Source of the DNA: a virus | Strand: one strand, 5' to 3' | DNA length: 64,000 bases | Virus record (IMG/VR): IMGVR_UViG_3300030019_000008 | Shown here: positions 1 through 64,000 of the stretch, in pieces | Position numbering within the stretch: position 1 is the first letter of the stretch | How the letters are laid out: each line of letters opens with the position of its first letter | Program-made: the position numbers and the translations under genes | Notes under the pieces: model-generated | What the model was told of the DNA's origin: nothing | Databases searched by the model: none | What the model saw: the letters and a program-made list of their open reading frames with translations, nothing else

Positions 1-408
1 TCCAGGACGCATCTCCTGGATGTATTCCTTGATCTGAGCGATGACCTGGCCTTCTTCAGGAGTCGAATATTCGTCGAGCTCCGGGTTGTGCGGAAGAGCA
101 GCAGCAGGAGCTGTCGGATCAACCGGCGCTTCTTCAGGTGCAGCTGCAGGTTCAGCGATCACAGGGGTCTCTGCCACGACGCCTTCCTTCTCCACATACG
201 GAAGTTCGTCGATGGGGGTGTAGCTGCTGGGCAGTCCACGATCCGAGACAGGTGCTTCTTCGGCCGCACTTTCAGCAACCGATTCTTCGACGACCTGAGT
301 TTCCATCACCGGGGCATCCGTCGCAGCGGATTCCGTTGCGGGAGTATCGGTGGTCGTTTCAGCAACAACCGCATCTTCAGTCACGACTTCTTTCACATCT
401 TTAGCCAT
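1..408 (-). CDS. Partial hypothetical protein with acidic Ala/Pro/Thr-rich N-terminus (runs off window edge)
   Basis: ATG at 408 (MAKDVKEVVTEDAVVAETTTDTPATES...) preceded by AAGGAG; overlaps the stop of the upstream HAD gene. Confidence 0.7.
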   Translation of the reverse strand, partial: MAKDVKEVVTEDAVVAETTTDTPATESAATDAPVMETQVVEESVAESAAEEAPVSDRGLPSSYTPIDELPYVEKEGVVAETPVIAEPAAAPEEAPVDPTAPAAALPHNPELDEYSTPEEGQVIAQIKEYIQEMRPG

Positions 409-790
409 GTTCGGCTCCTTGTTCAATAAGAGGGACACCTTTGTTCGGGACTACAGGAATGCATCGATCATCCCAAAGTTCGATCATTCCAGGGTCTTTC
501 AGGTTTGTTACCATCAGACCACCCAGTGCATGTGCTGCAAGAAAGTCTTCTACTCTCTTGCGTTGGATGGGGTCAGCAGCCCTGGCAGTGAAGATTCTGA
601 CTTCCTTACCTTCTGAGAGCCACTTAACAATGCGCTCATACATGGCAGGAATGATGTCTCCAATGTTCTCCAGGTTCTCTTCGCCGTAGTACTCAACCAA
701 TGTACCGTCGAAGTCAACGCCTATCCATCCTTTTTGTGTGTCAGCTTCCAACACTTCTTTACCCAGGAGCTGACCAAGTCCATTACCCAT
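401..790 (-). CDS. HAD-superfamily phosphatase
   Basis: DxD motif IGVDFDGTL, IFTAR motif II, WDDR motif IV. Confidence 0.75.
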   Translation of the reverse strand: MGNGLGQLLGKEVLEADTQKGWIGVDFDGTLVEYYGEENLENIGDIIPAMYERIVKWLSEGKEVRIFTARAADPIQRKRVEDFLAAHALGGLMVTNLKDPGMIELWDDRCIPVVPNKGVPLIEQGAEHG

Positions 791-794
791 TTAA

Positions 795-2081
795 TCACCC
801 CAAGGTATCGTCGAGATCAAGCTCAGCCACAGTCACGCTGTTACCGTGCATCTTCTTCATGAACAAGAGCATGAAGACGTCACCGTACTTTGCCACTGCT
901 GCCGATGCACCTGTAGGGTGTTCTGCCAGACGAGTACCGACACAGCACTTGCAAAAGTCAGTAGCTTCGAGCTTGCAAAACAACGGAGAACGCACGTGAA
1001 CGCGTTTACCTACATAGGATTTGATATTCTCCGCAGTAAGTAAGATGTTCTTGCCTCCTTCGATGACTGTCATACCAATAAGGTTGTCGGTATTTTTATC
1101 CGTCACAACACGAGGCACACCGGTCTTCGAACCGCAGTCATCGATTGTGATTCGGATGTTGGAAGATGCACGAAGCATCCACTTGACCTGGTCACCGCCG
1201 AGGGCTGTCTCAGCACCACGGTTATAAGAACCCGCTCGAAGAATGGACATCATCGTGGGGAACTTATTGATATCCCATCCTTCAGACAAGGATTTGAGAA
1301 CAGGGTCAGCTTGTGTTGATTCCTTAAAGCCTTCTTCAGCACCGAGCATATAGAAGAGCTTTTTACGAACGATGTTGTAGGACTTCTTATCGATCAGAAA
1401 GCCTGCTGCTGAATCCTTGTCGAGTACTTGCTTATCAAGCGCCACAAGCTCAGCATCGATCTTTGCCAGGACTGAAGGATCAGTGAGTTCATCCTTGTGT
1501 TCTTTGAGTAGCTTATCCCTGAGCTCTTTCACAATAGGTGACAGAGTAATTGCACCTTCACTCACACCAGGAACAAACAGTGAAGTAAAGGTAGTCAGGT
1601 AATCAGCAGCCTCAGTGAACTTCAAGTACTCACTAACAAAGATTGCATTGGGTTTGGGATGGAGTGCACGGTCATCGGTGAGCCTGGGTTCGACGACAGC
1701 CTCAATCAAACCAGGTCCAATGTCATCATCGGCAATATACGGAATCTTATCTCCGAACGGCCATACAAGAACAATCCAATTGAACACATACTTCTTGTAT
1801 GTGGTTGTGCTTTTTCCTTCAGTGAGGTTGGGTATTTCACCTGCATTGATTTCGAGTGCTTCGCCTATGGAGAACAACGGGTCTTCCGCCTTGGCATCGT
1901 CAATGACTTCCCAATCACCAGTTTCATGACTGAAGAAGAACACCTTACCTGCTTCTCGCTTGATTGAGAATGGTTTGGGTTCTTTAAGGTCTTCAGCCAC
2001 AGCAAACGCCGAGAACATCCACCAGGCTTGCTTGTAGAGTTCATTCGTGCATGCTTGAACCACGTAATCTCTTTTTTTCAT
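795..2081 (-). CDS. Virion RNA polymerase beta'-like subunit (phiKZ gp80-like)
   Basis: RAGSYNRG..TALGG, DDCGS and VRSPLFC...FCKCCVG beta' zinc-binding motifs. Confidence 0.85.
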   Translation of the reverse strand: MKKRDYVVQACTNELYKQAWWMFSAFAVAEDLKEPKPFSIKREAGKVFFFSHETGDWEVIDDAKAEDPLFSIGEALEINAGEIPNLTEGKSTTTYKKYVFNWIVLVWPFGDKIPYIADDDIGPGLIEAVVEPRLTDDRALHPKPNAIFVSEYLKFTEAADYLTTFTSLFVPGVSEGAITLSPIVKELRDKLLKEHKDELTDPSVLAKIDAELVALDKQVLDKDSAAGFLIDKKSYNIVRKKLFYMLGAEEGFKESTQADPVLKSLSEGWDINKFPTMMSILRAGSYNRGAETALGGDQVKWMLRASSNIRITIDDCGSKTGVPRVVTDKNTDNLIGMTVIEGGKNILLTAENIKSYVGKRVHVRSPLFCKLEATDFCKCCVGTRLAEHPTGASAAVAKYGDVFMLLFMKKMHGNSVTVAELDLDDTLG

Positions 2082-2082
2082 T

Positions 2083-2937
2083 TCAGGAGATCTTCATGTT
2101 GGGTGCTTGATTGATTCTGATGAAGAAGTCACGCACGTGGGTTTGTATTGCGCCCAAGTGTTTGAGGTCGATGAAGTTCTTCGACAGGAAAGGATCAATC
2201 AGCCGGCTATATTCGCCCTCACTGGAATTGGACATAATCACAATACCAATCAGGTTCCGGGCAATCTCAGCATCAGGCAACTCAATCAGCTCTTGATTGT
2301 AGAGTTCCTGATAATAGTCGAACGACATGTTGCAACGCAGACCCGCTTTGATCAATCCGTACAGGAAAGAATCAGGGCAGTCAGAATACAGAGCCTCGAT
2401 CTTCTTGACCTTATCGGGGGAGATCAGATTCTGATCCCTCAGGAAGTCATCGATGTCGAAGTACTTGCTCTTGAGGTTCAGCGAGATTGCTCTGAACAAC
2501 GAGTCTTCCACATCAGTGAAATACCCCATGAATTCTTCAGGCTTGTGAGAAGTCGCGTAGCTGAAGATCTCGCTGAGCTTCTCGATGTTGTCCATCTCCT
2601 TATTGTCACAGATGTCAACCACATGCCCTACATCCTGGAGCTTTTGCAGGTTGTAGAGTGCTTCACATGAGATGACGAGTTGTTCAAGACTGGCTTCCTC
2701 ATCCATATAGATGCTGTGTTGCTTGAGGATGGATTCCAATACATCGGACGTATATCCGATCAGAGCATCGTTCTGATCAGTGGGCTCCAGAAAGTCCGTA
2801 CCCAAGATCAGGTCGTCGTACTGAGCCTCGTGATCTTCTACTCCAAAGTTATCAAAGATTTCATCTGCTCGCTTGAAGAGATCGACGATTTCATGGGAGT
2901 TATTTGCCACTAGCCATGCTGCAAGATTAGTTTGCAT
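2083..2937 (-). CDS. Conserved jumbo-phage hypothetical protein (gp79-like position)
   Basis: 284-aa ORF abutting the vRNAP subunit. Confidence 0.65.
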   Translation of the reverse strand: MQTNLAAWLVANNSHEIVDLFKRADEIFDNFGVEDHEAQYDDLILGTDFLEPTDQNDALIGYTSDVLESILKQHSIYMDEEASLEQLVISCEALYNLQKLQDVGHVVDICDNKEMDNIEKLSEIFSYATSHKPEEFMGYFTDVEDSLFRAISLNLKSKYFDIDDFLRDQNLISPDKVKKIEALYSDCPDSFLYGLIKAGLRCNMSFDYYQELYNQELIELPDAEIARNLIGIVIMSNSSEGEYSRLIDPFLSKNFIDLKHLGAIQTHVRDFFIRINQAPNMKIS

Positions 2938-3045
2938 TTGAGCTTTGGTCCTTGTAAATATTTATGTCCCCCGCAGATATAGTGTATGCGAGATTAGTCA
3001 GACTATTCCTGACATCTTTACTTTACACATAACAAGGGCGCAACC

Positions 3046-3588
3046 ATGACCAAGAAATCTCAAGCACGTCAACAACGGGACTACATGAAGAAGATGGCCG
3101 GCAAACAACTCGACGAACTCGACAAGATCAACGTGCAGTGCAACTCGATGCTGCAACAGCACGAATCCCTCGTCGTCACCTTCGCTCGTCCGGAAATCCT
3201 CGGGAACGTCCAGGACCCGGCACTGGTCGAGAAGAACCTCCGAATTCTCGATCGCGACATCGCAGTGGTCAAGCCCAAGCTCGATGATCTGAAGGATCGC
3301 GCCACTACTCTGGGCAAAGTGCCTGTGGACCAGATCAACATCGAAGACTTCACCTCGCTGATCTTCGACTACGAGTGCTGGATGGACGAGCACCAGTCGC
3401 TGCTGATGCCGACTGCTTCCTACCTGATCGAAGAAATCTCCAAGGCTGAGAACATCAACTACACCAAGGTGCAGCAAGCCAAGGCCGATGCTGGCATCAA
3501 TGGCGAAATCACCGCCGAACATCAAGCCAGCTTGACGGCTGAAGTCACCGGTGAAGGCACGCAGAAACCTGAAGAGGTGCAAGAATGA
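3046..3588 (+). CDS. Hypothetical helical/coiled-coil protein
   Basis: 180-aa ORF with biased codon usage; ATGA overlap with next gene. Confidence 0.75.
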   Translation: MTKKSQARQQRDYMKKMAGKQLDELDKINVQCNSMLQQHESLVVTFARPEILGNVQDPALVEKNLRILDRDIAVVKPKLDDLKDRATTLGKVPVDQINIEDFTSLIFDYECWMDEHQSLLMPTASYLIEEISKAENINYTKVQQAKADAGINGEITAEHQASLTAEVTGEGTQKPEEVQE

Positions 3589-5216
3589 GCGATCGTGAAG
3601 TAGAAGTCATCACTGATCCGGCGATGGTTGCTGTGGATGAGGAACCTGTGGCTGTTGCGGCTACTGAAGTTCCTCCCGCGGTTGATTCCGGTATTGGTAT
3701 CGAAGAAGTCGATATCGATGAAGCTCCGGTCAACTCCGCCGCCACTGAAGCTGCTCCAGTGAGCGGAGATGTCAATGGTCCTGATTCTGTCGACATCTCC
3801 ATCGATATCGTGGACATGACCTATCCGGACATCGTTCACCAGACGGCCGAACAAACTGTTCAGCCCAAGTCCGGCGTGCTTGACCCCGACAACTCCATTC
3901 TGGTGTTTCCTGGAGACAACTCGAGCGACACTATCGAGACGATCTCTGCTGCACCGAACATGATCCTCGACACGCCCTGGCAGAAGGCGTTCAAGGAATC
4001 TCGCGGTGTGGCCGTGCCTCCCGGCTACTACACGAACACCATCAAGCGCAAGGATGCTGTCTTCGCACAGACCATCGCATCTGAACGCGGTCCTCTGACG
4101 GTGGCTGAGCCTCGCTTCAAGGATAACGTCGGTGTGCCGGCTACGGGTGAGCACGCTCTTCGCAGGGTGCGTTCTCTGCTGGGTCGCGGTACGTCCTTAC
4201 AGATTCCGTGCTGGCACTCGGGCTTTTGGCTCACTCTGCGTAACCCGACTGAATCTGAACTGCTCGAGCTGCATCGCAAGATCGGTGAAGAGAAGATCAA
4301 CCTCGGTCGGCAGACCTGGGGTATGGCTCTGTCCAGTGTGAACGCCACGTTCAACAACATCATGATGGAATTCGTGATTGACCACGTCTACGACACCAGT
4401 GTCAAGGATCTGGACAACTCGGATCTGGCAGAATACCTCAGCGTACTCGACTGGCCCGTCGTGATCTGGGGTGTGGCGCTGACCGTCTATCGCAACGGCT
4501 TCCAGTATTCCCGCCCCTGCGTGAACAACCCGGCTCAGTGCCAGCACGTCTTTACTGGCATCATCAACCTCGCCAAGATGCTCTGGGTTGATGAGAAGCG
4601 GTTCTCGGAACGTCAGATCGCACACATGACCAATCGTGGCGGTAGCACGATGACCAAGGATTCGCTCAAGATATACAGCGATGAATTCGTCCTCAACCAC
4701 GGTCGCGATGTTGACCTCGGCAACGGTATCAAGGCAGCGCTAAAGATCCCGAAGATGAACGAAGGCCTGTTCTTGGGCCAGCGGTGGATCAACAACATCG
4801 TCACGCGAGTGATGAACCTCACCTCAGTTGAACTCAGTGAGAATGAGCTCAATCGTCACATCAGTGACATGAGTAAGGCATCGTACCTGCGTCAGTTCGA
4901 GCACTGGATCGAGAGCGTCGATGCGGATGGGATTCTGGTCAAGAAACAACGGCTGGAAGACGATGTGCTGACGAAGCTGCTCGAAGAGCTCAGTTCGGAT
5001 GATGAAGTCCGCACCAAGCTCGAGGCCGAGATTTCGGAATTCATGGCCGACTCGACATCAGCAATCGTCGCGCTCACGAACATGGAATGTCCGAAGTGCG
5101 GCCATCGCGAGAAAGACGCGCTCAAGCAGTTCAAGTACCTGGTTCCGATTGAGCCTCTCATGGTTTTTTTTATCCTGCTCGCGCAGAAAGTGTCTGGAGT
5201 GGCAAACCGGGTGTAG
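3585..5216 (+). CDS. Putative tail/baseplate-hub assembly chaperone-like protein (short, unshifted form)
   Basis: 543 aa, acidic N-terminus, Cys pairs (CVNNPAQC, CPKC); slippery T8 run 14 codons before the stop. Function is inference. Confidence 0.6.
   Translation: MSDREVEVITDPAMVAVDEEPVAVAATEVPPAVDSGIGIEEVDIDEAPVNSAATEAAPVSGDVNGPDSVDISIDIVDMTYPDIVHQTAEQTVQPKSGVLDPDNSILVFPGDNSSDTIETISAAPNMILDTPWQKAFKESRGVAVPPGYYTNTIKRKDAVFAQTIASERGPLTVAEPRFKDNVGVPATGEHALRRVRSLLGRGTSLQIPCWHSGFWLTLRNPTESELLELHRKIGEEKINLGRQTWGMALSSVNATFNNIMMEFVIDHVYDTSVKDLDNSDLAEYLSVLDWPVVIWGVALTVYRNGFQYSRPCVNNPAQCQHVFTGIINLAKMLWVDEKRFSERQIAHMTNRGGSTMTKDSLKIYSDEFVLNHGRDVDLGNGIKAALKIPKMNEGLFLGQRWINNIVTRVMNLTSVELSENELNRHISDMSKASYLRQFEHWIESVDADGILVKKQRLEDDVLTKLLEELSSDDEVRTKLEAEISEFMADSTSAIVALTNMECPKCGHREKDALKQFKYLVPIEPLMVFFILLAQKVSGVANRV
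5165..5171 (+). other. Putative -1 ribosomal frameshift slippery heptamer T TTT TTT
   Basis: ATG GTT TTT TTT ATC in frame 0; a -1 slip enters the 165-codon open frame. Confidence 0.65.
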
Positions 5217-5668
5217 GCAAGCCTCACATCTTCGATCCCGACTTTGGAGACCCTTCCAATCCTCGGTATGCCAACTCCATCGAAGTCATCGACTCCGAGA
5301 TAAGAAAACTCATCTCGCTGACCAAAAAACTATCTTCCTCTGAGATTAAGTTCTATCTCATTGACAAGTATGAAACAGCATATGGTATTCGTAACCATGA
5401 TACTGATGTTGATTCAAGTTTTGGTATCTTTGCATTTAACTCGTGTGAAGATTCGATGACATCCAGTCTGCTGTACGAGCGCGCTGAGGAGTTTGTAAGT
5501 TACAAGGTCGGCGAGTACTTTAAGCTCAGTTGGGTGGAGTTTATGGATCTGTCACATGAGCAATGCAATATGCTCATTGATATATCCAAGAAAAGATTGA
5601 CTGCGGATACTAATACGGTCAATGCCATAGCGAACACATTCAACAACATGGAATCGCCCAAGAAGTAA
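5171..5668 (+). CDS. C-terminal extension probably expressed by -1 frameshift from the 3585 gene
   Basis: -1 frame open from 5153 to 5668 with no ATG until 5456; contains YFKLSWVEFMDLS, reminiscent of gpGT/gp51-type C-terminal domains. Confidence 0.65.
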   Translation, partial: YPARAESVWSGKPGVGKPHIFDPDFGDPSNPRYANSIEVIDSEIRKLISLTKKLSSSEIKFYLIDKYETAYGIRNHDTDVDSSFGIFAFNSCEDSMTSSLLYERAEEFVSYKVGEYFKLSWVEFMDLSHEQCNMLIDISKKRLTADTNTVNAIANTFNNMESPKK

Positions 5669-5725
5669 TTATTCCAGAGGGGTGGGGCATTAGCCTCATT
5701 CTTCTGGAAGTTTTTTGAGGTAAGT

Positions 5726-6205
5726 ATGCTTCGTGTAAACCACAATAGCAATTTCCTGAATGAAGGATATGACATCTATGTCTGTCCTGTGAATTGCGTG
5801 GGTGTGATGGGTGCTGGTGTTGCGCTGCATTTTAGCAACAGAATGAGTGCTGTTGGTAGGAAAGCATACATCGATGCCTGTATGAGTGGCCTGATGAAAC
5901 GCAAAGCGTGTATCCTGGTGGATGGTAGCTGGAAGATAGGTAAAGGCGCCACTATCGCTATGCTAGCCACCAAGAATGACTGGAGGCGAGACAGTGATGT
6001 TGATCTGATCAAGAGAGGACTGGTCGAGTTGCGAGATCTGGCTTTGAATATGGCGGATGATCTGCGCTGGGAGTTTGCATCTATCTCCATGCCTGCGATT
6101 GGATGCGGAAGAGGTAATCTTTCGCTGGATCAAGTGATGCCTGTCATCGAAGAAGTATTTGATGAAGATCCTCGAATACTCGTAACCGTTCATCTGGTTG
6201 ACTGA
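5726..6205 (+). CDS. Macrodomain (ADP-ribose processing, Poa1p/DarG-like) protein
   Basis: PVNCVGVMGAGVA, ATKNDWR and MPAIGCGRGNL macrodomain motifs. Confidence 0.85.
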   Translation: MLRVNHNSNFLNEGYDIYVCPVNCVGVMGAGVALHFSNRMSAVGRKAYIDACMSGLMKRKACILVDGSWKIGKGATIAMLATKNDWRRDSDVDLIKRGLVELRDLALNMADDLRWEFASISMPAIGCGRGNLSLDQVMPVIEEVFDEDPRILVTVHLVD

Positions 6206-6228
6206 AAAAAAAAGAACATAGTAGAAGG

Positions 6229-6265
6229 TATTCACTCTAGATGCCTTGGGCATCTAGAGTGAATA
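6229..6265. terminator. Bidirectional terminator-like hairpin between convergent genes
   Basis: TATTCACTCTAGATGC / GCATCTAGAGTGAATA perfect inverted repeat. Confidence 0.75.
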
Positions 6266-6275
6266 TTTGTACGTC

Positions 6276-6719
6276 TTATTTCTTCTGCTGGTCCTCTTGA
6301 TGCTTACGCACGGCACTCTTGCAGTTCTTGTAAACCTGCAGGATACGACCACCCAGCGGCATGTCACCGAAGATGTACTCCAGGTCCGTATCGAACAGAG
6401 CAGTCGGGTCGATGATGAAACCAGACTCACGCAGGGCTGCTGTGGTGCTGTAGGCCACTGCGAACTTGCCAGTCTTGATGGCTTCTGCTGCCATGTAGCG
6501 TTCGAACACCACCAACATGCCCAATGGCGTGTAGTGGAAGAGCAGTCGCTTGCCAGCGGCCGTCACGGACTTACGAGTCTCCCCGAAAGTCATCCCGAAG
6601 GATTCACCACTTGCCACAGCTCTGTCGTAGAATCCATCCCCGCTAGACCACGCGGGATTGAAGGGAATTTCCTTCACCGTTTCAGTGAAGATCTTATCGA
6701 ACTTGCTCTTTGTCGTCAT
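6276..6719 (-). CDS. Hypothetical phage protein
   Basis: 147-aa ORF in the minus-strand accessory cluster. Confidence 0.7.
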   Translation of the reverse strand: MTTKSKFDKIFTETVKEIPFNPAWSSGDGFYDRAVASGESFGMTFGETRKSVTAAGKRLLFHYTPLGMLVVFERYMAAEAIKTGKFAVAYSTTAALRESGFIIDPTALFDTDLEYIFGDMPLGGRILQVYKNCKSAVRKHQEDQQKK

Positions 6720-6743
6720 TTTTGTGTTCCGTTATTGTTGTCT

Positions 6744-7091
6744 TCAGAATTCACAGTTCCGCCAGGGGACGATGAGGTAATCCACAGCCTTGACCCAGCC
6801 GAGGGTCTTGATGGGATCGTCCTTCTCTCCTGGCGCAGTGCCGATCAAGTAGTACTTGATACCCTTCTCGATCTTGGTCTCGAGAACGACGTATGCTCCC
6901 ACATCGAGCGTCCCGATCTTGGTCCTGCCGGGATTGGCATAGACGTCGGGGTTGGTAGTGGGAGCGGGCACCAGGTTGCGACCAGATGCATTGAATTTCA
7001 TATAGATGCAAGTGTCAGGTGGAACAGCCTGACAAATGCCGGCAAACAGAAACAAGAGAAATGCGATGAAGTATTTCACGATACACTCCAA
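6744..7091 (-). CDS. Secreted SH3-like domain protein
   Basis: Signal-peptide-like N-terminus (KYFIAFLLFLFAGICQA), then VYANP...KIGTL...YYLI...LGWV pattern typical of SH3b; start may be the GTG a few codons in. Confidence 0.55.
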   Translation of the reverse strand: MECIVKYFIAFLLFLFAGICQAVPPDTCIYMKFNASGRNLVPAPTTNPDVYANPGRTKIGTLDVGAYVVLETKIEKGIKYYLIGTAPGEKDDPIKTLGWVKAVDYLIVPWRNCEF

Positions 7092-7143
7092 TAATGGAAA
7101 AGGGAAGATTGCTTTATTTTGTTTTACGGCAGAAAAGAAAAAA

Positions 7144-7177
7144 GTTCCCTAACAGCTTCTCCAGGCTGTTAGGGAAC
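7144..7177 (-). terminator. Intrinsic terminator
   Basis: GTTCCCTAACAGC / GCTGTTAGGGAAC stem followed by a T-tract on the minus strand. Confidence 0.7.
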
Positions 7178-7221
7178 AAAGATGGCCACTCTGGTTGTGT
7201 GGGCGGCCATGTAACTGATCG

Positions 7222-7773
7222 TTACGCTTCCTGGGCGACATGGTCATCATGCCTGCGTCCGAAGTTGAACCATTTGGCGATGCGGAAGACATTGTCCGGG
7301 ATCACCTCAACGGGCTTCACATACTCGTGCCCGTTGGTATCGAGCTTCGCAAGCTTGGTGTATTCGCTGGTCCTGGAGTCTTCACCAGCAGGAGAATACA
7401 CGATCACCTGGAGGTTCTTTCCGATCACAGGCATGTAGCCGCGAATCATGAAAGAATCTGCCAGTGTGCAGGCTGCGATGGCGTGATGGAGAATGGTCAG
7501 ATTGCAACGGCAATCCTTGAGTGTGACCCGGCCGTTATTGCGCCAAGCCTTGAGCGGCTCAGCATAGATCGATTCCGGGAATTCCCGGAAGAACGGGGCG
7601 ATCGCGAACGTGCGGAACAAGTCCGTTTCATCCGTGTTGTCAAACATAAAGCTGGGGTTGAACCCCATCAGCGTTGCGATCGGCACAAAGATGTGCTCGA
7701 AGAGTGTAGCCATGAAACCATGGCCGAAATTGGAGTTGCTGCTCGGTGCTTCGTTAACGAATGCGAGTTTCAT
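7222..7773 (-). CDS. Hypothetical protein
   Basis: ATG at 7773 with AGGAG RBS. Confidence 0.65.
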   Translation of the reverse strand: MKLAFVNEAPSSNSNFGHGFMATLFEHIFVPIATLMGFNPSFMFDNTDETDLFRTFAIAPFFREFPESIYAEPLKAWRNNGRVTLKDCRCNLTILHHAIAACTLADSFMIRGYMPVIGKNLQVIVYSPAGEDSRTSEYTKLAKLDTNGHEYVKPVEVIPDNVFRIAKWFNFGRRHDDHVAQEA

Positions 7774-7848
7774 TTCAATCTCCTGTTTGTCTTCATAAAA
7801 ATACCCTCGTTGGTATTTTTCTCCTGTCACCAACGAGGGTATGAAACA

Positions 7849-8052
7849 TTAGTCGAGATAAGCTTCGACGGCTTTCCGGGCCTTGCGGATAGTTTCCCGC
7901 GAAGGTGCAGAGGTGATGTAGACCCCAAGGTCCCAAGAACCAAACCTCTTTTGCTGCTCCCAGACTGCAAGAGCAGTATGCACGTTGATATTGTTCAACA
8001 TGCAGAAGAAGTCAAACCGGACAAAGTCAACCTTGGGTGTGTTACGCGACAT
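7849..8052 (-). CDS. Small hypothetical protein
   Basis: 67 aa, AGGAG RBS. Confidence 0.6.
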   Translation of the reverse strand: MSRNTPKVDFVRFDFFCMLNNINVHTALAVWEQQKRFGSWDLGVYITSAPSRETIRKARKAVEAYLD

Positions 8053-8111
8053 ACTTTTCTCCTGTTATGTCGTTGAAGGAAATGATACTTTACTGCAACT
8101 TCAGACCACTG

Positions 8112-8798
8112 TCAAACTTCTGCGATAGATTGCAGATAGCTGATCATCGTGTCGCTTTTCTCTTTCACGATGTCGGCAATATTGCGCTCGTCCAGCAAGA
8201 GATCCAGCGCATTCATTCCCTTGCCGCCGACGGCCTCAACAAAGGCCTTGATGCGAGGATCATCGTACTCGATGCTGATCTCGCGATCATTGGCGCAGAG
8301 CACACGAACCTTACCCAGCACCGTGCTGTACTCGATGGCTTTCAGACCATCGTCAGCAATCAGTGATGATGCCGAGCTATCCCAGTTGCTAAAGTACTTG
8401 GCGTAGACTCGATTGAATTTCGCCAGCAGCGGATGCTCTTCTTGCAGACATCCAGAGACTTTGTGCAGGATGCCCAGGATCTTGTTCAGATCCGGTTTGG
8501 GATTTTTGAATTCCTTCTCCAGATCCACAGCACTGAACTTGAGTTTCAGGAGGTTGGGGAGTTCTCGCGCAAAGACGAAGACACTGACGTGCATCCCCTT
8601 ATTGTTTTCATTAACCTCCAATACCATGTATCCACGATATTCACCATATCCGGATACGTAAAGCATCGGCTTTCCGCCGGGACGATTTCCGATATAGAGA
8701 CCCGGTTTCGGACGATTGTCCAGAGTGACCGGAGATGCAATCGGCAACACTTCCGGTATATCGCACAGTTGTTCAAACACCTTTTCACCAGGTGACAT
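8112..8798 (-). CDS. Hypothetical protein
   Basis: Likely start ATG 8798 (GGAG RBS) right after the upstream stop. Confidence 0.65.
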   Translation of the reverse strand: MSPGEKVFEQLCDIPEVLPIASPVTLDNRPKPGLYIGNRPGGKPMLYVSGYGEYRGYMVLEVNENNKGMHVSVFVFARELPNLLKLKFSAVDLEKEFKNPKPDLNKILGILHKVSGCLQEEHPLLAKFNRVYAKYFSNWDSSASSLIADDGLKAIEYSTVLGKVRVLCANDREISIEYDDPRIKAFVEAVGGKGMNALDLLLDERNIADIVKEKSDTMISYLQSIAEV

Positions 8799-8799
8799 C

Positions 8800-9156
8800 T
8801 TAGTCTCCAATGAAATCCTGGAACATGCGCTTGGCACATTCCGGACACAGCATATAGACAGGTCCACAAGATCCTTCAGCGGGATCGCGAGCGGGCTTAA
8901 CATGCTTCTTTTCAGCACCACAGTGCTCGCACTCCCCCAGATCCTCAGAGTGGTCCTTTCTCCACTGCTGCCGATCCGCATAACACTCATCGCACAGATC
9001 TTCGACCTCGGACCCAAACGAATCCGTCTCACCAACCACACGACGCGTCGCAGGACGGCCTTCGTGATTGTCGCACATCATCCCGGCAGGCACTGCGATG
9101 ACGCTACCAGGAAGGTTACTGCTTGGTCCGATTGCACCGGCCATAATTACCTCCAT
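8800..9156 (-). CDS. Cys-rich putative zinc-finger protein
   Basis: CDNH, CDEC, CEHC and CPEC metal-binding pairs. Confidence 0.7.
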   Translation of the reverse strand: MEVIMAGAIGPSSNLPGSVIAVPAGMMCDNHEGRPATRRVVGETDSFGSEVEDLCDECYADRQQWRKDHSEDLGECEHCGAEKKHVKPARDPAEGSCGPVYMLCPECAKRMFQDFIGD

Positions 9157-9210
9157 TGAAACAAAATGATAGAACTACCTCCTACTGGTTATATGTCGCT
9201 GAGATTTGTT

Positions 9211-10077
9211 TCAGCACAGCACGCTTGAGGCATTCTTTACAAATGTGAGACTGGGTTCGAATGCCTCCTTGGCAGCGATAAAGAGATCATTCATGTAACT
9301 CTGATTCACCTGACAGCAGTTGTTTACCAAGTGGGTCAGAAATCCCGCTGTCAAAGATTCACCGATAGGATACTTCAGATACTCCATCACATCGGCAGTA
9401 GCAAACGCCGGATCAGCAGGTATGCCGACTTCAATTTCACGAGGACTGAGCACTTTCACAACAGGCAAAGAAGTATCGCCAGTCAGACGAAACACAGCTG
9501 AGCACTGGTCTTTGTCGATAGAAATTGTGGCATAGAACGTCATCTCAGCAGCATTGTAAGAAATAGCTGCAACGTTACCACCATTCATACGTTGTAGGGT
9601 GTTCCATGCATACGTCCACCAGCACACACCCGGAACAGTTTTCTTCCTGAGTGTGGTAGGGATGTTGGGAAAGATGATGGGTTTCACATCCCAGAAACCG
9701 GCATTGTCCCAACCCAGTTGTTCGACCAGATCTTCACAGATGCTGTGAAGAGTGACACGCTTCGCACTGGTGAGGATCGGTCGTTTATTCTTGACGACAC
9801 CAAAATTGATTGCTTCGCGCGCCAGGAGGGTATCGAACAATTGCTGTGCATGTGCTACTGCGCACTTATCGCACCTCATCAATTCAGCATTAAGGAAGAT
9901 GAGGATTTCGGCAGCATAGTTCCTGTTTTTGGAAACAGTGCTGTTGATGGTGAACCAGCAATGCCTATCCACCTTCTTGGAGGCCGCCATCTTCGTGAAT
10001 TCGATATGCACCTTCACCTTGTCACCGTTGGCACAGGTGAAGATCTTGTTTGAGGTACGTTTGATTCCAGACTTCAT
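9211..10077 (-). CDS. Hypothetical protein
   Basis: 288-aa ORF with GGAG RBS. Confidence 0.65.
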   Translation of the reverse strand: MKSGIKRTSNKIFTCANGDKVKVHIEFTKMAASKKVDRHCWFTINSTVSKNRNYAAEILIFLNAELMRCDKCAVAHAQQLFDTLLAREAINFGVVKNKRPILTSAKRVTLHSICEDLVEQLGWDNAGFWDVKPIIFPNIPTTLRKKTVPGVCWWTYAWNTLQRMNGGNVAAISYNAAEMTFYATISIDKDQCSAVFRLTGDTSLPVVKVLSPREIEVGIPADPAFATADVMEYLKYPIGESLTAGFLTHLVNNCCQVNQSYMNDLFIAAKEAFEPSLTFVKNASSVLC

Positions 10078-10310
10078 TCTTCTTTCTCCAGAGCAGTCAG
10101 AGACACACAGCGATCATCTCGCATGAACAAAATCGAAGTAAACGTGTTCATCAACGGGTTCAAGATAGACCACTTCTCCCATCTTGAACACACCTTGGAA
10201 CATACATCCCCGCCCCGGACAATCCCTCATATCAAGGACGCCAGTGAGGACCGGGGTCGGTAACTCAGAATCTTGTTTATCCATAAATCTCTCCAGCTAG
10301 TTAAAAAAGA

Positions 10311-10574
10311 CTAGTCGACAAGATGAATTGAACCACCCAGATCGGCCTGAATGCCCTTGAGAATCTTCGTACTGTCGTCGAACACATTTTCGGCAAGACC
10401 GTCGACGTTCTCGTAGACCGACAGAATGCAGTCGAGACGATGGATCTGAGGAACCAACTGCGCAGTGGCTTTCTCAGCAACATCGATGTTGAAGTGGTGT
10501 TGCACACGTTCGAGGCCTGCTTCAATTGTTGCAATACGAGCTTTGATTTGTTCAATCAACTTTCCAGTTTCCAT
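10311..10574 (-). CDS. Small hypothetical protein
   Basis: 87 aa, AGGAG RBS. Confidence 0.65.
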   Translation of the reverse strand: METGKLIEQIKARIATIEAGLERVQHHFNIDVAEKATAQLVPQIHRLDCILSVYENVDGLAENVFDDSTKILKGIQADLGGSIHLVD

Positions 10575-10630
10575 GAATTACTCCTAATCACACCACAGCC
10601 CTATTGTGGGACTGTGGTGTGGGTAGTGGG

Positions 10631-12424
10631 TTATTGTTCTTTCAGGTATGCACGGATAGCAGTGAGCATGCCACTGTAGCCACCCGGCACGTTTATCATA
10701 CGAAGATTTTGAAACTTGGATGCCATTTCCGTGATCTGATGACTGGTATGCGCTGTGTGAATGAAGACGGCATCAGCTTCCTTGATCAGACCGTTGAAGG
10801 TATTGGCACCATCGAACGAGCTCCAGCAAACCACATTCAGCTCTTTTGCAAATGCCTGAACAACACGAGCTGACTGGATAGGCTTCAGACCAGCCACCAC
10901 GACCTTAGGCAGGCGTTTACGGGCCTGAGCTTTGGTAGTGGTAGGAATGTGCTCCTCGGTAGCAACAACGCCACCAGTGGGCTGCAAACCAGTGTTGTGG
11001 ATGAGATTACTGGTTGTTGCACTGTCGATCGTGGCAGCCGTAATGCTGAGCACGAACTTACCCATTTCCTTCAACGAATCATTCAGCTCTTTTTCTTTAG
11101 CTTTGAGTCTTGTCTCCATGGCAGACAGATTGTCAACAGCCTTTTGTGCCGTCTCGATGATCTTGGAATTCTCGATTGACCTGGCAGTCCTTTCTTCTGC
11201 CAAAAGCTTCAGAGCGTGTTCAGACAGATTGCAAGCCGAGGTAGCAGCAGTGAGTAGATTGGTAACTGAGCCAAGAAACTCAGCGAGGCCATCGCTCATA
11301 GCGCTCATGGAGACATTCGGTTCAGGTTTGCTTGTCGCTGACGCAGGTTCATAGCTATTGAAGACATCTTTGCGGTTTTGTTCCCTGTACACATCCGAGT
11401 ACTGATTGGAATACTTCCAGCCAGCATCGGTAATGCGGACATACCCTGCAAAATGCCCATATGCCAGGCAGACATTTCCATCCCGACCAGGAACGACGAT
11501 GCTATTGATCGATTCATTGTTTTTGCAGACCAGAGAACCGATCTCTTTGAGATAACACTGGAGCGGTGTGCCAAACTCATTTCCGAAAGCATTGATTTTC
11601 AAGAGCAACTCGTAAACGTCGCGATAAAACACATCGACGCCAGAGTCGTTGTTCTTTTCTTCGCTAGGTCCGATAGGAACAGGAGGCTTCCTCCAATTGA
11701 AATACTCATCGGATTGAGCCCCAGCAGCAAGAGACTGGGGGGTGATCAGACTATCCTGGTAGTCCTGGTGGGCGAACTTCAGTTCATCAAAAACCACAGT
11801 GCCGTGGTTTTCTTCGAAAGCACTGAGGAACTTCATGCCTTCATCACTGACACTGACGACATAGTCCCCATCTTCTTGGAAGTCACTGATGTGAACCAGT
11901 GTGTCACCATTAGCAATGATGCCGAAGAGATAATTCATCAGATCGGTAGCTGGTGGTGAGAATAGATTACGAGCACTACCCTCAATGCATTTCAGAAGCT
12001 CGGAATTCCTGAGCTCGTATTTGGGAAGCGACCTGTGAGACGCCCAATCGATAAACTTGATGATGGAACAGGCCCGATAAATATTGAGTTCTTCTTTTGC
12101 CATATCGATCGGACGCATCTCGTATTCATAGGTCTGGATCTCGGGAGTGACGACATTCCCATTTTCCTGCTCATGCTTCTTGAGTCGGGTTAGGCCGTAT
12201 TCCGTGATAGCGTACTCATTAACATTCAGGAATGACAAGCTACCCGATTCATTCTTGACGGTCTTGCTAACTACGACGTCTTTGCCTTTGCATCCCATTG
12301 TGGAGAGGGCAGCAGCCATAGAGCGGCTACCACTCACCTCAACCATCTTGGCGTAGGTCATAGGACCATACGAGAGAAACTTCAGGATCTGCATTGAGGC
12401 AGGAGTGGCTTTTGCATTATTCAT
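10631..12424 (-). CDS. Multi-winged-helix / coiled-coil / DUF2325-like protein
   Basis: YAITEYG, VSVSDEG and VRITDAG wing-helix motifs; coiled coil; C-terminal ADAVFIHTAHTSH...GGYSGM resembling DUF2325. Confidence 0.55.
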   Translation of the reverse strand: MNNAKATPASMQILKFLSYGPMTYAKMVEVSGSRSMAAALSTMGCKGKDVVVSKTVKNESGSLSFLNVNEYAITEYGLTRLKKHEQENGNVVTPEIQTYEYEMRPIDMAKEELNIYRACSIIKFIDWASHRSLPKYELRNSELLKCIEGSARNLFSPPATDLMNYLFGIIANGDTLVHISDFQEDGDYVVSVSDEGMKFLSAFEENHGTVVFDELKFAHQDYQDSLITPQSLAAGAQSDEYFNWRKPPVPIGPSEEKNNDSGVDVFYRDVYELLLKINAFGNEFGTPLQCYLKEIGSLVCKNNESINSIVVPGRDGNVCLAYGHFAGYVRITDAGWKYSNQYSDVYREQNRKDVFNSYEPASATSKPEPNVSMSAMSDGLAEFLGSVTNLLTAATSACNLSEHALKLLAEERTARSIENSKIIETAQKAVDNLSAMETRLKAKEKELNDSLKEMGKFVLSITAATIDSATTSNLIHNTGLQPTGGVVATEEHIPTTTKAQARKRLPKVVVAGLKPIQSARVVQAFAKELNVVCWSSFDGANTFNGLIKEADAVFIHTAHTSHQITEMASKFQNLRMINVPGGYSGMLTAIRAYLKEQ

Positions 12425-12461
12425 GGTTTCGTTCCTTTCATTCTTGGATTTGGTGGGATAA

Positions 12462-12938
12462 TTACCAACGGGCTGGAGCGCGCTCGGTGGAGCAAGCTAA
12501 AGCACCATTGCTTATGGAGAAAGTCTTTTTGGGTAGTTTATCGAGGTCAAACTCCGTATACCCAATCACATCGCCCTCAGATACCGTCATGTACGGCAAT
12601 AACCATGTCAAGAACTTGACATATTCATCATCGTACTCCTTGATACTGCCCGAGCCAATGAGACGGTACTCATCCCCCTCCTGGATAAATTGGTTCTTAC
12701 ACGTCGATGGTAGGTAGACGCAGGAACAACTCAACACTGACGACCATCGATCACATTTGAAAAAGGGATCATCGAGAACCTGCAAGATCCGGAACTGGTC
12801 GAGAAAAATGATCTCAGCCAGTGCATTACTTATCTCACCATCCGATGTCAGGAATGTCAATATCTCCCGAACATCTACGGGAGTATCGGATTTGAGTTTG
12901 ACATTGAGTGTCAAACGAGTATAATCTCCCATCACCAA
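12462..12938 (-). CDS. Hypothetical phage protein
   Basis: 158-aa ORF; probable start at MGDY with GAGG RBS. Confidence 0.65.
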   Translation of the reverse strand: MVMGDYTRLTLNVKLKSDTPVDVREILTFLTSDGEISNALAEIIFLDQFRILQVLDDPFFKCDRWSSVLSCSCVYLPSTCKNQFIQEGDEYRLIGSGSIKEYDDEYVKFLTWLLPYMTVSEGDVIGYTEFDLDKLPKKTFSISNGALACSTERAPARW

Positions 12939-12982
12939 CCTCTTTTCAATACAGTTTGTCCAGATGAAATTATTGCAAGTTG

Positions 12983-13351
12983 TTAGTTCGTGACCCTGAC
13001 AAAGTTTCTTGTGCTGATGGAGAAAATAGCATCTCTGCTATTAAAATTGTCTTCTAGGAACCTAAAACCATCCCTGGTGATGGTGTAATTGCCCTCATGA
13101 TCCTCTTCCAGATACGCCCTCATTTCAGGTATGGCGTTGAGCATATCTTTCGTAGAACTGAGCTTGAATGTCTTGGTATTCACAAACCCTGAAATAGGTG
13201 CTTCAGCAGCCATGTACAAATGCATCAGCGGAACATGAGCACCAAAGTAGTCCCCGATGGAGCTAGCCCGGCGCTTGAGGAAGGCATCAGTGATGTGGAC
13301 AGCTTTGTTAATCTTGGTCATCTTTTTCTCCGTTGATGATGTAAAACACAA
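12983..13351 (-). CDS. Small putative winged-helix protein
   Basis: YTITRDGFRFL motif; likely start at MTKINK (GGAG RBS). Confidence 0.5.
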   Translation of the reverse strand: MCFTSSTEKKMTKINKAVHITDAFLKRRASSIGDYFGAHVPLMHLYMAAEAPISGFVNTKTFKLSSTKDMLNAIPEMRAYLEEDHEGNYTITRDGFRFLEDNFNSRDAIFSISTRNFVRVTN

Positions 13352-13409
13352 TTACAAGCTCACCCATACACACAGGCAATCTAGTCTGTGTGTATGGGTA
13401 TGTGACCGT

Positions 13410-15353
13410 TTATTCGAACGGCCTGACAGCATTGATGTTGTTGAAATCGATCTTCTTGATGACGTCCTTGCAGAGCCTCAGAGTTTCCTTCCCGATCGGC
13501 GTGAGCACACACGTGCGTTTTCCGTCAACATCGGTAGTGCCGACAATGCATTCACTGAGTTCTTCAGCCAGACTTTTTACCGAAATGAAGGTCTGAGTTT
13601 GGATATAGACGAACCCAATGGCATCGGGCGCCTTCGACAGGATCTTGAGCATGACGATGGCTGGATCACTCAGGCTCAGATTGATGGCCTTACCGACATA
13701 TGCCGTTCCGCCACTGATGAGAGTATCGAGCTTGCTCTGAAGATCACTGATGGTCTGCTGAAATTTTGCCACTTCATGCTCAGCGGTGTGTCTTGCTTGA
13801 GCCAGTGCTTCCCCAAGAGAAAAGATCTTGGCTTCTGCGATCTCCAGATTGGATTTGAGGTTATCCACAGTGTTTTCAATATTCCGAAAACGGTCAAGAA
13901 CCGACTTCGATTCCCTAACCAGATCGAGATGTTTTCTGGGCAAGAAACGATTGGCAAAGGCACTGCTGGAAATCTCCCCCTTCGGAAAGAAATTACCCAT
14001 CAACTTTTCGATTGTTTTCACAGCCTCCTCTGCATCCCGCCGACACATCTCTTCGGTCTCATGAATCAGATCATCCAGATCAATTTTATTGGTGTCTGCC
14101 GGTGTGTTGTGACAGTCATCTTGCTTTTCTTCACTCACGACTTCGCGCACAGCGGCGGGTATGGTTGCAGAAAATATGTTGATGGCACCAAGGTACGATA
14201 ACTTCATCGCAGCCTCCGTACCACTGGATGTAAGTTTAAACTGATTATTTTTGCTCTCAACGCAAGCAAGGTGGTTTTTCAGCATGAAAGACATTGCTTC
14301 AACCGTAGTGCCGTCATTGGAATCCGGATCAAGCTTTTTTGCGACCTTTCGAAGCTGTGGTGAAGTCAGAACGTAATCACCAATAAGAACTGCCAACACC
14401 GTTTTCCATTCGGGTGTGCGCATAAGTCGATCATCAATAGATGCTTTGAACTTGTTCACTGTAGTTTCTTCTTCAGGGCTTTTGGGTTTCTCGACAGATG
14501 GGGCTTCGTCGATGGTCTGCTGTAGAGCTTCATCGAGAGCTTTTTGCTGAACTTCAGTCATGTCCTTTCCCTTAGCTATTACGCGCTGGAGATCTTCCAC
14601 ATCATCGATGAAGCCGGCGAGTTGTCTGTTATGGATGAAAACCTGGATCTCATTGCGGATAACATTCATGATTTCTGTGTAGCTGCTATCCTTATCAAAA
14701 TGCGTTTCTGCAAGCAATGCGTGCCCTCGTTCGGTGAGCTCATAAACATCGCTCTCTTCTTGCTTCCGAAGGCGGCGACGACTCAAGCTAGACAGAAACA
14801 AGAGATTGTCAGCTACCTCGCCAAAAATAACAGCCATGCCGGCATTACTGAAAATACTGACGAGCAGCCTGCATGATGCAGGACAGATACTGAGAATGCT
14901 CAATATCAAATAGTCCAACTTCACAGGACCGTGGTTTTCCATGGTTTTTCTTACTTCATTGTGGAACCAGTTATTAAACTTGACATCGCTCACCACCTTG
15001 AGTTGGTCCAGACGAGCGATGCCCTTATCTGTAATCCGAACCATCCGCTGACGCTTCCAGGTTACTGGGCACCCTGTGTGCAGCTGCACGAGAGCAAAGG
15101 AATTGAAGTGATCCCGCTCAGTATCAATGAACTTTCCTGCCAGCAACATGCCCAGCTCCAACTCAAGATCGACACCCTCAAGCCTGAGCTTGGAGAGCAG
15201 TCGTTCAATCTGAAAGTCGTACATTGCTGTGTGACGAACAATATACAGGATATTGATACCAGCATCCATGATAGTACCCATCACTTGGGCGTTATTGGGT
15301 GCCTGTTCTTTGGACAGGTCGTCATTCTGGGACTTCTTATTTTTTTCGGTCAT
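13410..15353 (-). CDS. Multi-winged-helix coiled-coil protein
   Basis: VRITDKG, YELTERG, FKLTSSG and CVLTPIG motifs; coiled coil before the last repeat. Confidence 0.55.
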   Translation of the reverse strand: MTEKNKKSQNDDLSKEQAPNNAQVMGTIMDAGINILYIVRHTAMYDFQIERLLSKLRLEGVDLELELGMLLAGKFIDTERDHFNSFALVQLHTGCPVTWKRQRMVRITDKGIARLDQLKVVSDVKFNNWFHNEVRKTMENHGPVKLDYLILSILSICPASCRLLVSIFSNAGMAVIFGEVADNLLFLSSLSRRRLRKQEESDVYELTERGHALLAETHFDKDSSYTEIMNVIRNEIQVFIHNRQLAGFIDDVEDLQRVIAKGKDMTEVQQKALDEALQQTIDEAPSVEKPKSPEEETTVNKFKASIDDRLMRTPEWKTVLAVLIGDYVLTSPQLRKVAKKLDPDSNDGTTVEAMSFMLKNHLACVESKNNQFKLTSSGTEAAMKLSYLGAINIFSATIPAAVREVVSEEKQDDCHNTPADTNKIDLDDLIHETEEMCRRDAEEAVKTIEKLMGNFFPKGEISSSAFANRFLPRKHLDLVRESKSVLDRFRNIENTVDNLKSNLEIAEAKIFSLGEALAQARHTAEHEVAKFQQTISDLQSKLDTLISGGTAYVGKAINLSLSDPAIVMLKILSKAPDAIGFVYIQTQTFISVKSLAEELSECIVGTTDVDGKRTCVLTPIGKETLRLCKDVIKKIDFNNINAVRPFE

Positions 15354-15356
15354 TTC

Positions 15357-15926
15357 TCAGTTCCTTTTCCAGTTCTTGCGCTCGTGTTGCATTTGTTCGT
15401 TTTGAATGTAGGCTTCTTTACGCAGGGCCTCAAACACATCAGACATACTCCTATCCAAGTTTGATAGGATGTTAGTAATACCGAGACTGAATGATGTATT
15501 CTTCAGAAGCCTCGCCACATGCTTATCGAATGTCATCGGTTCCAGGTATTTCTCCTTTCCATAGATCCAGATGAACGGCAGATATTCCTCATACCCAAAT
15601 TCAGGTAGTGAACCCAATACACACATCTTGGTGCTGTACAGTGGTGCATACTGGCCATGCAAAACATCACCGCTGTGCCTTGGCAGCTTAGCTACCACAT
15701 CATGCTCGAAGTACGCCACCCAATGATCTATAGCCCATGCAGGCGGTACATACCCGTAATTGCCGAATATGTCAGACCAGACGTACTTGTAGAACTGATG
15801 CAGCGTGCTTGACTCATTCACTGTGGTAATGTAATCGTGAATACCAATCAAGGCATCGCAATCAAGAAAAGATCGGACGCTAAAACTAGCTGTGAGATCG
15901 AATTGACCGAGATATCCATTTTCCAT
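15357..15926 (-). CDS. Hypothetical protein
   Basis: 189-aa ORF downstream of a promoter-like motif. Confidence 0.65.
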   Translation of the reverse strand: MENGYLGQFDLTASFSVRSFLDCDALIGIHDYITTVNESSTLHQFYKYVWSDIFGNYGYVPPAWAIDHWVAYFEHDVVAKLPRHSGDVLHGQYAPLYSTKMCVLGSLPEFGYEEYLPFIWIYGKEKYLEPMTFDKHVARLLKNTSFSLGITNILSNLDRSMSDVFEALRKEAYIQNEQMQHERKNWKRN

Positions 15927-16049
15927 TTGACGTAATTACCCCCATTAGAAAAGAGTTACATACCCTCACCTAATGGTAATGTATGTTTGAATATTTTCAG
16001 AACACGGCAAATAGCCAGCCATACATGGCTGGCCTTTGTGTACCCGCGA

Positions 16050-16571
16050 TTACTTCCATGCCTTGATGTAGATAGTGGGCTCTTGCTTTTCCATTGCTAT
16101 CGCAACAGAATGTGAGAACCACTCATACATGGCGATGTGTTCGGGATTGATAGGAACCTTACCCTTTAGAAGGGATTCCTTGATCAAGCCAGTGATGGGA
16201 AGATACACATAAGTATCCTCATGAGTGAGGAGTCCTTTTGCCAGATGACCATCAATAAGGGTGGAAAAATCCGCCATTTTGCAATCCATCAGGAATGCGC
16301 GCCATTGCTCATAATCAGCGAACGCCCGCTCACCAGAGTCTGTCCCGTGATCCCTGTCGAAATAAACAGGTGCTACTTGGCAATATACGCTATCAGGAAC
16401 ACGAACATCTCTGCTACCAATTACCACCCTGATTTTCATGATGATTTCCTCTACACTTTTGCAGTAGTTGTATCGTAATGCTGGTTGATGAGCCTCTCTG
16501 TCACAGTGCAGATGACAGAGACAGCGTTCATTATCGTTCGATTGGTTGGGTGTAGTGGATGAAGCATGCAC
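16050..16571 (-). CDS. Hypothetical protein (true start probably MKIRVV near 16440)
   Basis: GAGG RBS before the internal ATG. Confidence 0.6.
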   Translation of the reverse strand: MHASSTTPNQSNDNERCLCHLHCDREAHQPALRYNYCKSVEEIIMKIRVVIGSRDVRVPDSVYCQVAPVYFDRDHGTDSGERAFADYEQWRAFLMDCKMADFSTLIDGHLAKGLLTHEDTYVYLPITGLIKESLLKGKVPINPEHIAMYEWFSHSVAIAMEKQEPTIYIKAWK

Positions 16572-16729
16572 ACCAACAAATACTTGTTTGAACTGATGAG
16601 TGAATCAGTGATGGCAGGAGCCAGCAAGTGACTGAAGCTGAGTATGTATTTTGCCTGTCTTCTCAGCTCAATGATCTCCAACTCCCTTTGAATCACTATC
16701 AAACACCACTTCCAGAAACCCGCACTCAT
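16451..16729 (-). CDS. Small hypothetical protein
   Basis: 92 aa, AAGGA RBS, fills the gap between neighbours. Confidence 0.45.
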   Translation of the reverse strand: MSAGFWKWCLIVIQRELEIIELRRQAKYILSFSHLLAPAITDSLISSNKYLLVCMLHPLHPTNRTIMNAVSVICTVTERLINQHYDTTTAKV

Positions 16730-16758
16730 TCAGTTATCCTTTCATGGCACTGACTGTC

Positions 16759-17676
16759 TTACATGTCTGCCAGCAGTTTGTTGGCTTCCTTGAATGCCGC
16801 CTCAAGGTTCTGCAAGTCCTCAATAGTGCTCTTGCCTTGAGATACCGTACTCACCAAGCCACCGATATTCACCACCAGATCATTGAGTTTTTTCTGCTTT
16901 TCGATCAATGCCTGATGATTGGCTTGAAGTGCTTTGAGTCTGTACTCCATCCTTTTGAGGTTATCGACGTTTGAAGGATTCGCTTCCACCATCTGCTGTA
17001 CGACTCTATCAATATCCAGATTCGGATACTCCTTCATCAAACCAGTCACGGTACTGTCAAACCAACACCCCACCGATACCTTGATATCATCCCGTGCACC
17101 CAATGATGCTCTGAAGAAAGTAATACCGCGGATATTGATCCCATCCACCAAGAAATTCTTCACATCTTTTACAGTCGAGAAGTACTCCTTGAATTCATCA
17201 AAGGTAAACAAGACCTCAGCAAAGGTATTCCCGTTGTAGTAACTGGTGGGATTGATACTCTCGTGGACCTTGAGTGTGCGGCTATAAATCAGCACACACG
17301 ACACCCCAATAGCTGTCCGTGCATCACAAAACTCCTGTCCGAATACCGTCACAGGTTTCCTGGAGTAGATGCTCGATTGAAGAGCATCTACCATTTTCTT
17401 GATGGTGTCGTTCTTCAGCATATCGTCGAGCCATACCCGACCGTCCTCTGTGACCACATACATACGCTTAGCGCACGTACCAGAGCGCTTGTGTGCCTGG
17501 ATCAACTCTCCTTTGCATAGGAACTTGTTTCTCAGTCCTGTCTGAAGAGTAGAGTCGGCATTGCCAAACACTTCAACCAACGTTGATCTGGTGCATCCCT
17601 CATCTTTCATGTAGGCCAGCATGAGAGCCAGACGCTGAGCCACTATGTTAGTGATGGCCATGACTAATCCTTTCAA
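16759..17676 (-). CDS. N-terminal winged-helix, C-terminal coiled-coil protein
   Basis: MYVVTEDGRVWL motif; heptad-rich C-terminus. Confidence 0.55.
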   Translation of the reverse strand: MKGLVMAITNIVAQRLALMLAYMKDEGCTRSTLVEVFGNADSTLQTGLRNKFLCKGELIQAHKRSGTCAKRMYVVTEDGRVWLDDMLKNDTIKKMVDALQSSIYSRKPVTVFGQEFCDARTAIGVSCVLIYSRTLKVHESINPTSYYNGNTFAEVLFTFDEFKEYFSTVKDVKNFLVDGINIRGITFFRASLGARDDIKVSVGCWFDSTVTGLMKEYPNLDIDRVVQQMVEANPSNVDNLKRMEYRLKALQANHQALIEKQKKLNDLVVNIGGLVSTVSQGKSTIEDLQNLEAAFKEANKLLADM

Positions 17677-18220
17677 TGATCAAATAGAAGCTTCACAGAG
17701 GAATTCCCTGATCAGTAGTTTGTTACCATACCTCAAAAACACGGCATAAACCCAGACCTCCCTGGTCTGGATAGGTTATCTGCCTTGGTTCTCAGGTAGT
17801 TATCCCTATTTCCTTGTGTAACTGTCCCAGTACTGAGGCAGTACAAAAAACAATAGAGGGGGCTTCGCCCCCTAATGGAAAAGGAAAGTAAGTGTTTATC
17901 TACAGGATATCGTTCCGCTACGCTACACTCATCCTTCCGATAAACAGAGGAGAGTAAGCCTCGTACATGTCTCCATCTATCGATGTCGTCATTCACTCGG
18001 GTTTTAAGTACTCAAAATAAAACAAGCACCAATAAAAAAATACTTTCAGTATTTGTTTCATTGATTCTTGTTCTGAGAATGATTACTTTTCTTGAAATTG
18101 AAAATGATAAGAAACATCATAAACCAGAAAGTTAAGCTTTGTTCTTGCTTTAGGGTTTATGACATATGCAACTATCTGAGAAGGCATAACAGGTAAGGTT
18201 TCCCCTACCTGCTAGTTGGG

Positions 18221-18784
18221 TTACAGTTCAGACAATCCACTATTCAAGATCCAAGCATCCTTCTCACGATTGTAGAAGTGATTAGCCCACACCATGTCCA
18301 CCTCGACGGGTGTACAAGCATGAGGTTGATCGAACTGCCGGATCTTCACACAGACATGAACACCATCCATATCTGTCATGGGAGACTTGTTTCTCCTGAA
18401 GCTAATCGAGAAGTCCAAGCTGATATATCCCTGGAACTTCTTGATGGAGAGAATGTATGTGTTAACGCGGTTTATAGCCGTTTTGAGAGGACTTTCGAAC
18501 TTGTCTGACAGAGTGTTGGTCAGATCCATATCAAGGCTGTAGATGACCTCATTCGTCCTCCTAGCTATATAGGCACAGACATTATCCATGATCTCACCCA
18601 CATCAATCATGGCCTCTGCCAGGAGCTTGTTATCAGTGGGTATGGAGATGATGGGTTCATTACTCAGATCCTTATCTTCCTTGGATGTTAAGTCCAAAAA
18701 AAATTTGATCATGACGTCGTTCTCTCTGAAGTGAGCTATGTTGCAGCTCATCTCCATCTTTCTCTTTACTTCAATGTTACACAT
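18221..18784 (-). CDS. Hypothetical protein
   Basis: 187-aa ORF. Confidence 0.6.
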   Translation of the reverse strand: MCNIEVKRKMEMSCNIAHFRENDVMIKFFLDLTSKEDKDLSNEPIISIPTDNKLLAEAMIDVGEIMDNVCAYIARRTNEVIYSLDMDLTNTLSDKFESPLKTAINRVNTYILSIKKFQGYISLDFSISFRRNKSPMTDMDGVHVCVKIRQFDQPHACTPVEVDMVWANHFYNREKDAWILNSGLSEL

Positions 18785-18860
18785 CTTGAATTCCTTCTAA
18801 TAGCATCCTTACTCTGAAGCACACTGGGGACAATGTGTTTTAGACTAAGTGCTAAACTGG

Positions 18861-19088
18861 TTAGACTGTTTCCAGTAGCTTTACCAGCTCAGCATTGCTG
18901 ATGCCTTGAGTGATTTGAGAGTTGATCCTCACTTGCCACTCACTATCGAACACCTGCACAAATTCGTACAGGCCCTTGGTGGTGTTCAGTATCACGCGGT
19001 TGGGATGCACTCCAACGGTCTTGATCACTGCTACCACACCGATTAGTGCTAGTGCCTTATACAAGCGCACTTTCGTCTTGTTACTCAT
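18861..19088 (-). CDS. Small membrane-anchored hypothetical protein
   Basis: Hydrophobic ALALIGVVAVI segment; AAGGA RBS. Confidence 0.55.
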   Translation of the reverse strand: MSNKTKVRLYKALALIGVVAVIKTVGVHPNRVILNTTKGLYEFVQVFDSEWQVRINSQITQGISNAELVKLLETV

Positions 19089-19162
19089 GGTATTTCCTTC
19101 AGGTTAAATAAGGGGGAGGACGATTCCTGCCCCTTGGACTTTTAGCGAGAATGTGGTCATGG

Positions 19163-19492
19163 CTACTTGGTCATGACCTCTGCGTCGAAGTAGAGCTGGA
19201 TCTGCTTAGCAGACTCTTCATCAATCTTGAATTGTGTTCCGGTATCTGAGTCGTCATCAGGACTCATGATGATGCGGCAGATGCCTTCACTATGAATGTA
19301 CATGATCGTGCCACCACCAGTACGCTGAGTTCTTACAGCAATACGATTATGGCCAAATTCGATCTTGGTAACTTCACCAAGGTTGAGCTCCCGTACCACA
19401 ATACCAATGCCGTCCAGCACGACATTGATATTATCAAACGAGACACGATGCCTCTCGAGAAGGCGAATAACTGACAGTAAGTCTTCAGGCAT
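19163..19492 (-). CDS. Hypothetical protein
   Basis: 109-aa ORF. Confidence 0.6.
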   Translation of the reverse strand: MPEDLLSVIRLLERHRVSFDNINVVLDGIGIVVRELNLGEVTKIEFGHNRIAVRTQRTGGGTIMYIHSEGICRIIMSPDDDSDTGTQFKIDEESAKQIQLYFDAEVMTK

Positions 19493-19501
19493 GATACACT
19501 T

Positions 19502-19591
19502 TCAAATGGATAATAAGAACATCGCTACGATAGCGATGATGATGATAGTGGAACGGATAAAACCTTTGTTGTTGTACTCGATCACGAACAT
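19502..19591 (-). CDS. Putative 29-aa membrane microprotein
   Basis: MFVIEYNNKGFIRSTIIIIAIVAMFLLSI*, AAGGGG RBS. Confidence 0.45.
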   Translation of the reverse strand: MFVIEYNNKGFIRSTIIIIAIVAMFLLSI

Positions 19592-19692
19592 GGTGAAACC
19601 CCTTGTAATGGTGAACCGATTACTTGCGTAAAAGGATAAACCGGCATAACCAGACTACAGAGGGCATCTGCCCTCTGTAGTCTGTGCTGCTA

Positions 19693-20262
19693 TTACTTCA
19701 GACGATACTTGTCCACCAACTCTTTATTCATGGTGTCGGTGGCTTCCCGCCATGCATCGGTCATCGGGTTCTTTTCCTTAAATACCCGGAGACACCGGGT
19801 CAGGGAGTAAACAGCTTGCATGAGCCTGATAGCCGGCTTGTTGAAGATGTCGAACCAAATGGCGTACATCCGGCAGAACGTCAGGACAACCATTTCATCA
19901 ACGGTAACTACGATACCGCCGTCTTCACTGACGCTGACCCGATATGGGCCTTTGGTGAGGCCCTGGAGCTTGAGGCGAAGTATTGCCTCAACAGCCGTCG
20001 GGTTCTCGATCAGTGCCTTGGCCATCTCGATCTTGCCGAGTCGCGCTTCAGCCACACCCTTATCCAGCCGACCTTCTTCGAGATCATCGGTCACTGATTG
20101 CTCGGCAACTTTGGACTCCAGCAGGGCTTTGGCCAGACAGGTCGAAGCAGCGACTGCGGCGGAAACTTCACGAGCGGAAATGGTGATCTGCATGATAATT
20201 CTCCTGTTCATGCGGTTTAGGATAGGAGACATTCCTATCCAGAAAGTGAAACTGTTAACCAC
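19693..20262 (-). CDS. Hypothetical protein (likely start MQITIS near 20193)
   Basis: AGGAG RBS before the internal ATG. Confidence 0.6.
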   Translation of the reverse strand: MVNSFTFWIGMSPILNRMNRRIIMQITISAREVSAAVAASTCLAKALLESKVAEQSVTDDLEEGRLDKGVAEARLGKIEMAKALIENPTAVEAILRLKLQGLTKGPYRVSVSEDGGIVVTVDEMVVLTFCRMYAIWFDIFNKPAIRLMQAVYSLTRCLRVFKEKNPMTDAWREATDTMNKELVDKYRLK

Positions 20263-20333
20263 AGTCTCTGAGGTTTTAAGAGCGCTAGTAATAGCGCTCT
20301 TAAAAATGGGGACTAAGCCCCATTGTGTATTAC

Positions 20334-21044
20334 TTACTTGCCGGCGATGTACTGAATCGCCTTGGCAAGCTCGACCTCCCTGCCCGAAGAGATGTTGAAG
20401 TACTCAGCCGCATTTCGCGACTGATGCATGATGCCACCATGCTCGGCGTACATGGTACAGAAAATCTCACTCCATGCTTCCACCCAGCGTTGCCGTCCGG
20501 AACCGGCACCGCATTCACACGGGTGAGCCATGAAAGCGGCCTTCATGCATTCATTGCCCAGGATCTCGTAGATACATGACGACAGCTCTTTCTTGTACTT
20601 TACCGGAGAGAAGTACAGTGCCTCGGCGGTCTTGCGATCCAGACCGCACTCCATCAGGTCGGCAATCTTGCCCTCACGGGCAATACCCTTGGTCCTGGGA
20701 GTGGTGCCAACCAGAACCATTGTGCCCACATAGGCCTTACCCATCGTGGCCACCCACTTGGCGACCCAATCACCGGCAAGCTGCACGCCGTCAATTTCAC
20801 GGCGATAGCAATCATCATTGCCGGGCATGTGCCCGACCACACCGGCCCTGTAGGCCGCGATGTCATCGAGTTCTTTGGCAGTACGGGCTTCAATACCAAA
20901 ATCGATTTCACAGATAGTGCTCACGATTTTTCTCCTGTTCGTGATATTGCAGATGACTTCACTGTCATCTAAAAATGAGCCTGATAACCCCAGGCTCCCA
21001 AGGTACAAAGCACCACTTCGACGAATGGGCTTTGTCTGTATCAA
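20334..21044 (-). CDS. Hypothetical protein
   Basis: 236-aa ORF. Confidence 0.65.
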   Translation of the reverse strand: MIQTKPIRRSGALYLGSLGLSGSFLDDSEVICNITNRRKIVSTICEIDFGIEARTAKELDDIAAYRAGVVGHMPGNDDCYRREIDGVQLAGDWVAKWVATMGKAYVGTMVLVGTTPRTKGIAREGKIADLMECGLDRKTAEALYFSPVKYKKELSSCIYEILGNECMKAAFMAHPCECGAGSGRQRWVEAWSEIFCTMYAEHGGIMHQSRNAAEYFNISSGREVELAKAIQYIAGK

Positions 21045-21052
21045 AGCCCATC

Positions 21053-21349
21053 CTAGTCCCCTATAAACAAGTTGACTTCCTTATTTCCTGCCGAGCACCC
21101 GGCAACAGTGATCAGTGACTTGACCAGTTTGATGGTATCGCGATCCATTGAAATACCAAGCCCTTTGGAGTTCTGGTTGAAATACCATTCTCCTGTAAAC
21201 CTGTCACGGTTCACGCTCAGATACGTTCCTCCTTGAAGATAGATTGCCACGTGGTCGTCTCCGGCCACTCGTATTCCCAGGATGTCTTTACCTGGGACAT
21301 AGTTCCCCGCGACCTCACGGGCTATCGCAAAAGCGGTCTCTTTCAACAT
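21053..21349 (-). CDS. Hypothetical protein
   Basis: 98 aa, GGAGG RBS. Confidence 0.6.
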   Translation of the reverse strand: MLKETAFAIAREVAGNYVPGKDILGIRVAGDDHVAIYLQGGTYLSVNRDRFTGEWYFNQNSKGLGISMDRDTIKLVKSLITVAGCSAGNKEVNLFIGD

Positions 21350-21542
21350 GATCCCTCCGAAGAGTTAGAATGGTAATGCTGGAATTCGTATTCATGGTTT
21401 TTCTCCGTTCCATGAGGTTAATTAACGACCACCCTTTTAGATGATCCGCGAATTGGTTTACATGGGAGTTCCGAAGTATTGTGATCTGCTATTTGTGTTA
21501 GCGTATCTCTCTAGGTGGAACCCCCATGTAACTGAGGCAGTT

Positions 21543-21920
21543 CTATTCTGCCTCATGCTGGCAAGCCAGCAGTGTTTCAGTTCGAGAGATGAAGTCTTCC
21601 AGACCTTCTTTCTCAAACTGGTAGGTAAATATCCCATCTTCCCACTTCGCGTGGAAGGCATCACTGCCATCGACGGCAATTGCGATAGTAGCTATGTAGT
21701 AGTTGCGACCTTGGTCGTCACTATCATCCATAACGCTAACGGTCCTGACAGTAGCAACCTTGCTGCCATCAATATATACGACATCATCCTCCCCGGTGTT
21801 CAGAGAGTTAATGATGGACGATGCCTTGGTGTTGAAGAGGTGCTTGACGACTTCTTCTGCAACGACGCAGATCTCAAACGTGGAAGTGCCAGTGAGTTGC
21901 TTTGACATGAGTGTCTCCAA
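21543..21920 (-). CDS. Hypothetical protein
   Basis: ~120 aa; probable start MSKQ with GGAG RBS. Confidence 0.6.
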   Translation of the reverse strand: METLMSKQLTGTSTFEICVVAEEVVKHLFNTKASSIINSLNTGEDDVVYIDGSKVATVRTVSVMDDSDDQGRNYYIATIAIAVDGSDAFHAKWEDGIFTYQFEKEGLEDFISRTETLLACQHEAE

Positions 21921-21925
21921 ACGAG

Positions 21926-22069
21926 TTAATGGCCTAGCATACGACGCCGAAGAGCAGCCGCTATTTCAGCAGCCACCCTCAGGTCGGTATCTTGAGTGTT
22001 GGGTGCCGCAAAGTGCGGCAGTTGTCCACCGGCAGACCGATGGACTTGAGCGGTAAAGCTTTTGTCCAT
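21926..22069 (-). CDS. Putative 47-aa microprotein
   Basis: AAGGAG RBS then MDKSFTAQVHRSAGGQLPHFAAPNTQDTDLRVAAEIAAALRRRMLGH*. Confidence 0.55.
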   Translation of the reverse strand: MDKSFTAQVHRSAGGQLPHFAAPNTQDTDLRVAAEIAAALRRRMLGH

Positions 22070-22095
22070 GGTAGGCTCCTTGGTGGACAGCTTGA

Positions 22096-22350
22096 TTAGT
22101 AAGGCTTGTAAGCCTCAGGGCGAGCACTACGATCGGCTCTGTTGGCAGCATCCATCTTAGCAGATGCTGCATCCTTAGCCGCGCATTCGGCGGCAATGTG
22201 GCCTGTATAGCAGCCGGTGATGTGCGAGGTGAACTCCTGCTGTGCAGCCACAATAGCTTTCTCAGTAGGGCTAGTGACATACTCGCCGGCAAACAGCAGT
22301 CCAGTATAAATAGCCAGAGCGATAATGATGCCGCCGATGATCTTAAACAT
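22096..22350 (-). CDS. Small membrane-anchored/periplasmic protein
   Basis: N-terminal TM segment, two Cys; AAGGAG RBS. Confidence 0.65.
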   Translation of the reverse strand: MFKIIGGIIIALAIYTGLLFAGEYVTSPTEKAIVAAQQEFTSHITGCYTGHIAAECAAKDAASAKMDAANRADRSARPEAYKPY

Positions 22351-22472
22351 TTTAGTCTCCTTGACTAAGTTGATAGATTGAATTCGATAACCTCGAACTC
22401 ATGGGTACAAAGCTTACTCTTGCGAATAAGCTTTGTCAAGCAGTCCGAAGACTGCTGGATTTAGAGGCTCTC

Positions 22473-22850
22473 TTACAAGAACCTCTTGAAGAACTCGATG
22501 ACTTCAGGGATGTTGTCATCGAATGTGTAAGTAATGCTGCCCGGTTGCTTACTCACAAGTAGGTATGTGGTGTTGACAGGATGACGAATCTCCATCCTGG
22601 TGATGGTGATGTCGTGGCGCCACCCGTCGTCAGCTTCGAACTGATGAATTTCCTTATCATACGCCGTAAACCACATTGCATCCGCACGGGTGTCGTCGTA
22701 GAACCCATCATAAACTCCTTCCTTAAACTTACTAAGGAAGCGATCTATTGCCACATCACCGAGCTTACATACTTCCCTTAAAAAATCAGGGATGACATCC
22801 ATTGTCCCGTTGTTGACGCGGGTGATTTGTTTGATCATGATTTTCTCCAT
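22473..22850 (-). CDS. Hypothetical early protein
   Basis: 125-aa ORF downstream of a promoter-like motif. Confidence 0.6.
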   Translation of the reverse strand: MEKIMIKQITRVNNGTMDVIPDFLREVCKLGDVAIDRFLSKFKEGVYDGFYDDTRADAMWFTAYDKEIHQFEADDGWRHDITITRMEIRHPVNTTYLLVSKQPGSITYTFDDNIPEVIEFFKRFL

Positions 22851-22972
22851 TAAATGTTAGTAGAAGATGAGGAATAGGATTGATTTCTATTCCAACTCAC
22901 GCTAGGAATATGTAACTGAAAATATCTATAACACAGCTTTTAAGACCAAAAAAGAAAAGAATATAGAAGGGC

Positions 22973-23016
22973 ATATAGCCTACCAGGGATGCGAAAGCAT
23001 CCCTGGTAGGCTATAT
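22973..23016 (-). terminator. Terminator-like hairpin after the helicase gene
   Basis: ATATAGCCTACCAGGGATGC / GCATCCCTGGTAGGCTATAT perfect stem. Confidence 0.75.
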
Positions 23017-24548
23017 TAGACCACTCTTGGTAATACATCCGTGTAGAATGAAGCAGAACGTGACTTGAGTAATTCAGACTTTGCAAAGTGATAATCCATC
23101 TGTTTCGGAATATCCTTACACGCCATGTAATAGAACCTAGGCGTAGTGCCATCGCTCATCTCACGAGTACGGCCGAATGCTTGCAGATTGGACTTAGGGC
23201 TTCTCACACCCGTCGTCATGATTGTACAGAACAGTTTCTTAATGTCATGACCAGTCCCAGAGGACAGAATCGTTGACACCCGGATATCTGGCTCTAGCAA
23301 ATTCTCATAAGGATCGTCATCCACATACCTACGGATATCCAGGTCAGGATGCTGCTCCCTCAAAAACTTAGTCAAGCGAGTAGCGAAGTCAATCGTTGCC
23401 ACAAGGATAAGCAACCTGAAACCAGGCTGTCTGTCCTTATGTCGCACAAACCCAATGTTCACCACATCATCAATTAAACGCATGTAGTTATTCAGAGTGG
23501 GGATGTGCTTGGCAATCGACTTCTCAAATGCCGTATGGGAATACGTTGTTGATCCATATTCAGTAGTGCGGATCTTCTGTGGCGTATAGAGATTCCACAA
23601 CACAGCAGTTGTTGCCACATACTTGACATACTCCCCACCACCAAACCGGTTCTTCTTCGGAAACACAATAGAGTACATGCGTTCCATGAACTGATCATCA
23701 TCAATGAGCGTGGCAGATAGCGCATAGCTTCTGCCAGTATGCATGTACGAATACATGCAGTAGTTCAAGTGGAAGTCCAAGTGAACTTCATCATTGATGA
23801 TAAGACCAATACCAAGCGTGGGATAGATCTCTTGTGGGTGAGTGTGTCCGAGGTTCACGAATAGCTCAGGATTACCCTCAAATGCCTTCAGATAAGCCTG
23901 CAGAGTCTTGTTGCTAAAGATGAGGATCTTTGCTTTTAGTTTCTTCTTTCTAGCAAGATCAAGCACCTTCTCAAGAGCTTCACCACCCTTGATCACCATT
24001 ACGTCTTTGCGCTTGAGCTTTAGGGTATCAAGACATGCTTGAGCCCACTGGCTAGTGAATTGAGCGCGGACCACAATACCTGTGCGCCGCCCCACTTGGG
24101 CAGCACTGTATAATGCCGAGACTGTCTTTCCTTTCCCTGTCTGGATGCCTACGAGTTGGTTTGTCTCGCTTGGATCATTCAGGAACCCAGGTATTTCTAT
24201 CTGGTGAGGACGAAGCACCCACTCAGGTCTGACTTCTAGCTTCACCTCCACACCCAGGTTAGGCTCATGAGCTGTGATGGTGTATGAATCCTCATCAAGG
24301 AAACTCCCCTTGATCATCTCCAGAAAACCAGGCAACTGGTTTATATGGAAGCGAAAAACGTTTGATCGACCCTCTCTGGTTGAGTAGACGGCTGCAATTG
24401 TTCTGAAACTCTCCCCACGTTTACGGGAGAATTGATACTGAATAAACTGGCTACCAAACCTCCTGATAATGTCTCGTCCGAGACCGGTCAGCACAGTGAC
24501 CTTAAAGTTGTGGGAGAATGTTTCAATTTCAAAATGCTTCTCAGCCAT
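23016..24548 (-). CDS. SF2 DEAD/H-like helicase (phiKZ gp75-like)
   Basis: QTGKGKT Walker A, DEVH, SAT and QAFGRTR motifs. Confidence 0.9.
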   Translation of the reverse strand: MAEKHFEIETFSHNFKVTVLTGLGRDIIRRFGSQFIQYQFSRKRGESFRTIAAVYSTREGRSNVFRFHINQLPGFLEMIKGSFLDEDSYTITAHEPNLGVEVKLEVRPEWVLRPHQIEIPGFLNDPSETNQLVGIQTGKGKTVSALYSAAQVGRRTGIVVRAQFTSQWAQACLDTLKLKRKDVMVIKGGEALEKVLDLARKKKLKAKILIFSNKTLQAYLKAFEGNPELFVNLGHTHPQEIYPTLGIGLIINDEVHLDFHLNYCMYSYMHTGRSYALSATLIDDDQFMERMYSIVFPKKNRFGGGEYVKYVATTAVLWNLYTPQKIRTTEYGSTTYSHTAFEKSIAKHIPTLNNYMRLIDDVVNIGFVRHKDRQPGFRLLILVATIDFATRLTKFLREQHPDLDIRRYVDDDPYENLLEPDIRVSTILSSGTGHDIKKLFCTIMTTGVRSPKSNLQAFGRTREMSDGTTPRFYYMACKDIPKQMDYHFAKSELLKSRSASFYTDVLPRVV

Positions 24549-24607
24549 CTTGTTACCACCAAAGAAAAATAAGGAGGATAGGGAATAAACCCCTATCCTC
24601 TCTGTGA

Positions 24608-24994
24608 CTACTGATGCAGATTGTAAATCACTTCTCTTGGCATCAGCAATGCATCGTAAGGGTGATCGGGTCGATCAGTCACCAGATATGTCTGCGGTGA
24701 CAAAATTACCTCACGATGCTGTTGGAACGCAAAGCTGGCAGACAGACTGCGCATGGCCATGATACGACGCATCACACCAAACCCCCGTTTACCATCCGGC
24801 TTGGGTAGTGCATAATTGTTGTCTTCAGCAGACACAATCATCACACCATACAGAATGGCTTCGAGGATGGACAGATGGATGTCGAGCTTCTCATTGACCA
24901 GATCATGGAAGTCACGCAAAAGCATCGTCGGAGACGTGAACTTGTCACGCTTCTTCAATTCAGTTACGCGAGACTCGATCATCGCGGCAATATC
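24608..24994 (-). CDS. nvRNAP beta' C-terminal subunit (gp74-like), exon 2
   Basis: DIAAMIES...RSLSASFAFQ...DHPYD continues exon 1 in frame after the terminal intron G. Confidence 0.8.
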   Translation of the reverse strand, partial: DIAAMIESRVTELKKRDKFTSPTMLLRDFHDLVNEKLDIHLSILEAILYGVMIVSAEDNNYALPKPDGKRGFGVMRRIMAMRSLSASFAFQQHREVILSPQTYLVTDRPDHPYDALLMPREVIYNLHQ

Positions 24995-26803
24995 CTAATA
25001 TGTTCAGGTAGTTCGTTAAGCTACCCCCGCACCTTTACGTGCAGCTATATGTTTCCATATACGTACAGATCATATCACCATCTCTAATGACACTTTCGTC
25101 AAGAAGATGCTTCCCATTTCGAACCCCACTAGGGGTCCTACACCGTAGCAAGCGGTTGATCGTTGAACGTTCTTCCTATCTTGTCTCACGACAATACTTA
25201 GAAGCTTCGCTGCTGATTTTCCCTATTCCATTGTTTTCAAGCATTCACGTTTATCTTTTCAGATTACGCAGTAGCCAATGGACCTAACGGGACGTCCCAG
25301 CAATTAAGGAAGAAACATTTAGCCATCGCTGACTAAACGCGCTTTGTTTATAGTGTCAACACTTCCTCAAACACCCAGTCACCCAATTGCAAGTGGTTTT
25401 CCATCTTGTTTCTGACCACGAAATTGGATGCTTTGAATGTGGCACATACATCTTTCATAGTGGGAAAATCTATTTCCTCACCAGTTACCACATTCTTAGC
25501 CCTGATATGTTTCGGGGCATTAGGGTGTCTCTTATAACTCGTTTCCCATGGTTCGTTTGTTTTGTATCTGAAAACATAACCCTTACACTCATACTTCTCA
25601 GGATTATTGACAGCTTTATGAATGGTGCTAAATCCCAGGTTTAGTTTCCTAGAAAGCTCCCGTACTGAATTTGCTTCGGTTACTATCCCTGATGCTGTAT
25701 TGAGGGCTTGTACTTCTCCTCCAGCAAAGTTATCGACAACGTCGATCCTCATATCGGGATATTTCACTTTAGCAACTTCCACTATCTTGTTCACATTGTA
25801 ACTAATGTTCCAGATCCGCAAACGCTTCATCAGCTCTGGAATTGTGTACAAAATTTCTATGGAATTATCAGGGTGAGTCAGAGTGATGGTATACTTGCTC
25901 TTCCTTATCAAGGCATCCTCATCAGACATCCATGGTGAATTGTCTTCGAGTTCTTTAATTTCATACCGGTCTCTAACTACCGTAGTTCGCTTTCTATTTG
26001 CTTTATCCTTGAACCTAGTGTTCTCATGCAACCCAATTGCTAGACAAACATGCTTAAAAGAGTCATAGGTCGTAACAACAGATGTTTTTATATCCCGGAC
26101 TTTGTACTTCTTACCACCGTGATGCAAACCTGTTCGATATGCGTGTTGGATATTTTCTTTAAAGGAACACCATTCTAAGTTACTAGCATGGCAGTTATAC
26201 TTATCGCCATCCATGTGATTTACCATGGGGTGAGCGAAATAGTCCCTATTATCTTTCCACGCCATCGCAACCATGCGGTGGATAAAAATCTTTTTGAAAA
26301 AACCTCTGTCGGGATCATATATCGAAATAGCCGGATAATCATTGACTAGGACGATATTGGTCATCTCAGCACCACTCTCAACTTCAAGAACTTTGCCATC
26401 GATACTAACGGCATAATCCGTGTAATTGGGAACTACTCTGTACTCACCTTTAACCACTACCGGCTCAGCAAAAACCATCACTTTGCCACTATTGGATTTT
26501 GTGAAAACAGGGTTGCAATCTACAAAACTAATAGCCTTGTAGTCTTGCGGTAGCCTCACCTCAAAGTGAGTTATGAGAGATAACCAAAACAAATCTACTG
26601 TTTCAACTTGACCGTACAAGTTTATCGTTATTTGGTTGTTAGCTATCGGTAAATCACAAACGGAACCATTTAGTTTACGAATCTCAGAATTCAGAGAAAG
26701 GATATAGTCATGATTACCAGGGATTTTTTTAAACATGCTACGATCTCAAGGATATTATCATACTATATCTGATCACTATGGAAACTTAGGCAGTTTCCAC
26801 AAA
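24995..26803 (-). mobile_element. Group I intron carrying an HNH homing endonuclease
   Basis: P AATTGCTGGGA, Q AATCAGCAGC, R GTTCAACGATCA, S GATATGATCT; 5' exon ends in U (CGT), intron ends in G. Confidence 0.88.
25348..26736 (-). CDS. Intron-encoded HNH homing endonuclease (NUMOD4-HNH-NUMOD1-like repeats)
   Basis: IHRMVA...VNHMDGDKYNCHASNLEW...ENIQHA; visibly AT-rich relative to flanks. Confidence 0.92.
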   Translation of the reverse strand: MFKKIPGNHDYILSLNSEIRKLNGSVCDLPIANNQITINLYGQVETVDLFWLSLITHFEVRLPQDYKAISFVDCNPVFTKSNSGKVMVFAEPVVVKGEYRVVPNYTDYAVSIDGKVLEVESGAEMTNIVLVNDYPAISIYDPDRGFFKKIFIHRMVAMAWKDNRDYFAHPMVNHMDGDKYNCHASNLEWCSFKENIQHAYRTGLHHGGKKYKVRDIKTSVVTTYDSFKHVCLAIGLHENTRFKDKANRKRTTVVRDRYEIKELEDNSPWMSDEDALIRKSKYTITLTHPDNSIEILYTIPELMKRLRIWNISYNVNKIVEVAKVKYPDMRIDVVDNFAGGEVQALNTASGIVTEANSVRELSRKLNLGFSTIHKAVNNPEKYECKGYVFRYKTNEPWETSYKRHPNAPKHIRAKNVVTGEEIDFPTMKDVCATFKASNFVVRNKMENHLQLGDWVFEEVLTL

Positions 26804-28372
26804 ACGGCTGTGATCCCCCATGTTGTATTGCTGCATGGGAAGAGTAAGGAATGGCTTGTTGAAGTTCCACCCACTCAAGTCAACCAGATAGTGACCATAC
26901 TCATTCGTCGTAAAACGTGCAGTCTTGATGTACTCGAGAGCATCAAATGACAAAGATGCAGTGCGGTTCTCGAACTTAACCGTAATCTCCTCACTGGTCT
27001 CGATCTTTCCATTGACGGTGTGCACACCGATCGAATTGATGGCGCTCACGCGATAGATGTCAAGATCTCTGACATTGTCAATCTCGAATATGTCCGGAAG
27101 ATTAGCCACTTCTTCCTTATCGAACGCGATGTGTGTTTTTCCTTTCTGTTTGATCAGGATATATGAGAGCCCATCCTTGGATGCGTCGATGAATCGCTTA
27201 TGACGTGGTTCAATCTCCAGCTTCTTGATGACGGTACTGCCATCGAGGTGCTTGGTGGAAAGCACATTCTGCGATGCTTTCGCACACATTGAGATCGTGC
27301 ATTGGTTGCCCAGGTTGTTGGTCTCATAGATACCCATGGCCAATTCACCGAAACATACCTCACACACACCGTCGGGATCATCGTGTTGGCACCCCATCGT
27401 GCTGCGGAACTTCAGGGTCTTACCGACGAGATGCGTGTCCTGAACTCGAACCACAGCCAACATCCCGGATTCTTCATCGATCACGTACCACTTGCCGATC
27501 AGGTGCTTGAAGTTACCTTGGGTAACACCCCACTCCATATAGTGCCGACTACCACAATCGCATTTATGAACACGCTTGAGGGTCATCGTCATCAGCTGCA
27601 GACGCCTGGAGAAGTACTCGGCAGTTTGCAGGTTGCGCTTGCTGAACTCCAGACTCTTCGATGCAGACCGAGACTCAATGAATGAGTCATGGAACAACTT
27701 GAAGCCCATCGCATATCCGCGCATGATGGGGTACTGAAAACGCCACGAGTTCGTATCGGTCAGATATCCGCGCACCGATATGCACTGGAGCATTTGCGGC
27801 TCCTTGACGGTCTTGTATCGGGCAGCACGAGCCAGTGCATTGTTCCTCAGATCCGGATCAGTTCTGATGATGTTCAGCACTTGTTTATGAGTGCTAGCAA
27901 TGGACTCCTCATTGGGTTGGGCTTCTTCATTGAGTTTCTTGATCTTGGGATGAACCAGGATCTCAACAAAGTCCAAGGCGTTGAGACTACCGATACATTC
28001 TTCGGTCCTCACCACCATGTCATTGTAAAGCCTGTTGTAATGGGAGTACACTCGTCTTGCCAGCAGATCCATGGAAACAGATGGATTGCAGTCGTGCGTA
28101 TCCCAAGCCACCGTGTTGAGCAACTTGTTGAGCATACCGCGCTCAAAAGAGCCATCCTTCAAAATGGATCTCAGATGGTGCTTGAACAGCAGAGGAGTAG
28201 AACCGAACTCCCGGTGGAACTCCCAGAAGTAACGAGAGAAGATAGTTTCGTTACCGCTACAAATCTGCACTTCTCCATCATCGAATTCAATTTCAATTTC
28301 TTTTATGTATTCCAGCTCCCAGATGGCTTGCAGGGACAGTTCCAAAAAGCTTCTTGCCTTAGTGCGTTCCAT
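26804..28372 (-). CDS. nvRNAP beta' C-terminal subunit (gp74-like), exon 1
   Basis: ESRSASKS, EYFSRRLQL, DCGS, CEVCFG and QNVLSTKH beta' motifs; spliced product about 651 aa. Confidence 0.88.
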
Positions 28373-28580
28373 CCGAATCCTCTTTTTTGTAATCCAGGAT
28401 TTTGATTTTTGCTTCGTGAATCAGAGACTTGCGATAGCTGGCATCGATGTCCCAGTCTTCCTTAATGGCAATGCCACTTCCCACATCGGAGTTATGAATG
28501 CACTGCGCCAGCACTACCGCTGCAGCATCAATACTGTTGATACCATTAATGATGGCACCAATATTGAGGGTGTCCTGCAT
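28359..28580 (-). CDS. Small hypothetical protein between nvRNAP genes
   Basis: 73 aa, AAGGAG RBS. Confidence 0.55.
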   Translation of the reverse strand: MQDTLNIGAIINGINSIDAAAVVLAQCIHNSDVGSGIAIKEDWDIDASYRKSLIHEAKIKILDYKKEDSDGTH

Positions 28581-28634
28581 GTTACTCTTATCTCCTTGTT
28601 ATTGATGAGAGGGAGAATTCTCCCTCTCATTGAT

Positions 28635-30860
28635 TCAGCAAATGTTTCTTGCTGCGCGAGCAGACTCTTCCGTGATATCACCAATGGCGTTATATGGATT
28701 AGCCCGTTTAAAGCGCAGCTTCCATCCTCCGACATACATCAGGTGCTTGGATATCTGAAGAGACCTGTTCTGACCCATGATGTGCTTGCGACGGTCAATC
28801 ACCTTCTCGATGTTGGTGGGAGTATCCGAATCCATGATGGATGTACATACCACCATGTGACTGTCCATATTCCCACTTCTATCCATGATGTCGGCAGTGA
28901 TTTCAGGACCGGCATAGGACACGCGAGACCGGCTTTCTGCTTCACCAATACCTCGAACAGTCTGGTCTCGGTATGGAAGAGAGTACCGCTTGTTCGGTGG
29001 TAGCAAGGACAACAGACCAAACTGCTGCCTCAGACCAGAGTCACAAGCTGACCAGTCATCACCCGTCTTCTCCAGCATGACAATATACATACTGCCAATC
29101 ATGAGCGGTTCTTGAGTGACGATAGTCTTGTTCGAGAAGCCCTTGTAAGTGACACAGTCATAAAGAACAGGGTATTTCGCATGAACATCAGCGACTGCCT
29201 GAACTAAATCGACTTCAGATTCTTGTGGCATGTACCAAAACACACCATCGTCACGAACGCCAGGGATGCCATCGTGGAACACATGGAAGATGTGCTCTCG
29301 TTTTTGATCGAGCGTATCTTCGGATAACCTCTCCTTCATTTTGGGTGAGAAGTAACCATAGAACTCCATCAACTCATCGAAGATCTGGTTGACTGTTGCT
29401 TCAGGAACAGCAAAAATCTTATTGCTATCCCTTGTAGCTATTCCATACCGTTTCTTGATGTCGCAGATAACATCTCTGCTGGCTGCATTGATATATTGCT
29501 CATACAGCCTGCCGGGGTTCATACGGTCGATCGTGCTATCAGAACCAAAGATCATTCCGGCACGATTACCGGCTTTGTCAACCGGCATTTGATCACGTTC
29601 CCAGATGGAGCAAACAACTCCTTTGCCACCATAAAGATCGGTAAATTTCGAGCCTTCAGCAGGAACCTTCTTATACTCAATGACGATTGTCACCCGCCAA
29701 TCATCAATCGGTTCGCAGTGATATTCTTTCTTGACCTTGGTCTTGGCATTGTCTCTGGAGCCGCTACGACCCAGGAACCGATTCTCACCAAGAACAGCAA
29801 TCGTGTCATTCACAAGCTGCTGGAACTCAGGAGTGATTCGAAGATTCTCACCACGAGCTCTGAACAACTCATTGTAAACATCGGCTATTTCCTGATGGAA
29901 ATTGACCTTGGCATTGTTGTACTTCTCCAACTGCCGATCCATCCCAGTTGGAGTCATCGGCGGAAGTGTGGCTGGGTCGTGGTCGATACGAATATCGATA
30001 ATTTTCCCACCAATCCCACCAGCATTATTGTTGGTATCGGGATCACCGTAGATGAGCTGGTCGTACTCGAAGTCAACCTCACGCACCCCATTGACGTTTT
30101 CCTCGATCAAGCCAAGAATAGGGTCGTAAGTCCGCAGTGCAGCCAGGATGTTTGCATGAGGCCCGCTGGAGTGAATGAACTCACCAATATCCGGGAATGG
30201 CTTATAGTGAGTTTCATCTCCGTAGAGATTGAGAGGAAACATCTTCGAACCGAACTTAAAGGTTCGGGTCTCATACTGGGAGTATGTGAAGTGCTCGAGC
30301 TCATCACGGCAAATCACAATCGCATCTTCAGCGATAGCCGGATGCGTTGTCATGACCACATTAACTTCACGACCAAGCTGATATCCACCATGACTGTTAA
30401 TAGAAGGCGAGTTTGCGAGAATGGTTCCTTTCTTAACCGTCGAGTTCTTCCTCAGTGAGAGGAGCTCTTGAGTGGGCACATAATCGAATCCGAAGTGCTG
30501 ATGGTATGAGCAGAACTTCGGTATCTCAAGTACACCTATTTCAGCAGTTTCAGCGTCTTCATAAATGATGAATGTGGCAGGGCTTTCTTTGATTGCTTCA
30601 TCGCCGTATGCTCGGCGATAATAATCCACCACTTTCAAGATGTATGCATTGCAAGGCATCTTGATGGAGAATGTTTGCTTACCGAACTCACGCTCCATAC
30701 CAGACTGAATACGTCGCTCAGTACTGTCACGAGCGACGAGAGTTTGACTCAGATGGCTGGCGACCATCTGTTGGCGAGAACTACTGATATATGCTGCCGC
30801 CCAGTTCAAACCCAAGACACCCAGCAATTCACGGCGTATCTGGTTTTGTTGAAAAAGCAT
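28635..30860 (-). CDS. nvRNAP beta-like subunit (phiKZ gp71-73-like), uninterrupted
   Basis: SSRQQM, EDAIVI, GSKFTDLYGGKGVV, RMNPGRLYE and RGIGEAE beta motifs. Confidence 0.92.
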   Translation of the reverse strand: MLFQQNQIRRELLGVLGLNWAAAYISSSRQQMVASHLSQTLVARDSTERRIQSGMEREFGKQTFSIKMPCNAYILKVVDYYRRAYGDEAIKESPATFIIYEDAETAEIGVLEIPKFCSYHQHFGFDYVPTQELLSLRKNSTVKKGTILANSPSINSHGGYQLGREVNVVMTTHPAIAEDAIVICRDELEHFTYSQYETRTFKFGSKMFPLNLYGDETHYKPFPDIGEFIHSSGPHANILAALRTYDPILGLIEENVNGVREVDFEYDQLIYGDPDTNNNAGGIGGKIIDIRIDHDPATLPPMTPTGMDRQLEKYNNAKVNFHQEIADVYNELFRARGENLRITPEFQQLVNDTIAVLGENRFLGRSGSRDNAKTKVKKEYHCEPIDDWRVTIVIEYKKVPAEGSKFTDLYGGKGVVCSIWERDQMPVDKAGNRAGMIFGSDSTIDRMNPGRLYEQYINAASRDVICDIKKRYGIATRDSNKIFAVPEATVNQIFDELMEFYGYFSPKMKERLSEDTLDQKREHIFHVFHDGIPGVRDDGVFWYMPQESEVDLVQAVADVHAKYPVLYDCVTYKGFSNKTIVTQEPLMIGSMYIVMLEKTGDDWSACDSGLRQQFGLLSLLPPNKRYSLPYRDQTVRGIGEAESRSRVSYAGPEITADIMDRSGNMDSHMVVCTSIMDSDTPTNIEKVIDRRKHIMGQNRSLQISKHLMYVGGWKLRFKRANPYNAIGDITEESARAARNIC

Positions 30861-30916
30861 CCTTTTCTACTCCTTTTTCAAATTCGAGCGCTTTATTGTG
30901 ATACGCACTCTAATAA

Positions 30917-30935
30917 GTAATGAGTGCCTGAAAAA
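30917..30935 (-). promoter_or_regulatory. Putative early (vRNAP) promoter motif TTTTTCAGGCACTCATTAC
   Basis: Near-identical copies at 36671, 45156 and 55330, each upstream of a minus-strand operon. Confidence 0.7.
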
Positions 30936-30953
30936 CTTTGGAGCACTTTAAAA

Positions 30954-31289
30954 ATGGATATTGATTCTTTGTCTGTTGCAGCATCAGATGATGTGTTGTT
31001 CACACCTGGATACAGAATTGTTGCTGAGTCCTATATGGAAACGCTGCGTAATAGCAGCGATACCAAAAAGATCACAATTGATCCTAGCGACGCATATGTC
31101 TTTGAAGGGGATTTTTACGGGTACTTGAATAAGCAGATGGTGGCTCCAGGATACCATTGGCTCATCATGAGACTCAATAGCATCCCTTCCCCATTGGAAT
31201 TTGGACCTGACAATCTGGAGCTCATGATTCCGAATGAAACCACGCTCTCCAGAATTTTGTCTATTTACAACTCATCGATCAAGAGTTGA
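30954..31289 (+). CDS. Putative LysM-like baseplate wedge protein
   Basis: YHWLIMRLNSIPSP resembles the T4 gp53/LysM-like motif; weak. Confidence 0.45.
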   Translation: MDIDSLSVAASDDVLFTPGYRIVAESYMETLRNSSDTKKITIDPSDAYVFEGDFYGYLNKQMVAPGYHWLIMRLNSIPSPLEFGPDNLELMIPNETTLSRILSIYNSSIKS

Positions 31290-31845
31290 CGGCCTTGAGT
31301 AGCTTGGTCTTGAGCTTGACCATGTTGTCGGGTGAGATGAATGCGAGGATGATCAGAATCCCGAGCAGAAAGCGGTTTTGCTGTACCGTCGCCATGAACT
31401 TGTCGGCCGTCACGATCTGCGACTGGTACTCAGGTGGAATGAGCGCATATGCGGCATTTTGGGCATCGCTCGGAATCAGCGCATCCGTCAACTGACAGAT
31501 CAGCTCATTCGCCATGATCTTCTTGGAGATCAAGAACTTACCGGCGAAGTAGCACAGCGTGTTATAGAACTCCGGAACAATGGTATCGGGACCACCATTA
31601 CCTGTGAAAACTCGCTTGGAGATCTCGGTCAGACCACTGGCTGTGAAGAGAGTCGGGATGCTATAGTTGGGAACTTGACTCAGCATGTACATGATCCGCT
31701 CAGCATTGCTTTCGGTGGTAGTTGCGAGCAATGCATCCACGAGCGAGTAAATTGCCTTATCTTCATCATCCGCGCGAAAGATGAAACCTTCTGTATAGTC
31801 AAGGAGAGCAATGCCATTGATCTGCTGCAGGGCTTTGGTAGCCAT
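31279..31845 (-). CDS. Hypothetical protein
   Basis: 188-aa ORF. Confidence 0.7.
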   Translation of the reverse strand: MATKALQQINGIALLDYTEGFIFRADDEDKAIYSLVDALLATTTESNAERIMYMLSQVPNYSIPTLFTASGLTEISKRVFTGNGGPDTIVPEFYNTLCYFAGKFLISKKIMANELICQLTDALIPSDAQNAAYALIPPEYQSQIVTADKFMATVQQNRFLLGILIILAFISPDNMVKLKTKLLKAVNS

Positions 31846-31937
31846 TTCAGAATTCCCTAATTAGAAAGAAAAGAAAAAAGACTGCAAAGTAGATACACCC
31901 AGACCACTTGGAAACAAGTTGGTCTGGGTGTATGCTG

Positions 31938-32243
31938 TCATGCGTCAGTAAAGGTTCCCTTTTTGAGTTCGGTCTTCACACGCCGGCGATAGTTCTTGGC
32001 TTCATCACCGGTGATCTTTTTGTGCTTGAGCGACGGATTGATGCAATAGACGACATCATTCATCAAGACGTATCCGTCATTCGAGCCTTCAGCTTCGAAA
32101 TTCTTGTTCATCAATTCGATGGCGTTGTAGAAGGCGGACTTCTTTTCCGATTCGCTCTTCACGATTTGCCTGATGACAGTTCCGTTCATGCGGCCGTAAT
32201 ACAGAACGACTTCATCTTCATCGAACCCAGTCTTATTTCCCAT
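31938..32243 (-). CDS. Hypothetical protein
   Basis: 101 aa, AGGAG RBS. Confidence 0.6.
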   Translation of the reverse strand: MGNKTGFDEDEVVLYYGRMNGTVIRQIVKSESEKKSAFYNAIELMNKNFEAEGSNDGYVLMNDVVYCINPSLKHKKITGDEAKNYRRRVKTELKKGTFTDA

Positions 32244-32311
32244 CTTAAACCTTTCTCCTGATAAGGGGTAGTCTCTCCTCCAGATAAGGAGGAGAGATAT
32301 TTTCCTACCTG

Positions 32312-33559
32312 TTAGATCCGTCCACGGCCGCGAGGACGGTTGTCGTCGAAGTAGCGAGAGCTGCGTTCATCGCGAAAACCACTGCGAGAATCACGTCGAT
32401 CATCACGCTGAGGGCGATCACTGCCGCCGAACAGCTCAGAGATCGAACGAGGGCGCTCAGGCTCGCGTTCCCGCTCACGTCTGTCATCGCGGAAGCTGCG
32501 ACCGTAGTCACGTTCACGACGGTCATCTCGGTAGTCACGATCATAGCCGCGCGTCTGCTCGCGCTGTCTCATAGCTTCAGACAGCGACTGCGGACGTTCC
32601 ACCGGAGCTTCACGAGCAGCAACTGAAGTACCTGCCGGGGATACCGGCGAAGTTCCGGCTACTGCAACAGCCTGCTCTTCACCGCCGCGACCGTCATTAC
32701 CAGCCTGCATCGGAATCCGCATGGCTTCCTTGGCAATTTCACCGGTGTCCTGGATCTTGGTGCTCCAGTCACAATCGATGATGTATTGCTTGGAGTCTTC
32801 GAAAACGTTTGCGAAGCGCTCGATGACGGTATTGACCTGACCAGCCAGGCCACAGACAGTTCCCAGAAGAGCCCGTAGGAATGGAGCCTGATCACTCATG
32901 GTTCCATGCGAGTAACTGTGTTCCACATCACAATCCGGGAAGATGTAGAGCATGATGGCCTTGAGCATCTCCCGATCTTTGACACGCAGCTTCACCCCGA
33001 AAGTTGTTTCCTTTTCGAGTTCAGCCATGATCGGGAACGTAACGATGCCGGCACGACCATACTTCTTGCCGTCCTTGAGCTTCGGGTTCCGGTTCAGGTA
33101 GATGTGAACGAACTTGGGACCGTCCGAGTCAGCATCAACAATCTTCTTGAATGCTGCGCAACTCTTTTCATTCGCATCCTTGGTGATCGTCATGAACTCG
33201 AGTTGTTCGCCCCGCAACTGAGCGTGCTCCTTTTCAGATGCGGAGAGTTCGAGTAGCTTACTGATCATGCAGGCGATGCCATCTTCCAGACGGATGGCGA
33301 ATGCCTTCGTGAGACGATCGAGAACTTCGCTCGGGCCGCGAGAGAGATTCTCGCTGAACGGATGGAAGATCACAGTGGCTTCCGGATCTCCGTTATCGAG
33401 TTGTTCACGAGTAGGAAGGACAATGCGCTTGCCGCCGATGGTGGCAGGGTTGATTTCACCGTCAATGGTTTTCAGAGACAGATTGCCTTCCTTATCGGAG
33501 ATCAGGTTGGCCGAGACTGCAATCTCTTCATACAACTTAACCAAATCCATTTCTTGCAT
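32312..33559 (-). CDS. Chimallivirus core protein (gp70-like) with Arg/Asp/Glu-rich disordered tail
   Basis: Synteny after the PicA-like gene; C-terminal RDDRRERD-type repeats. Confidence 0.65.
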   Translation of the reverse strand: MQEMDLVKLYEEIAVSANLISDKEGNLSLKTIDGEINPATIGGKRIVLPTREQLDNGDPEATVIFHPFSENLSRGPSEVLDRLTKAFAIRLEDGIACMISKLLELSASEKEHAQLRGEQLEFMTITKDANEKSCAAFKKIVDADSDGPKFVHIYLNRNPKLKDGKKYGRAGIVTFPIMAELEKETTFGVKLRVKDREMLKAIMLYIFPDCDVEHSYSHGTMSDQAPFLRALLGTVCGLAGQVNTVIERFANVFEDSKQYIIDCDWSTKIQDTGEIAKEAMRIPMQAGNDGRGGEEQAVAVAGTSPVSPAGTSVAAREAPVERPQSLSEAMRQREQTRGYDRDYRDDRRERDYGRSFRDDRREREREPERPRSISELFGGSDRPQRDDRRDSRSGFRDERSSRYFDDNRPRGRGRI

Positions 33560-33573
33560 TCCTTTCTTGTATG

Positions 33574-35082
33574 TTAGATACGGCCAAAGCCACCAGCGTT
33601 CGGAACGAGAATGCGGCTAGTCGGTTGACTGTTGTCAACATCATAACCAGTGGAGTATCCGACCGCATGATCGATGATGGTGTTGAGATCCCCGGCAATG
33701 CCCAAAGCCCGCTGCTTGTCAGCAGTGACGATAGGCACCAGCAGCGAATCAGCGAACGACGGCACGGAAAACTCATACTCGATATCGCCATTGAGACTGA
33801 TGAGAATCAGCGAATCACCAAGCAGATCGCAGTGCACGAAGATCTTGTAGTCGAACGCATTATTCCTCGAGATATCGGGAAGAATCTCACGTTCGATGCT
33901 GGTCAGCAGCATGGTCAGCAACTGATTCTGAGCATCCCTCACCAGACCCTCATAGTTACTGAGAGTAGCGATGTGCTCACGTTCGAAGTTTCGGTTCGTT
34001 GCCTGCATATCCAGGATCATGAAGCCGTACTTCGACATCGCTGCCGGGATAGCCTGCGCCAACATCGTGGCTGCGATGTGGACATCGTTACGACCATTCC
34101 AAGACGCACCTTCTCCCGACTGGGAATGGAAATAGGTGCTGTTGTCATGAAGACTACCGGGAGTGGCCAGGTCGGTGTGATCCAGTGCCCGAGGATCGAG
34201 GTCTACCAGATCCCGAATCTGGAAGTTGTTATTGGCTACCGTACCGCGAAGATTTGCGATAGCGGCCAAGAACGGATCACTCGTTGCAACCATGTCCGCC
34301 GCATAGCTGCGCGCATTTTCACACACCTCGTCATGTTCAGCAGTCCATCCGGTGTCGATGTTGGCGATTTTGTAACTACTGAGCAGCTTGGACAGGAAGT
34401 TCGATGACTCCCCATTGAAGCGATTCGACTTGACAGCCACACCCGTTGCGAGAGAGGTGGTGTCAGTCAGATCCACGTCACCATCGGTCGTGTTGAAGAA
34501 GCGGCTTTGGTGCATCAGCGGGAACACGTCTTCCGGCCGCATCCGATCCAGGTGCCGTTGATCGAAGATGGATGTGAAGTGGTTGTCGCAGAGTAGATGG
34601 CTGTTGTCCACCACCTGAGTTGACGTACGAATGCCCATCGGGGTGGGGCAATCGATGTTCTTCACCTGGATGATGGAGTTGATGTAGAAGATGGTTTCCG
34701 GCGCAATGACTGCACCACGGCCGGAGTGTGACCGCACTGCGCCCTTGAAGTCCGTATAGCCTTGAATGATTTCTTGGCAGTTGCCCGCCAGACCACCGCG
34801 CACATTGACGACCAACATGAAGGTATTGCGTTCTTCACCCCAGCCATTCGCGATGTCAACTTCACCTTCAACCAAAGATGAAGGAGCCAGGATTGTCGAT
34901 GCCACACCCGACAAAGTGGACGGAGTGATGGTGATGGAGTTCTCAACGCGATCACGGACATCGTTGATTGCTCCAGCGTCATTCGTAATGGTCTCGAAGG
35001 GCCGCCTGAATTGATCCCGATGCCGACCAGACTCACGAACGATGAAGTCCTGAACCTGGATATTTTGTCTTGCCATTTTCAC
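33574..35082 (-). CDS. picA: Phage-nucleus protein import factor PicA/Imp1 (gp69-like)
   Basis: 502 aa; directly downstream of the gp68-like gene in the conserved block. Assigned by synteny and size. Confidence 0.65.
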   Translation of the reverse strand: MKMARQNIQVQDFIVRESGRHRDQFRRPFETITNDAGAINDVRDRVENSITITPSTLSGVASTILAPSSLVEGEVDIANGWGEERNTFMLVVNVRGGLAGNCQEIIQGYTDFKGAVRSHSGRGAVIAPETIFYINSIIQVKNIDCPTPMGIRTSTQVVDNSHLLCDNHFTSIFDQRHLDRMRPEDVFPLMHQSRFFNTTDGDVDLTDTTSLATGVAVKSNRFNGESSNFLSKLLSSYKIANIDTGWTAEHDEVCENARSYAADMVATSDPFLAAIANLRGTVANNNFQIRDLVDLDPRALDHTDLATPGSLHDNSTYFHSQSGEGASWNGRNDVHIAATMLAQAIPAAMSKYGFMILDMQATNRNFEREHIATLSNYEGLVRDAQNQLLTMLLTSIEREILPDISRNNAFDYKIFVHCDLLGDSLILISLNGDIEYEFSVPSFADSLLVPIVTADKQRALGIAGDLNTIIDHAVGYSTGYDVDNSQPTSRILVPNAGGFGRI

Positions 35083-36614
35083 TGTCCTTTCGATCTATCG
35101 ATGCAGTCGATCACAAAGTTAGCGATTAGCGCCTTCAGGTTTGTTGGGATCTGAAGAACTCGCCTTTTTGACTGCAATTCCATTTGCTCACGCCACTGAT
35201 CAGGTAGTGTGGTGATCCACTCAAGCGAGATGATTTGCTTGAACAGTTCATCAATACCGGCCATCGCAGTGCTTTCAATCTTTTCAGTCCTCACCCCCTT
35301 AAACCGATTGTCATATGGGAAGTACTTCTTCAACTTCAATGCCGTTTCAGCCGAGATACGACTATCGACATTAATGTTTCTTACCACGCTACCATCGATG
35401 TCGGCAGGATAAGATCCCACCAGGGCTGCAAAGAAGTGCTGGCCTCGTTTCCACAGAATCGCTTCTGTGACTGAGATCAGAACGACTTGCTTGAGGATAG
35501 GCAGGTCGGGAATCGCCCTGGGTCTGATGTGATCCTTGAGCACGTTCTGAACGATTGCCATCTGAGGACGCATGATGGGTCTGTCGATCAAGCCACCGGA
35601 TGACTCCAGTGCCTCCTCGTACAAACTCCATTCCAAATCCGGCTGCACATCCGCGATTGCTCGCCGCGCATCAGCGTACCAGGCATTGATAGACCTGATA
35701 GTCGGTGCAATGTTGTCGTGAGCCGGATAGCTCTCGAGAATTGCAATCTTGTCTTCATCATCACCACGGCCTTCGAAATCCTTGACACGGATTCCGTCAC
35801 TGTAGTTATTGTCAGCACGGTTGATGATCCCACGAATGTACATCGAGATGAAGGAAACAATGTTCCCCTTCTCAGACATACCCGTGATATCGCCGATGGC
35901 CAGACGCCTGACAACCACTCGCGCCAGTGTGAATTCGACATGGTCTTCACTGCCCACGCCATCGATCACCTTACTCATATCCTTTTTATCGGACTGAATG
36001 TTGTAGGCAACGTAATTGCGCAGTTTCTCCATCTCAGAGGACTTGTAGATTGCAGACTCTGCAATAAGACGGAATGCATAGAACTCTTGGAAAGAACACT
36101 TCATGCTCTTCGTCTTGAGTTCATTCTTACCACGCCACATGTACTCACCCCAGATAGGGACAAGTGCACGCATTGCGATAGCCATACTGATCAGGCGGCG
36201 GTAGTCAGGCTTGAGATACGTGCCTGCTTCCGTAAAGAAATGTTGGTCCGCATTCAGACTTGTTTGTATTGACGACGGTATGTGAATGCGTGAGTCGTAA
36301 ACGACCCAGTGGTGAATCCGGTCCAAGTCATGGAACTTGTCCAGAATCTGCGCAATGAGAATGCGCAATTCGCGATGCAGAGCCTCGGTTGTTTCCGCGA
36401 CATCCAACATCACACGGACTTTATCGTACAGTCCATACAACTCATCTTGTTCTTCAGCGGATAGTTGAGTCCTCCAATACTCGTTGAGAAGATAGAACAC
36501 ATCGGCATCGACCTTCTTGAGTTCAGTGGTGTCGTACTTACCATCTGCCCAAGTAGAACTCTGACCTTTATGCAATGCTTCGATCGCCGTGGCTGGCGAA
36601 TAACGAATTTCCAT
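35079..36614 (-). CDS. nvRNAP sigma-like specificity subunit (gp68-like)
   Basis: 511 aa, helical; position between the ChmC-like and PicA-like genes. Confidence 0.7.
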   Translation of the reverse strand: MEIRYSPATAIEALHKGQSSTWADGKYDTTELKKVDADVFYLLNEYWRTQLSAEEQDELYGLYDKVRVMLDVAETTEALHRELRILIAQILDKFHDLDRIHHWVVYDSRIHIPSSIQTSLNADQHFFTEAGTYLKPDYRRLISMAIAMRALVPIWGEYMWRGKNELKTKSMKCSFQEFYAFRLIAESAIYKSSEMEKLRNYVAYNIQSDKKDMSKVIDGVGSEDHVEFTLARVVVRRLAIGDITGMSEKGNIVSFISMYIRGIINRADNNYSDGIRVKDFEGRGDDEDKIAILESYPAHDNIAPTIRSINAWYADARRAIADVQPDLEWSLYEEALESSGGLIDRPIMRPQMAIVQNVLKDHIRPRAIPDLPILKQVVLISVTEAILWKRGQHFFAALVGSYPADIDGSVVRNINVDSRISAETALKLKKYFPYDNRFKGVRTEKIESTAMAGIDELFKQIISLEWITTLPDQWREQMELQSKRRVLQIPTNLKALIANFVIDCIDRSKGQ

Positions 36615-36670
36615 CTTTACTCCAGATAAAAATGAAACACAGAACTTGATACCTAATGCATCACAGTTGA

Positions 36671-36689
36671 GTAATGAGTGTCTGAAATT
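36671..36689 (-). promoter_or_regulatory. Putative early promoter
   Basis: AATTTCAGACACTCATTAC copy of the repeated motif. Confidence 0.65.
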
Positions 36690-36765
36690 GTTTTGAGTAG
36701 GGATTGTATTAAGAGGGGTGCCTGGTCTGCAGGCGTGTGAGCATTGCAGACCAGGTAGTCATGAC

Positions 36766-37518
36766 TCAGTCGAAGAAACTGTCGGCAGCACCGCCGGCGT
36801 CATTGTCGAAGCTGTTGCTGGCGGGTGCTCCACCGCCGTTGTAACCGCCTCCATTACCACCACCGGAGCGGTTTCCACCATTACCGCCACCGTACCCACC
36901 GCGATTGCCGCCATTGGGATCACGAGGTTCGGGTTCCTTGTACTCGGTCACGTGGATCTGAGCAACTAGTTGGCGAATCAGCGCCACCCAGGACTTGGCA
37001 TAGAGAGCCGAGAGTTCGCCCTTGGAATAGGGAGTTCCATCCTTGTGCTTGTAGCTGAAGAATGCCTCACCTTTGTTGTCAGTAGCCGGGCCGAAGGGGA
37101 ACTTGATGCGAGGACGTTCCTTGTCGAAGGAGCAGACCGAGACCCAGATCTCACCGTCTTCTTCCCGGCCGACATAGACCGTTGCTTGAGTGACCGGCTT
37201 CTCAGAGCGCTGGCCTTTCGGGAAGATGTAGTTGCGGGTCTCGAAGCAATCGGCCCAGGCTTCCTTCGTGTGGATGGCTTTCTCGATCAGGCTGAGGAAA
37301 CCTTCGAATGCCACGGAGTCCAGGGATGCGAGGATCTGGCCGCCCTTATTACGCTCGGTGGCATCGGCCACGACGTTCGTGTAGACGACCAGCCGCGGGT
37401 TGTTCGAAACGAAGCCAACGGCCAACGTTGCCTTCTTGTTGTCGATGTTGTTGGCGGAGAGCTTGAGCTTGGGGTTGTCGAGTGCGTTTTTCTTGCGAGG
37501 TGCGAAATTGCCGGCCAT
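36766..37518 (-). CDS. chmC: ChmC-like nucleic-acid-binding protein (gp67-like)
   Basis: 250 aa with Gly/Asn-rich tail and acidic end; immediately upstream of the gp68-like gene. Confidence 0.65.
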   Translation of the reverse strand: MAGNFAPRKKNALDNPKLKLSANNIDNKKATLAVGFVSNNPRLVVYTNVVADATERNKGGQILASLDSVAFEGFLSLIEKAIHTKEAWADCFETRNYIFPKGQRSEKPVTQATVYVGREEDGEIWVSVCSFDKERPRIKFPFGPATDNKGEAFFSYKHKDGTPYSKGELSALYAKSWVALIRQLVAQIHVTEYKEPEPRDPNGGNRGGYGGGNGGNRSGGGNGGGYNGGGAPASNSFDNDAGGAADSFFD

Positions 37519-37532
37519 GGCTTGTTTCCTTG

Positions 37533-38375
37533 TTACTTGAAGGCACGAATGTTATCCCCGAGGAACTTATTCTTCAGGGAACCAATATCGGAGATGATCT
37601 TCTCATCGGTGGTGATGCTGCTCCATCGTCTGTTTTTTGCCAGTTCGACAATCTCAGAGCGAGCACTACCGAGCATCGGGTGAAATGATTCACTATCCCC
37701 AAAGACCGGCAGCAGTCTTTCTGAGAATGGAATCATCGGCAGTTCCTTTCCATTTGTGTACTTGGTATGCCATGTGTCCCGAGCTTTGATAGTGCCGGTA
37801 TGAGACTCTAACAGATCGAGCTTATCGAATGCTTTGTATCCAAGCAGATCATAGGCGTGGTGAGTAATAATTAACGCACGTGCACGTCGTTGAGTCTTGA
37901 TCTTCAGATCAAACACCCGGATATCCACATCCCTATCTTCACGGAAGGTAGCAAGTAACAACTTGATAGCGCCATTCAGATGAGCTGTGTACTGCTTTTG
38001 TTTATCCGTTCTGTCCTTTCTGACAATGGCTCCCTTATACCGGCGATCCACGTCTGCATAGTTCGAGACATAGAACACTGGATGGATTTGACTACTAACA
38101 TCCCTCAGGATGCCAGTAATCGAGATGATCTCATGATAGAGAGCCTGAGAATAGTCATCAGCAGATGCTTTGAATTTCTGATCAGAGGGAAGAGACCCCG
38201 CCATGTTTCTGAAAAGAGTGCGGATGTTGAACCAGATCTCATCGTAATTCCCAATCACTGATGGCTTGGGGTTCGGATTTGCTTCAGATTCAATACCGCA
38301 CGCATACTCAAGAGCGATGCTCGTGGGTACAGAGATAGGAAAAGCGCCAGTGGCACGAGATCCAAGATTGTCCAC
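37533..38375 (-). CDS. Conserved core protein (gp66-like), possibly PIN/5'-nuclease-like fold
   Basis: Synteny; IWFNIRTLFRN, DLL and LLESHTG segments. Confidence 0.5.
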   Translation of the reverse strand: MDNLGSRATGAFPISVPTSIALEYACGIESEANPNPKPSVIGNYDEIWFNIRTLFRNMAGSLPSDQKFKASADDYSQALYHEIISITGILRDVSSQIHPVFYVSNYADVDRRYKGAIVRKDRTDKQKQYTAHLNGAIKLLLATFREDRDVDIRVFDLKIKTQRRARALIITHHAYDLLGYKAFDKLDLLESHTGTIKARDTWHTKYTNGKELPMIPFSERLLPVFGDSESFHPMLGSARSEIVELAKNRRWSSITTDEKIISDIGSLKNKFLGDNIRAFK

Positions 38376-38384
38376 CTATGCCTC

Positions 38385-39515
38385 CTATTTGTAATCGTTT
38401 ATCAACTGAGCACACCTGCACACAAAGTCCTCTTCAAACCCAGACGAACGAATCCTATCCGCCACCAATTCCGTCACTGAATCAGCAGTGATGATGATGG
38501 GGTTGTATTCCGCATTCTTCAGATCCAGAAACTGTTCCTGACCATCGGCATCATCTTCACTCACTTGCTTTTTAGACCAGCGGTAAAGAGTGTGCTCCTG
38601 AACCAACAAAGGCATGTTGGCAAATACAGGATGAGATTCATTAGCTTTTACGCGAACGAATGATCCAGCAGGTAAGTCAGCTACTCGCTCACGGATGTGT
38701 TCAAGTGCCTCATCGACATCCATATCGGAACAGTCAATTGTGACAAACCGCATTGCCCCCACATTCTCAATGAACTTAGCGCTTCTAAAGCCTGGTCGAA
38801 TAGTGGCTCGCACATAGCCTTTCGCCTCTTCCTGACCTTGTCGGAGACGATCAAATGATCCTTGAGCGATGATTCGATCATAGGTTGAAAAGGTGTGGAT
38901 GTGTCCTACGAAAATGTACTCCTTGACAATTGACAAGTAGTTATCTTCGATGTGGTTCAGATGCTGCTCATTCCCAACAGCCTGGTATGCAAATTGACCA
39001 TGCATGATTGCATAGTCTACTTTCTGCAACCCTTTCTCTTCCAACAGACTGATAACGGATTCAAAAGTTTTGTTCGGGCCACCTGGTAGTTCGTCAGGAA
39101 CATAAAGTACATTGATGCCGTGTCTTTCAATGTACTCCACGGATAGTTCTGTTACGTGCTTAACATCAGCACCAATCCTGGATAGCTCATTGATCTTCAC
39201 AAACCTCTTGGATTGCTTCCAGTCATGACTAGGAGTACCTTCCAGAACACGGAGAATGATATCGTGTTTCTTGCAAAGTCTCAGAAGGTGTGTAATCCAA
39301 AAGTCGATCTCGTGAACTGCATCATCGGGCAAAGAGAGCAGTCGATCGAACACATCTCCAGCAATGAAGATAATGTCCAGCTCGGCTAGATCAGCTGCAT
39401 TACTAAAAGCTCTTTTCAAATTCTGAATGATGCGAACAGCAGGATTATCAGGATGTCCTAAATGGATATCCGATATTGATGCAATGTCGAGCTTATTAAG
39501 CCCGGACACATTCAT
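38385..39515 (-). CDS. SbcD/Mre11-like metallophosphoesterase nuclease
   Basis: SDIHLG, AGDVFD, GTPSHD, MHG and GHIH motifs. Confidence 0.9.
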   Translation of the reverse strand: MNVSGLNKLDIASISDIHLGHPDNPAVRIIQNLKRAFSNAADLAELDIIFIAGDVFDRLLSLPDDAVHEIDFWITHLLRLCKKHDIILRVLEGTPSHDWKQSKRFVKINELSRIGADVKHVTELSVEYIERHGINVLYVPDELPGGPNKTFESVISLLEEKGLQKVDYAIMHGQFAYQAVGNEQHLNHIEDNYLSIVKEYIFVGHIHTFSTYDRIIAQGSFDRLRQGQEEAKGYVRATIRPGFRSAKFIENVGAMRFVTIDCSDMDVDEALEHIRERVADLPAGSFVRVKANESHPVFANMPLLVQEHTLYRWSKKQVSEDDADGQEQFLDLKNAEYNPIIITADSVTELVADRIRSSGFEEDFVCRCAQLINDYK

Positions 39516-40087
39516 AGCGGACTGAACCCATCGATCTCTTCATCATTGTGTTCAACACTCTTGGCGATGCCTGCTTTGGATTGAGCGCCGGATGTGATGC
39601 CGTACCGGTCGAAGATGCTTTTCCATTCAGCTTCGATCTTGGGAGTGATGCTCGTATCAACCATGTCAAGTGCCACTTGATGGAAACCATTGTTCATGAT
39701 CTCATTGGCTTTTACCGGGTTAACGGAATTGAACCGCTTGACCGTGGTGATGAGGGTAGAGACATCGAGGCTGCGCTCTTTGTTTCGACCATTGATCGCG
39801 AAGGTGTCGACACTATACGTGGCAGGCACCACGAAAAGCGGATTGCCTCCATCGTCAACTACCTGAACCGGGTTGTGAACACCACCCGCCAGATTGAGCC
39901 AGATGCTCAGTTTTTCTTGAAACGGTTCTTGGCCGGCAAAACACGGCAGGAAATACTGCTTGAAAACTTCCTCGGAGATTCTGGCATCGGGGACTTCCGA
40001 GTTTGCCAGAATCTCTCGGGCTGAGCTCATGAGTTCATTATCGAACTGTATGGCTGCCGGTGTGTAATCATTCGTGTTATTGCCCAT
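39512..40087 (-). CDS. Conserved hypothetical protein
   Basis: 191-aa ORF in the core operon. Confidence 0.7.
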   Translation of the reverse strand: MGNNTNDYTPAAIQFDNELMSSAREILANSEVPDARISEEVFKQYFLPCFAGQEPFQEKLSIWLNLAGGVHNPVQVVDDGGNPLFVVPATYSVDTFAINGRNKERSLDVSTLITTVKRFNSVNPVKANEIMNNGFHQVALDMVDTSITPKIEAEWKSIFDRYGITSGAQSKAGIAKSVEHNDEEIDGFSPL

Positions 40088-40096
40088 GACAAAATC

Positions 40097-40498
40097 CTAA
40101 TTAACCAAATTGATGATCTTCGAGATAATGGTACCAGTGGTCTCGAACTGTTTGCAAAACGAATACTTTTCACCATCCTGCACCACAGTTGCAGAAAGCT
40201 TGATGTAGACCTTGCCGCTGTCATCGGTACAGCTGCAATCCACATCTGCACTGTCGAAGTGACGCGCCAGATAACGATGCATCACCGTTTGAATTTGTGT
40301 GCCAAGCGAGAGAGGGTCGTGTTGGTATTTAGCCAACAAAGCTGGAAGAGATGCGACGTTGCCTTGATAGAAGAAAGTCTGCGCCTCTTCACTGGCATAG
40401 AAATGCGAAATAAGAAAATCGCACTTTGTGGGAACGTCCTTTACCCATCCAGCTGCTGAAAGAGTAGGAACTGCTGCTGTAGGCATAATAAACCCCAA
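40097..40498 (-). CDS. Conserved hypothetical protein (possible virion/baseplate component)
   Basis: ~130-aa ORF in the core operon. Confidence 0.6.
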   Translation of the reverse strand: MGFIMPTAAVPTLSAAGWVKDVPTKCDFLISHFYASEEAQTFFYQGNVASLPALLAKYQHDPLSLGTQIQTVMHRYLARHFDSADVDCSCTDDSGKVYIKLSATVVQDGEKYSFCKQFETTGTIISKIINLVN

Positions 40499-40541
40499 AC
40501 GAAGAAAAAAATAATGCCTCCCTTTCGAGAGGCATTATTGG

Positions 40542-41174
40542 TTAGAGACTTGCGTCCCAGATACTGGTTGGATCACTCTCTCCGCGCTTGAGGAACATCT
40601 CAGCATTCGCCCAAGCATTCAGGATGTCGGCTTGCTCACGCACATCGAGCTCACGATCATCCTCAAACAGAGGATCATCCCACTGAGTAGCTGTCCACGT
40701 ACCATCCTCGTTGTCGACTGCAATGCCCTGCATCACACGGCGGTAATCGTAATGATTCTCGCCAATGTCATCCGGATGATAGTCAACATACGTCGTGGAG
40801 AAGCCATCACACAATTGAGCATGATAACGTTCCCGCAACGCAATGTTGCTCATCAGCCAGCGCTGCATCACAGGAGCAGCCTGCTGGATATCCTCCAGCA
40901 GATACAGCGGCTTGATGACGTCTTTTTGCATGCAGTGACCCAACTGGCTCACTACTGCTCTGAGGCGACGCATTGCCGTGGAGCTATTGAAACGATCATA
41001 AACCTCACGAGAACGTTCGAAGAACGACTCCATCCCCTTATTGAGCAGCGGGGACAGACTATCGATCCTTTCTTGTTGACGTTCCAGAAACTCTAATCCG
41101 GCATTTGTTTTCTCACCGAATACTCGGTAGCGAAAGACGTCATCGCCGCCTTCCACCAATCCGATTTCATACAT
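40542..41174 (-). CDS. Conserved core protein (gp59-like position)
   Basis: 210 aa, AAGGAG RBS, C-terminal DPTS..W. Confidence 0.6.
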   Translation of the reverse strand: MYEIGLVEGGDDVFRYRVFGEKTNAGLEFLERQQERIDSLSPLLNKGMESFFERSREVYDRFNSSTAMRRLRAVVSQLGHCMQKDVIKPLYLLEDIQQAAPVMQRWLMSNIALRERYHAQLCDGFSTTYVDYHPDDIGENHYDYRRVMQGIAVDNEDGTWTATQWDDPLFEDDRELDVREQADILNAWANAEMFLKRGESDPTSIWDASL

Positions 41175-41192
41175 CGCATCTCCTTTCGTTCA

Positions 41193-41375
41193 TTAACGCC
41201 CACGTTCAAACCACCTGGCAAGAGTGGCTGCAAACGGTTTGGGAGGCGATATGGACCGACTCAATTGCCTGGGTGCATCAACCGAGATGACGTTGCGGTG
41301 AGGCAGCATCGACATCATCTCTTTCGTGGTATACCTATCGAGCGTCATCATGGCTACCATCTGGTCTCCATCGAA
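41193..41375 (-). CDS. nvRNAP beta' N-terminal subunit, exon 2 (FDGD...; gp56.1-like)
   Basis: TTC GAT GGA GAC CAG ATG... 60 codons to TAA; not in the ORF track. Confidence 0.88.
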   Translation of the reverse strand, partial: FDGDQMVAMMTLDRYTTKEMMSMLPHRNVISVDAPRQLSRSISPPKPFAATLARWFERGR

Positions 41376-41768
41376 CCCAATGTCCAGTTAAGCCGCTCAT
41401 CCCTATTCGGGATTACCCTCTTAACCCGGTGCGATTCCTGGCACCCGCCCATGGCTTTCCCATGGGGGCAGATCATATCATCATCCCCTCACAATGAGGG
41501 GAGGCTTCTACTTGGCAGACGCTGTCCGCTACTCCCCGCTACGGGATGATCGTTGAACCTTACTCATATTTCGCTATCTCAGCGATACTTAGAGTCTTGG
41601 CTGCGTGATTACCCAATTCCTACCCTTTTTACCATACCCAGCTAGTTACCCTGGCCACTTACAAGTTTCCAATGTAAGTTTGGTAGATAGGACTCTAAGG
41701 ATGTCCCCGCAATTCAAAAGCATTCAATCCACCATTACTGATAGATAGGACCTATATTTAAGATGTCG
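41376..41768 (-). ncRNA. ORF-less group I intron in the RNAP catalytic motif
   Basis: P AATTGCGGGGA, Q AATCACGCAGC, R GTTCAACGATCA, S GATATGATCT; splicing GAT|TTC restores GADFDGD. Confidence 0.9.
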
Positions 41769-43073
41769 ATCAGCGCCATACTGCTCTACGTTGAGGATCG
41801 AGATTGACATGGTTTTGTCTTCCAGGTCATCCTTGATCCCGGTGATGCGCACCAGCTGAATACTGCCTAAACCCAGAGTCGGATTGCGCTGCATGATCAC
41901 CGGTATGCCCTTATGCTTATCGGGATCATCCGGATACAGATACGAGCAATCAGACTCCTCGATCATCTCATCGAACAGACTCTTGACTTTCTCGATCACT
42001 GCCTTATCGGTAGTTCCGACGGCACTGTAGAGCAGCCCCAGTAGATCATTCGGGTTATACCCGCGTCTGGTGAGCTTGCTGGCCAGGTGAGTGCGCAGCA
42101 GCCCAATCCCCACACCCCATGGAATATGTATCTCGTCATACTGGTGAGGACCAGTGAGAGAGGAGATCACACACCGAGCTGAGAAGTCAGTTCTGCCACC
42201 ATAAACTTGCTTGCGAAAGATGCCCTCTTTCGGAGCAAAAAGCTTGTCGTACACTCCCTCGTAGTACTGAGAGAGCATGTCGATCGACTTGATCGTGCGC
42301 TCTTCACGCTGTCGCTGACTGAGCACACACGTCGGAGTATCGATACCAATCATCCCGGTAATGGCATCGATTGCAACGAACATCGTATTGTCGAGAAAAC
42401 GACCCAGGTTGGTGTTCTCGATCACCAACATTGTTCTATTCACCAGCGGGATTTGCTGGCTGAAAACCTTATTTCGATTCTCCTGGATCAGTTGATAGAG
42501 AGGATCAATCTTGTTGCGTTTCTTGATGGTCTTCAGATTGAAGAAGAACTCCATATAGGAATCGAAGTTCTCCACGAAGTTGTTGTAACCGCGCTTGAGT
42601 TTTGCATCCAGTATGGATTGCCAGTAAACCGGCAGATTCCCATCAGGAACATAGCTGGGCATCGTGATCCAGTGCAGCAAGGAAAAGCCCGCGCCTTTCT
42701 TGAAACGCCCCACCAACATCGACCAGATCAGTGGATTGATCATCGCAGTCACGCCACGCGGAGACCTGAGCCAGATGCGAGGTTGTAGATCATCGGTAGA
42801 TGACTCAACAGTCGTGTGACACACCGGACACTTAACACCGATATTGCTACCGGATGTCTTATCTCCGCGACTGTTAGTATATCCAGTCAGTCTGCCGCAC
42901 TGACAAGTGGGTGTGTTGGACAAACATTCGCTACCATCGTGCTGGGTGAATACCTCCTTACGGAATGCTTCTTTTGCTGCTGGAGATTCGTCCACGTCAT
43001 TGACATACTGAGGGTCTTTTACGAACCTCAGAAAGTCATCATCGTAGTCTGCTACTTCTCCATAAATACCCAT
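41769..43073 (-). CDS. nvRNAP beta' N-terminal subunit, exon 1 (gp55-like)
   Basis: Zinc finger CQCG/CPVC, KEGIFRKQVYGGR, RCVISS and QRNPTL motifs; ends YGAD. Confidence 0.9.
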
Positions 43074-43100
43074 ATTCTCTCCCAAGAACGAAAAAAATAA

Positions 43101-43135
43101 CTCCCTCTACCCAAAGACTTCTTGGGTAGAGGGAG
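43101..43135 (-). terminator. Intrinsic terminator after chimallin
   Basis: CTCCCTCTACCCAA / TTGGGTAGAGGGAG stem plus T-tract. Confidence 0.75.
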
Positions 43136-43160
43136 CCTCACTAGAGCCGAGGCTCAGCGA

Positions 43161-45032
43161 TCAGATATTGCCGCGGAAACGACCGAAGCCGGCCGGATTG
43201 CCGCCCGAGGTACGACGCTGGAAGTAGGAGTCGTTGCCACGGGTGCTCATGCGAGCATCGTCGAGGTAGTCGGCACCACGAGTGCGATCACGGCGGGCAC
43301 CGAACAGGCCGCTGGATTCCAGCGAGACGTCGAGCTTGGCCGCGAGCAGCGCTTCGGTCAGTGCGTTCAGGAAGTCGCGGTTGAACGAGTAGCGACGGGA
43401 CATGCCGGTGAAGCGCACTTCGGAGGCCAGCGCGCCTTCGATGATGGTGCGTTGTTCATCAGCACGAGCGATCACATCCGTACCACCGCCCTGGGTTGCA
43501 TCACCCCAGCGACCGATCTGGCCAGCATCGTTGGCACCGAAGGTGTTGCAGATGAAGGCATAGTCGACGTCACGGATATCGCGACGCACACCACCAGGAG
43601 CAACATAGTCGCCATTGAGCAGCGACAGGTTGTTCTTGGAGAGGATCGTGTGGTTCTTCTTGGCCTCGAACTTCGCCGCGAAGTTGCCCTTGGTGAGCTT
43701 TTCTGCAGCACGGAAGATCGCTGCTTGAGCCGAAGATTCACCTTCAGCTGCCATCGCGAACGGAGCCAGGAAGTAGGTATCCGGACCGCATTCGGCGATG
43801 TCGATCGAGACCACCAGGTCGTCGAACATGATGGCTTGCAGGTAATCCGCGAGATCGTCGTCGCGCAGATCCTTGCCCGTATCCATCACATAGCCGCCCT
43901 TCGGATCGTTGGTGACGTTCGCTTCGACGTTGAAACCACCGACACCATGCATGTCGCGACCGCCAGCCGGATTGGTGTTCGGACGGAAGCACTGAGTCCA
44001 GCCGTTGTCCACACGCAGAGCGTTGATGGCCGCCAGCGAGAGCAGAGTGCCTTCGAGGGAGGTCATCCGGGTATGGCCGAGCTGCGTGATGATGAAGTTC
44101 GGGATGTAGGTGCGGGTATCCCGGCGTTCAGTGGTACGGAAGGAGTTGTTCGGCTTTTCTTCCGGCGCATAGATCACGTCCATGTAGCCGCCAACATGAG
44201 CCAGAATCTTGCTCTGAGCACCGATGTCGTTCAGCGAGACATCCATCGAGTTGCTCTGACGATTCGGGATCGTGGACAGCACCAGACGGGTATCGGTACG
44301 GACCGGCACCCCGACAGCGTTCTCGGTGTTCGGCTGGTTGAACAGCGCGCGCACTTGCAGAGCGCGTCCGGCAGTCAGGTCGTCGATGGACACACGGACG
44401 AGACCGGCAGCTTGAGCGAGGATGGTGGCGCAGGCAGTCACGGCATTGGTGAACAGCGCATCGGTGCGCGGCTTCGAGAGCTCGAATCCGGCCGGAACGA
44501 CTTCGGCGTCAGCCTGCACAAACGACGTGTGCGGGTAACGAACCGACAGTTCCTTCTGGATGAAGGCAATCATCTTGCCGTCGAAAGCTTCGCCGGCGTG
44601 ACGCTTCCAGATGATCGTTTCCGGGCCCTTGTTGATCTGGGTCTCGACAGCGCCGAACGAGTCGCCGATCAGCAGAGTGTGGAACGAACCGGCCGCACCC
44701 TTGGAGGTCTTGAGGAACGCCAGGATGACGAGGATCGAAACCGTGATGCCCTCGCTGTTCGCGCGGTCGAACGTCAGGAACGAGTAGTCGTAGTAGACGT
44801 TGTTGACCGTGCCTTCGAAGTACTTGGTGGCGGCCTCGGAGAGACGGACCAGCGTGTCGCCGCTGGCGGTGTCGCCGGCCGGGTTCAGCAGTGCTGCGTA
44901 GTTGATATTGTCCAGGCCTTCAGCCTGACCGCCGAAGTTCGGACGGGCGGATTCAGCGCGGGGGCGGGGAGCCTCGGCATGCTCTTGGCGGCCGTTGTTC
45001 CCGTTCTGGTTGGTATCGTCAACGATGCTCAT
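43161..45032 (-). CDS. chmA: Chimallin, major phage nuclear shell protein (gp54-like)
   Basis: 623 aa, strongly biased codons, directly upstream of nvRNAP beta'-N; GGYMDV, YIPNFIIT and W..CFRP segments. Confidence 0.8.
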   Translation of the reverse strand: MSIVDDTNQNGNNGRQEHAEAPRPRAESARPNFGGQAEGLDNINYAALLNPAGDTASGDTLVRLSEAATKYFEGTVNNVYYDYSFLTFDRANSEGITVSILVILAFLKTSKGAAGSFHTLLIGDSFGAVETQINKGPETIIWKRHAGEAFDGKMIAFIQKELSVRYPHTSFVQADAEVVPAGFELSKPRTDALFTNAVTACATILAQAAGLVRVSIDDLTAGRALQVRALFNQPNTENAVGVPVRTDTRLVLSTIPNRQSNSMDVSLNDIGAQSKILAHVGGYMDVIYAPEEKPNNSFRTTERRDTRTYIPNFIITQLGHTRMTSLEGTLLSLAAINALRVDNGWTQCFRPNTNPAGGRDMHGVGGFNVEANVTNDPKGGYVMDTGKDLRDDDLADYLQAIMFDDLVVSIDIAECGPDTYFLAPFAMAAEGESSAQAAIFRAAEKLTKGNFAAKFEAKKNHTILSKNNLSLLNGDYVAPGGVRRDIRDVDYAFICNTFGANDAGQIGRWGDATQGGGTDVIARADEQRTIIEGALASEVRFTGMSRRYSFNRDFLNALTEALLAAKLDVSLESSGLFGARRDRTRGADYLDDARMSTRGNDSYFQRRTSGGNPAGFGRFRGNI

Positions 45033-45155
45033 TTCTTTTCCTTTTCTTCACACATGTGTGTACAACACTAAAAAGATCCATTTGCCAGTACTAGCTTATG
45101 AATCAAACCTTAAAAAAGTCTGGAGTAGACTTCTTCAATTACCAATCACCTATAA

Positions 45156-45174
45156 ATAATGAGTGGGTGAAAAA
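45156..45174 (-). promoter_or_regulatory. Putative early promoter for chimallin
   Basis: TTTTTCACCCACTCATTAT copy of the motif. Confidence 0.6.
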
Positions 45175-45407
45175 ATCTAGAATCCGCTGTATCTGAGCTT
45201 TACATGTTATACCTACCATCAGTAAAAAAATCACCGATAAGTGAAAAACGGATATAACGCGTATGACCTAGAGTAGCAGCTTCTTTCGAAGCGACTACTT
45301 CTCATATACATACTATATCGTGTATTTTTTTACATCAGCTATGGGTAGGGATAATATGACTGCCTTAACCGGGCTACTTTCCTATTAACCTACAACGTGA
45401 GCGGAAC

Positions 45408-46520
45408 ATGTACGAAATCTTTAATGTGGAGCCTGTGCATCAGACAGCAGTGCCTACACCCTCACGATGGAACTTCATCAGAACACGTTTGAATGCTAAC
45501 CTGGATAAAGCTGTGAGCTACTATCGTCACAGTAAAGAGTTCGTTAGCTCCCAACACATATTGATCAAGCTACTATCGGGTATGGGTGTTCCTCATTCCC
45601 TGGAGATCTCTCGTTATTACGATAACGTTTGTCAAGTAGCTCTCAACCGATCGATGGCTCTCGGAATGACGTCATCTATATTTAAGGGTCGTCTATTCCA
45701 CGGTGACTTCTACGGTGATGCGAGTCGAGAGATCATTATCGGTTACTCCGATAGCTTTGATCCGGTCTGGGCAAATGACAACTGGGAAGATCTGTCTCCT
45801 ATAACTATCCTGAGATGTGCGCATAGCGACATCTCTTTCATGCCTCCGAATGGAATCCGACATCATTCGGAAACTGGTGTGGCTGTGATCGCTATCAATA
45901 TCCCATTGCTCGCTGTTCAGTATAGAGCCTTCAGGAATAAAGAAGCTGAGATTGCTGCTGTCTCAGGATGTGGAGAACGAGGGATCAACAACTTCGTATT
46001 CAATTACCCCCTGACGAATGCGCTAGGGTCGCAATTGGATTATGAGCTGTTCAATCACCTGGATCATGTACTGAGGGATGAAGCAATAGGCGTATCAATT
46101 TCAGCCAAGCATCCATTCTTCATGTCGGGATTTGAGGATGAGCTAAGAGAGTATCATGAAAAGCTTATAGATATACTCAGCAATTCAAAAGCTGACTTCT
46201 ACAACATGATGCGCTCGATCCCGATGATCAATGTCGACAATTTGTTTGATGCATCGTATCTCCCATCTTCAGTTCCGACCAGACAGATTGAGTGGGCATT
46301 CTCTGTTGCCAGAATACCGACAATTGAGTTTCTGTTCAGGCTGTCGAGTGAATTTGCATTAGTGCGTAACTCCATGGAAGTTGGGAAGATTGCTCGCTAT
46401 GCAAACATGTCCTTGAGAAACTCTTTGCTTAACACCATGCTGCCTGCCGATCTTTATAGAGACTTGGCTGATAGCTACAACTACATCAATAAGATCGCAA
46501 AAGGTGAGAATGATGAATAA
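45408..46520 (+). CDS. Conserved virion protein (gp52-like)
   Basis: 370 aa; divergent from chimallin, as in phiKZ-like phages. Confidence 0.6.
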   Translation: MYEIFNVEPVHQTAVPTPSRWNFIRTRLNANLDKAVSYYRHSKEFVSSQHILIKLLSGMGVPHSLEISRYYDNVCQVALNRSMALGMTSSIFKGRLFHGDFYGDASREIIIGYSDSFDPVWANDNWEDLSPITILRCAHSDISFMPPNGIRHHSETGVAVIAINIPLLAVQYRAFRNKEAEIAAVSGCGERGINNFVFNYPLTNALGSQLDYELFNHLDHVLRDEAIGVSISAKHPFFMSGFEDELREYHEKLIDILSNSKADFYNMMRSIPMINVDNLFDASYLPSSVPTRQIEWAFSVARIPTIEFLFRLSSEFALVRNSMEVGKIARYANMSLRNSLLNTMLPADLYRDLADSYNYINKIAKGENDE

Positions 46521-47958
46521 CGTGGAAACTGGCAGCGTGTCTTTGGAAGCCATGGTTGCTCGTGCAGAAGCAATGTATAGCCTGCTGGGTAAACTCGAGG
46601 CTGAGAGATCGGTGACGATGGATGGTGTGGCTGCTGTGGAATCCTTTTGCCCAAATGGCAAGACGATGGATACGTTTTTCAGTTCGGCTCCTGCGGCTCA
46701 GAAGCACAGAGCAGCCCTGGAGGAACTCAGTAAGGGCATCATTGCTTTGATTGCTACTGCTGTACTGGCAGTGATTGCCACCATCATGAAGATCTACAAG
46801 TTCTTCACGACGGGTAGTTCAAGCGGTAGCGGGTCTGGTGGCAACACTATCGATATCAAGAATGTTGATGATGACGGACACATCGTCAAACCTGAACAAG
46901 CAATTGAGCGCGTGGTCGAGAAGATCGATCCTCAAGCCAAAGACTTTCAGACTCTGGGTCAGATGGCTACTCCGCTGAGCAATCATCCCGCTGATGAAGG
47001 TGTTCAGGGCGATGTGCTCAAGCGCATTGAAACTCTGGCTCTGAGCATTGCCTCCAGGTCACCCACGAGCATGAAGAGGACAAACTGTATCACTGCCGCA
47101 CATGCCAGTCGTACAGTCATTGGAGAAATCCTTCTCGGTAAAGACATTTACTATTCGCTCTATTTCAAGGAGTCTCAGAAAACCGGTATCGTGCCCGCAA
47201 CAGGCGACGTTCAGAAACTCGTTGCATATTTCGATTACTGGATCAAGTTCCTCAAAAAGGCAGATGCTGATCTGCGGGAATACAAGAACCTTGATGCAGA
47301 GGTTGCGGAACTACACAGAGAAACAGCCAGGGTTCTGAATCTGCACGATGGTCAAACTCTCAAGGGAGTTCTTGCTGACATCGACATGCTAATAAAAGAC
47401 TCCAAGATGAATGCAGATCTCAAGCGTGGTCCTGTGTCATCTCAGGACGACGTCAGAAATTTCATTCTGAGGGGTCCTGGTGGCGTTGTATCGGCTCCCG
47501 CAAGGTTCTTGCGTCAGTTCCGCATAGCTGACATCCAGTCTTCCTTCATCGCCATGGAAAAGCACGTGAAGCCCCTGCTCAAGCTCGTGAGTACTCTCAA
47601 AACCTACCAACAGGCATATGAAGAGTTTGTCACGAATGAGAGCGAGGATGGCATGCACACTGTCAGACCCACTGTCAGGGGATTGAATCTGACTGAACCC
47701 ATGATCGCTGTCCAGTACATCAGTAAGGAGCTTAGCGTTTACGTCTATGCTTACAACGTGTATGTGGAGGAAGTTTCTTCTTTCCTTCAGACGTACCATG
47801 AGCTTTGCAAGATTGCTCTTCTTCATCCCGAGGAATTCATCAAGTCCACGGATATGGATGCAGCGAAGAAGCTCATCGATGACCTGCGTGATTCGATGAA
47901 GGTTACCCACAAGCTCATTAATGAATTCAGTTCACTTCCCAAGCTAACCATGAGCTAA
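46504..47958 (+). CDS. Putative internal head protein
   Basis: N-terminal SLE, AVE and ALE motifs matching S/A/G-X-E prohead protease sites, then a hydrophobic segment. Confidence 0.6.
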   Translation: MRMMNNVETGSVSLEAMVARAEAMYSLLGKLEAERSVTMDGVAAVESFCPNGKTMDTFFSSAPAAQKHRAALEELSKGIIALIATAVLAVIATIMKIYKFFTTGSSSGSGSGGNTIDIKNVDDDGHIVKPEQAIERVVEKIDPQAKDFQTLGQMATPLSNHPADEGVQGDVLKRIETLALSIASRSPTSMKRTNCITAAHASRTVIGEILLGKDIYYSLYFKESQKTGIVPATGDVQKLVAYFDYWIKFLKKADADLREYKNLDAEVAELHRETARVLNLHDGQTLKGVLADIDMLIKDSKMNADLKRGPVSSQDDVRNFILRGPGGVVSAPARFLRQFRIADIQSSFIAMEKHVKPLLKLVSTLKTYQQAYEEFVTNESEDGMHTVRPTVRGLNLTEPMIAVQYISKELSVYVYAYNVYVEEVSSFLQTYHELCKIALLHPEEFIKSTDMDAAKKLIDDLRDSMKVTHKLINEFSSLPKLTMS

Positions 47959-47972
47959 TCCGGCAAACTGAT

Positions 47973-48012
47973 CCTCTACTACCTCTAGGCGCCAGCCTAG
48001 AGGTAGTAGAGG
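47973..48012. terminator. Bidirectional hairpin between convergent genes
   Basis: CCTCTACTACCTCTAGGC / GCCTAGAGGTAGTAGAGG. Confidence 0.75.
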
Positions 48013-48016
48013 CGGA

Positions 48017-50155
48017 TTAGTAATAATCCGAGTACAGTTTGATGTGCTTTCCTGCTGGAGATGAGAACACTCCAAATGATTCAAGAATCAAAGTAAAAAC
48101 CTTAGAGCAGTCCGCCACAATCTTCCTCACATTGATGATCCGGAAGATTTCATCAGGGATACCCTTGGAGTCAACAATGTTCATGGGTAGATAAAACGTC
48201 TTGAGCATCCGCCCATTGCGTTTTTCCAACCATGCAACCATGCGCTCTTTGAGTTCCTGATCTTCAATGCTGTTGAGCCATGCATTGACTTGTGTCTTGT
48301 TCTCCATGCTTGTATTGACCTTAATTGCCGCATAAGGCGGAGGAGGTGCTTCCCCATGCTTGGGACCAAACACTTCATTCCAGAAGGTGTAATGCATGTA
48401 GGGAGAACGTTCAGGATCAAGTGTGTATGAGTCAGGACCTTTGATCTGTGCTCCTCGGAAGTACTCCAGAGAACCACTTCTCAAAGATTTCAGAATCACA
48501 CGTTCTTCATCAGCAATCTCAGTCAGAATCTGAGACAGGTACAGATCCTCACCGCTGATAATCTTCTTCATTGTTCCGATCATCAGCTCCTTGGCCTTGG
48601 CATTGATTGCCGGAGGAGCATTGGAAGACTTCAAGTGAACACCCTTGATTTCTTCTTTGAAGTCAGTATAGACGTTACCTTCCCGACAACTGATCAGAGC
48701 ATAGTAGTGCTTGGCCACCTGTGTCGTCACAAAGACGTCGAACTTGAATTCGTTCTTCATGGCGATCTGGTGCAGGCGCTTCTTTTCCACACCAATGTTC
48801 GAACTCATCATTGCCAGCAAGTGAACAATCGCCTGAGATGCAACGAAGATCATTGTTGCTGCGACAGCGTTGGCCTTGGAACCGAAACAGATCTTACCGA
48901 AATACCACTTCACCCAATCCTGCACTGTGAAGATAGTGGAGTCAGTGTCAGATGTCACGGCTGCATAACGCACACTGGTAGGGAACCATCCTAACGATGC
49001 CGGTACGTTGCTAGAGGTTAGCAGCGCACTGATCAGATCACCATATTCCAACACAGTCTTGTAGGAGTTTTCCATAGTCGATGCAACAATCGCATAAACA
49101 TCGGGATGTTCCTTTTCCATCTTCGACCACTTGATACCGCGGGTCAAGCTCTCACATATCTGAACTGCCAAAATGCGGTAGTCTTCATTGATGTTCTTGA
49201 AGATAGAATTGGGGTCAGGGTGTTGAACATCCACCAGTGTGGACAACTTGGTAATGAATCCACGCATCAGACCATCATTGTAGAGCGTCAGGCTATAAAG
49301 ATCCCCGGTATAGACAAAAGCTGCTCTTTGAAGAGGGGTCAACTTGGAGATCAGAATGCGGATACGTTCGATTTCCTTAGGCAATCTCCAGTAGTGGTTG
49401 GAGCCACGGGTGATAACTGCCATCGCATCATCCACGCTGGGGTAATGCAGGTCGTACTTACTCATCACTGCCGAGAACTTCTCATAGTCGGTATGATTGA
49501 TGATGGAGATGACATTATTGCGAACGATGTCAGGAGACCAGTAATGGCGATTACCTGAGAGCATCTTTTCATTGTTCGCATTGCCATACCCGGATGTGCA
49601 CCGGCATGTGGACGTCAGAGTGCTGTGAGCTGTCTTGTTATAGACAGGAGTCGAATTACTCACATACGCACCGCTCAGTGCATTGTTGAAGATCTTCGCA
49701 AAGGTCTGCTCATTCTTCTTGTATGTGGCCTTGATTACATCTTGGTCCATCTCGGCTTCGAACATCTCTTTCTTAGCACGAGACCGGCGCTTCACATTCT
49801 TGTCGATGAAGTCAACGTGAAGAGATTGCTTCTTCCCAGGATTGACATACGTCGTCAGAGTGGGTGCAACGATGTCTGCATCCTTGATGGCATCGCGAAG
49901 ATACTGAGTCAAAGGAATCTCAACCTCAAACCGATCTTCGAAGTTGGGACGATCCGTGCATCTGACTATTGGGTCAACCATACCCAATGCGCCACCAGGC
50001 CTTACCGTTTTCTTGACAAAGGCTGCGCACTGCCCGTAGTCTTTGCCAGTCATGACCGATAAGTACATGGCGGCATCATCGACGTAATGCTTGACGACAT
50101 CCAAATCGCGTCGATATGCGTCTGCCTCCAGAACAAATGGATTCGCTGCAGTCAT
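48017..50155 (-). CDS. Family-B-like DNA polymerase subunit (gp50-like)
   Basis: KIFNNALSG, SDTDS and KHYY...KGV PolB motifs. Confidence 0.85.
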   Translation of the reverse strand: MTAANPFVLEADAYRRDLDVVKHYVDDAAMYLSVMTGKDYGQCAAFVKKTVRPGGALGMVDPIVRCTDRPNFEDRFEVEIPLTQYLRDAIKDADIVAPTLTTYVNPGKKQSLHVDFIDKNVKRRSRAKKEMFEAEMDQDVIKATYKKNEQTFAKIFNNALSGAYVSNSTPVYNKTAHSTLTSTCRCTSGYGNANNEKMLSGNRHYWSPDIVRNNVISIINHTDYEKFSAVMSKYDLHYPSVDDAMAVITRGSNHYWRLPKEIERIRILISKLTPLQRAAFVYTGDLYSLTLYNDGLMRGFITKLSTLVDVQHPDPNSIFKNINEDYRILAVQICESLTRGIKWSKMEKEHPDVYAIVASTMENSYKTVLEYGDLISALLTSSNVPASLGWFPTSVRYAAVTSDTDSTIFTVQDWVKWYFGKICFGSKANAVAATMIFVASQAIVHLLAMMSSNIGVEKKRLHQIAMKNEFKFDVFVTTQVAKHYYALISCREGNVYTDFKEEIKGVHLKSSNAPPAINAKAKELMIGTMKKIISGEDLYLSQILTEIADEERVILKSLRSGSLEYFRGAQIKGPDSYTLDPERSPYMHYTFWNEVFGPKHGEAPPPPYAAIKVNTSMENKTQVNAWLNSIEDQELKERMVAWLEKRNGRMLKTFYLPMNIVDSKGIPDEIFRIINVRKIVADCSKVFTLILESFGVFSSPAGKHIKLYSDYY

Positions 50156-50158
50156 CTG

Positions 50159-50566
50159 TTACACCTTGATCGCGACTGATGCAGTGGTAAAGCCGGCTTG
50201 CACAAGTGCTGCCAGCACAGCACCGAGCTTGTCACTGGTGATACCGGGGATGGTAGCCACGATCGTCACAGACTCAACCTGAACGATAGTGCTATCCTTG
50301 ATCCAGGGTTCAGGGATGATGACCTTGGAACCAGACTGGGTCAGGAATGTGAAGTATCGGTACTGCGACGGGTCATCAGGCGTACCAGACGGCAGGTACG
50401 GATATGCCTTGGCGTGGTTTGCAGCCACATCAAAGCCCGCGGCTTGAGCCGAAGAGTAATCAGTGATGCCCAGGAGCTTGGCAGCTTGCTGATTGCCATA
50501 GAGCGATGCCGGATAGAGATCGAACGAATACGAATTCAGAACAGACATGACGATCGATGTCGACAT
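50159..50566 (-). CDS. Conserved hypothetical protein (gp49-like)
   Basis: 135 aa upstream of the polymerase. Confidence 0.65.
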   Translation of the reverse strand: MSTSIVMSVLNSYSFDLYPASLYGNQQAAKLLGITDYSSAQAAGFDVAANHAKAYPYLPSGTPDDPSQYRYFTFLTQSGSKVIIPEPWIKDSTIVQVESVTIVATIPGITSDKLGAVLAALVQAGFTTASVAIKV

Positions 50567-50611
50567 TTAACACTCCGAAATAAAAAAAAGAGGTGGGTTA
50601 CACCTCTTGAA

Positions 50612-51055
50612 TTAAATGGCAAAACGAAATGCTTGGTCAACTTCACGCTCGAGCGTAACGCTGGACATGTATTTCGTTTTGACGCATCTGTAGGGGAACA
50701 TGCCGCCGACGTAGCAACCCAACTCCCTCAATTGCCTGAAGACCAGTTGAGCGCAGTCCTGCAGCCTCTGCTGTATGTAGTCTCGGCTTTTGGATGTCTG
50801 ATACCGAGGACCGAAGTACTGAAACTCGACGTCGTATGCGAATGCTGCAAACGCATACATGACATCATCCTCAACGCTCATAGCATTCATGAGCTTGATA
50901 ATTATTTCCTCGACCTCATCTTCAGTGAGCACAGGATCTCTCACTATTTGAAGATCCCTCAAAGGCCTCAATGCATCAGCCAGATCCAGCGTCAGGAATG
51001 CCGGAAATTTCATCATGGCAATACCAGTGTCAGAGTGAGAACATCGTCGCACCAC
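50612..51055 (-). CDS. Hypothetical protein
   Basis: Probable start at MMKFP. Confidence 0.6.
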   Translation of the reverse strand: MVRRCSHSDTGIAMMKFPAFLTLDLADALRPLRDLQIVRDPVLTEDEVEEIIIKLMNAMSVEDDVMYAFAAFAYDVEFQYFGPRYQTSKSRDYIQQRLQDCAQLVFRQLRELGCYVGGMFPYRCVKTKYMSSVTLEREVDQAFRFAI

Positions 51056-51438
51056 TTTCTGTGACGGACAACATATTCACACGGAGGCATCGACTTTGCC
51101 AGCATCTTTCCAACAGCAGCATCGATGTCTTCAATTGCTATCTCCAACACATCGACCGAGTTAGGTGATATCGTCCTACCCTTCATGAACCGAAAGGAGT
51201 ATGCATCTAGATCATGAAGTGCTATCTGGAGCAGATCATCGTACTCGTAATAGTTGGCCGGCTGATAATCCTTGGAAATCTTCAACCATCTGTCGATTGA
51301 TGCATCGACCAAATCAGTGATACCGCGCCGATAGAAGAAAAAGAGAGCTTTGTAATTGGAGAACTCACTTATCAACTCAGCTGTGGGTAATACAAATGCG
51401 GGAATGGTCAGATCACGCACTTTTTCTCTTGTGTACAC
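51013..51438 (-). CDS. Hypothetical protein
   Basis: 141-aa ORF in a tight operon. Confidence 0.6.
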   Translation of the reverse strand: MYTREKVRDLTIPAFVLPTAELISEFSNYKALFFFYRRGITDLVDASIDRWLKISKDYQPANYYEYDDLLQIALHDLDAYSFRFMKGRTISPNSVDVLEIAIEDIDAAVGKMLAKSMPPCEYVVRHRKWCDDVLTLTLVLP

Positions 51439-51809
51439 TCACAATCCTCCGTTATGTTGAACACCAGATCATAGTTCCTACCAACCACATCGTAGCTGTA
51501 GGAATAGAGAGCGCCTTTAATTCTCAGATCTTCGATTTTCTCAAAGACCCCATCAAGGCGTTCAATAAGCTCCAGATACATCCGATGTTCAATCCATGCT
51601 ACGGTTGAGATATCAAGTCCCAGTCTCAGCAATGTGGTCCGACACGAACTCTTTTCAATCTGTCCGCTTTCGGTGCTGTCAAGAAGCTCCTTGACGAAAT
51701 ACCCAAGGTACTCATAGACATTGAGTCTGAAGGTAGATACCCCGTATTCTGCCAGAGTGAGCTTAAACCACTCAGCTACATCCCGTAAGCAGATGATGGA
51801 GCGACCCAC
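51408..51809 (-). CDS. Hypothetical protein (start uncertain)
   Basis: 3' part of the 197-aa ORF; GTG start assumed. Confidence 0.5.
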   Translation of the reverse strand: MGRSIICLRDVAEWFKLTLAEYGVSTFRLNVYEYLGYFVKELLDSTESGQIEKSSCRTTLLRLGLDISTVAWIEHRMYLELIERLDGVFEKIEDLRIKGALYSYSYDVVGRNYDLVFNITEDCECTQEKKCVI

Positions 51810-52452
51810 CTTTAGATTCGTGCTCCTGCCCACCGTTTCGCATCTCCCACTCGATGATGCGGTAGTCTCCAAGGTCCTCGATAAAGAGGTTCTCTCCCTT
51901 TCGCTTCGGCTCAAAAACGGTCCAGGTTCTGGTTCCTGTAAACTCGCGAACCTGATTGATGAGTTCACAGTCATGCTCCTTAACGATGTCGTAGAAGTCA
52001 ACGTACTCCAAGTAACCTTGAGTAATGAACTCCTGGTATGCCCTGATCAAATACTGGTCAGAGTTCACATTGTCGAACTCGGAAATGCCGGTAATGAAAC
52101 CGGATACCGACGCCAGAAGAATGCTTCTCGAATGTGCGGGAATAGTGGGCGTGAGGGATAAGAATCGCTCACGGTTTGCCGTGATGATCCTGGGAATCAA
52201 AGTCCCTCCCTTGCAATCGACTACCTCGCCAGCGATGTCCTTATAGCTCATCACCGGCCGCTTGATCAAACGGCTGCCATTTTGAATGAGTGAGAAAGCA
52301 GTGACCTTCCCTTCATTGTCTTCGGGCATCGTGAGGATCGGCGATTCTTTACCAACCCGGTAGACACCACGCTGGTAAGGCTTCAGGCACAACTCCAAAT
52401 CTTTTTCCAGGCCATGTGCGAATTGGTCTAGTGGTATGACGAGTCTTCTCAT
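51772..52452 (-). CDS. Conserved hypothetical protein
   Basis: 226 aa, DLGDYRI motif near the C-terminus. Confidence 0.65.
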   Translation of the reverse strand: MRRLVIPLDQFAHGLEKDLELCLKPYQRGVYRVGKESPILTMPEDNEGKVTAFSLIQNGSRLIKRPVMSYKDIAGEVVDCKGGTLIPRIITANRERFLSLTPTIPAHSRSILLASVSGFITGISEFDNVNSDQYLIRAYQEFITQGYLEYVDFYDIVKEHDCELINQVREFTGTRTWTVFEPKRKGENLFIEDLGDYRIIEWEMRNGGQEHESKGGSLHHLLTGCS

Positions 52453-52454
52453 TT

Positions 52455-52856
52455 TTATCGTGCCTGTGATTCAAACGCCGGCGTAGACCGAGCCGCGTAA
52501 TAGCTGATGTGGATGTTAGTCCCATTCAGAAATACGTTTACTTCATTGTCCTGGAAGATCTGCGGTGACCTGATGAATTGTGTGAAGAGTACATGCAGAT
52601 TCGGACAACGCTTGAGGAGCTCGTAATAGAGATCTTCGTGGTTCTTGCTCCTGTAGTTGAAATTTTGCACTTGCAGCAACATGCAGTCCTCGATGTGGCG
52701 GCAGCACAACCACCAAATGAAGTCCTGAATAGATACTTGCAAGCCTAGCTGTTCACACATCGGGTCGTTATACAGATCCGTAATGATGGGGAGCAGCATT
52801 ACATTCAATTGATCGATGTTCTGGATCAAAAGACATTGTTGTACTTTCTCACTCAT
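52455..52856 (-). CDS. Conserved hypothetical protein
   Basis: 133 aa, GGAG RBS. Confidence 0.65.
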   Translation of the reverse strand: MSEKVQQCLLIQNIDQLNVMLLPIITDLYNDPMCEQLGLQVSIQDFIWWLCCRHIEDCMLLQVQNFNYRSKNHEDLYYELLKRCPNLHVLFTQFIRSPQIFQDNEVNVFLNGTNIHISYYAARSTPAFESQAR

Positions 52857-52937
52857 ATAAGCTCCCAGCGCATATCACGCTATCCTTCTACAGGATAGCG
52901 TGATAGCGTCAGAAAATACTTCGCTTACTTGTGCTTC

Positions 52938-53957
52938 TTACAGCACCAGGGAACTGCCGCCGGAGCTCTCGATGTCGTCACCGGCAATGATGCCGAATGC
53001 CGACGTGACACGCGCATCGCGGGTTTCACGCAGTTCTTCGACCATGCTGTTGAGCCGGCCGGCGATCTGCTTGAAGCTGTTGGTGCGGATGACGCAGTGC
53101 AGCGGCAGCGTAGCCGACATCGTGACCGGAGCCTTTTCGATGTAGCCGATGTAGTGGCTTTCGCACTTGAACGGCAGGGCTTCGAAAGACTCGTCTTCAG
53201 CGATCGTGAGAACGCTGATGATGTCGCTGACGCCTTCATTGATCTCGTTGGTATGGAAGTCCAGCGCAGCGAGCTGAGGGCCGTGCGAGGTCACCGTCGG
53301 AAAGTTCAGCCAGTTAGTGATGTCGGCCAGGTCCAGACGACGATTGCGACGAGAGAACACAGCGGCCAGGAAGGAGATGACCGTGGTGATGTTCTGGTTC
53401 ACGATCTTGATCGGGGTTACTTCCGAGTTTTCCTGGTAGTACAGGCAGACCGGCATGTCGTTGTTGCGGGCGACCATTTCGTAGCTCTTGAGCGTCTTGA
53501 GCGTGTTTTCGGCGCGCTGATAGGTATCGGTGCCGCCGACAAGCAGAACAACAGTGGGGAGCTTGCGCTTCAGGAGTTCTTCCGTGAGGGCCGGAGCGAT
53601 GACCGAACCCGAACCGCCACCACCGCTGGAGAGCACGATGTTGAAGTCGAGCGGACGCAGGCGTTGCAGGATGTCCTTGGTGCGGCGCTGGATTTCCGGA
53701 GCATTGGCCGCACGCAGACCACCGGAACCGTCAACGCCTTCGATGACGTAGCAGGACGAGCGCGGAGTATCGGACTTGAAGTTCGAGTAGCTCGTGTCGA
53801 TGAAGCTCATCGACACATTGGCGAAGGCATCAGCGGCCTGGCCGACGTACTTCATGAGGCAGTTCTGACCGATCGAAACACCAGCGCCACCGCAGGCGTA
53901 GATCATGACGCGGCCTTTTTCGGGGAGGGTGATCGTGCTGGTTTCTTGCTGTTCCAT
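52938..53957 (-). CDS. phuZ: Phage tubulin PhuZ
   Basis: YACGGAG, IDTS, DGSGGLR and GGGSGS tubulin signature motifs. Confidence 0.92.
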   Translation of the reverse strand: MEQQETSTITLPEKGRVMIYACGGAGVSIGQNCLMKYVGQAADAFANVSMSFIDTSYSNFKSDTPRSSCYVIEGVDGSGGLRAANAPEIQRRTKDILQRLRPLDFNIVLSSGGGGSGSVIAPALTEELLKRKLPTVVLLVGGTDTYQRAENTLKTLKSYEMVARNNDMPVCLYYQENSEVTPIKIVNQNITTVISFLAAVFSRRNRRLDLADITNWLNFPTVTSHGPQLAALDFHTNEINEGVSDIISVLTIAEDESFEALPFKCESHYIGYIEKAPVTMSATLPLHCVIRTNSFKQIAGRLNSMVEELRETRDARVTSAFGIIAGDDIESSGGSSLVL

Positions 53958-54047
53958 CGTGTTTCCTTTCGAAACTTAGTTGGGAGTAATTCAAAAGAAA
54001 TGAGTCCGTAGTATTTTTATTGCCCGGACTCAGATGACAAAAAGTGT

Positions 54048-54467
54048 TTAGTACAGATGCTTGTCGAGGTGCGATGCTTTTCTCAGTGAGTACCTGCGCC
54101 GCTCAACACGTCTGATCCGGGTGCTCAAAATCGCATGTCGGCGCTCAGCGTTGATCAAGCCATTGCGAGTTCCCTTAGCAAGCTTGCTCACATAGGTGGA
54201 GAGCGCTTTGCTGTTGGTAGCTATACCGGAGTTCATCTCGGCGAGCACAGTAAACTTTTCCTCCAATATACGAACTCCTCGACTAAAATCCTGAAGCAAT
54301 GCTTCTTTTTGACCATTGCTCCGAATTTGATTATCACCGTGTTTTACGATGGCTTTTCCAAGAGCCAAAATTCTTTTGTCCTGTTCCTTATACAGGCTCC
54401 AGAAATGGATCGAGACAGTCACAGCTACACCGACGATAAAGATGACCAGCGTGTATCCTTCCATCAC
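54048..54467 (-). CDS. Membrane-anchored coiled-coil protein
   Basis: N-terminal TM helix. Confidence 0.6.
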
Positions 54468-55267
54468 AACCTCGCCGTAGTGATGCCGGTCTGACCGAAG
54501 TACTTGCGAGACTTGTCGTACGGGTTTTCAGATGGCTCATTGCCCTTGAAGAACATGAACTGAGCGATGCCTTGGTTGGCATAGACCTTCAGAGGCAGTG
54601 GGCTGCCATTGGCAATCTCGATCACCACCTGGCCTTCGAAGCCCGGTTCGATAGGAGTGACATTCACCAATCCAGCAAGCCTTGCCATGGTGCTCTTACC
54701 GACACATACCACCATGACGTCGTTGGGGATGCGAAAGTACTCCACCGTAGGGGCCAGTGCGTAGGAGTTCGGAGGAATGATGACTGAATCACCCTCGAAA
54801 TCCACGTAACAATCATCACTGACGTTGAGCGGGTCAATCAGGGAGTTGTTGATGTTGGTGAAGATCTTGAACTTGGGCTGGAGGCGGACATCATAGCCGA
54901 ATGATGAAGTGCCGTAAGAGAGGATCTTCTTCCCATTCTCTTCACGAACTTGGCCCGGCACAAACGGCTCGATCATCGGCTTCCAGTTTGCGAGCTCTTC
55001 TTCGGTGAGCTTCGTATAGACGTCGATACCCATCTCGGCAGCAGTCATCGAGACATCGGAGAGCTGGCCAGTGGGAGGAACAGCAACTTCCTCATTGAAG
55101 AATGAGGCATCACCACCTGCTGAGAGCATCTCCTGGACACTGATCTGATGCTTTTCCACATCAGAGATCTTGTGACCGAGGTACTCAATACCGCCGGTAG
55201 GTGATTTCACCTTGTGAGTGGGAGTGATACACTGGTTACGAATCCAGCGATCAGACATGATAGACAT
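54464..55267 (-). CDS. dcd: dCTP deaminase with N-terminal insertion
   Basis: [27 protein letters not shown] and Y.GQTGIT motifs. Confidence 0.92.
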
Positions 55268-55329
55268 AAGTTCTCCTGTATACGGATAAGAATTGCGAAA
55301 TCATCTGATACTAAAACAGGCTCGTTAAT

Positions 55330-55348
55330 GTAATGAGTGCCTGAAAAA
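55330..55348 (-). promoter_or_regulatory. Putative early promoter
   Basis: Identical 19-mer to 30917-30935. Confidence 0.7.
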
Positions 55349-55364
55349 ATTTGGAGTAGCGATT

Positions 55365-56171
55365 ATGAACCCTATCTCGAAAGCTCTTGACGACATCGTT
55401 CGTTTCAAGATTCCCAGACAAATTCTGGAAGCAGCGTTTCTGAGCATAACAGGTGACTGGTGGATAAAAAATACCAGCTTGGATAAAGCAATCTACGATA
55501 CAGTAGTCGTCCCCAGGATTCTTGTGGACGCCAATCTGATCGGTGGGGTGGAAGCTTATGTCCCGCTCTATGGTGTTGATACTGAGCGTGTCAATGACTA
55601 TACCCAGGTCTACTACATCCCCAAGTCTCTCACACAAGGCCGATCCATCATCAGTGTAAACAACATCACATTCAATGATCCCACATACGCCACGAGTTAC
55701 GGTGCTGCTGCTAGTGGCAACAACTCAGTGATGCTTCGTGGTGCTCAGGCGATGGTTGATGCAATGGGGACAATTCCGGTCACATCCACAGCCAACGTCC
55801 AGCTTATTGCTGAAAATACCGTGATGGTCAGAGACAGCATTCTGTTGCCAGCCAATATCTTCCTGCGCTGCCAGCTTGCCAATGATGAGAACCTGTCCAA
55901 TCTACAACCTCGCAGTTACAAGTACCTGTCCAAACTGATCTTGCTCGCTGTGCAGTCGTACATCTACAATACACTGAAGATGCGCATTGACATGAATGAG
56001 CTGGTAGGTGGTCAGTCCCTCGGTGTTTTCAAAGACATCGTTGACAAGTACGAAGAAGCTGAACAGCAATACGAGGAGTATCGAGACACTACCATGGCAA
56101 AGGTCTTCTTCCTCAACGACCGCGAGAAGCTCACTCGTTTCATCAAGTTCAAGACCGGCACATTCCGTTAA
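55365..56171 (+). CDS. Conserved virion structural protein
   Basis: 268 aa, GGAG RBS; synteny near tail genes. Confidence 0.6.
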   Translation: MNPISKALDDIVRFKIPRQILEAAFLSITGDWWIKNTSLDKAIYDTVVVPRILVDANLIGGVEAYVPLYGVDTERVNDYTQVYYIPKSLTQGRSIISVNNITFNDPTYATSYGAAASGNNSVMLRGAQAMVDAMGTIPVTSTANVQLIAENTVMVRDSILLPANIFLRCQLANDENLSNLQPRSYKYLSKLILLAVQSYIYNTLKMRIDMNELVGGQSLGVFKDIVDKYEEAEQQYEEYRDTTMAKVFFLNDREKLTRFIKFKTGTFR

Positions 56172-56179
56172 GGAAAGAA

Positions 56180-56218
56180 ATCCATACAGTAGAGGCATTG
56201 AGCCTCTACTGTATGGAT
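56180..56218. terminator. Bidirectional hairpin between convergent genes
   Basis: ATCCATACAGTAGAGGC / GCCTCTACTGTATGGAT. Confidence 0.7.
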
Positions 56219-56226
56219 ATGCCGTA

Positions 56227-56769
56227 TTACTTCTTCGAGAAGGATTCGAGTGCCGATTGCAAATTCCGAAATACGGGAATGTTCATTCGAACAGCCATGC
56301 TCTCCAGAACAGCGGAGAGTTCAGACTGGTCATTGATGTCGATTTCCTTGGTGGGATCTTCTTCATTGGGATCGGAGTAGTCAATCACCAACACGAAGTT
56401 GTGCTTCTCACCAGACTTCTTGACCACCTCAACGATATCGCCGTCGTTGATGTCACAGGCCGATGCACCATAGAGAGTGGTGCCAGCAGGCGGGGCTGCA
56501 TAGGTCACTTTCTTACTGATCAGTGCTTGTAGAGCGCGATTGGCAATAGTCGCATCAACCTGCTGGGTTTCGGTAGCTGCCCGCACATCGGTAGCATTAC
56601 CTTCAGCGTGATTGCTCAGAGTGATGTTGATGTGGTCAGGATTGGGATCATCCTTATTGTAGACCGAGTTGAGTGCCTGGAAGTAAACATTCGAGAGAGG
56701 TCCTTCGAGCTTGATGTCGTCGCTCTTATCCTCTTCGGCTGCTACCAGACCACGAAAATTACGAGTCAT
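56227..56769 (-). CDS. Hypothetical (putative head) protein
   Basis: 180 aa; AAE, ATE and ALE motifs. Confidence 0.6.
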   Translation of the reverse strand: MTRNFRGLVAAEEDKSDDIKLEGPLSNVYFQALNSVYNKDDPNPDHINITLSNHAEGNATDVRAATETQQVDATIANRALQALISKKVTYAAPPAGTTLYGASACDINDGDIVEVVKKSGEKHNFVLVIDYSDPNEEDPTKEIDINDQSELSAVLESMAVRMNIPVFRNLQSALESFSKK

Positions 56770-56805
56770 TCGAATACCTCGTTATGAATGGTTGGCTCAT
56801 AGGAA

Positions 56806-57117
56806 TTAGACACTCCTGTGAAAGAGATACCACTTCCCATCACTGGATGCATCCTCGTCATAAACCAACACTGTGTCATTACGTCCGAATGAAATAGCAC
56901 CATTCTTGACCAGCTTCTCATCCACATAAGGAAAGAGATCAATCGCTGTGATGCGGGAGAGCTTCTTGATATCTTTGCGAGCTTTCACCACCACTTTCAT
57001 TTCACGGGATGCACCAATACCATCGAGTGGGTTGATCAGTACCGTGCTTTCGAATTTGGCATGATTGCTCTGCATTCCACGAAAGACTACATCAAATGAG
57101 TTTGCAATATAAAGCAT
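56806..57117 (-). CDS. Hypothetical protein
   Basis: 103-aa ORF. Confidence 0.55.
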   Translation of the reverse strand: MLYIANSFDVVFRGMQSNHAKFESTVLINPLDGIGASREMKVVVKARKDIKKLSRITAIDLFPYVDEKLVKNGAISFGRNDTVLVYDEDASSDGKWYLFHRSV

Positions 57118-57246
57118 TTGCTTGCCTTTGAATAAAGAAGTGCGGCATAATAAAAAAGATGGACCCTACAAAAAAGCTCAAGGGAATAAGCTTTAATGCA
57201 GGGTCCGGAAGCCACACATGAGGCAGAAAGGAACTGAGGTGCTGCG

Positions 57247-58113
57247 TTAAACGGAAACAGCCTTGTTACGCATCGTGTCGATACCGGCCGAGTAGCCAGA
57301 CGAGGATGCGGCGGTGATGTCCGAGCTGATCGCGTCGATGAATGCGGCGCGGTTGTTCGGGTTGGCATTGACGATGTTCATGGCGTCGAGCAGCTTCTGG
57401 CAGAACTGATCCACACCGACGCCGACCTGGTAAACACCAGCCCATTGCACGTCGTAGGTCGTTTCTTCGGAAGCAGCCGTGATTTCACGACGACCCACTG
57501 CATCACCGGTAACCTTCGGCCACATGCCAGTTCCGAGCCACGACTGAACCACCTTGGTGTGGGTGGGATCAGGTTCGAAGAAGGCGATAGTGCAGCCGAA
57601 CATGTCCATGAGCATGTCGGTGGGCTTGTTGGACAGAGTGCCGATGGCTGCGAAGTTGGTATCCGGGTCCAGGATCAAGTTACGGATGTAACTCGACAGG
57701 AAACGGAAGACCGGCTTGCCATAGCGTTCAGGCCAGCGCATCGTGACCTGGGAACGGGCACGAGTAGTCTTGACCGGGTGCTCCATCATTTCGCCAGCGG
57801 CGCCGATAGGAGTTTCCACAGTCTGGACTTCAAGACCCTGAGCCAGGCCGTCGATGGTAAGAGCCTGCCGTTCAACGAGTTCACGAAGAGCGGCGTAGTA
57901 GTACGAGCTATTGGGCAGATACGAGAAGCCCTTCGGGCCTTCGATCACAACAGCGATGAGGTTGCTGCGGATGTGAAGCTGAGCGCTGAGCAGTTGCGAC
58001 AGGTCACTCACATAACCCAGCTGACCACCTGTTCCCAGGTTGAGCATGGTGTTCTGTGCGCCCTGCGCATATGCGTTGCTAGCACCCAGCAACGTGTCAG
58101 TTTGACGTGACAT
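57247..58113 (-). CDS. Tail tube protein (gp30-like)
   Basis: 288 aa directly downstream of the sheath; EPDP...W.G.GMWPK. Confidence 0.8.
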   Translation of the reverse strand: MSRQTDTLLGASNAYAQGAQNTMLNLGTGGQLGYVSDLSQLLSAQLHIRSNLIAVVIEGPKGFSYLPNSSYYYAALRELVERQALTIDGLAQGLEVQTVETPIGAAGEMMEHPVKTTRARSQVTMRWPERYGKPVFRFLSSYIRNLILDPDTNFAAIGTLSNKPTDMLMDMFGCTIAFFEPDPTHTKVVQSWLGTGMWPKVTGDAVGRREITAASEETTYDVQWAGVYQVGVGVDQFCQKLLDAMNIVNANPNNRAAFIDAISSDITAASSSGYSAGIDTMRNKAVSV

Positions 58114-58194
58114 GTGCTTTTCCTTTAATGTCAGAAGTCATTAGGGGAGGAATATCTCTACCCCTCCCCTAGGAGAGATGACGAAGTCGGTGGA

Positions 58195-60432
58195 TTAGGC
58201 CGTCGTCGAAGAAGCGGCATCGAGTGTGTCCTTGCGGTACACATCCAGATACAGCTCTTCCACAGTCTTCATGTTCGGCGCACCCAGCTTGACCTGCAGG
58301 GTCCAAACATATCCCTTCGACTTCTGATCGGTGCTGATGTACGCATTCGGAATGATCGTGTAGACGTTCGTGAAGCGGTCCTTGATCAGTTCCTTGTAGC
58401 GGGCATTGACAGCATCGATGAACTGGTCATCGGTCAGGGTAGTGGAGCCAGAGAACTCACGCCAGATGCGTTCGCCGATCTTGTTCAGCTCGCAGCACAG
58501 CATGACTGTGAGGAAGCTGTTGAGCACCGACGTATCCGAGAGGCTGTCGCCACCGTAGATGGTCTTCAGAGCCGGGATGAAGAACTGCCGGCGATCGAAA
58601 GCACCCACCCAGTTCATGCCGATTTCCCAGTCGCGGTTGCGGGTAGCAGCACCGATGAACTCAACGTTCAAGTTCTTGAACATCGTGATCATGGAGTTCG
58701 GATAGCGATCGAAGAAACTCGCTTCCTTCCAGATGCCATCAGCAGCACCCATGCATTCCGCAGCCTTGGAGGCGATCTCGACGGCAACAGGCAGACGACC
58801 ACGCCAGTTGCTGCTCAGCAGGTTGCCAGAGCGGCCCATGATCAGGCCACGAACGGCCTTCGTACCCCAGTAGACCGATTCCGGATAGTTCTTCAGATAG
58901 GCATTGAGAGCCACAGATCGCGAGTACTCATTCGCTTCTGAGAGCTTCTCACCAACAGCATGAGTCGCCAGGAAGATGAACGTGTTCTTGCGAACCGAGA
59001 TGAACTGAGCCAGAGCCTTCTTCGTATCGAGCTGGAAGCCCGTGTCGTAGATGATGCATTCCGGGTGCAGAGCCGAGTCCGTGAACTCGGAGAGCTCATC
59101 AGCATAGACCGCGATATGGCTCGTGACCAGCTTGTTGAGCATTGCATCGTCCATCGTGCCATCCGAGCCGCCTTGGGCATAGATGGTGGCCGACTCACTG
59201 AACCGGAACGCGTCAACATCCGAGTAATTCAGTTCGAATGCGTGGTACGGCTGGTTGGCAGAAGTGACGGCCGACAGGATGTTGAAACGCCATTCTTCAT
59301 CAGCGGTTTCATCGAAGTCGGTGTAATCATCGCCAACATGCTTGACTTCTTCTGCATAAAGCAGATTGATCACTTCAGCGAGGTTGTCCTCATAGACGTG
59401 GATCTGGCCGAACGGACCGTAGACCGGAGTCGTGGTGATGTCATCGAGCGACTGGTAGGCCGGGAGCAGGATGTCGCCAATGTAGCGTTCAGCTTCATAG
59501 GTGGAGTCCATAGCACCGGGCTTCAGAGCCACATCGACATACTGATCGCCAGCAATGGTCGAAGTGATCGTCGAGGTCTGGTTGATATCGTCCTTGTACA
59601 GGAGTTGTGCCACCAGCGGATAGATCTTGTCCTTGGTCAGCAGGTTCTTGTTGATCGGCATCTGGGAATCATCGGTCGGCGCATACATACGCAGACCAAC
59701 ATTGTTACCATCTTGACCGAAGAACGGAACTGCGATGTCGAACATCGGGTACATGATGGATTGAGCACCAGCAGCGCCATTGGCAGCTGTGTCAATCATC
59801 GTGCCTTCTTGCTGCACACCCAGACCGATTTCCAGATTGCGTGACGTCACCACTATCATGGTGTTGCCATCGAAAGCGCGCTTGACATAGGCATCACCGT
59901 CTTCCGACGTCGCCCAGTCATAGGTCGAAGAGTAAACCACCTCTTCAACGCCACCTTCGACCGGGATGGCCTTGGCAATCCACTTGCCGCGATAGCCGGG
60001 GATGGTGCCGCCGGTCTTGATCCGATTGCCATCGGTGTCGAGCATGTACTTGCCGTCGGAACCGCGCCGGTATTCGGTGAGGTTGGTCTTGAGCAGATCC
60101 AGGTAGATGCGGATGCTCGGACGAGGACCGGCATCCTGCGGCTTCAGGCGACGAATGATCTGGGGGTTGGCCTGATCATTGAGCTTGTTCGAGAGAACGG
60201 TTTGGTGTGTGGCGTACTTCTTCCGGAGATCGAAAGAATCACTGCCATACATCGTGGTGCGAGAATTGCCGCTGACCAGCTGATCCGTAGTGGGGCCTCG
60301 CTTCGCAAAAAGAAAGACTTTTGCAAGGTGGGAAGGGATAGCTTCCGCGGCGACACTCGCCGCGGTGGTGCTGTCATCCTTCATGCCCAACTGGATCGTC
60401 ATCGGCGCCGCATTTTTCATCAATGCTGACAT
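58195..60432 (-). CDS. Contractile tail sheath protein (gp29-like)
   Basis: 745 aa; YDTGF..DTK, PES.YWGT and PALKTIY segments. Confidence 0.85.
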   Translation of the reverse strand: MSALMKNAAPMTIQLGMKDDSTTAASVAAEAIPSHLAKVFLFAKRGPTTDQLVSGNSRTTMYGSDSFDLRKKYATHQTVLSNKLNDQANPQIIRRLKPQDAGPRPSIRIYLDLLKTNLTEYRRGSDGKYMLDTDGNRIKTGGTIPGYRGKWIAKAIPVEGGVEEVVYSSTYDWATSEDGDAYVKRAFDGNTMIVVTSRNLEIGLGVQQEGTMIDTAANGAAGAQSIMYPMFDIAVPFFGQDGNNVGLRMYAPTDDSQMPINKNLLTKDKIYPLVAQLLYKDDINQTSTITSTIAGDQYVDVALKPGAMDSTYEAERYIGDILLPAYQSLDDITTTPVYGPFGQIHVYEDNLAEVINLLYAEEVKHVGDDYTDFDETADEEWRFNILSAVTSANQPYHAFELNYSDVDAFRFSESATIYAQGGSDGTMDDAMLNKLVTSHIAVYADELSEFTDSALHPECIIYDTGFQLDTKKALAQFISVRKNTFIFLATHAVGEKLSEANEYSRSVALNAYLKNYPESVYWGTKAVRGLIMGRSGNLLSSNWRGRLPVAVEIASKAAECMGAADGIWKEASFFDRYPNSMITMFKNLNVEFIGAATRNRDWEIGMNWVGAFDRRQFFIPALKTIYGGDSLSDTSVLNSFLTVMLCCELNKIGERIWREFSGSTTLTDDQFIDAVNARYKELIKDRFTNVYTIIPNAYISTDQKSKGYVWTLQVKLGAPNMKTVEELYLDVYRKDTLDAASSTTA

Positions 60433-60640
60433 GGAATGCTCCAGGCGAAAATAAAGTGTTGATAGAGCAGAATCTTATGGTTTACACAAGATCCACCCCG
60501 GTTCCTTGAAGTGCTTGCTGTTTTTGAGCGATGTGACTGAGAAGTTCAAAGTGCATTCAATACAAGAGCTCCCAGCATCAAGTATTTTAATATTGAACTC
60601 ATATTTATTATCCCGAACTTCCCGTAAGGAAACAAGAAAA

Positions 60641-61612
60641 ATGAGTATCTTTCGTACGGCCTATGACACGACGGCATGCAAAGACTATGTTCTGACGAAG
60701 ATTCGTCATGGTATCGAAGAAATTATTGCTCGCAGCTACGTCGGACGTCTTGAGATTCCTGAACTGGATATCAGGTATTCGATTGATGGCCCTCTCGCTA
60801 TTGTCGCTGAAGACAGTGTGATGATGGTTCCGGCTTTCAGTTTTCCTATCGAGCGTCCTTTGTCGGCTATCGAAAAAAACAATGACAGGACGGATCACGT
60901 CTCCATCATTGTCGATCTGCGCGCATACACTCGCCAACCCAAAGATGGTTCGTGGGAGATGATCAAACGCATCTCCAACATGAGCGAATACATGCTGCAT
61001 GGTTCAGAAGCGGTGCTGACCTATTACTGGGTCAATAACGAACCCCAACATCTGCTCACCATCTCGAAGCTACCCATTGCAGTGTATGCTGACTGGATCA
61101 GTCAGTCGCTGCGCAACCGCTTCTCACTCGACCCGGCTGAACAGATGAAGCTCGCTGTTCTGTCTGCGTTCTTCTATCATTGCCTTTTTGTCAAAGAAGG
61201 AGTGATTGGAGAGCATGAGAAATACAAGCTCGCTGGTGGGATTGCTCGTTCCATCAATGTGGCAGCCGATGTTGTGGTTTCGATTCTCCAGAATGTGAAT
61301 CAGATCGACAATGTGGATCAGTTCTGCCAGTGTATCAAAGACGTACTCAATAACGTGCGTCTGACCGGTTTGAACAAGGGTGTGCTCTATGAAGTGATTG
61401 GACATAGCTGGTATGGTAACAGCCTGGAAGCCATGGCTGTTGCGCTGGAGCATCCTCCTACCTGGCTCGCTTACCTGCGTGCAGCCTGTACCGATCGCAG
61501 CTACAAGAACACTTTCATTCAGAAACTGCTCCAGCACAAGAAGACTGCTGACGTGGATCAGTTTGTGAAGGCCTTTCACAATATTCTTGTGATGTCATTT
61601 GGGGCTCACTAA
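60641..61612 (+). CDS. Virion structural protein (gp28-like)
   Basis: Start MSIFRTAYDTT; ALEHPPTW motif; divergent from the sheath gene. Confidence 0.7.
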   Translation: MSIFRTAYDTTACKDYVLTKIRHGIEEIIARSYVGRLEIPELDIRYSIDGPLAIVAEDSVMMVPAFSFPIERPLSAIEKNNDRTDHVSIIVDLRAYTRQPKDGSWEMIKRISNMSEYMLHGSEAVLTYYWVNNEPQHLLTISKLPIAVYADWISQSLRNRFSLDPAEQMKLAVLSAFFYHCLFVKEGVIGEHEKYKLAGGIARSINVAADVVVSILQNVNQIDNVDQFCQCIKDVLNNVRLTGLNKGVLYEVIGHSWYGNSLEAMAVALEHPPTWLAYLRAACTDRSYKNTFIQKLLQHKKTADVDQFVKAFHNILVMSFGAH

Positions 61613-64000
61613 TGGCCGAGAACTACCTGGTTGATCAGGCCGTGCGCAAAGTTTGGTGCACGCCTGATCAAGATAAGCAGGTGATATTCAAACCTGCGAG
61701 GATCTCACCGGCGGAAGGCACCAGGAACTATGTCCGTGTGATGTGGAGAAATGTTGATCTTCCCACATCGGAAATCTTCCATGTCTTTCAGATTGGACAG
61801 ATTTACTTCTCAGCACTGAACTTGCTACCCAAGTCCGAAGAATGGGTGTTGTTCAGCGATGCGTGTAATGCTGAGAAGTTGATCGTTGAGATCTACAATT
61901 CATCCGGTATCAGAATGCCTCTTCATCGGTGCTATTACAGAAAGACCGAAGACAGGGATCTGATCATTGCAGTGCCACATCTTCAATTGGTGCCGGCGCG
62001 GTTTGGTAAGGAGGATTTGTTTATCCACTTCTACTCGAATGCGTATTTTAATTCGGTTCGTGGAAGTGCGACCAATGACATCATCTATGTGGCTGGGGAT
62101 ACACCCACGACGATGGATGAGTTACTGGCGATGCAGCACATGGCGGCTAAGTACAGAGCCATGGAAGGAGCAGTGCTCACCTATGTGAACGGATATCTGA
62201 CATCAGGTATCGATCCCTTCACTGCTAAGGTAGGCGACGTGGTAGAGCTGATCTATGATAGTTCTATTGATCATGTGGTTGATGTACCTATCTCTGAGCT
62301 GCAAACATTCGTGAGTGAGATGGATAAGGAGCGCAAGTACCTCTTCCATCCTCCGATCATTGCGGGTGAAGAGAAAGTCATTCGGTACTTCGATGACAAC
62401 TCTCACTACATCTATCAAGCAGATGCTGCCGGTAGATTCAAGGGAGTCTACTACCACCTGAATCGTCCTGATGCTGTCCGGATGGCGACACATCGAGACT
62501 ACTCACTGCTGGTGAACAATGTGCTCACTCTGGGTAAGGTGATCGATTCGAACTCGAACATCCTGGACATGACTGCACGTATCTACATCAGGAAGTCCGG
62601 ATATGATCGGTCTCTGGTATATGAAGCGAGCAAGATCCACGAGCTCTACAAGTTGAGGGATAGTGACATTGTTCGGAGTCTGGTAGGAATAGACTCTGAC
62701 GTCAGTGTGTGGCAAGCCCCCAATCTGGAGCAGGCTGGCTATCCGGCAGTCATGGGAAGCACTACCCAAGAGCTGACGGTGTCTCTAGTGGAATCGATGT
62801 TTGGCTACAACGCCATCTCGAAGATGCTTGGAGAAACACCTCAGGCTGTCTACACCAAGAGCTCTCAGCAAGTCGCGGATGTGCCTTACGCACTGCAACA
62901 ACGAGCTGTAGGCTTTGAGTATGATTCTAACGGTGCCTTGATCGGTGCCTACCAGCATCTGCTCAATAATGTCTACATCTGTACAAATAGCTCAGCTTTC
63001 TTGGTAGAGCTGTTGGCAGGTACGTTGTCCAAGGGTTTCCATGAGATCTACGACGATAGCTTCACTGCGGATTCCACTCTGTCCTATCGTTATTACCTGC
63101 AAGAAATCTCGACGGGTAAGTGGACGGATGTGACGGGTGGTGCTCAATACACCATCGTCAATGGAACCTCTGTTTGGGGTGTGGATAAGAGCAAATTCGT
63201 GCCGATGGTTCGTAGCGACATGAATGTACTCTTCTACTCATTCGACAGGCTGGCTTTCAATGGCCCGATCGAGTTCAACCTCCAGCAGGTCAAGAGTATC
63301 AATGGAGTAGACACCAGTGTTGATATGCAGGTGCCATCCGGAGAGCTCGAGATCTGGATGAACGGCAAGCAACTCGCTGAGAACCTCGATTACTTCTTGG
63401 TATTCCCGAAGGTAGTCGTGACCAACAAGGCATTCTTGATTGATCCTCTCAATACCAAACAGCATTTCGATGTTCGTTGTAAGGGGTTCTGTAATCCGGA
63501 CTTCTCACACACCGTCGATGATGACACTGGATTCGTTCAGTATGGTCTGCTGTCGAGGAACAATAGGTTTGACTTGAGAGATGACCAAGTGCAGCACGTG
63601 GTAGTCAATGGTTGCTTCTACGCCAAGAATGAACTCCAGTACTTCGAGAACAGTTCGAATGTGTCTGTGGGTTCTGCGCTCGAGGGTAAGCCGTACTTCA
63701 TCCGGGATGTCGTGGTGCCTACCCGAGGACTGACAGTCTCGGATACTTATGCGCTCAAGAAGACTGCTGATGAGACCAATGCATCAGTGAGTGCGTACCT
63801 CACGAAGAAGCTGCCTGAAGTCAAACCGGAGAATCCTTCTCCCATTACGGAACGGTACTTTGTTTTCAGTCCGTTCTGCTGTCGCCTGATCTATGATCTG
63901 AAGAGTGAAGAGATTGCCAAAGCCACTATTCGTCAGCGCTACACCGACGATTTGCTGGCACAGATCTGTGCTCCGTACTTGTACTTGCTGGATTTTGATC
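61612..64000 (+). CDS. Large virion/baseplate protein (gp27-like), partial
   Basis: ATG overlaps the upstream TAA; MAENYLVDQAVRKVWCTPDQD...; appears open to the window end. Confidence 0.75.
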   Translation, partial: MAENYLVDQAVRKVWCTPDQDKQVIFKPARISPAEGTRNYVRVMWRNVDLPTSEIFHVFQIGQIYFSALNLLPKSEEWVLFSDACNAEKLIVEIYNSSGIRMPLHRCYYRKTEDRDLIIAVPHLQLVPARFGKEDLFIHFYSNAYFNSVRGSATNDIIYVAGDTPTTMDELLAMQHMAAKYRAMEGAVLTYVNGYLTSGIDPFTAKVGDVVELIYDSSIDHVVDVPISELQTFVSEMDKERKYLFHPPIIAGEEKVIRYFDDNSHYIYQADAAGRFKGVYYHLNRPDAVRMATHRDYSLLVNNVLTLGKVIDSNSNILDMTARIYIRKSGYDRSLVYEASKIHELYKLRDSDIVRSLVGIDSDVSVWQAPNLEQAGYPAVMGSTTQELTVSLVESMFGYNAISKMLGETPQAVYTKSSQQVADVPYALQQRAVGFEYDSNGALIGAYQHLLNNVYICTNSSAFLVELLAGTLSKGFHEIYDDSFTADSTLSYRYYLQEISTGKWTDVTGGAQYTIVNGTSVWGVDKSKFVPMVRSDMNVLFYSFDRLAFNGPIEFNLQQVKSINGVDTSVDMQVPSGELEIWMNGKQLAENLDYFLVFPKVVVTNKAFLIDPLNTKQHFDVRCKGFCNPDFSHTVDDDTGFVQYGLLSRNNRFDLRDDQVQHVVVNGCFYAKNELQYFENSSNVSVGSALEGKPYFIRDVVVPTRGLTVSDTYALKKTADETNASVSAYLTKKLPEVKPENPSPITERYFVFSPFCCRLIYDLKSEEIAKATIRQRYTDDLLAQICAPYLYLLDFD

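Follow-up and report, generated by a model that had tools for sequence, protein, structure and literature searches.

The window, by which we mean the whole stretch of 64,000 nucleotides of viral DNA analyzed here, contains on its plus strand a gene encoding 543 amino acids (P0001; 3585–5216), which ends with the stop codon TAG (5214–5216) and which carries shortly before this stop the sequence ATG GTT TTT TTT ATC. The codons GTT TTT TTT include the slippery heptamer T_TTT_TTT (5165–5171, plus strand), located 14 sense codons upstream of the TAG and part of a T8 run (5164–5171), the sole run of at least eight T within the 64-kb window. Upstream of the heptamer, the -1 frame is closed by a TGA (5150–5152, plus strand; about 13–15 nt before the heptamer), so that entry into this frame must occur downstream of the TGA. 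From 5153 to 5668 the -1 frame is open, and the first ATG, GTG, or TTG encountered in it is the ATG at 5456. A slip by one base on the heptamer would add an extension of 165 codons (5171–5668, plus strand; stop 5666–5668), which can be read only after the slip, to the first 529 residues, giving a protein of 694 amino acids with the junction ...LMVFF|YPARAESVWSGK and the predicted junction peptide YLVPIEPLMVFFYPAR. An earlier note, made from the letters of this DNA, had described the heptamer 14 codons before the stop, the open and start-less -1 frame behind the TGA and the 694-residue fusion, and all three were recovered in the sequence and in its translation.

Directly upstream lies a gene for 180 amino acids (3046–3588, plus strand; phrog_28433), which corresponds in position to phiKZ gp078 and PhiPA3 gp075, the genes directly upstream of gp077 and gp074 in those phages; its 4-nt overlap with the start of the 543-residue gene suggests that both belong to one operon. 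Directly after the stop of the -1 frame, a terminator-like hairpin is predicted by folding (5672–5716, plus strand; 17 pairs followed by GTTTTTT), which is likely the end of the transcription unit, and in LucasX a terminator is annotated at the corresponding place. The further neighbors are a gene for a virion RNA polymerase (beta) subunit, unassigned genes and a macro-domain gene. The sheath gene is found at 58195–60432, about 53 kb away, in agreement with the earlier statement that the locus is far from the tail genes.

The 543-residue protein belongs to the family of phiKZ gp077, PhiPA3 gp074 and 201phi2-1 gp136 (names taken from a note in the PhiPA3 record) and matches phrog_4585 with an E-value of 4e-101. 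The relatives of this upstream protein all have 403–548 residues, in a search that covered 298–951 residues, and six contigs record the identical 543-residue protein. The AlphaFold2 (AF2) model (pTM 0.76) shows disorder at residues 1–81 and places the slip site within the C-terminal helix, residues 524–542; the C-terminal region is gp26-like and ends with CPKCG...MVFFILLAQK. Searching the PDB with this model by Foldseek gave no significant match, the HK97 chaperone 2ob9 appearing insignificantly at rank 49 (E 4.2), a wide VIA-align search gave helical-hairpin matches only (Z up to 6.1), and the matches in BFVD were uncharacterized jumbo-phage orthologs only.

The -1 extension matches phrog_12109 (E 4e-21) and consists, in this order, of a segment starting with YPARAE, a disordered linker, the motif HIFDPDFG and an all-helical domain with the motif YETAYGIRNH; the AF2 model of the -1 product is all alpha (pLDDT 80). 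Among its 198 relatives, the best 150 have lengths of 70–180 residues throughout. Gene callers report from this region an ORF of 70 codons (5456–5668, plus strand), present in the database as P0003, which is 100% identical to residues 102–171 of the -1 frame and thus represents the C-terminal part of the extension. P0002, to which the -1 product is most closely related, is 65% identical over residues 23–171, so that homology reaches 79 residues upstream of the ATG at 5456. The 70-residue ORF is not a gene of its own, as the earlier note had proposed in calling it a mis-called orphan. For the model of the -1 domain no match was found in the PDB by Foldseek, the comparison with T4 gp51 and gp28 revealed no similarity, and in the ESM Atlas all scores were below 0.9, with 0.83 for a P2 GpE cluster, which is within the range of chance.

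The conservation of this arrangement was analyzed in two sets of orthologous loci. The first set comprises 58 loci, i.e., the window, 16 GenBank phage records and 41 IMG/VR contigs; the second was fetched with the upstream protein alone, free of any selection for a downstream ORF, and comprises 13 GenBank records and 54 usable IMG/VR loci. A single-protein search of IMG/VR returned no close relatives and the relatives were found by alignment-based scans; a DNA-level search of the GenBank phages yielded one match of 125 nt only, which indicates that the window has no close sequenced relative among them. The layout, an ORF of 500–600 codons in the 0 frame that overlaps a -1 ORF, with a run of at least six T in the overlap, is present in 58/58 loci of the first set, and the frameshift layout was found again in 13/13 GenBank and 54/54 IMG/VR loci of the second. 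Among the cultured relatives which carry it are the phiKZ-type phage KTN4, PhiPA3, Goslar, an SPN3US-like phage, an EL-like phage, Ea35-70 and a Bacillus phage. In KTN4, the predicted junction is ...MLSTFF|YFGGLEVK. These data bear on the explanation that the homopolymer was wrongly sequenced or assembled, or that the locus has recently become a pseudogene, and that the true gene is a single ORF of 694 codons with a T9 run. T runs are prone to such errors; however, the two parts are in frame in none of the 58 loci, which stem from many independent isolates and metagenomes, nor in any of the 54, the lengths of the runs differ by substitutions in the flanking codons and not by insertions or deletions, the identical 543-residue product recurs on the six contigs, and long fused homologs were not found. 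We regard an error of this kind as having a practically negligible probability.

The nucleotide-level statistics are based on 47 non-redundant loci. Heptamer positions 1–5 are invariantly T, and the third codon base just before them (position 0) is T in 42/47 loci. All 47 loci use TTT as the first Phe codon, compared with 556 TTC and 243 TTT codons elsewhere in these genes (70% TTC) and with TTC in 565 of the 820 Phe codons of the genes in the window. Expressed as entropy, this third position has a value of 0 and the base preceding the codon a value of 0.49, compared to about 1.5–1.9 at other third positions, so that the signal is conserved family-wide at synonymous sites. The final base of the heptamer varies freely among T, C, A and G, as expected for sites of the type X_XXY_YYZ. 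The sequence is T_TTT_TTN in 42/47 loci and G_TTT_TTT in the other five, the latter being an imperfect match in the P site. Furthermore, a -1-frame stop at the same place as in the window, 15 nt before the start of the heptamer, occurs in 13 of the 47 relatives. Within the overlap, the synonymous sites +9 and +15 of the 0 frame are constrained and the second position +17 of the 0 frame is free, which means that the motif Y-P-x-R is kept in the -1 frame and that the -1 frame is under selection in the overlap itself.

How the -1 frame is entered can be judged from its start codons. No ATG, GTG, or TTG occurs between the slip site and the first conserved -1 motif in 44/47 loci, several loci have their first start codon only 85–151 residues into the -1 product, and a Shine-Dalgarno core of at least 4 nt is absent in 47/47. 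This weighs on the view that two separate proteins are made, the downstream ORF being translated by coupling, re-initiation or from a non-canonical start, and the T run being kept only for its Phe-Phe. Such an organization has parallels: in T4 the paralogs gp26 and gp51 come from separate genes, and in RP31 and P0002 an ATG overlaps the upstream stop in an ATGA-type overlap, which would likewise shift what follows into the -1 frame. At the position of this ATG, however, the window has GTA; as a near-cognate codon there is nearby only an ATC, which is part of the conserved HIFDPDFG motif. In addition, all loci keep the -1 frame open as far back as the T run even though the linker varies in length, with Y-P-x-R conserved, and the synonymous choice of TTT is fixed in 47/47 loci against a background of 30%. 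It is therefore very unlikely that independent initiation explains the downstream frame in the family as a whole; RP31 and the phage encoding P0002 may make the helical domain also in a free-standing form. The proposal of the earlier note that a programmed -1 slip generates a pair of tail or baseplate assembly proteins is strongly supported by this alignment of orthologous loci, in which the slippery site is kept and coding conservation reaches upstream of any start. Homologs with an independent start and no conserved slippery site, which the note had named as speaking against it, were looked for, with the outcome that 44/47 loci are start-less; in-frame fusions are absent as well (0/58 and 0/54).

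The remaining alternative concerns the molecular machine that slips. In transcriptional slippage, the non-virion RNA polymerase of the phage or the RNA polymerase of the host would add one U on the T run, leading to the same protein of 694 residues; the product is identical under both mechanisms. In accordance with this, the site is a T homopolymer in all loci, with lengths from T5 to T9, mostly T7–T8, and UUUUUUU is avoided in Escherichia coli genes in all frames, possibly owing to such slippage (PMC4066793). A stimulatory RNA structure, which would promote slipping by the ribosome, was searched for in the 60 nt following the heptamer in the 47 loci; none is conserved (mean z -0.56 compared with shuffled sequences), nor is a Shine-Dalgarno-like motif evident upstream of the slip site in these loci. 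Stimulatory elements are common at -1 frameshift sites; they are not obligatory. The small hairpin CUGC-UCGC-GCAG which the earlier note had seen behind the slip site is indeed present (5176–5187, plus strand; 4-bp stem), and the part of the claim which did not hold up is its role as a stimulator: the full four pairs can form in only 8/47 relatives, covariation is absent, and the local fold of the window is no better than that of shuffled sequence (z +0.24). The hairpin probably arises as a side effect of the conserved coding for LLAQ in one frame and PARA in the other. Because the conserved Phe-Phe dictates in which register the run is read, this register on its own does not distinguish slippage of the ribosome from slippage of the polymerase. 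What argues against the polymerase is that the conserved core amounts to only 5–6 T and that the run is not selected for length, T6 being found in 8/47 loci and T5 in 2/54 loci of the second set only (L086 and L089; GTT TTT ATC/ACC), as well as the free variation of the final heptamer base typical for X_XXY_YYZ sites. Efficient slippage by bacterial RNA polymerase generally needs about 8–9 A or T, and T5 is short for it; the non-virion polymerase of the phage may behave differently. The two T5 loci retain the U_UUU tetramer, which belongs to a class of motif that Sharma et al. (2014; PMC4066793) described. Taken together, we consider transcriptional slippage unlikely.

We therefore conclude that a programmed -1 ribosomal frameshift on U_UUU_UUU probably lets a single morphogenesis protein be made in a short and a long form. 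Most ribosomes would terminate at the TAG at 5214 and release the 543-residue protein, whose last 14 residues would complete the C-terminal helix. A minority would slip one base back on U_UUU_UUU (5165–5171), with the tRNA-Phe re-pairing with UUU, and would read on through YPARAE, the flexible linker and a helical domain of 130 residues to the stop at 5668, giving the form of 694 residues, so that the ratio of the two forms would be set by the frequency of the slip. The ribosomal nature of the slip and its frequency are what we infer here. For E. coli, U_UUU_UUU is reported to shift much less readily than A_AAA_AAG (Atkins et al., 2016, PMC5009743), so that the long form may be rare. A more speculative possibility is that the frequency is tuned during infection by ribosome-binding phage factors or by the phage's own RNA polymerase. 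The common part would act as a baseplate-hub assembly chaperone, a role suggested by its distant relationship with T4 gp26, and the added domain may recruit a second partner, by analogy with the T part of lambda gpGT.

In none of the GenBank records examined is the frameshift annotated; the downstream piece appears there as a stand-alone hypothetical protein of about 75 to 146 amino acids with arbitrary starts. The open full-text literature (subscription-only papers lay outside its scope), including a 2016 recoding review and a 2026 preprint on the Goslar structure, yielded no description of a frameshift in a chimallivirus gp26-like gene. The main text of the preprint reporting the Goslar virion structure and proteome does not mention gp81 and gp82, which gives a hint only on their absence from the virion. 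The Chimalliviridae, including phiKZ, PhiPA3, 201phi2-1, Goslar and SPN3US, are intensively studied as model and therapy phages. Recognizing the frameshift corrects an annotation error that runs through the family, adds to each proteome a protein of 650–750 residues and gives a handle on baseplate-hub assembly, a process poorly understood even in T4.

In T4, gp26 (208 residues, with the internal product gp26') and gp51 (249 residues) are described as hub assembly chaperones (Leiman et al., 2010, PMC3004832). By hhalign, the C-terminal part of the 543-residue protein aligns to gp26 residues 110–208 (probability 60%, E 8.5e-5, 99 columns), and the alignment spans the CPxCG knuckle as well as the terminal FFxLL, at which the slip site is located: ECPxC...FFxLL in the family is paired with KCPECG...FFELL in T4. 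The profile PF12322 is matched by the 543-residue protein with 13.8 bits (E 0.049), which is below the cut-off of 24.5, and by 4/26 family members at E of 0.1 or lower; phrog_150 ("baseplate hub") is matched by the window protein with an E-value of 0.0016 and by 6/26 members (best E 2.8e-6). T4 gp26 and gp51 both match phrog_150 and find each other by BLASTP with an E-value of 2e-6. These profile matches weakly suggest that the upstream protein is a distant relative of T4 gp26. Of the comparison with gp26 and gp51 put forward earlier, this weak relation of the upstream protein to gp26 stands; for the added domain, no similarity to gp51, nor to a structure solved so far, was found. Like the chimallivirus pair, T4 has a short and a longer form, here as the paralogs gp26 and gp51, and nested products of gene 26 (26'). 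In T4, however, 26 and 51 are two distinct, divergent genes that both possess a start of their own, whereas the chimalliviruses have one gene with a probable frameshift; the chimallivirus protein has about 350 additional N-terminal residues compared to gp26, and its -1 domain (phrog_12109) is a distinct all-helical domain with no detectable likeness to gp51. T4 gp26 ends at the homologous FFELL, in which FF is encoded by TTC TTT, and the next gene has its own ATG; a T run thus goes together with a start-less -1 ORF. As a model of the same arrangement T4 is ruled out, as genes 26 and 51 are divergent and a T run is missing.

The best-known counterpart is the conserved -1 frameshift in the tail chaperone genes of long-tailed phages, exemplified by lambda gpG/gpGT (Levin et al., 1993; Xu, Hendrix and Duda, 2004, both as cited in PMC5009743). 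A membership in this family, to which the earlier note had likened the pair, is not borne out: the upstream protein has about 500–600 residues, with a common part of about 530 residues that is 4–5 times longer than in lambda, it gives no match to a tail-chaperone Pfam family, and the pair is not located between the tube and tape-measure genes. The shift site is U_UUU_UUN in the chimalliviruses and G_GGA_AAG in lambda, and no relationship in sequence or fold was found in these searches, which are weak; a distant kinship may exist. We tentatively raise, as a doubtful idea, that in giant phages with contractile tails the gp26-type hub chaperones take the place of lambda G/GT and that two forms in a ratio set by recoding are nearly universal in the assembly of long tails, T4 using the paralogs 26 and 51 and the chimalliviruses a frameshift, in which case the helical domain would be an adaptor coupling the assembly of the hub or of the tape measure to the initiation of the tube. 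The lambda genes and, probably, the chimallivirus genes shift by -1 on a heptamer that precedes the stop codon of a morphogenesis gene by a few codons. In both, the -1 ORF lacks a start codon, a short form and one that is longer at the C-terminus would have their N-terminal part in common, and the signal is conserved despite divergence of the sequence; an in-frame fused version is absent here as well. The chimallivirus pair does not appear to be a member of the lambda G/GT family but shares its logic, and it extends the rule that tail genes use a conserved -1 frameshift to a new lineage and a new gene family.

The window comes from a chimallivirus and encodes chimallin (43161-45032; PF25677, 83.6 bits), a phiKZ-type sheath protein (58195-60432) and a divergent family B DNA polymerase. 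The ORF listing contains, about 53 kb away from the gene for the sheath, a gene for a 543-aa protein (3585..5216, + strand), whose start overlaps the upstream gene (3046..3588, + strand) by 4 nt and which reads ATG GTT TTT TTT ATC 14 codons ahead of its TAG stop. Re-reading of the window confirmed what the earlier note had observed here: a T8 run (5164-5171, + strand) contains T_TTT_TTT at 5165-5171 in the X_XXY_YYZ register, and the -1 frame is open from 5153, behind a TGA (5150-5152, + strand), to 5668. The first ATG, GTG or TTG of this frame is the ATG at 5456, and the +1 frame is closed at 5343. In conceptual translation, a -1 slip on the heptamer would yield 529 + 165 = 694 residues with the predicted junction ...LMVFF|YPARAESVWSGK. 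A terminator-like hairpin of 17 pairs followed by a T run (5672-5716, + strand) lies directly 3' of the -1 ORF. Genes for an RNAP beta subunit and a macro-domain protein adjoin the locus; the latter (5726-6205; PF01661, E 7e-6; phrog_335 "phosphatase") is directly downstream of the frameshift unit, and the jumbo phage Goslar has the same gene order (gp081, gp082, then macro-domain gp083). The T run is the only one of at least 8 in the 64-kb window, in whose genes Phe is encoded by TTC 565 times vs 255 times by TTT. Three A runs of at least 8 (6205, 18696, 50582) and several A7 and T7 runs also occur in the window. The exact 543-aa product is on record in 6 contigs.

Relatives were collected in several ways. 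A tblastn search of GenBank phages with the -1 product matched RP12/RP31, FLC9, FLC1-1B and FLC4-3B from query residue 5-6, which corresponds to the T run, and these loci share ACx TTT TTT ACC CTx CTC together with an open -1 frame. Further loci were gathered via the upstream protein only (13 from GenBank), via alignment of the downstream product (41 from IMG/VR) and, with no selection for a downstream ORF, via alignment of the upstream protein only (54 usable loci from IMG/VR). The layout of a 0-frame ORF, a T run and an overlapping -1 ORF was present in 58/58 loci of the first collection and in 54/54 of the unselected set, spanning GC contents from 36 to 58%, and the orthologous alignment for a slippery heptamer proposed earlier found a T run at the site kept throughout. 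Cultured phages with this layout include PhiPA3, Goslar (gp081/gp082), SPFM17 (Seoulvirus, SPN3US-like), Ea35-70, VP4B, Miami, GXNNA8 (EL-like), RSF1, LucasX, DT01, Bacillus phage AgentSmith and KTN4 (species Phikzvirus phiKZ), on which the phiKZ-type case with T run and -1 ORF was verified. An in-frame union of both parts was found in 0/58 and 0/54 loci, and neither the 150 best-scoring of 198 relatives of the -1 product nor the relatives of the upstream protein, sought at lengths up to 951 aa, include a fused form. We regard this sequence comparison as the decisive test with respect to chance or error, and a programmed recoding event, by whichever mechanism, is very probable.

The signature of the site was analyzed in a set of 47 loci, made non-redundant at 80% identity. 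Heptamer positions 1-5 are invariantly T, and position 0, a third base that is synonymous in codons such as those for Thr, Val and Leu, is T in 42/47 and G in the other form, G_TTT_TTT, in 5/47. The first Phe codon is always TTT (47/47), while Phe elsewhere in the same genes is 70% TTC (556 vs 243 TTT); accordingly low are the entropies at these two synonymous sites (0.49 and 0, respectively) vs about 1.5-1.9 at other third positions. In 13/47 loci, including the window, a -1-frame stop 15 nt ahead of the heptamer leaves a narrow entry window. In the proposed mechanism, a ribosomal -1 slip at the heptamer would probably produce the long form alongside the short one. Transcriptional slippage adding one U on the T run would give the identical product, and the register of the run is already fixed by Phe-Phe, but runs as short as T5-T6, present in a fifth of loci, and the last heptamer base, which varies freely between T, C, A and G, favor the ribosome, and slippage by the polymerase is less probable; these are the only points in the sequences that favor one over the other. 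Two loci of the 54-locus set have a T5-only run (GTT TTT A), in which the U_UUU tetramer remains; PMC4066793 describes two classes of motif for E. coli, and Z_ZZN tetramers form one of them. The clade of these two loci (L086 and L089, IMG/VR 3300044719_000253 and 3300038443_002533, with L073 and L097) has the second Phe replaced (VF[ITS]xLLYQK) and T5 (GTT TTT ATC/ACC) or T6 in a different register (GTT TTT TCC), keeps an intact start-less -1 ORF (YQPPLPKD...HV.HP.FG) and offers a naturally occurring test of how small a slip motif can be. A stimulatory element was not found: the 60 nt downstream fold no better than shuffles (mean z -0.56, 47 loci; window z +0.24), and the CTGC-TCGC-GCAG hairpin noted earlier has a 4-bp stem that is fully possible in 8/47 loci only. 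In E. coli, U_UUU_UUU is reported to shift much less readily than A_AAA_AAG (PMC5009743), so that slipping is likely to be infrequent, as it is in lambda G/GT.

Independent initiation of the -1 frame finds little room: 44/47 loci lack any ATG, GTG or TTG from the site up to H[VI]xxPxFG, the earliest motif conserved in the -1 product, and a Shine-Dalgarno core of at least 4 nt was found in 0/47. In the window, a start codon first appears at residue 95 of the -1 product; the corresponding residue is 85 in KTN4, 87 in AgentSmith, and 135 and 151 in two phages from metagenomes. The proteins predicted by gene callers are therefore 70-180 aa long and begin at arbitrary points, some starting MFFYP at the run itself. 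In GenBank (RP31, FLC9, FLC1-1B, KTN4, Goslar, AgentSmith, pEa_SNUABM_54 and others; L001-L009, L052-L058 of our collection), the starts annotated for the downstream ORF in close relatives can lie about 70 codons apart, and KTN4_102 (80 aa), AGENTSMITH_12 (77 aa) and RP31 ORF251 (146 aa) all cut into conserved sequence. Frame-0 synonymous sites +9 and +15 are constrained (C in 38/47 and 37/47) and the second position +17 is free (entropy 1.98, 47 loci); thus Tyr-Pro-x-Arg is conserved in the -1 frame, while frame 0 retains x-Leu-Leu-x-Gln-Lys. This pattern indicates that selection acts on the -1 frame inside the overlap, and it bears out the coding conservation expected upstream of ATG 5456. 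In RP31 (2545-2551) and P0002 (MRKPHIFDPDFG...), the closest relative of the -1 product, an ATG overlaps the upstream stop (CTGATGA; MRKPHIF...), where the window has GTA, while the T7 heptamer is kept, as seen in RP31. In these phages the helical domain may thus occur in a free form as well as in the fusion, which could represent a step on the way to genes split as they are in T4.

The -1 product is disordered over residues 1-19 of the frame, followed by an all-helical domain (model pLDDT 80) with invariant Tyr, His and Glu in the family alignment. BFVD returned uncharacterized jumbo-phage orthologs only, a PDB search with the model gave no match, and the comparison with T4 gp51 (and gp28) proposed before detected no similarity. 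The 543-aa protein belongs to phrog_4585 (E 4e-101), the family of phiKZ gp077, PhiPA3 gp074, 201phi2-1 gp136 and EL gp047. In its AF2 model (pTM 0.76), disorder covers residues 1-81 and the slip site sits in a helix at the C-terminus (524-542); therefore, the long form is predicted to do without the last 14 residues of this helix. The C-terminal third shows a weak relationship with T4 gp26: Pfam PF12322 scores under its cut-off, phrog_150 ("baseplate hub") is matched by 6/26 family members (best E 2.8e-6), and hhalign to gp26 (prob 60%, E 8.5e-5) aligns the CPxCG knuckle as well as the FFxLL at the end. This weak homology tentatively suggests a distant gp26-like hub chaperone as a better family assignment than G/GT, the function being inferred from it.

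PMC3004832 describes T4 gp26 and gp51 as hub assembly chaperones. Each matches phrog_150 over nearly its full length (E 6.7e-71 and 2.6e-84, respectively), the two align with each other by BLASTP (E 2e-6; NC_000866, 3803-5229), and they are thus paralogs; gp51 has an additional C-terminal part (phrog_634). T4 gp26 terminates precisely with FFELL, which corresponds by homology to the chimallivirus slip site, with FF encoded by TTC TTT and followed by gene 25 with its own ATG, and the genes for gp26 and gp51 are divergent and separate. Genes 27 and 28 (5229-6882) overlap by 56 nt in the T4 annotation (27 ends 6404; 28 starts 6349). The searchable literature yielded no description of the frameshift at this locus, which is unannotated across a heavily studied phage family; the predicted event would be a known mechanism, new to this gene family and lineage. 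The reading of the earlier note is partly supported, by the recoding signature in 47 loci, with the hub-chaperone role as a suggestion from homology, and its gpG/gpGT comparison holds for the frameshift logic and the two-form assembly gene and probably fails for family membership. With lambda G/GT and the tail-chaperone frameshift, the locus would share a short and an extended assembly protein from a single gene, whereas the 543-aa/694-aa pair differs in size and genomic position and shows no significant fold match, so it would work like G/GT, probably without being a member.
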